DNA of 34,909 nucleotides from Bigelowiella natans CCMP2755 (GCA_000320545.1 ADNK01000882.1:1-34909), one strand, 5' to 3'; counted from the stretch's first letter, positions 1 to 34,909 are shown. Notes: generated by a model not told the origin, from the sequence alone. Numbers and translations are program-made.

Positions 1-94
1 ATTCAAGAAACAGCAGCAATTACCAATTCGTCAACGGCAATAAGACTAGCCTTTTGGCACATGCATATATATCTACACGCACACATAAACAAAC

Positions 95-107
95 ACATAC
101 ACACACA

Positions 108-144
<37 letters not shown>

Positions 145-255
145 GAGAATTCTCTCTCTCTCATATTCAATGATAGTCTCTTCGTTCAGCTACCACCACT
201 ACCTTCAAGGTGAAGTGCACCTAGTCGGTCCATCCCATCATCAATGTCGATAATG

Positions 256-289
<34 letters not shown>

Positions 290-1047
290 AGAGGAAGAGG
301 AGGAAGAGGAGGAGGAAGAGGAGGAAGAGGAAGAGGAGTTTATGATCGAAAAGAATGGATCAAAAAAAGATGGTTGGATTATGAAGCGGTTACAGCGCTT
401 TTATGATTCTAATGTGCTCCTTCTGTCGCTACTTCCGTTGGTTATTGCTGCATGCTTTCGCTCATCGTCGTGTCATCCCCCATCCTCTCTCTTCCCCTCC
501 TCTTCTTGCCCACCAATCCGCATATTGTTGTCATAGTGGTGGTAGAAGTAGCAGCAGTGTAGTAGTAGTATTATTAGCAGCCAGGCTGCTGCTCACAAAT
601 TCTACGATTCTCTTCTTTCCTCATGCGTTTCCTTCGGTAGTCGTTGTCGTCGTTATCATCATCATCATCATCATGGTGCTTGACTCTCTTCTCCTCTGCC
701 CTCTCTTTCCTCCTCCTCCTTTTCTTCTTCATCATCATCATCTTCTTCTCCTTCTTCTTCTTCTTCTTCTTCTCGCTGCTGCTAGTTATCAATAGCCAAC
801 CGGATGCCCATTCTCCATATCGACTTCCACGAAATGCTCTTGTCCTGCAGTAGGTAGATAGGTAGTAGCACCGATGTTTCGCGTGTGTGATTTGGATTTG
901 CGGCGTCGCTATCGGGCACGTCGCGGTTAGACATCGGAGCAGGAGCAGTGATTGCAGGCTCGCATGTGTTGGGACGAAAAGGAAAAGGGCAGGAAAGATG
1001 CTAATACGGAGCTGAGTCTGGATGAGACGCACTTTTATTACCACAAC

Positions 1048-1085
<38 letters not shown>

Positions 1086-1632
1086 GATACACACTCGCTC
1101 ACAACAACATACCAATGTAGTCCGCCGCCCACATATTCAGAATGGGGGGGTTGCGAGGATAATACGACAGCCAAGGCATGCTAGGAGAAAGGGGGGAGGA
1201 GGCAGCAACACGACAAGGACGACGATGACGACGAGTCAGGTGCTGCTTTCAAATCAATATATAATACACTTATATTTCTCTCCCAGTGATGAGAGCTATC
1301 GAGGAATAGTTCTGCATATCATATAGGTTTCACGTCGCCCGTTTGGGGCGAAAACCAGGATTGGAGTCAATATCTGTTGTTGTTGTTGTTGTTGTTGTTG
1401 TTGTCGTGGTGAGTATCTACTTACCCCTTTTGCTGCTGATATTTCGTGGTGAACTCCACCTCCTTCATCACATCCCTGAGATGAAACACACAGTCGTCAT
1501 CACGACCACAAGGGACTTTCCGCACTGCTGCTACTCACGGTGCATTCTCATCGTTCTTTGGTAGTTAGAGTGGTGGAACAACTGCGCTGCTGCGTGCTGT
1601 GTACGCATACCGTGGATGTTTTCACAAACACA

Positions 1633-1673
<41 letters not shown>

Positions 1674-2066
1674 CCATGCACCTTGGCGGGAAACATATGT
1701 TTGTATCATATGCATGTTTGTGCGTGCGTGTGTGCGTGTGTGTGGGGTGGGTGGGTGGGTGTCCTTATTGCTCAGTACTTGTAGAATTGTGTCTTCTTCA
1801 CGTCCTCCATGTACTTCTCGTCGTTCTTTGTTTGTTTATTTGTTGGTAGGTTTGTTGTATAAATCAATGGTCAACCAATCCATCGATCAGCGCAGTCATC
1901 CGTCCACGCCGAAACAAAGATATATCAAATTCATAAACAGCAATAGCGGGGCAAGATTAGCTTCATGTCGAAGAAGAAGAAGAAGAAGAAGAAGAAGAAG
2001 AAGAGGGTGAGGTCGCCGGACTTTCCACAAAAACGTATTTGGCGGTCTATTCCCCCCTCTCCGTCC

Positions 2067-2100
<34 letters not shown>

Positions 2101-2797
2101 TATGTGAATGGCATCATGTGTTGTGGCGTCATCGTATATATAAACTCTGCAAAGAAGTGATAGTTTTGCTTTTCATCTTCTTCTTCTTCGTCTCTATGAA
2201 AGCAGCAGCTGCAAAGGCACTCGTAGAGCAATCCAATAGCCAACACTCTTCTCTTCCGCCCCCCCCCACCTTCGGCGCAAGGATGATGATGTTTTTCTTC
2301 GCAACCATCGTCACTTTATCGATCTATGCAGAGCACAAAGAGAAGAAGAAGAAGAAGAAGAAGAAGAAGAAGAAGAAGCAGCAAAAGGAGGCAGATCACA
2401 TCGCAGCAGTAATAACAGTAGTAGTAGTAGTAGTAGTAGTAGTATCCTTCGCTCTGAATTCTAATGTATAGCTTTTGATTAGGTCTTCTCCTCGCAACTA
2501 CATGCTGGACGCTCAACTCACAAGAGACTGCTCTGTGAATCATATGAAAGCGCTATGATGACGATGAGGACGACACATTGGGCACATCACCACCACCACC
2601 AGCACCACCACCAGCAGCGTCCGCCCCATCACCACCTTGACTTTTGAGCCTCGCTTGCAGATGTGGAACGAATGTGTCGTGTACGTGTTGATCATCGATC
2701 TGATGAGACAACAAGAGATAATCTCGCTCTCATCCAATGCCGATATCATTCATCTGGCAGCACTCACCATCCATTCAAGTGCTACTACTTCTACTAT

Positions 2798-2829
<32 letters not shown>

Positions 2830-2854
2830 ACTCTTTACTCAAGCTGCTGCTATG

Positions 2855-2889
<35 letters not shown>

Positions 2890-3137
2890 GCAATACCTTC
2901 CCATGGAGGGGATGACTCCATTGTACGCCTATAAGTACGAAATGGCAGTAAGAAGCAGTTGGGCAGATGACGGGTCAAGAGTATGCGGCAGATGGGAGGG
3001 CAATGTGAATGGTTAAGTTGTGTAGGAAGCAGAAGCAAGTAAACACGTTTCTCAGACTACTTATTCAGGACTCCCAGCGACTCCATATCTCGCACTATCA
3101 TCACTTCAAGAAAGAGTGACGCACTCTCTCCCCCCCC

Positions 3138-3168
<31 letters not shown>

Positions 3169-3607
3169 CCACTCTCAACGTCGCCGTCGTCATTACCCCG
3201 TGCTCTGTGCCATCATCATAGTAGTACTCAAGATCATGAGGGTACAAATTCCTAAACTTTGCCCCCATTGGAATCTGTAGGGGTATGCAGCAGTAATTAA
3301 TCACTCTTGAAAATAGAGGGGGGGAGGGGGGAGAGCGGAAAGGGCTCTGTCCCGCCGCGGCAAGGACGAAAGCATACGGATATGCTGTTTTCGCTCTTCT
3401 TTTTATGCAACTGGCAACTTCATCGCATGGACTCAGCGATGGCATGGGGGGAGAGTAATAATAAAGGAAACATGAGAATCGATCTTGGTGCTCGCATATT
3501 GTTGTGTCCATCATCATGATCCGAGAAAGGCACGGCAGCACCTCACGACTTGGCCGTGGAAACGAGGATATGTAATTCACCTGATATTGCACATACACAC
3601 CCAGTCT

Positions 3608-3676
<69 letters not shown>

Positions 3677-4067
3677 CGATATATGCATGTATATCAGTGT
3701 TTGCTGTTCGGTCGTATGAGCAGTGCTGTTGAAAGGATATTGATCCTGGTTACTGACAGGATGTGGAAAGTAGCTTCCTCCAAGTGCCTCCAGGGCTGAC
3801 TTCTGCGAGACGACAAAAACAAACACATATATACATATAAACATATACACTCATACACACACGCACACACATTAACTATATCCGCAATGTTTAATATACG
3901 TGTGTACGTGTGCTTGATGAGCAGGTTTTTGGTATTGGCATGATGATAAGAGTTGAGAAATGATAAGAGAATTGAGAAAGAAGAAGGGGCCACCTCAGCT
4001 GCAACGGATGATGATTTAGGGGGAGTTCCAATATGAACCTTTGATGCCGAATGACATGCGTAAGTAC

Positions 4068-4108
<41 letters not shown>

Positions 4109-4110
4109 GT
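95..4110. repeat. Dense microsatellite tracts in introns: (AG)n, (AAC)n, (GAG/GAA)n, (CAT)n, (CA)n, (GTT)n, (AAG)n, (TAG/TAC)n, (TA)n, (TC)n
   Basis: Directly visible, e.g. (AG)n ~111-140, (CA)n ~1050-1080, (AAG)n ~2340-2378, (TAC)n ~2790-2888, (TA)n ~3625-3672, (TC)n ~4070-4107. Confidence 0.95.
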
Positions 4111-5006
4111 ACATATGTTTGTGTTTGTGTGGTATGTGTTGAAAACCTCATTCTCGCTTGCCTCGATCACAACGGTATGTTTCCTTTTCAGAGCAGCACA
4201 CAAGTATGGCGTATCGTTTATAACCACAATGTCTATTATGCCTAGATTAAGCATGCATAATTACTTGAGGAGTTCTCCGGAGGTTTTGTCTGACATTTCT
4301 ATCTCGTGGCCAATGAACGAATCCAAGTTTATCGCCTTTTGATGTACTGTAGTTCAGACATTTTTCATAGATATAGTACAGATGTAGGTGTGGCTATTAC
4401 TGACCCGGTGCGAAGAAATATCGTTGATAAGAATCTAAAATGTGAATCGTAATAATTATTAATGACAATGATTATGATGATACCGATGATGATGATGATA
4501 ATGCAGCAAAAGCAGGTCTAATGTATTTCTATAATGATCGTTCGCAATTATATAATTTGACCCTTTTCGCTGTCCCAGGCTCAATCCAGAATACTTGCAC
4601 CTTCGTTGCAGAAACACACAAAAAAATAAAACCTTTAAGAGCAGTGTTAAGTGCTGCGTTTGGAACAGGAAGTGGACGACCGGATTCTCGCCATGGTTGA
4701 TGATCAAAACCTGATACGAAAAATAATCACAATCCGGGAGTTGTTTACCATGCCCCCACACCTAGGAAGTTTGAATACCTTCGCTGGCACTGGATCAGTC
4801 CCCCCCTCGCTTACACCCGTCTCGTCAATTTTGCACTCTCCTTCTTCGGAGTCGCCGCTGCATTGCTGTTGCGCGTCTACCAAGAAAGAGCTACTACCTC
4901 CGGAGCATCCACCCATAATGCTGGGATTGGGAAAGAGGAGGAAGAGGAACAAGGGCAGGCTTCGTGTCATAGCCGCCATCGCGAGCCGCAGTCCTGAGCT
5001 TTGCAT
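203..5006 (-). CDS. Secreted prolyl-4-hydroxylase/2OG-Fe(II) oxygenase-type protein, N-terminal part (multi-exon; gene continues past the window start)
   Basis: ATG at 5006 with a signal-like segment (MQSSGLRLAMAAMTRSLPLFLFLLF). Phase-consistent GT-AG exons read: VLIINHGENPVVHFLFQ..|ILINDISSHR|AINLDSFIGHEIEMSDKTSGELLK|KHTVVIEASENE|VHIGTPPKSSSVAAE|KSALEALGGSYFPHP|..|IPMGAKFRNLYPHDLEYYYDDGTEHG|AYNGVIPSMGR|SMINTYTTHSFHICKRGSKVK|IDKVTMVAKKNIIILAPK|NDEKYMEDVKKTQFYK|DVMKEVEFTTKYQQQKG|MPWLSYYPRNPPILNMWAADYIG|QEHFVEVDMENGHP|VHFTLK (203-220). Two VHL-beta-like modules (..SF/TY-x-x-H..) and a W-x3-YPR-x-PP-x3-MW-x-AD-x2-GQ segment resemble, from memory, the region preceding the catalytic domain in protist P4H-like proteins. 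The catalytic domain is not in the window, so the product name is inference. Confidence 0.55.
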
Positions 5007-5473
5007 CCGATAAAATAGTTTTCCGAGCGACAATCTTAAAACGAAGACGCAATGATGATTTTGCCTTCGTTTAGCACTTTTCACAGCCTTTGTTGGACGT
5101 TGTTGGGAGAGGACAGCTCAGCGTCAGGGACCATGCCGTTATGCCTTCGAGCGACAACCTCTCAAAAAGTTGCTAATTTTTTCGGGCGGGGAGATACTGC
5201 GGGTACCCTACAAAATTACAAAGTCAGTTGGCGTGATCTGTGGATATCCCAGTCGGAAAAACTTTTGTACGACCAGAAAGCGAAGTTATCTTCCAGACAC
5301 AGAATCGTAATTGGATATTTCTCCGTGAGGAGGAATCCCTGAATTCTTGCGGTAGCGACTACATTCTTCATTCGAATCTGCAAGTTTTCATGCTATGACG
5401 TACGAAGTCATTTCAGTAGTAATGTCTGACAGGCTCTGCCCTGCCGAACAGAACCGACAGGAAGCTTGTCACC

Positions 5474-7079
5474 ATGCTCACCCTAATCCTCTCCCTCTTC
5501 CTCGTCAACAATAGCATCTTCGCGAGAGCCGATGGCCTCAGGGAGGTGGACCATCATAATATTCTTTTCTGTTCCAAATAGTCAGGCCTCATGAAAAATC
5601 ATCGTCAGGTGACTCGATCCGCCTCGGATGCAATCTGCGACCCCGTGAAGCAACACTCGGGCTACTTCGATCTCACCACAGGGGATAAACATTACTTCTA
5701 CTGGTTAAAAAGATTCATCTATCCCTATATTTCGATCATCGATCAACAGAGAGTCATCAAATTTAGGTTTTTTGAATCAAGAAGCAATCCCGCCACTGAC
5801 CCTGTTGTGCTTTGGATGACCGGAGGGCCTGGTTGTTCGAGCGAAGTGGCACTCTTCGGCGAGAACGGTCCTTGCAGTGTAAATGAAGACGGCACCGATA
5901 CTATCAGCAATGAGTATTCCTGGAACAACAATGCGAGCGTTCTTTACATCGACCAACCAGGTATGAAGGCAAATATAAACCTTACTTTCTGATTTGAATA
6001 TTGCATCACGTAGCATAAAGTTAATGATAGATTATTATCGATGAATGTTAGCCGGTACTGGATTCTCCTATGGAAAAGGTATGGACCATGATGAGAAGGG
6101 TGTCGCTGCGGACATGTATGACTTCCTTCAGCAGTTCTTCAAGGCTCACCCAGAGTACGCGAAGTTAGACTTCTACACCGTCGGGGAATCATATGCGGGT
6201 CACTACGTACCGGCAGTGACACATAAAATTTGGGAAAATAATGAAAAGCTTCCTTCTGGGTCCATCCACATCAACCTGAAAGGCACTTCCGTCGGTAATG
6301 GGCTCACCGATCCAGAAATCCAATACAAGGTAGCTTGACTTTAAATTTGCTACCAAATCTTCTTTCATTTTTATTTTTGTTTTTCTCAGTATTATGCGGA
6401 TATGGCAATTAGTACCAACGACCACAAACCTGCTGTATCAAATGCTACTCATGCACTCATGAAAGCTGCTACACCAGCCTGCATCTTGGCGATTAAGGGT
6501 TGCAATAGCAAGATTCCGGGATCTTGCCTAACAGCTACTGAACTTTGCAATGCGGGATTACTTATTCCCTACACTGCTTCTGGGATGAATCCTTATGATA
6601 TGCGTGTCAAGTGTCAGAAGCCGCCACTATGCTACGACTTTAGCAATGTTGGAGTTTACCTTGGCCGCCCCGAAGTGCAGAAAGCGCTCGGTGTTGAGGG
6701 AAAGAAGTGGTCGGATTGTAATAGAGCTGTTGCAATGGCTTTTGAATTGGCTGGGGACTGGATGCACAACTACCAAACCATGATCCCAGATCAACTTAAC
6801 AACGGGATTCGAGTTCTAATCTATGCAGGGGATCAAGATTACATTTGCAACTGGCTTGGAAACCGTGCGTGGACTGAGGCTCTTGAATGGCCTCATAAGA
6901 GCGACTTTAATGCTCAAACCGCGGCAGAGTGGAAAGTCGAAGGGAAGGCAGCGGGAGAACTTAAGACCTCGAACGGATTCTCTTTCCTGCGTGTCTATGA
7001 TGCTGGTCACATGGTTCCGAGGGATCAACCCGCGCATGCCTTGGCAATGATTAACGCCTTTATCTCCGGTAAGATTTGA
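5474..7079 (+). CDS. Serine carboxypeptidase, peptidase family S10 (carboxypeptidase Y-like), secreted or lysosomal, ~442 aa
   Basis: Exons 5474-5545, 5609-5703, 5767-5960, 6052-6329, 6390-7079, all with GT-AG introns and consistent phase. Signal peptide [11 protein letters not shown]. Family motifs: [39 protein letters not shown] (catalytic Ser), GDQDYICN (Asp), AGHMVP (His). Confidence 0.95.
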
Positions 7080-7335
7080 GTATGGTCTGGTAATGTCTAA
7101 ATTTGCTGTCGTTGGTATTGCATGTACATATATATACTTCCTTGACAAGCTGATACGATTGCTGTGAGGCCATCTCGACGAAGATAAACAACACGATACC
7201 TGCATGTTCTCAACAGCTTTTTATGATGAGTACAGAGCGCGCATTTATTAAATGAAAGCACAATTCGGCACGTTGTGGCAGCATCGTGCAAGGCATCGCG
7301 GCGACACACAATGCAGACCATCTACCCATGGCACA

Positions 7336-7437
7336 GGATTCGAGTTCTAATCTATGCAGGGGATCAAGATTACGCTTTGCAACTGGCTTGGAACCCGTGC
7401 GTGAACTGAGGCGCTTTTATGAATGGCCTCATAAGAG
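7336..7437 (+). pseudogene. ~100-bp degenerate copy of the carboxypeptidase last exon (source 6805-6901)
   Basis: ggattcgagttctaatctatgcaggggatcaagattac is identical in both places. Similarity continues with substitutions and small insertions to gaatggcctcataagag. Confidence 0.9.
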
Positions 7438-7959
7438 TCGCGAATCATGTGCGCTGTGCGATGTGATCTTGATGCATGCATGTGCTCGCAGCAGCTGCAC
7501 AGCCGTAGCTAGATGGCTACACATGTTGTTGTAGTTGTTGCGTCTGGTTGTGTGTGCACCACACGTACGTACTAGCGTAGCGGCAGAGGGGCGCCAGACG
7601 CATCCATCACATTGCGGCATCGTGACTTCTACCGTGGACATTGTGATGAGCCATCGCTAGGCCTACGATGCCGCCGGCCGGCCAGCCGCGATATGCATAT
7701 GTCATTACATAACATGATGAATCGATACATGCGGCGTCGTGCATTTATATAGCACGTGGCTGGCTATTCCTAGCCGGGATACAATTATAGTGGCTCTCCT
7801 ATGTACCACAAACCATGACAAGATCACCGACAACGAAGTAGAGTGGCATCCTGGGTTCGTATGCCCAATCTACATAATTGAAATCTAGCTGCCGACTTGA
7901 GCAGAACTTCCTGTACCAGCGTTCCTGTCCTACGTCAGCGATATATGGCATGACGTGAA

Positions 7960-8381
7960 CTATACGGGTGTTCCCTGCTTATTGAAACGTATTGATTCAG
8001 AATAGGAAAATTAAATTTCATTAAGGTACTGCCACCTTTGCTCCTCCGCTTTCCGTCATCTCCCGTTCTACTTATTCATAGATTCACGAAAATTTAGTCG
8101 CGGAATGGTTGAAAATTCACTGCAAATTGATCATGTTTTTAACCTGTAACGGAACTGGAACGGCAAACCGAAATTATGTATAGACATCCAACACCCATCA
8201 TGTACCTGTCCCAATGTTTCTAGTTTATCAAAGATGAACCCAAATATAAGAGATTCACTTACGCTCCAACAGCGAAGCTGAGGAATGTCGACTTTGCTAT
8301 GCTCAAGCTGCCAACGTAGACATAGAAAACTCCACGCCCTCCCAATGTCGTCATGAATCTGATTTCATCCAAAATCTTTTG

Positions 8382-8422
<41 letters not shown>

Positions 8423-9782
8423 ATATTAGGTGCACACATATATGCTCTCAGAAAGTACATGCATTCGAGCACAGTCAGAAGAAACAATGTAATGATATGT
8501 AGGTGCACAAAATACACACGTTAGTAAATAAATATAGGAGGAATCTACATTTTGTGCACAAATACTACAAAAAAAAATGTGCTAGAGTTACACACTGACT
8601 ATCAATAGTGTCGAGAAATATCTTTGTCATTCCAGTCTAGTAAAATTCAAGTTCGATCAAACCTTGCCCATCGTTCGAGGAAAGAGAGGGGTAGACATTG
8701 GTTCTGCATCTCTATCAAAGCAATAGCTATCTGCGATGCAAAGCAAAAAAACAACATGACTTTCTGCAGTTGATGGAGCGTGTCTTTAAAGTTTTGCACA
8801 TTTACCCCAAATAAGAAGGTGTAAGCTTCGACGACAAAGCCAAGAGGATTTAGAATGTTCATCATGCCTACAAGGGAAGTGAATTCAGGTCAAGGTGCCC
8901 ATTGTCTAAGACTTTTACATGTCATATCTTCTAACCAAGAAAGGAGGCGCCTGCAGTAAGGACGCCACCAATAAAACCAAGGCAGCCCAGCCCCTGATAC
9001 ACAATTACAATCTTTTAATTGATTTTTCAATGAAATATTTTGCCTTGTGATCTGAAAATGTTGGTTCTATTTGCCGCACACCCGTTCCATGTTTTTCACT
9101 TGGTTGCCTAGCTTAGAGGCCTCCTTGCTGGCTTTCTTCATGGCCGCATCACCGACATTTCTGTAATATCATTTACACGGGAGATCTCAAATACAAACTT
9201 GATTGCTCGAAAAAAGTTTAGGGTGGCTTTCTGGAGACGCAGCAAAAAAATCCATATCCTCGCCGACTATTCGAGGTCTCCGAAATTTAGACAACGGGAG
9301 TTACCAAAAGATGGGCACACAAGCGTGCTTGGCGCGCACGATTAGATCACACGTAAAATGTACAAATGCATGCAAATGCGTGCATGCAAGATAAAAGATT
9401 CGGAATGTTCATTTCAGAGAGTTTACTTCGCAATTGCCCCTAGCAGCGCATCCGAAACCTACCATCATAGCATTAGGACTATCCATCTAACTTGCAAGCA
9501 ATATTCTCCGCTCCACAGGTAAGATTTAACAACTCTCACTACGGGCGCTACCATTCCCATTCCCATCCCCATCCCCATCCCTATTTTCGTCGTCCGCACC
9601 GCATCCTCTTCCTCGTTTGGCATGGGAACTGGCTCTCTTTCGAATGTTGCTGCGATCAATCGATTTGCCTCCTGCTCTTTCTGCTCGGTTTAGAGCTTTC
9701 CCGCACAAATTATTGGGAAAAATGAAGGCGATTTTCCCGTATTTATTGCCTCCGAGCACTGCTCCCAGATGAGCAAAGACAT
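7960..9782 (-). CDS. COPI-associated / Golgi TVP15-like multi-pass membrane protein (5' end uncertain: 9782, 9255 or 9141)
   Basis: Spliced product ..NVGDAAMKKASKEASKLGNQVKNMER|GLGCLGFIGGVLTAGASFLG|MMNILNPLGFVVEAYTFLFG|IAIALIEMQNQCLPLSFLERWAR|FMTTLGGRGVFYVYVGSLSIAKSTFLSFAVGA|YMMGVGCLYIISVCRSSSVT|EREMTESGGAK|GTPV*. The F-x4-GRG-x-FY-x-Y-x-G motif with about four hydrophobic helices is characteristic of the COPI_assoc family. Confidence 0.75.
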
Positions 9783-10162
9783 GTTGGCGGGTCAAATTCG
9801 CCTCAAGAATTCGAACTGCACGCGCACGCGAAGAAGATCAACTGTGCCCGTTTGGCATGTCGTACAAATTAAAAGCACAGCATTCAGAATTTTTCCATTT
9901 CATGCCGAATTAGAAGTTGCGAAGCTCTCTCAACGTAAAAATAGCATGCGTTTTCACCAATAGCATCAATTCAGACCGAGGATATTAGGGATTTACATAT
10001 AAGGTTGACGTATGTTCTATATTATTTATATTTAAAAAATAAAATAGTTGTCGTAGGTATAAAACGATCCTCTCCTTGAAAGAATGGTGCATAGCAGTAA
10101 TACAAAATAAAAAGCCAGGTCTGTCTGGTGGTCGTGTCCCCCCACTTATCCTCGAAGTCGCG

Positions 10163-10937
10163 ATGAGCAAGGTGATATGATTGCGCCCGATGAATGGAAT
10201 CTATTTTTTTGGTTATTGTAATACAGCTGTGTCATTTCTTTATTTTGAACTTAAATCATCCATACATTGCTTCAAAGGCAATCGAGCAATTCTTCAAGAA
10301 GGCGGGTGATTTCTACATGAAGCACATGAGCCGTAGTGGACACCTCAAGGAATATCTCCCTGGGGGTGACAAGCCAGCCGAGAATTTCAGATTTCCAGCT
10401 CCAGGGTGCGTGATAATTTGCACTTACACGAGCATATCTCATATGGCATTTGTACTTAGGTCTGGCCCAGAGCCAAGTATTCCAACTGGTCTCAAGCAGC
10501 ACAAATACGATACTGCTTACTACCGCAGAGAAACTATTGCTACTGGAAAACCCATGAAGCCAAACGTTCCACGTGAGTTGTTGTGCTCTTCTGACTAATG
10601 AAACGAATTTTGAACATAATTCAAAAAATACGTAGTGGTCGCGGCTGTCGATGCGAAGCTACTACCGGCACAAGAAACTGGACTTCCAGATTATTTAAGA
10701 GTCATGCCAATGCATTTGGATAAGCCAAAATGGTGGACCAATGCCGAGCTGCAAGAATCTTACTTGAAGAAGGTTCCCAATAAAAGATTGAATTTAGAAC
10801 TCTATACGATTTTGAATTTATGTAATGTTTATTTATCGAATTTTCAGTGCGATGAAATTGGTGTCTACACTGCTGGAATAAGTAACTGGGGAAATTATAC
10901 ATACACTCCATACGGAGTTTACGAAGATGACGAATGA
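10163..10937 (+). CDS. Probable mitochondrial complex I accessory subunit, NDUFA7/B14.5a/NUZM-like, ~158 aa
   Basis: Exons 10163-10171 (MSK), 10278-10405, 10460-10572, 10636-10772, 10848-10937. The segment AENFRFPAPGS..IPT..KYDTAYYRRE resembles the (Y/F)R-x-P-x-PGS...Y-x2-R(D/E) core of fungal NUZM and plant B14.5a. Gene structure is solid; the family call is by recalled similarity. Confidence 0.6.
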
Positions 10938-12607
10938 GCTAGGACTAGGTTCATCATGTGAAGCTTACCAGTAACCCTCGTGCGGGGATGTATTGAGAAG
11001 CTGCAATTTCTTGCCAAAAATCCCAGTTATTACATGCAAATAAAATCTCAATTGTAATGATTCAATATTACAATCGAGTAGTCATTAGAACAAAGAATAG
11101 TCGCTGGCATCCATGATGGGAGCAAATTTCAAAGCAATAAACGCACTTTTCAACATGCCTGAACCAGCTCATATGTGCTAGTGTGCATGCACCTTCGCAT
11201 GTTCGTTGCATGCATCGTATCGTTGCATCGCACAATATGTGCATATGTGTGCGTAATGGCTCAACAAGCTTCAACATATAAACAGGACAGGAGATGGCTT
11301 TTTGGCATGCACACACAAGCTCAATGAAAATGAAATCAAATTGCATGTTGTCAACATTTTCATTTTGTGTCATTCGTGCATGCACGCCTAGACGCGGTTA
11401 GTTGTGTACGGTGCCAATGCGTCGTCTCTTTGTTTGCGCCGCCGTGTGGTCATGCATCGCACACACCTCACAAATCTCCTCTGCATGGCTACAGCAAGCA
11501 GATGGCTTGTCATGCATTTTCTTGCAGGCGCTTCATACAGATTGATGGCTGATAATGATTTATAGATTTGGCCACGTGTGCACGTAACGTCGATCACTGC
11601 TGGATCACTAATGGTTCAAGCTAGCAAGCTGATCGACAAGCGCAAAAGTTGTTTGATCGATTCGCCATCGCTTCAGCTAGACAACGACCACAACGATCAA
11701 AGCATGCGTGCGCTGAACATGACACGCATCAGACTGGTTTCACGTGACTTGTCAATGAGTGCAACGTTCACAACAGCTGGCAATTGAGCATCTCTAGCTA
11801 GATCGATCTGGATCTTTCCAGCTTTCCTCCGATCTAGCGATGAACCTTTCTTTCCTTCTTTCTCAGCTTGTTGCCTCCAGGACCAAACGACTCCGGAAGG
11901 CAATGAAGTGATGGGCGAAAGTTGAGGCGAGGCAACGTGTCATGCAAGTTAGCAAGGAAGACACCCTGACGGAAAGAAGTGTTTCCACGCTTGAGCACTT
12001 GAAAGGATCGTGAGACACGCTGACTCTTGGCTGTGTCTAGACGTTCCCCTCAACTAACAAGGCCGCCAAGAAAAATTGAAGATTTGTTTTGCACACGCCG
12101 GCCACGTCACTTGGACGAATGACAAGAAACAAAGAAAGAAATGAGTCACAAAGTGTTTCCATTGGAGCGGCTGAAAGAAGAAGAAAGAAAGCAAGCAACT
12201 TTGCAAATCGACTGCATCTCCAACGTGTTGCATGACACTTGCAAAGCACGAAACGCAGTGCCTCGAGCTGAAAACAACGAGGACTCTGTGGTGTGAAAAC
12301 CAGCATGGAAGAATCATGGGACATGTCCGTGTCCCAAGTTGCAACCAGTGCGCTTCCTACCGGTAGCATCTGCCGACCGTTGCCATGATCTGATGCTTTG
12401 ACGCGAAAATCGGTAGTTTTACCTGTGTTCATCCTCTTCAAATTTCCGGCTTTTTTTGGGGAAATTAACCCGGAAATCATCCAGAGTAGTCAACTGCCAG
12501 TATGTTCCCTAGTGCACATCTGCCGACAGATTAGCCGGCAGATCCACCGTCTTCATGATGGCGGCCGCATCCGAACGGTGTGTACGGAACAGCAGGAGAA
12601 GGAAACG

Positions 12608-13510
12608 ATGAGCACCGAGAGCGGTCAGAGCGTCCAAAATGTCTTGATTTTTCAAATCTGTTGCGCCTACCTCGTCATCGCTTTGCAACTGCTGTGGTGC
12701 TGGAAACACAGGAGAGGAAGGAGAACAGGTCGGCGATGTAGAGCAGCGGTCCAATCAGTGAAGGGAAGGCGTCCTTACATGGAGGACGCTTTCGTCTGTC
12801 TACCAAAATTATCTGCAACTATGGTGGGTAGATTGGCATTTTTTGGAGTCTACGATGGCCATGGAGGAGACAAGGCTTCTAACTACCTTTCCAGGTATCT
12901 GCACGTGCTTGTCCTCTCTTCCGTGAGATTCCCCTCCGAACCTGTGGCTGCCCTGATGGAAGCCTTTCAAAAAATAGAGGAGAGCTGGTCACAGATTGCA
13001 TTGGTTTCGAAACTAAGGGATGGAAGCACGGCCTCAGTAGTGATGATACTCAAAGGCACGCTCTACGTGGCGAACCTGGGCGATTCACGTGTGGTGCTGT
13101 CAAGTCAGGGCGAGGCTTTACCTCTTACAAAGGATCATAAACCTAACGATCCGGACGAAAGAAAGAGAATTGAGTCCCTTGGTGGATTTGTGAACCATCG
13201 CCGCGGAACCTTCCGGCTTAATAATGTCCTGTCTACATCGAGGGCCATCGGCAATTTAAGTCTGAAGCCATACGTTAGCTCTGTGCCAGATGTCGTTCGG
13301 AGAAAGATAAGCCAGGAGGATAACTTCTTGATCGTAGCATCGGATGGGTTGTGGGACGTGATCAGCTCGCAGGATGCTGTTGATATCTGCGCACGTCAAA
13401 GAAATGTAAAAGAAGCGTCAGTGGCCTTAGTGGAGGAGGCGATCAGTAGATCTGGTCAAGATAACATCACGGCCATTGTAGTTGCCCTCCAAGATTATGC
13501 ATACCAATAG
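12608..13510 (+). CDS. PP2C/PPM-family protein phosphatase with N-terminal transmembrane anchor, intronless, ~300 aa
   Basis: Motifs GRRPYMED, FFGVYDGHGG, DGSTA, LYVANLGDSR, LTKDHKP, SRAIG, FLIVASDGLWDV, SGQDNITAIVV. A hydrophobic helix (VLIFQICCAYLVIALQLLW) followed by a basic tract precedes the domain. First in-frame ATG is at 12608. Confidence 0.95.
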   Translation: MSTESGQSVQNVLIFQICCAYLVIALQLLWCWKHRRGRRTGRRCRAAVQSVKGRRPYMEDAFVCLPKLSATMVGRLAFFGVYDGHGGDKASNYLSRYLHVLVLSSVRFPSEPVAALMEAFQKIEESWSQIALVSKLRDGSTASVVMILKGTLYVANLGDSRVVLSSQGEALPLTKDHKPNDPDERKRIESLGGFVNHRRGTFRLNNVLSTSRAIGNLSLKPYVSSVPDVVRRKISQEDNFLIVASDGLWDVISSQDAVDICARQRNVKEASVALVEEAISRSGQDNITAIVVALQDYAYQ

Positions 13511-14729
13511 CAGTGTAATAGATCCACATATCACCTTTCTGTACAGCACCTTGACAACCTCCTTTGCGGCTATCAGGCATGCATGCAACTTAATCTGTGC
13601 GTGCATTTTTGTTGTAATATTGCGTCGCTATTTCGCTAAGTCTTAGCTAGCGCTCCATGAACATATATGCCTCCGCCTATCATATGTAGCGAGATGCGAT
13701 GGAACAGTTGTGTGGAATGCACACATGCGGCAACTATGCATGTTTTCATGTGCCACTCAAGCACCGGCTGCAAAAGATTCTCTACTAGTGCTTTGATTGC
13801 TATTTGCCATGCGCGCAGCTGTAGCTAGCTGTGTAGCGCTCCTACGCGCAACGCCGCGTCGCTGAAATTGTACAACCTATCTAAGTCTGAGCGATAACAT
13901 TGCTAACTTTACTGCATTGCGTTCATGAAATTTGCACATGGCTGTTGATGCTGAATCAATCACATGCTTGCAAAGCTTCCGATTTCTGGTTTGACGCGAC
14001 ATGGCCAACTCTCGCATGTATAACCCTGATGCAACGCATGACATTGCCCAACCAGTCGAGGCTTAATGAGTGACCAGGAATGGCCTTGACTTAAGGCATC
14101 CTCACAGTGCAGCCATTCCCAAGCCATAAAATTTCAAAAGAAAAGGAATTGTCTGGTGTGACCACTGATAAAAAGAAATGAAGGCGATGCGTGATCTACA
14201 TAGCAGACTATCTTATCTTGTTATTATCTAAATCGTCATCACGACTACCTGTTCTTGGTTGAAAACTGTGTGACAGAAACCTCCTCTTGCATGCCGATTG
14301 AGAATTATCACTTGGTCGACTGCACTCAGGGTGCAAGCGCTGCTGGCGCGCATCGTCGCATGCCTGTTGATTTGTGCGGACATAGAGGGTCAAGGATCAT
14401 GACGACGGTTTGAAACAAATGAACACAAGCACCACATGCTTGAACGGAGGACAAAGCGGCATCAACCCACAGTTGCTGCATGCATGATGTCATGGTTTTG
14501 ATAGGATACCTTGCTTTTGTTTCCCTTTCCTCGATATTGGTTGTGTCTGCCATACCCCTGCCTGTCGCAATGGATCTATATCTTTCACATAATATGAAAG
14601 AGGAGGAGAAATATCATGTTGTGCGCAGATGCGCGTGCGCGCGCAAAACACACACACACAACAGGCAGACGCTACTGTTTTTATACCTTTGTTCTAGGAG
14701 GAAATATTCTTGTGCATCTTTCATCCAGA

Positions 14730-15097
14730 TCAATCCAGACATTGTACTTCTTGCTCTACCACCCGAAAAGCGCGAACGGATAGGGAAAACGAACACCACA
14801 GCAACTACCCACAGGCAAACAAAAGTTGGTGGGGTTGTCGATGTGTGTTGCATTGAGATTGTATGATGTGTGGGAGATATTTGTTCCGTATGTAGCTCTA
14901 TTCGTTCCCGTGTATATTGGACATACGCGTACCCATCCCGAGAAGCTGACAAAGACTGAATTCGATCTCGAGTTGTGCCTTATTATTCTCGTCAACCTTT
15001 ATTCTCCTATAAATAGCCGCATGCCCTCAATGGTTTTGGAAACTAAATATCCTCCCTCCCCCACAATTCTCCTCTATGTAGAAATATATATATATAA

Positions 15098-15136
<39 letters not shown>

Positions 15137-15641
15137 GTGTGTGCGTGTTTCAACATATCATTCTCAGCATTTCCTCCTTCATTTGTATTTGCTTGGAAGG
15201 GTGTGTTGTGCGAGGGAGAAGGAGGAGGAGGGGGGGGGAGGAGGATCATACACAAACACATACACACAAACACACACACACACCGCCATGATCCAAAACG
15301 TCCCACTCTGACCCAACAGGCAGGGCCTCTTTCCGGTACTTCTGATTTTACAAAAACCAATGAAAGACCGTCGCGAGCAGCTTACGCAGTAACAAAGTAG
15401 GAAGCACTAATCCTTCCTGTCTCCATCCATGGCGCCATTCTTAGCCCTACCTTCCGTACATCCATACTAGACTACATAGCACACCACCACCACGCTCGCC
15501 ATCACCACGAACTTTTCCACAACGTATCCGATAACAACCTGCTTTAGGTGAAAATGCTGCGCCTCCGGCTGTCAGCCATGGAAAACCGAGAAAATTTCCC
15601 CCATCTCACTCACTTCTACTTCGAAGGGGCACTCCTACAAT

Positions 15642-15674
<33 letters not shown>

Positions 15675-15840
15675 CTACTCAGATGAGAGCTCCTTCGCTG
15701 TTGTTGCTACTACTGCTGTTTGTGTTCGCCCGCAAGTAAAACAGCGGCGCACCAGAAGAAAGGCCACGAAGAGATTTGGTAAACGAATAAAACTCTCCCT
15801 CTTTTTCTCTAAGCAATGTCTCTTCACATACAAGTAGCAT
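14730..15840 (-). CDS. Small multi-exon hypothetical protein (3' structure unresolved, may extend to ~14200)
   Basis: Phase-consistent GT-AG exons 15753-15840, 15614-15634, 15386-15446, 14933-15006 give MLLVCEETLLREKEGEFYSFTKSLRGLSSGVPLRSRRLRMAPWMETGRISASYFVTARIKVDENNKAQLEIEFSLCQLLGM, then EQEVQCLD* from the acceptor at 14755. No family confidently recognised. Confidence 0.35.
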
Positions 15841-16223
15841 TTTGCCCTTCCCTCGCCCTTAGGCCTGTAGCGAATAAAAGGCAAAAATCAAATTTGGCCA
15901 TCGTCATCGCGCGTCATGGATTATGCGACGACTTTTATTAACGAACCTAGGCGTCGACGGGAAGGAGCAATTTCGCCAAAAGCAACACGTGCACAAAAAC
16001 GTACCACGTGACCATCGTGTTACATGTATCGAGAGCCTCCGGATGCCATCGGAGAGCACAAGGAGCGATGCTCAAGACGCAGATAATAAATCACATTTAA
16101 CATGTGATTTACACCCTGCGACAACTATGAATTGCCTCGAGCAAAAGCGAAACTGAAGGAAACCGCAGCTGATTCCGAAATTAGCAAATTCGGAACGGGT
16201 TGTATGTCGTAGCAAGGAAAACC

Positions 16224-17328
16224 ATGAGGAGAGGGATCGAGACGATTCCCGTTAGCTTGGAATTGATATCTTACGATGTTTCCGGGTATAAGTTTGGTCT
16301 AAAACGGACCGATCAGTCCAAACACCTTCGAAGCAGCAGCAGCAGAAAGAAGAGCATCCCATCCCCAGGTGCTTCTCATGCCCTTCAACGGCCCTCCCCA
16401 TGGAGGCGGACCCCCGCACCAAAACCATCACGCGTACTTTCAGCATCAATGGGGAGCTCCACATTCACTTCCTTCACAAGGGGGAAGGATGATGCGTGGA
16501 GGAGGGCGAAGAGGAGGAGGAGGAGGAGGAGGAGGAGGAGGAGGAGGGCGAAGAGGCAGGAGGGGAGGGCGTCACCCTTCTTACCACCATCCGCCAAACT
16601 GGCCCCCGAAAAGCTTCGGGGGAAGGGGAAACTATCATCAACGCGGCCCCCAAAGAAATTATCGTGGCGGAAGGGGCTGGAATCGCGGCTCTGGAAGGGG
16701 CCACAAGCGCCAAAACCAGTGGGGAAACAACCACAACAACAACAGACGGAGGGGCTCGCGTGGGGTTAGTGGCACGATAGAAGACTACTACAAAAGGTCT
16801 ATAATTCAGGATCCTTGGGAATCATTATACACGGAGGTAATATTTATTCTCTGCTGAAGAACACGCATAATAGAGTAGTCCAATGCTTGACCCATTGCAT
16901 TCTATCAGGAAGAGAAACGCGAGTTCGGCAGCAATGGCTTGGTGGCGCACAGCAGCGAACCAGATGAGTCTAGAATACCAGCAATAAGCACAACATTAGC
17001 GACAACATCCAGCAACCAGACAGAAATGGGAGCAGGGTTGTCAACCAAACCCCGCGAACCATCGATAACTCCGTCGGGCAATGAGGAGGGCAAACGTCAT
17101 GAGGCTGCTCCAAAACCTCCCTCGGGATTGCTAGCACTTTTGTCGGGAAAGACACCAGAAATATCACCCCCATTATCGATTCCCTCTACGGAACAAACCA
17201 AAGTGTTTGACAAGAATCCAGATGCACCCAAAGCTACATCAACGAGTGCCCACGACCGAAAACCCTCCAAAAAGCCTTCTGGATTACTTGGCCTTCTCTC
17301 CGGAGTGAAGCCAGCGGCATCATCTTGA
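16224..17328 (+). CDS. RGG/Pro/His-rich protein with MPLKIP (TTDN1)/SICKLE-type motif
   Basis: Low-complexity RGG region followed by IEDYYKRSIIQDPWESL, matching the Y(Y/F)-K-x-S-M-x-EDPW-x2-L signature of MPLKIP and SICKLE. Intron 16837-16908 joins in frame to the 16909-17328 exon. The start is either 16224 (via intron 16251-16368) or 16378. Confidence 0.65.
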
Positions 17329-17586
17329 TTGATAGAAGGATTTCTTCAGTAGTTTGATAAGGAAAATGAATCTGCGCAGTCGTGCGATGTCTCATTTGAT
17401 GTGGGCCATCATGATAACAAGAGGGACAATGGACATAAACGCACCACTAGCAGCTGCCACAACGGCAAGCAAGCAAAGGAAGTGTAAAATCATCATGCAA
17501 CGCATGCAAAGAGGCATTAACTGTAGCCCATAGCTGATTACATCTATATTGTTATTGCAGGCTTGCACTATCGCCTTCTTTACATA

Positions 17587-17617
<31 letters not shown>

Positions 17618-18151
17618 ATATACATATGCTAGTGTGTGATACCAACCAATGCAAGCGCTTCGGTAACCAAACAGCACGGAGTAACAAAATGATCTTTACA
17701 GCGCACTAGTGTGCAGTAGCGTATGTATGTGTACGTACTGTACAATCACTCATCAAGCTTATTCGTTGCAAACTGTGCATGCTATAGTGTGGAATGTAGC
17801 TGCACGTACACATTTATCCACATAGAAAATATTTATTCGATCTAGATATACATCGCGCACTGGCGTCATGTACACTGCAGATAGATGCGCGCTACTGCAT
17901 GTGCAAGTCATCGTCACAGCGGCAGCGCTTATGATGCACAACACGCAGTACGTGTTATGTCATCTTGCATATGCGCGTGCACTGTGTCTCTTGTAGCACG
18001 ACGTATGGCTATGTATGCCCACGTACAGCTACACTCGCGATCGATTTACTTTTTATTCTTAGCAGGCGGAGCTCATGCGAAACAAGGCGCTTATGATACG
18101 TTGCCTCGTCATTGCTCTATTCGCACGATTTAATATTGCCATTAATCGTCG

Positions 18152-18185
<34 letters not shown>

Positions 18186-18216
18186 ATGTGTGACATGCAT
18201 GTCGTTTGCCTCCTCT

Positions 18217-20115
18217 CTATTTTCCTTGCTCTTTCATTAGCTTTGGCAACCAGATCCGGATGACAGGCTGCATCAGAGATCCTGCAAAGTGTATGTTTCA
18301 TTTCATGAATCAAAATTGTCTCTCACAAAATCATGATAACAAAAATTTGATCGGGAAGTCACACTAACCCGTCGCAACGTATCCATCGGGGTGGCATGCG
18401 ACCGCAAGGACGGTTTCGTCAGGGTTCTCTGAAAATGGCACATCATCAATGTGTAGTGCGTACGTAGAGAGTTGGCCATAGTAAAGTATAGTAACAGGAG
18501 TTCTGGTAGTAGTAGTAGTAGTAGTAGTAGTTGTTGTTGTTCGAGTTTCATAAATAAAAGCAGAATGCAGTCCTACGACAAGCGAGGAGCACAGTGAAGA
18601 CGGTAGTAGCAGTGGTAGTAGATACAGACGGCAACTGCTACCGGAGTGCTGGAGCTTGCTCACTAATGTCGCATTCCTGCTCGCATTCCACATGTAAGCG
18701 CAGCCGTCTTCAGAGCCGCTCACCTGCAAGCACGAACACGCAACAATAACAATGATCCCGTCCGGCATCATCGCATTTCGTGATCTCACACATCATCGAT
18801 GTTGCATACAAAGATATCACAGAGAGTTGGGGAGGAGGAGGAGGGAGAAGAGAGAATGAGGAATTGGAAGTGTCGAGAAGGGTTGTTGAGGCTATAATCT
18901 AGCTGTAGTAGTAGAAGAAGAAGAAGAAGTAGTAGTAGTAGTAGTAGCGGTACTGACGGAGGTAGTGGTAACAGCTATAAAAGAGATTGCTAAGTAGTGG
19001 TTTTGGATGTATTTGCTGCTGTTTGTTGTTGCAGAGAGAAATCTAGTCTCGGGGTGTTTAAAAGGATTCGTTCGCCATTACCACTCTCTGTTTCTCCCGT
19101 ATTGGCCAGATAGATATCGAAGCACAATATTTACTACTCTTGTGGCCTTTGAAATAGGCTTCCAATTTCAATTTCTGGTGTACAAACGAGGGGTGTGGAG
19201 GAACAGGACTTCATTTCGACACGGACGGCAAGGATTTTGAGCGAGTTTGCAAATATGGATGTGGGCGTTCTGTCGCACACTACTGAAGGGAAGGTGGTGT
19301 ATGAATTACTCTAAAATCCCACAGACAGACTTTTCCGTCCAGAGTCCCTGATATTATTAAGGGTAACACGGGTGGTGGGAAAACTAGTTGTTAGTTTATA
19401 TTAGACGTCATTGTAGAAACCTTAATACTTCCCCCCCCCCCCCAACCCCCCCTTTTCCACTGCTCACTCCGACAAGCAAGAGGAAAATACTTACCACAGA
19501 GCACGTACTTCTCATTAGGAACAAATTTTACATTATATCTGTGGAAGGACGTGTGTGACGGCACAAATAACGGGGGGGGGGGGGGGGGGTTGGAATAAGA
19601 TTACGCCGATGTGTCTTGGTCGTCACACGTAGCTTTGCAGCACAATAACAGCAGAATAACATCGATATTTGTTCTAGGATGAATAGCATACGCATGAATC
19701 TCTACTCCTCGTTTCTATGAGGGTGCTGTCATCAGTTACGATGATTGCCCATCTATTTAAACACTCATCGTCATCGCTTCCATTGTCACTCACACGGGGA
19801 AGTTGTTGTCCTGTCCTATTGTTCTCAGCAGATTCCCTGTCTCTGTTTCCCAGATTCGGCTGGAGAACAGTACCATGGGAGGGGGGGGGGGGGGAGGGGG
19901 CATGGAAGAAAATAGACTTACATTCCATCAAAAACCAGTGGTTTCACAGCATCAAGATCATCTACGGTACCACAGCCCATCGAAGCTTCCAGAGACGATT
20001 AACTTGCCTGCGGGGCGGGGGCAGAAATATCTCATCAGAGGCGTTGTGGAGAGACGGGTCGCTTCCCACCCATCTAATTTACATTCGGCATCTGCGAGTA
20101 TTCTCTCTCTCTCTC

Positions 20116-20163
<48 letters not shown>

Positions 20164-21394
20164 GAAACCTACTCCTACAACAAGGGTAAAAGATCATTAT
20201 TAACTACCGTCATTGTTAAAATCTACAGCCGTTATCTGCTTCGTATGGCCCGGTATCTGCTTGAATCTGGAAGCATAGCAACATAAGGGAAGAATGAGGG
20301 AAATTTTCGATTGCAGGCCGTCACTCCGAGGGAAAGAATATTGAGCAGGCTATTTTCATTGCTAGCGTGATCGTCATCGTTTCATCATGTATATCTAACA
20401 TGAACATCCTCAATATCATTGATTCTCACGACTCACATTTTCCCCGGACGCACGCTCCAGACGCGAACTGCGCAAAGAATCAAAACTCATGGGAGAGAAA
20501 CGCTGTACAAGTATGGTTGCGTTACTGATAAAGTCACAGCCTCCGCTGACAATGAGAGTCTCGCTCTTATTGAAGCAAGCCGAGAAGACCTACATGAAAT
20601 ATGTACAGCAACGTGGGCTTGTCAGCTCGTTGTGTGTCGCCGTGAACGTCATCATCGCCACGTCATACTTTTCGGTACCGGTTTCGTGTGTCCTTTTAGC
20701 CGTCTCAACACTTTGCCCTGCACATTTTGTGGTTGCCAAAAAAAGTGCGCGTGAGATATAAAGCGGTTTGGCAAAGGGGGCAGGGGCTAGTCGCCTGCTA
20801 TATATAAGACTCGAAGCACCTCCTCGACATTCCAAACTACAATGGTGTTGTCGTCACTGGCGGAGCATAAGAACCTTTAGATTATACGTACGTGATAGCT
20901 GGTTATGTGAGTGATATATGGAAGATCAATCAATAATACGGTGGCCTCGATGGCAATTGCATGAAGATGTACTGCCGCCGTCAGCGGTTCTCATATCAGC
21001 TCGCAGAATGTTTTGTTACTTGGAAGTTTTCTTCCCCCATGAAATATCGTTGATTCCAGCCTCATGAATACCAGAGAGTGTCTTCACCAAAGTCCCTTCC
21101 TTAAAGTTCCATATCTTCACCGTGCTATCAGCAGCTGAGAACACAGAAGTTTGTCACAGGCATCGACGTTGGAGCTCCATAAGAAAACTCAGAGCGCAGA
21201 AACAGAAAAGGAAACAGGAAAGGAAGACTCGCATTACATGCACTTGCCAAAAGCTTTCCGTCCCCCGAAAACTTCAGACTACAGATACTTTTCTTGTGTC
21301 CTTCAAGGCTGTGCAGCGTGCGGAAAGTGTCGCTCGGGTCGACGCTTAATACGGTGGAGGTCTTCGTCTCGCTTTTTTGAGAAGCAGAGGCCAT
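18217..21394 (-). CDS. WDR5: WDR5/Swd3-like seven-bladed WD40 protein (divergent), ~15 exons
   Basis: Spliced product is collinear with WDR5: GHKKSICSLKFSGDGKLLASA|SADSTVKIW..HEAGINDISW..|FLCSASDDNTIVVW|..LKGHTKP|VFSACFN..LIVSGG..IRVW|..PGHTKQITAVDFNNDG|KLIVSGSFDGLC|RIWETETGNLLRTIGQDNNFPV|YNVKFVPNEKYVLC|GTLDGKVCLWD|..FKGHKSSKYC..|VSGSEDGCAYMWN..|VLAVACHP..|IRIW. Stop TAG at 18217-18219. A possible N-terminal extension reaches ~21580. Confidence 0.85.
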
Positions 21395-21469
21395 CTTATG
21401 TTATCTCGCTGAAGTTTCTATCTATTACAATTAGACTAAATCTGCTTGGCTGCGCTACTGGCTGGCTGG

Positions 21470-21511
21470 CTGCCTGCCCCCTCTTCTTGCCTGCCTGCCC
21501 CCTCTTCTTGC
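21470..21511. repeat. Perfect 21-bp tandem duplication (ctgcctgccccctcttcttgc)x2
   Basis: Directly visible; on the minus strand it reads GKKRGQA twice. Confidence 0.9.
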
Positions 21512-22186
21512 CTCCTCGAACAGAGGCGGGTGTGGATTTAAAGTGTCGAGACTTCGGTAAGATGAGGTTGTTATTATTATTATAATATCGCAGGTGATCT
21601 CTCTCTCTCTCTCTTTAAGATGTTTCCAGCTGGGAAAATTGCCTACATTTTGATAAGTCACAGCGCAACAAAGGATAGTTGTTCCCGCATGTTGCCACTG
21701 GTAGGGAATATTTCCCGGTGAGTTTCCGGATGTAGCGCAGCAGCGTGCATTTCTTTCTTGCTTTCCCTTGACGAAAAATTAACATCCAATTCAAAAAAAA
21801 AAAAAAAAACTCAAAAATAATAATAGATCTACTGAACAAAAAAGAAGTGAACGCGCCGAAAGAAGAGAAGAAGTACTGTTCTAGTCCTACGAGAGCTGTT
21901 GGTAACGAGTTGTTCGAATGAATGAATCTAAGGCAAAAATCCCTCAAACGAGCTCGACCAAAAGCACATCAATCAATCAATGCAGCTAAAATTAGCTGAT
22001 GAGAGAGCATGCGCGCCTACGTAATTGAGCATGCCAGCACGAGCGCGTATTTTTCCTCTTCGGAGTCGTAAATAGGCTGTCGTTGTGCGATATTCGCAGG
22101 TTTCTCATGCCCCTTTTGGAAATAACAGCACCTGCTAGGAGATCAGTACCGCCTTGGAGTCTCTCTTGCTTGTCCCACGATCGGGT

Positions 22187-23540
22187 ATGGGCTGCTCCTG
22201 CTCCGCCTCTAGCGCGGTAAGGAATGTGTGCGGGGTTATGCCCGTGCCTCGAGAGGTATGAAGTTTTATTCTGCGAACAATGTAGGTTAATCTTTCGATC
22301 GAGAGGCAATGCTCCATGATGTTCCTGAGGCTTACGACCCAGCTTGCAACGGACGAGTTTGGCAGGTGTTCAAAGTGTTCATAATGTTGCTGCAATTACT
22401 AAATGAACCGCTTTCAGAGCTCGAGATATGAAGAAATTCATTTTTGGAAGGAAGATAATCGTTCAGTCAGTCTTAATAGATGTCTGGATTCTATACATGG
22501 GAGAGAACAACCAAGCCTCGGAGATGCCTAAAAACGTCTTCAAAGAAATATTTGGATGCTACGTTTCTGCTGTCGTGAAATACCTATCACAGGTGAGGAG
22601 TATTTGTATTGTTTGGGCTACCCTAGCCTAACGTGATGAAGAAATTTACGAGAGCAGCTGAAGAAAGGAGGAAGTCGCCAAATTTTATGATAAATTGTAT
22701 CATGATTCTTCGAGAGAATACGAAGGGGCACGTAAAAAACTAAAAATGTGCTGCGTGTGATGCGCCTCAAAGATGATGATGTTTCTATAATATAGTGGGT
22801 TAGGAATATGCTGGTACTGTCCATGAAGTCTCTTAATCTGAATCTCTCTGAAAATGACATATGGGATATCTTCAACGACTGCAAAAGATACATAGACTGT
22901 ATTCCATTAAACCCTTTTTTCGTTCTTTCTCCTTTCTCTTATTATATGATTCTAATCTACATTCGACTGGTAATGTCGAGTGTTCTAACTATCTATCGGT
23001 TTTTCAGTTGAAATTGAGCTCAAGATGACGCAGCTTCGAGATATCGAGAACCTTAGCGACTGTGTGTGGAAGAGTCTTGAAGAGGTAGAATCTGAAGTAA
23101 AAGAGAATTCTGCACGCTAACATTCTCATAACAGCGAGGCGCGCTGAACCCAGACGGAACTACCAGGGTGGATTACACAGTGTTTCGGTTGCTTTTCATT
23201 AAGTGCGCTGAGGATTCATGGGGAAAGTGTGTCCATTTCTACGCTCAAAATAGCCTTTCTCTGAAACTTAAAACCAATTTCTTACTAGGAAGAAATTTTG
23301 GAAAAATATTTGTAAAATTGTCTGGCCTTATATCTCGATGAGGCTTATGAGGGATCAGACTTAGTCTGCATAGTATTTCCAGGTTAGTCATTTCTATATC
23401 CATCGGGGTAGCTTGTAAGATCAATTTCGAATTGTGCTAATTTTTTTCATTTAAGATCACAGATTCTAGGACTCATTCTGAAGATCCGACATGAGGCTAA
23501 GATACTGAGAATAGACTCAAAGCGCACAAATTTTCAGTGA
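22187..23540 (+). CDS. Hypothetical protein with N-terminal myristoylation/palmitoylation signal (MGCSCS), ~8 exons
   Basis: Phase-consistent exons: MGCSCSASSA|VNLSIERQCSMMFLRLTTQLATDEFGR|ARDMKKFIF..KYLSQ|WVRNMLVLSMK..YID|FEIELKMTQLRDIENLSDCVWKSLEE|RGALNPDGTTRVDYTVFRLLFIKCAEDSWGK|LVISISIG|ILGLILK..TNFQ*. The last three exons are less certain. Confidence 0.6.
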
Positions 23541-24429
23541 ACTGACACTCTGAATTGATTATTGATAGTGTCGTTTTATGCTCCATGTTTTGCAGTGTTG
23601 CTTGCATACTACAATTTCACCTTCGCAAACTAGGTCGATATCGCCTTTGTACACAGTATATTACAGGCTTTACGCCTCAACCCACTATATCAAATACATA
23701 TACACTAACAAGATAGCGCAAAATTGATTTTTAATATTGTCTTCAGATCCAAAATAGACATTATGTCTGTTGGGAATCCTGATATCATGTACATATACAC
23801 AAGACGCCAGATCTTGCATTGATTGATTACAAATGATAAGTTCTATTCTATACACACACTGAGGTATCCTGTTTATGGACTGATGGGCATGATTCACAAT
23901 GATGTGCACGTTTGTATGTGTCGTGCAGTGCAAGCAATGGATCCGGAGGGCAACATGCTTACATGTGTAGCAACGAGTAGTGTGTGTGTGTGTGTAGCTA
24001 CTGTGTGTGTTTGTACCGAACGAAGGCAGAGCCCCGCTAGCCCGGATAGGCAGTTCCACATGACACGCAGTATATATGCAGCATTTTCATGTGTGCACGT
24101 ACGTAAATTGTGATTCAATACATGCGGCACAGCATGACGTTAGTCAGCGCTGAGATGTGGCACCTAGTATGCACACTCTGTTGCATTTGTGGCGCATTCC
24201 GTATATTGTTCGCTCATTGCCCAATATATTTTGAGCGATTTTATTGTTAGAACGTACGTGTCACATGCATTTCATCAAACCGCAGTGGCGTCGCGTCGTA
24301 CTTCCCATTTATTTCGCAACCCTTGCTTGATGTGCAGCATAGAACTGCAAAGAATGCTAATATTATAATGGTCACCAAGGCAAATATTTCCTTGCCCGAT
24401 ATCGTTACTTAAGATTATGATGTTATGGC

Positions 24430-24629
24430 TCACGCCAAACCAGCCTCTTGCATGGATTCCAACATAAGAGCGCCAATGGTAGCTGGAGATCTGGAAACCT
24501 GGTAGGGACAATGAAGAGTGTTTTTTAGCGTCTGCCACACTTGTTTGAAAACTAGACACACGGCGGTCACGTCACAACCAGCCGAACACAGCTAAATGAT
24601 GCCATCATAGTAGTTTTGCAAGGCCATGT

Positions 24630-24669
<40 letters not shown>

Positions 24670-26921
24670 CAATATCAGTGATACTTTTGGGAAGTAATCA
24701 TATTAAAGATGTAGCCACCACGTTCGCACAGACAAGACGACCTACCTTAATTCCAGCGGCTTCGAGAGCTGCAATCTTCTCCGGAGCACCACCTTTACCG
24801 CCCGAAATGATAGCTCCAGCGTGCTACGAATGGGTCAATAATGAGGGGCACCAATACATAGTAGCATGCTGGAGTGGTATGGAGGGCGAACTCAAAATTT
24901 GATGATACCCCCATTCGACGCCCTGGAGGAGCACTGACACCGGCGATGAAGCCAACAACAGGCTTGTTTTGTGTGTTGTTCTTAGCAATGAACTCAGCTG
25001 TGCGGTAGAAAATAGACCAACTCAAAACGGCGGCACAGCGCACCATAGAAAGTTTGTGCATGGTAACGTTGACCGACGGTTACCGGTGAAACACGGATTC
25101 TACTAAGGCACCCCCCCCCTACCTGCTTCTTCCTCTGCGGATCCTCCAATTTCTCCAATCATGATGATGCCCTCAGTTTGAGGGTCCTGGTTAGTAGTAA
25201 CAGAACCGAACTCTATCAAAACCCAATCACTCACGGGAACAGATTCATGCTAGCTATGAATGAACGAAGAGCGAATAACAGGCGCAATCGACGCTCCGGC
25301 AGCGGCGCCGGCAGCGATAGTTATTAGTAGCACCTGGAGAAACTTATCGATGCAATCCACGAAGTTGGTGCCATTGAAGGGATCCCCCCCAATACCCACG
25401 CAGGTGGACTGGCCTAGCCCGGTAGTCGTAGTCTGGTGGACTGCCTCGTAGGTCAGCGTTCCCGATCGTGATACGATTCCAATCTTACCCGGTAGGTGGA
25501 TGTAGCCTGGTGTGGAAATAGTTTAGCAGTAGTAATCGTAGTGACGGTAAAGAGAAGGGGGCCCGGAGAGGATGTTGAAAGGCAAAACCCCCGCTTAGTG
25601 ACGAGTCATAATCATCGTACACCAGCGTGAGCAACGAGTCGCTGTTATAGCGCACACATTGTGCCTGTCTACAACAGCGTGCAAGCAAACAAGCAGTGCT
25701 GCTAGGCGACTTACCAGGCATGATCCCGATCTTGCATTCTCCAGGCTTGATGATACCTGAAAATAATCACCGTATCGTTAAAATTACTCCTGGCTCCTCT
25801 AATTCGGAAGATGTGTGAAATTTGGGGTGGCCGACAGGCATGCAAGAAGGGGAGGGAGGTAGGAGCGAGCATGTAACGTGAACAACTCTCAGGCTGCTTA
25901 CCAGGGCAATTAGGACCAATGAGGCGGGTGACGGACTGGCTATTCAATGCGGCCTAAATTGATTATTCATGGAAAATATGCAAAAAAGAAAGTTGTTAGA
26001 ATCTTGTCACTCCTTTTCTCTGCATTGCCCACTTGTTCCGTGTTCGTCAGATGCGTACGTCTAGTTCGTGTCCGTATGTTGTTGATCGCAAAATTTCGGG
26101 AAGCATACAACCTTCACTTTCACCATATCTTTCTGGGGTATTCCCTCCGTAATGCATACGACAAGCGGGATCTCATTCTAATAAACACAAAACCTCATTT
26201 TCCGAACAAAACGACCGAATTCACTGTCACTGCAGTTGTTAAATCGCGATGTTATCATCACGATACCTCGATAGCCTCCATGATACCGGCCGCAGCAAAA
26301 GGAGGTGGAATGTAAATGACGCTGGCATCGCACCCAGTCTCTGCCTTGGCCTGGATATTTCATCGAAGGATACCATTACCACATGAAGAATCTTTGATTT
26401 TACAATGTGCTTCACTGGGATTTTCCCCTAGCTCTTTTGAATTTGGAAATGTTTCACACCTCAGCGACTGTATTGAACACAGGGAGCCCGAGATGTGTCT
26501 GCCCCCCTTTTTTGGGGGTTACTCCTCCCACCATCTTCGTTCCATATGCGATAGCCTGCTCGCAATGGAAGGTTCCCTACAAGTTGTATTAAAGGTGCTG
26601 ATACTTTGATTGGGGAAGACGTGGAAAGGTGGATTTCAGATGTGCAAAATCACACACGCATTATGCCAACGTTCAAGAGACTAACTATCATCTGTTACTA
26701 ATTGGAACTATGAATAACAGAAACGTCTTGCTTTGCAAAGAACAGACACTCGTTTCTACCTGTTTTCCGGTGAACCCCTGGCAGATAACCCTGGTGTTCT
26801 TATCAACAAACACGCTTGCGGTGGATGAGAATGATCTGTTGCATGATTTCAGGGTACTTGCGGACGGCTTCGCGAGGAAGCGTGTAGGACTTGAGAGGAG
26901 GCGGCGGCAACCCAACAGCAT
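24430..26921 (-). CDS. SUCLG1: Succinate-CoA ligase alpha subunit, mitochondrial
   Basis: Arg/Ser-rich presequence, then [11 protein letters not shown]|[91 protein letters not shown]|HAGAII (phospho-His). Final exon [22 protein letters not shown] has its stop at 24430-24432. Confidence 0.97.
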
Positions 26922-27203
26922 CCTGATTGAATATTAAGACTAGTGCAAATCGTTGAGCAAACATTAATATCAAAATTAAATGTGTTATCCTCTATGCGAC
27001 TCACACAAAAGGATAAACCTGTCAGAATCGGGCCTCATTTAGTCTTTCGTAAAAGCTCAAGGTAGATTGGACAACGACAGCGGAACTTGTGGATCTCAAC
27101 CCCGGACAAATCTGGAACTGCCTTCCGTTTCCAAACGACATCACTTCATTCATGTCGTACTAGATAAACCAAATGCCTACACTCCTGTTTTTGAGGGCGC
27201 GCG

Positions 27204-27434
27204 ATGTTGGCGAAGGCCACCGTGCGACTTGATCCATCAGTGAGCAAGATACAACACAAATTCCTCATAATTCATCACCTTCCCCTCTCTGCTAACCCTC
27301 TCTTGCAGGACTCCGTCAGGGAGTACACAACCATTCTGGTACATAGCTGGTTTTGCAGCTCGTGCATTATTATATTTTTTTGGTGGATGCCTGCCCATGA
27401 GATCAACGGCCCCGTTCAGCTTCCTCTGGGCTGA
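27204..27434 (+). CDS. Candidate very small spliced gene divergent from SUCLG1 (frame and product uncertain)
   Basis: Well-formed intron 27240-27308 (GTGAGC..branch tgctaac..polypyrimidine..ttgcag) inside an ATG-started ORF. No homology recognised. Confidence 0.25.
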   Translation: MLAKATVRLDPSVSKIQHKFLIIHHLPLSANPLLQDSVREYTTILVHSWFCSSCIIIFFWWMPAHEINGPVQLPLG

Positions 27435-27559
27435 CGGTTGGAGTCTCCACAAATGTAGAAAGAAAAACCTTATTTGTCACCAACAAACCCTCGTTTGAAA
27501 AGCTAAATATGACTGCGTAAAGAAAGACAGCACCAAATATTCATAGCTTCTCTTAGCTT

Positions 27560-28560
27560 TCGCCTCTGCATGTAGAAATAGGCAAAATCACGATGCAACA
27601 CGCATGACAAATCATCCATTGGGTTGAGGGATGCTTCAACATCTAAGTGTCTTAGTAGCTCCTCCGTACGAATGTGTTCACGTAGCGCACAGCTTGACTA
27701 GCTCGCACAGCCGTGCATCGCATGGCATGCGTCTACTACACTAGTACATGCATGATTCACATGCGTGCTCGCGTAGCGTGTGCGCCACACGCACATGCGG
27801 CTGCTAGCTAGCTCTAGAGCTAGAGCTAGAGTCTAGATCTAATCCGGAGATGGCGGTGCATTGCGGCCCAGCTAGATATATATAGCCAGGCTAACGAGAG
27901 CTCAAGTTTGCACTTGTCCTACGAAATACATCTAGATGTGAGACGAATAGAGCTAGATGAGCATGGTGGTGCATTGAGACCCGCCAGGCTAACGAAAGCC
28001 TAAGTTTCACTTGTGTCCTTGTCCTCAGTCCTACGAACACATCTAGACATCTAAATCGATGTGTTCCACTTGTATCTAGACAAACATGACAAACAGTCAA
28101 CTGAACAGATGTGCGCAAGCTAGCAAGGCTGAAGGAGGGAACACAGCGAAACTAGGAGAGCACCAAGCACACTAGTGCATTCTAGCATTGTCATTATCAT
28201 CTAGACATGCTAGCATGCTAGCTAGCTAGGATGCAAATTTGCATGTGAGATGCTCTAGCTATGAGCTAGCTAGTCTAGTAGTAGTGCTGGCTAGCAGCTA
28301 TAGCTGCATGGGTCTACGTACGTGCCGGGCGGCGTTCAAGAGACTAACTATCATCTGTTACTAATTGGAACTGCCTAGCATAGCACAGAAAATGATGAGC
28401 ACTAGAGCACGTGATCCGCGCGCCGCACTCTAAACTAGCTATCAAGAGCTAGAGAGGTCTACCAGCGATTATTGCTTGATTTTTGCATCTCGATCTAGAT
28501 TCAGTCACTAGTTCAGATGACATGCTAGCATGCGCGGCGCAAGCAGATGCTATGTGTTGT
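27560..28560. repeat. Degenerate palindrome-rich spacer with an internal degenerate direct repeat (~27850-27935 vs ~27963-28047) and a 40-bp copy of SUCLG1 intron sequence (28333-28372)
   Basis: Very frequent CTAG, GCTAGC, TCTAGA, AGCT, GCATGC. The string gccaggctaacga..aagttt..cacttgt..gtcctacgaa..acatctaga occurs twice. Confidence 0.8.
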
Positions 28561-29060
28561 TATGTACAGCGCCAACTTGCTACATACGCAGCGCTTTCAT
28601 TTCTCATCAGAAGTTCAAACGTACTGAATGTAAATAATCACGTGTACAAGCGTTTCCGCCATGCCTGTTTACAAGTGCGAGCAAAGTGCTACCCACAAAG
28701 AATCGAACTCAATTGCATTTTCATGCCTACTTTTTGATATCATTACATTACCACTTCAATCAGAACGATAGAATCAATCACAATTTCTAATAAGTACATA
28801 GACTCGTTAATTCGCTAGTTTATAATCTTCATTCGATTGTCGTCATTGCAAACCAGCCTGAAGGTGGCAGCTACTCGATATATAGATATTTACAAATTAG
28901 GGGTTATCTAAACTTTTGTTAGTACTCTAATTCTGTTTTAATACACTCCGGAAGCAGTAGACTGAACTGTTATACTAGATGTACTGGCTCGTCTTTGTTA
29001 TAGTATGCACTGTCCGGGATATTCTCATTATTCGTATCAATTTCCTTTCTCAAGAAGTTT

Positions 29061-30230
29061 TCAAGTTTCTTGAAGTTTGTTAATAGCCGACTGCAGCATG
29101 CGCGCGTGTCCTTTTTTTATTACTGGATAGTCCTCTCGTAATGCCTTGGGGCATCGGTACATTAGAAGAGTTTCTCCATCGACCTCTTCTTTTTTTAAGA
29201 CATCAGCATACTGCTTCCACCAAGGCGCAGTATTAAGGGTCGACACAAAATGAAACACATCGTTGACGGTCCAGTCCTTGATTGGCTTCAGAATTGTAAG
29301 TTCTTCTGTACCGGTAGAACCCGTGGAATCCGTGGAAGACGCTACGGATAGGTCATCTTGAATCACAAGTTCCCGTTTCACGATCTCTACATTCTGTTCC
29401 ATCTTCTCACTTGATGGAACCGTCTTCCTGCTTGATAGAAGCATGGGCCCGGGAGAATCAAGGTCCTCTTCGTGCATTTTCTTTGGATATGCAGAATCCA
29501 TATTGATGTTTGTCTTCCCTCCAAGGCGCCAAGCACGAATGTTGTTGAGGAGCCCATCGGCTTCGATGCTTTTTTCTCGCTTAAAAAGGCCTCGTTCGAT
29601 CAACCCCTTTCCTTCAGATGTTTCTGACCATAGAGCTCCTCTCTTTTGTACAGGTGGGCAAATTGCCCAAGTGGATTGTTGAGACACAGAAACTTTTTGG
29701 TCGCGATCGAAAGTAGTGGAAGCATTCCTCAGTGCGGCTAGGGTCCCATCAGTGGGTGCATCCTTGCGAATTCCTTTCGAGTTTTTGCCTTGCTCTGCGA
29801 GACGTTTGTTTACCTTTGCTTCAAGTTGTTGATAATTTGAGGTCCCAATAGCGAGTTTCTCATATTCTTCAATTGGAATGTGCAAATGTTGAAAGTAACA
29901 AGCTCTTTCAGTGTAAAAACACTGGCCGAGTCTGTGATTCCGACAAATTCCAGACTTTGCCGGATTCACCCAGCCATGGACAAAAAGACAACGGGAACCT
30001 TTCAAACAGTTCCTTCCCGTTGCCCAATGATGGCACGTTTTACCGTGTTTTATTTCAGTGTCCTTATCTAATTCATTCTTTCCATTCCCTCGCTTCCTCC
30101 TCCTGTTGCTATGCAATGGCGGTTGTGGTTGTACTTGATAATGGGGAGGAGGGCAAGGAGGGCAAAATTGTGGTTGAACCATCATCTGTCTCCTCTGGTT
30201 AAGGAAATGGTTAGGTTGAAGTGAATGCAT
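29061..30230 (-). CDS. Tandem CCCH zinc-finger protein with C-terminal SAM domain (single long exon; additional 5' exons possible)
   Basis: C-x8-C-x5-C-x3-H (KTCHHWATGRNCLKGSRCLFVH) and C-x7-C-x6-C-x3-H (ICRNHRLGQCFYTERACYFQH). The C-terminus WTVNDVFHFV..YADVLKKEEVDGETLL..IKKGHARMLQSAINKL fits the SAM consensus. Q/P-rich N-terminus with RRRKR. First ATG is at 30230; the frame is open further upstream. Confidence 0.88.
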   Translation of the reverse strand: MHSLQPNHFLNQRRQMMVQPQFCPPCPPPHYQVQPQPPLHSNRRRKRGNGKNELDKDTEIKHGKTCHHWATGRNCLKGSRCLFVHGWVNPAKSGICRNHRLGQCFYTERACYFQHLHIPIEEYEKLAIGTSNYQQLEAKVNKRLAEQGKNSKGIRKDAPTDGTLAALRNASTTFDRDQKVSVSQQSTWAICPPVQKRGALWSETSEGKGLIERGLFKREKSIEADGLLNNIRAWRLGGKTNINMDSAYPKKMHEEDLDSPGPMLLSSRKTVPSSEKMEQNVEIVKRELVIQDDLSVASSTDSTGSTGTEELTILKPIKDWTVNDVFHFVSTLNTAPWWKQYADVLKKEEVDGETLLMYRCPKALREDYPVIKKGHARMLQSAINKLQET

Positions 30231-30739
30231 TGTCTTTTGGATGTTGTAGTTTGGTGAGCCCCTCTCTTCTCTTCTCTTCTCTGAAATGACGTTTGGCTTT
30301 TGTGCTGGTTGGTGCAATCCTTTCCTGGTCTTTCTCCCGCACAAAAAATAGGCCCTATCTACATATGAAGTCAGGCCTTCTTTGTTGTCGTCTTTGAAAT
30401 TATTAGATATGCAACACCGTTATTCACATGAGGGAAAATTCCTTTTGCAGGTCTGAAGTAGTAAGTGCTAAAGAGAGTTACTATCGTGTTTTTGTACCTA
30501 AATCGGTCATTTTGATGAAAATAAAGAGAACATGAAGTAACTTTTTTCGAACAAAAACAAATTGTACGGCAAGACATAGTTCTTCAACATTCCTGTCTCA
30601 TAAAATGCAAAGGAGGCAGGTTCTTTTCATTACTACTATTTTTTTTAATAGAAGTAAAGGCTAATTTGTAAAGTAAGTTCAATATAAATATCAATATATA
30701 TATCTTATAAAATCATCTTTATCGTGAGTTTCCACTGGC

Positions 30740-30945
30740 GGCTCCTATTTTCCGATCCTCCTCGGAAGTGGTTGAAACTATTCTTGGACAAGAACGGAAT
30801 TCTGAGGAATTCCACGACTTTTTAAACTTTTCTGATACCCTCAACTTATTTTCGATGAATCGTTCTTAGAAAATTCCGGAATCTAGAAATGCCGAGAAAT
30901 TATATGTCCTTCGGATTCCAGAACTTTTCGCGAAATTTCTGACAT
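30740..30945. promoter_or_regulatory. Cluster of TTCCG/CGGAA-type motifs in the divergent promoter between the CCCH-SAM and kinase genes
   Basis: tttccgat, ctcggaagt, acggaattct, aaattccggaatct, ttcggattcc and tttcgcgaaa lie within ~200 bp. Similar words occur upstream of other gene starts in the window. Confidence 0.35.
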
Positions 30946-31383
30946 GACCATAGAACTACCTGTACCTGTATGTGACGAACGACAACTCCAGATCCAAACG
31001 GCTAGCTGGTGTATGTAGTGCAGCGACATGCGTAAGACTTAATGGGTACATCTTCCATCTTCCAGAACGGTATAGATCTACATGTACCTGTAGCTTGTAG
31101 TGTATGCTTTTTCCTAGGAGTATTCAGCGACGATGCATCCGCGCAATTTTATTTTCAATGAATAATTTGCCCCAAAATATCGCAACATTTGCGTCAGCAT
31201 GTGTAACCGCATCATCGTTTGCCCTTCATCAGCTGGAACATTCTGTCCATGGTCGCATTATTCCACTTATTGGTTATTACTGATCTAAATCTACCCGCAG
31301 AAAATTCTTCTTTTCAATTTTTCGCTGCCGAGATTCCTACGAGTAGTATACTCATTTATCTTTTGTGCCCTTTCTGACAAGAA

Positions 31384-33108
31384 ATGCAGACACGCACACG
31401 TACACGCACACGCAAAGGCACAGGCTTACCCACAAGTTCACGCACACGCAAACACATGAGGACGAGAACGAGAACAGCAACTACTCATCATGCTGACCTG
31501 TCCACTACCGACACCAAAATGAAGAAAGTTCCCTTCCCAGACGGTTCGAAAGTGAATGGATTGAACGGCACAGATGTTTGGTTGCTAAAGTATCTCAAAA
31601 TTGAAGACCGAAAGAATCTTAACGTTTGCCCCGACATCACAGTGTCTCTTGGTACAGCCCCTGATGGAGTCAAATGGTGTATGAGAGTGGAACGAAGCAC
31701 AGATGTGCGCAGTGCCGTGCTTCGCTGCACAGGTTTCAAGACCGAAGAAGAGGGCTCGTCGAAGTGCGGCCAGGAATTCGGGATACATCTCAAAGGACTA
31801 GAGAATTCTATCAAAAAACATGCTTCTTGTGAAAGAATTGTGGAATTGAGCCGTAACAATTCAGTGTATGTTAGCAAGAAGTGTGCGCAGGATCTTCTAG
31901 GTGAGAGACTGCAATAGCTACTTGTGCACAATTTGGTTTTCACTTTTGCTTACACTATTTTAGGAGAATCAGTCCTCAGTACGATTTTGAAATTTTCACC
32001 GCGTGCCTTCACGGCACATGCTGGCACCATCAATTCACCTTCCTACAATGCAAGGAGTTGTAGTTATCGTCCTACTACTCCTAATTATCGTCCTACTACC
32101 CCTACCTATTCTCCTTCGAGTCCTGCATATGCTCCTTCGAGTCCTGCATATGCTCCTTCGAGTCCTGCATATGCTCCTTCGAGTCCTTCTTATCCTGCTA
32201 CTAGTTCACATGCAGAGAAACAGGCAAATAAATGGAAGAAAGAGAATGATCTTTTTGTTCATGTCGGGATTCCACTCCGCTCGGATAGCGACAGAATTTT
32301 CGCTTTCCGAAAGTCCAGGAACTCGGAATCCAGAGTCGGTGATGTATCTGAATTTCAGTGGGAAGACATCAGCGAGATCGGAGGACAGTCTTTTGTTCAT
32401 CAACAGATTAAATATGGGAACAAACCTCAAACTCGCATGTACACCTTTGTGGATGTACGACTCCTGCTAATGGCTTTTGCAAGACTGTGTGACACTGTGC
32501 ACAAGAAGTATCACTCGCGCAAACACCCCGTCATCCATGGCGATCTCGTTCCTGTAAATCTTCTCCTTCTACGTGGCAAGGGATTGGTGCCTATCGACCC
32601 CATGTTGACCCCGTTCGGAACAGTTGCACCGGGAGGCACTCTAGAGTGGTCGGCTCCGGAGCAGATCTTGGAACATCCTGTCTCCGCAAAAAGCGATGTG
32701 TACTCAATTGCATCCATGGTCACTTCTTTGCTAAGAGGCAGGATTCATGGCGAGGTGACTGAGATCGTCAAGGCATTGAAGCGAAAGCGTGAGACGAATT
32801 TTTCGCTCAACATAGTGAAGCTCATCAAGAAGCCAGAGTTGCTTCTGGACCATCCTTACAAGATTCACGGTGTGTTGAAAAATGCTCTGAGCTTCGACCA
32901 GGCGTTGCGGCCTACCTTGAAAGAGTTGAAACAGGCCATCATTGAACAAGCGCACTCGAAAATCTGGACAGAGATTGGTGACCCACAAGGAGGGCCCACT
33001 TGCTGGCTCGAGCTCTCGAATTTGAATTTTGGAAAACTGTGCTACTCAGGTGGGAAAATGTCACCTGACGACCCATCGGAGCTTGTGTGGGTTGCATCAG
33101 ACTCCTAG
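31384..33108 (+). CDS. Atypical Ser/Thr kinase-like protein carrying RNA polymerase II CTD-like heptad repeats (2 exons)
   Basis: Intron 31901-31963 (G|GTGAGA..ttttag) joins ORF 31384 to ORF 31924 in frame. C-lobe motifs: [16 protein letters not shown] (in the DFG position), [19 protein letters not shown]. No GxGxxG or VAIK motif recognisable. The start may be 31457 or 31519. Confidence 0.85.
32044..32211 (+). repeat. Eight 21-bp coding units encoding Tyr-led heptads
   Basis: [56 protein letters not shown]. The DNA unit ctccttcgagtcctgcatatg is repeated three times exactly. Confidence 0.95.
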
Positions 33109-33941
33109 CTGGCCACAGAGCGTGCACATGGATTGAAAAGCGATTCTGTGTTCCAAATTTTCCAGCAAGCAAGTGCATGCGTTCCAGATGGTGATGGCAA
33201 TGCTAGAATGGTCATGACGGCGTTGTGGCAGTGCACGTTCTCATGCACGTCTTGGACAATGGCAACCGTCGAAAGAGGCCATCCGTCCATGTGTTCAGAC
33301 ACTCGATCTTAGTCAATACATGAATGGAGGAAGATTCTGAGACGTGCTTGTTTCTCATGCGCGCGCGTTTGTCATAGGTTGCATCGCATCACACCTTTCT
33401 AGTTTTGCTTGACATTTTCTCACAACGCACGGCAACTAGTAGTAGAAGCTGAGCTAATTCAACATCACAAAACGCGATGCATGAATGTTATGATTTCAAA
33501 GGCAAACTTTGCATGTGCATTATTTTCTGTGCTACTGATCGATCGGGCGATCGAACTATGTGCCTGCTACCACATCTTGCATCGACCGGCACTGCCCTAT
33601 CTAGCTATGCGCGTTCGCTCCATGCATGCGAAAAACAAAAAAAGGGCAGCGTGTACGGCTATGTCTTACCATGGCACAAGCTTAAATTGGCCTCCCCTTA
33701 ATCATGTTGAGCGTGACAGCATCATAACATGCTTCAGAGATGGCCTGACTGGCAGTCAAAGCAGGGCCACAACGACGACTTTACGCTATGTTTGCTGATC
33801 GGGGCTGCTACGTTTCTTCACAGGTAGCAAGTATGTCTGATGGCCACACTTTATAGATTAGCTTTTGGGGAATAACAATGATGGAGCTCAACCAATCTAG
33901 CGTAGACGTTTGAGACTCTAGAACTTGACAGTATTTTGAAA

Positions 33942-34276
33942 TCAGCTTTCTGTGGCATCTTCCCCGTCTCTGATCTCAGTAACTCTGCCTTCGGTCCTCC
34001 TATCCTCTTCGCTAGCTTCCTGGGACGGTGTTGCTGTAGGCTGTGCTGACGATGTCTTACTATACGACGGAGTGTGAGATGGTGGTTGCACTGGCCAAGC
34101 TTTGTTGCCACTGCTACGACGCTGCTGCTTATCATCATCTTTCTTCGCGGGACTCTCTACATCACCCGGAATGAAGATTTCTCCAGATTTGACGAAGTTT
34201 TTCAATGCGTAGGTCCAATCAGCCAACTCCTAGGTGGGCAGGTCAAATTTGTCAGAGCACCCCCAGCAGTAGCAGT

Positions 34277-34319
<43 letters not shown>

Positions 34320-34603
34320 CATAGCCCATGTTCAGAAGGGAAATGTGAGAAATTGAATGCTTATCATTGTGCGTAGTTGCTGCTCTTGAATTGTGGCAGA
34401 ATACGACAAATTGGCGTCACAGTCTTGGCATCAGTAAGGTGCGGTGCTAACCTCGAAGGCCTGCAGCTTCACAACGTACACTGTGCGCGAGAACGCGTAT
34501 CCCCATCTGCTCGGTGGTGACAATAAATCTCGTTATATCACGGGTCAGTGTCACCACCATGAGCACAACAATTACAACAACAAACCCATACCTACATATC
34601 TTC

Positions 34604-34634
<31 letters not shown>

Positions 34635-34827
34635 CCATCATCATTAGGATCATCGTAGTCTTTGTCATGTTCTGTCCATCGTGAGGACGATGATGCACAA
34701 GAGTGAACATTCCCTTCTGAACTCTGCGCTGCTCTAGCCCCGCTCCCCCCACACCCCTTGTTTCTAGCCATTTAAAGATGTCTCATCACCCTGGATTTAC
34801 GATCTGAAACTTGAGTGCAAGAGGGTC
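33942..34827 (-). CDS. 3' end of a PH-domain-containing protein (5' part outside the window)
   Basis: Exons 34790-34827, 34452-34506 and 33942-34229 join in phase to DPLALKFQIVNPGWGYAFSRTVYVVKLQAFEELADWTYALKNFVKS..., matching the PH beta6-beta7 plus C-terminal helix pattern (F-x-I..Y..EE-x3-W-x2-AL), followed by a disordered tail. Confidence 0.6.
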
Positions 34828-34875
34828 CTGACAAGAAGAGGGAAGAAATTAGTAAGGGAGGGGGGGGGGGGGGAG

Positions 34876-34909
<34 letters not shown>

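Follow-up and report, generated by a model that had tools for sequence, protein, structure and literature searches.

The C-terminal domain (CTD) code is usually regarded as a language that RNA polymerase II keeps to itself. A gene of Bigelowiella natans CCMP2755, encoding a kinase-like protein with an array of Tyr-led heptads, raises the question of whether CTD-type repeats can be at home in a protein other than the polymerase, and of what they might do there. The gene lies in the window, by which we mean the whole stretch of 34,909 nucleotides that was analysed. An earlier note, made from the sequence alone, had described an atypical kinase with a built-in mimic of the CTD. We examined this proposal using transcript data, homologues and structure prediction.

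An expressed, single-copy gene with a heptad array

The features of the gene are as follows.

31360..31518, + strand: 5' transcribed leader; transcript L011 begins at or before 31360
31384, + strand: in-frame upstream ATG inside the leader, which, if used, adds a 45-aa Thr/Arg-rich extension
31390-31450, + strand: (ACACGC)n microsatellite in the leader (Tandem Repeats Finder, period 6)
31519..31900, + strand: coding part of exon 1 from the ATG of MKKVPF, on which open reading frame and transcript concur
31651-31668, + strand: family motif GTAPDG in the N-terminal domain, exon 1
about 31837-31884, + strand: beta-hairpin, exon 1
31901..31963, + strand: intron, 63 nt, GT..AG, phase 1, missing from transcript L011
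31964..33108, + strand: exon 2 up to the TAG stop, with the end of the pre-loop helices, then the heptad loop, then the kinase-like domain
32044-32211, + strand: eight in-register Tyr-led heptads (frame 1 translation), predicted disordered
32065-32190, + strand: six core heptads with Y1, P3, S/T5 and P6
32107-32187, + strand: young 21-bp tandem repeat (Tandem Repeats Finder, 3.9 copies, 98% matches)
32209..33105, + strand: kinase-like domain after the loop (Pfam Pkinase), ending in a family-specific C-terminal beta-rich extension
32362-32385, + strand: EDISEIGG, with an invariant Glu
32536-32559, + strand: catalytic loop HGDLVPVN, with Val for Lys
32593-32604, + strand: IDPM at the DFG position, with Asp kept and Phe-Gly not
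32647-32664, + strand: WSAPEQ
33109..33453 at least, + strand: 3' untranslated region, to the end of L011

The open reading frames of exon 1 and exon 2 are both in frame 1. A 1989-nt contig from a JGI transcript data set, L011, aligns to 31360-31901 and 31958-33453. It lacks the intron and includes the heptads, indicating that the heptads are present in the mature mRNA; the array at 32044-32211 is thus neither spliced out nor untranscribed, two outcomes that the earlier note had named as fatal to its proposal. L011 differs from the genome by three mismatches and by one 42-nt gap, equivalent to two fewer YAPSSPA units, which may be either a true copy-number difference or a short-read collapse of an exact repeat. 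For the start codon, the MMETSP open reading frame (P0023) uses the upstream ATG and the JGI open reading frame (P0001) starts near MKK/MKR, where all orthologues begin as well. Full-length analyses were performed with the transcript-derived protein P0001, and the exons of the window were searched individually.

The translation in frame 1 returned the eight Tyr-led heptads unit by unit as they had been listed, with a Tyr-to-Tyr spacing of 7 across all eight units. The six core units carry Tyr1, Pro3, Ser/Thr5 and Pro6 in tandem, the pattern by which an RPB1 CTD repeat is recognised. Position 2 is mostly Ala or Arg and position 4 is Ser in the B. natans units, and PF05001, the Pfam model for the RPB1 repeat, gave no match in this protein. 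At the DNA level the array consists of tandem 21-bp repeats, of which three are identical. Both units of a YAPSSPA pair have the same DNA, the adjoining units are 1 and 2 bases off, and Tandem Repeats Finder detected a second 21-bp period at 32064-32104 (2 copies, 95%). The proposal that exact 21-bp repeats reflect a recent expansion is upheld by the identical units and by the 98% matches of the main repeat. In these identical copies, a module that is itself old and conserved has recently expanded at this locus.

To place the gene and its array in the genome, we searched a 91-Mb eukaryote genome set of 3736 contigs. Searches with exon 1, with the part after the loop and with all of exon 2 each matched only the gene itself, which is single-copy. 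Heptads of this type are not widespread in B. natans: the 49-aa array, compared with all 91 Mb in six frames, matched itself, RPB1 (two contigs), an array on contig C1358 and one weak match, that is, 3 or 4 loci.

B. natans RPB1, on contigs C3231 and C255, possesses about 27 consensus YSPTSPS heptads. The comparison with these units, which had been proposed as a check, revealed different codon families. Ser5 is encoded by AGT in the array's four Ser units versus TCN in 27/27 RPB1 units, and Pro6 by CCT in 6/6 array units versus CCA in 21/27 RPB1 units. We therefore rejected the possibility that the kinase array is a recent copy of the organism's own polymerase tail.

The array on C1358 lies in the linker of a VIT/DUF2135-type gene and consists of about 11 Tyr-led heptads of the YTPTSPS type. 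It is likewise a run of Tyr-led heptads on a non-polymerase protein of B. natans, but the protein family is another one and the codons are TAC/TCT/CCT, compared to TAT/AGT/CCT in the kinase array. The kinase array is set apart from it by its conservation in orthologues from other lineages. CTD-like arrays were also observed in unrelated protist VWA, DUF2135 and zf-TRAF proteins, and heptads may thus be a generic linker solution in such lineages.

A kinase-like domain and the place of the loop

Pfam PF00069 (Pkinase) matched the protein with 35 bits against a cut-off of 31.7, over profile positions 115-259 only, which correspond to the C-lobe. It was the only Pfam match, and no RPB1 domain was found by Pfam in the heptad protein, in agreement with the earlier description of an atypical kinase devoid of RPB1 domains. 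Sequence matches of the kinase-like domain in the PDB were DLK and CTR1. When a family profile was compared with solved structures, PknA, PknB and PknI were the best matches, in the C-lobe (PknA/PknB, E 3.5e-16).

The B. natans protein has the HxD...N, metal-binding Asp and APE signature of PF00069. H305, D307, N312 and E346 are invariant or nearly so, and D325 is found in 57/58 family members. The P+1 segment, the catalytic Asp, the Asn, the metal-binding Asp and the APE Glu are invariant in the family, and the equivalents of the alphaF Asp and the alphaH-I Arg are conserved. Among the 58 aligned members, neither a GxGxxG motif nor a conserved Lys N-terminal of the catalytic loop was found. 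The catalytic-loop Lys, present in 44/58 family members, is replaced by Val in B. natans and by V, S or T across the eukaryote clade. Given that the Gly-rich loop and a conserved beta3 Lys are absent and that the catalytic-loop Lys has been lost, activity is doubtful; judged by these residues, the protein is likely a pseudokinase or a very atypical enzyme. With the bacterial Hanks-type kinases PknA, PknB, PknI and PknG, its nearest solved structures, it shares the kinase fold, HxD..N, the metal-binding Asp and APE. It differs from them by the lack of a Gly-rich loop and of a conserved beta3 Lys, and by an extra N-terminal domain, a C-lobe hairpin and a beta extension.

The structure of the transcript-derived protein was predicted with AlphaFold (AF2), using an alignment of 58 family members. 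The model has a mean pLDDT of 81.6 and a pTM of 0.82, with pLDDT above 90 at residues 30-130. The sole long low-confidence stretch, with pLDDT below 50, is residues 144-194, where the heptads are. The model also displays a long beta-hairpin in the C-lobe, together with the C-terminal beta extension. Foldseek returned loose kinase matches only (TM about 0.25), and the ESM Atlas generic kinase clusters only, some of them from giant viruses. VIA-align retrieved PknG and PknB (Z 14-15) along with many other kinases (overall Z 13-15), and nearly all of its alignments begin at model residue about 106, upstream of the loop. Since they begin before the loop, the pre-loop hairpin and the post-loop strands seem to form one N-lobe. 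The earlier note had placed the array between an N-terminal region and a kinase C-lobe; according to VIA-align and AF2 it apparently lies within the N-lobe instead. We provisionally describe the heptad loop as disordered, inside the predicted kinase-like N-lobe and anchored there at both ends.

A bacterial-type family and its eukaryote clade

The N-terminal region had been called unrecognised, and Pfam indeed finds nothing in exon 1. It is, however, a domain that is conserved in a family with mostly myxobacterial members. In a HMMER scan with the post-loop profile, only the eukaryote sequences were found above E 1e-30, and the weaker matches comprised over a hundred proteins, 430-520 aa in length and built to the same plan. 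A zinc ribbon stands first in some members; then follow the N-terminal domain, marked by LGxAPDGLPxxLxVxR, the variable loop and a kinase-like domain that has HGDLKPxN and WAAPEQIL. Judged by context and genome title, these proteins are bacterial: they come mainly from Myxococcota, and some from Planctomycetota, Acidobacteriota and other groups. Neither Pfam nor NCBIfam has a model for the APDG N-domain, and no conserved neighbour gene was found among 23 bacterial loci gathered with a 9-sequence bacterial subset alignment.

The B. natans protein belongs to this family by its N-motif, which is common to it and about 50 bacterial-type relatives, by ..EWSAPEQIL.. and by matching spacing. It resembles the bacterial APDG members in domain order, N-motif, position of the variable loop and APDG-to-HxD spacing (about 240-260 residues). 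Unlike B. natans, the bacterial members keep HGDLKPxN, often possess an N-terminal zinc ribbon, and have a loop without heptads. Across 53 bacterial-type members, most of them Myxococcota, the length of the homologous loop ranges over 12-80 aa and its composition varies, and the pattern Y.P.[ST]P occurs in 0/53 of these loops.

Eukaryote relatives were retrieved by a word search, which yielded four full-length proteins of 525-542 aa (P0002-P0005) and a 272-aa fragment (P0006), with 34-38% identity. The four full-length proteins have the architecture of the B. natans protein, including a Tyr/Ser/Pro stretch that ends in ..SSPAYAP.. at the equivalent position. The contigs of these relatives bear eukaryote genes (MRP-S33, eIF2alpha, PI3K). 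On one of them, eIF2alpha has 73-84% identity with its counterparts in ochrophyte stramenopiles (Chrysophaeum, diatoms, Sphacelaria, Spumella), compared with just 54-64% for the B. natans copy.

The nearest relative is encoded by a Tara Oceans contig, L028 (57% identity). Its loop contains the units YSPTSPA, YSPASPS, YAPTSPA and YAPASPS between the same anchors as in B. natans, and this array passes the PF05001 cut-off (23.1 vs 20.3); the same model scores P0181, P0179 and P0041 slightly under the cut-off. A third subclade (L030/P0179, P0180, P0181 and P0041) carries the exact consensus YSPTSPS, with four perfect units in P0181, three in P0041 and two to three in L030 and P0180. Synonymous differences distinguish the units within the arrays of this subclade. 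L030 and P0181 agree at 28/32 positions (88%) of the heptad block, versus 59% identity for the whole protein. The units of L065 show a codon-family pattern as in an RPB1 CTD. One eukaryote relative has an extra N-terminal WWE domain, a domain typical of nuclear and poly-ADP-ribose signalling, and this addition hints, if weakly, at a part in nuclear signalling.

When 63 sequences were placed in a tree, the ten rows of eukaryote type fell into a single clade (SH-aLRT 100) made up of three subclades, and this clade groups with the bacterial-type APDG family. The tree is unrooted and thus does not give the direction of transfer; a history from bacterium to eukaryote is probable. Tyr/Ser/Pro heptads occur in all three eukaryote subclades in the same loop, flanked by ..SPR.. 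and ..K.W.. as anchors, and in the stramenopile subclade they are degenerate and their periodicity is broken. The simplest history would be a single gain of the heptad loop at the base of the eukaryote clade.

The homologue comparison also bears on two claims of the earlier note. The orthologues keep the Y-x-P-x-S-P periodicity at the same position across the three subclades, and a private slippage repeat, which had been named as the outcome that would defeat the proposal, was rejected as these orthologues carry the heptads. Conversely, the description of the array as a 'Ser5-only' decoy applies only to the newly expanded units of B. natans; since the relatives have Ser2, it is a species-level detail and no family property. 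Finally, perfect YSPTSPS units that differ in their synonymous codons point to selection on a CTD-type sequence, and the likeness of the loop to the CTD looks selected.

It should be noted that the nucleomorph RPB1 is without heptads (PMC4822330). A nucleomorph-linked role, with the protein as a nucleus-encoded heptad donor, was considered and rejected, because stramenopile relatives that have no nucleomorph carry the array and because the N-terminus is not signal-peptide-like.

Possible roles of the heptad loop

The kinase array and the CTD of RNA polymerase II are alike in having tandem Tyr-led heptads with Pro3, Ser/Thr5 and Pro6 that are predicted disordered, and relatives of the B. natans protein have the exact YSPTSPS. 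They differ in size, with about 27 units in B. natans RPB1 versus only 3 to 8 in the kinase family. Moreover, the kinase array is an internal loop of a kinase-like domain without an RPB1 core, its position 2 is mostly Ala or Arg, and its codons are different.

The reading that we favour, although we hold it at a little under even confidence, is that of a single-copy nuclear gene that is expressed and encodes an atypical kinase-like protein of the Hanks type, whose loop would be a CTD-type docking or regulatory element kept by selection. In the eukaryote clade, the variable loop of the family would have been turned into a short array of 3 to 7 CTD-type heptads. The CTD machinery of the cell itself could write, erase and read this array of linear motifs; it includes proline-directed CTD kinases, phosphatases of the Ssu72/Fcp1 type, a prolyl isomerase, and readers of the CID, WW or capping-enzyme type. 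Alternatively, the loop might co-partition with the Tyr-rich CTD. In either case, a catalytically weakened kinase-like scaffold would be recruited or switched together with the transcription apparatus.

Both routes have precedents. The CID of Nrd1 binds the NIM of Trf4, a natural CTD-like motif that competes for a CTD reader (PMC4186968), and CTDs co-partition in droplets that are dissolved by CDK7 phosphorylation (bioRxiv 10.1101/316372). By analogy, the yeast Trf4 NIM would be the closest precedent for the action of the loop, being likewise a disordered CTD-like motif on a non-polymerase protein (PMC4186968). The NIM is a single 9-residue motif with acidic residues replacing phospho-Ser5, whereas the kinase loop is an array of heptads with phosphorylatable Ser/Thr-Pro.

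A more far-reaching form of this reading, possible but doubtful in our view, is that these proteins are bacterial-derived pseudo- or weak kinases with a conserved 'mini-CTD' in the N-lobe, which would make them the first natural heptad-array CTD mimic. They could act as decoys or sensors and titrate the kinases, phosphatases and readers of the CTD, or they could be kinases directed at the CTD and gated by a built-in pseudo-substrate, and they would be kept from Rhizaria to stramenopiles. Several observations count against a reading of the loop as a CTD mimic. A clear nuclear targeting signal is not established for the heptad protein; the core units of B. natans are mostly without Ser2 and have Ser in place of Thr4, and PF05001 does not score the array; the heptads of the stramenopile subclade are degenerate; unrelated protist proteins have CTD-like arrays as well; with 3 to 7 units, the arrays are shorter than a functional CTD; and repeated gene conversion from RPB1, as the codons of L065 would allow, could hold the consensus in place without functional selection. 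In a literature search, we did not find a kinase with CTD heptads described, the term 'CTD mimic' mostly designating synthetic peptides there. The heptad kinase brings together two things of known kind, a CTD-like motif of natural origin and a regulatory insert in a kinase, and the family itself is unnamed.

Among the other explanations, the one that survives best, though we rate it as unlikely, is a generic proline-directed phospho-regulatory loop. It would be phosphorylated by kinases of the MAPK or cell-cycle-CDK type, or by autophosphorylation, so as to switch the N-lobe; no CTD reader would be involved and the CTD likeness would be a by-product of Tyr/Ser/Pro slippage. A disordered loop anchored in the N-lobe beside the following helix is indeed a common place for a regulatory insert. 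Moreover, the stramenopile subclade retains S-P and Y-x-P pieces without strict heptads, the B. natans units lack Ser2, and similar arrays exist in unrelated proteins. A loop of S/T-P sites, however, needs neither a Tyr every seven residues nor the exact YSPTSPS, and the latter is kept, with synonymous variation, among species that are 50-59% identical overall.

We consider it rather improbable that the loop serves in cis as a pseudo-substrate or auto-substrate, i.e., that the domain acts on CTD-type heptads and that its own loop occupies the active site, or is phosphorylated by it, for autoinhibition or priming. With 50-75 residues and both ends tethered to the N-lobe, the loop could reach the cleft, and the catalytic Asp, Asn, metal-binding Asp, APE Glu and P+1 segment are the invariant elements of the family. 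The Ala at heptad position 2 in B. natans resembles the Ser-to-Ala change of classical pseudo-substrates, but the relatives have Ser, not Ala, at this position. The activity that such a mechanism requires is itself doubtful in a eukaryote clade without the catalytic-loop Lys, the Gly-rich loop and a conserved beta3 Lys, and the bacterial family has no link to CTD-like substrates.

Least probable of all, and very unlikely, is a functionless low-complexity spacer that tolerates any sequence and owes its heptads to slippage and/or occasional gene conversion from RPB1: the hypervariability of the homologous bacterial loop in length (12-80 aa) and composition, the fresh slippage in B. natans (identical 21-bp units, possible copy-number difference) and the RPB1-like codon families of L065 would suit it, but the heptads are kept at one site in all three eukaryote subclades, the heptad block is conserved at 88% versus 59% for the whole protein, the units vary at synonymous sites and not in protein sequence, and the AGT (Ser5) and CCT (Pro6) codons of B. 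natans rule out a recent RPB1 copy.

In distant protist lineages, a protein other than the polymerase keeps a short heptad array, often of perfect consensus, at a single fixed place. If the loop is a CTD mimic, cells would reuse the CTD language outside the polymerase, and a folded scaffold bearing 3 to 7 heptads would offer a compact natural system for studying writers and readers of the CTD off the polymerase. If the loop is a phospho-linker only, it would still be a clear example of a specific repeat taking over a hypervariable loop. A further outcome of the analysis is the definition of a bacterial-type kinase-like family, widespread and unnamed, whose N-terminal domain is conserved.

Start of the kinase gene and its neighbours

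The start of the atypical kinase-like gene (about 31384-33108, + strand) was placed differently by two ORF callers. The transcribed leader of the gene (window 31384-31518) contains an (ACACGC)n microsatellite that is in frame with it, and translation from the first AUG (31384) would give the kinase protein a Thr/Arg-rich N-terminal extension of 45 aa. Its orthologues are devoid of this extension. Two other features of the window are listed here.

Neighbouring features in the window
29061-30344, - strand: ORF of 427 aa, head-to-head with the kinase gene and ~1 kb from it
34444-34771: trinucleotide repeat that would read as ~13 consecutive His on the + strand and as stretches rich in Met or Asp on the - strand

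Pfam gave weak matches for the 427-aa ORF, all below the cut-offs: a CCCH zinc finger and, at the C-terminus, a SAM domain.

Bacterial-type relatives and viral look-alikes

The bacterial-type relatives of the kinase gene (e.g., P0035, P0103 and P0164; loci L031-L060) form a large unnamed family, mostly myxobacterial, in which a conserved 'APDGLP' N-terminal domain is combined with a kinase-like domain and, frequently, with a zinc ribbon. The kinase-like domain has neither a Gly-rich loop nor a beta3 Lys. No model for the N-domain exists in Pfam or NCBIfam, and no conserved operon partner was found at 23 bacterial loci. When look-alikes of P0001, the transcript-derived protein of the kinase gene, were considered in the ESM Atlas, the nearest feature-space clusters included kinase clusters composed solely of giant-virus (Nucleocytoviricota) proteins. 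As a lead only, spread among protists could have been mediated by such viruses.

CTD-like arrays inside and outside RPB1

A second non-polymerase array resembling the C-terminal repeat tail (CTD) of RPB1 occurs in the B. natans genome (G000), as does the RPB1 CTD region itself, the latter on two contigs.

Arrays in the genome
G000:C1358:105384-105617 (locus L021): second non-polymerase CTD-like array, ~11 Tyr-led heptads
G000:C3231 ~125.7-126.5 kb: RPB1 CTD region
G000:C255 ~126.5-127.2 kb: RPB1 CTD region

Most units of the L021 array read YTPTSPS; it is placed at the beginning of a 424-aa open frame and probably belongs to a VIT/DUF2135 gene. The two RPB1 CTD regions share an identical match pattern and an identical 1115-aa open frame; they may represent two alleles or a duplication introduced by the assembly.

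In P0180, a marine eukaryote relative of the kinase gene (locus L064:285-2501, Tara Oceans scaffold), an additional N-terminal WWE domain (E 3.5e-12) is followed by the N-domain, heptad loop and kinase-like domain in the same order as in the kinase gene; a VPS11 gene adjoins it on the scaffold. Moreover, RPB1-type repeats (PF05001) were observed beside VWA, DUF2135 or zf-TRAF domains in several unrelated environmental eukaryote proteins (P0198, P0200, P0205 and P0207), indicating that CTD-like arrays recur outside RPB1 in protists.
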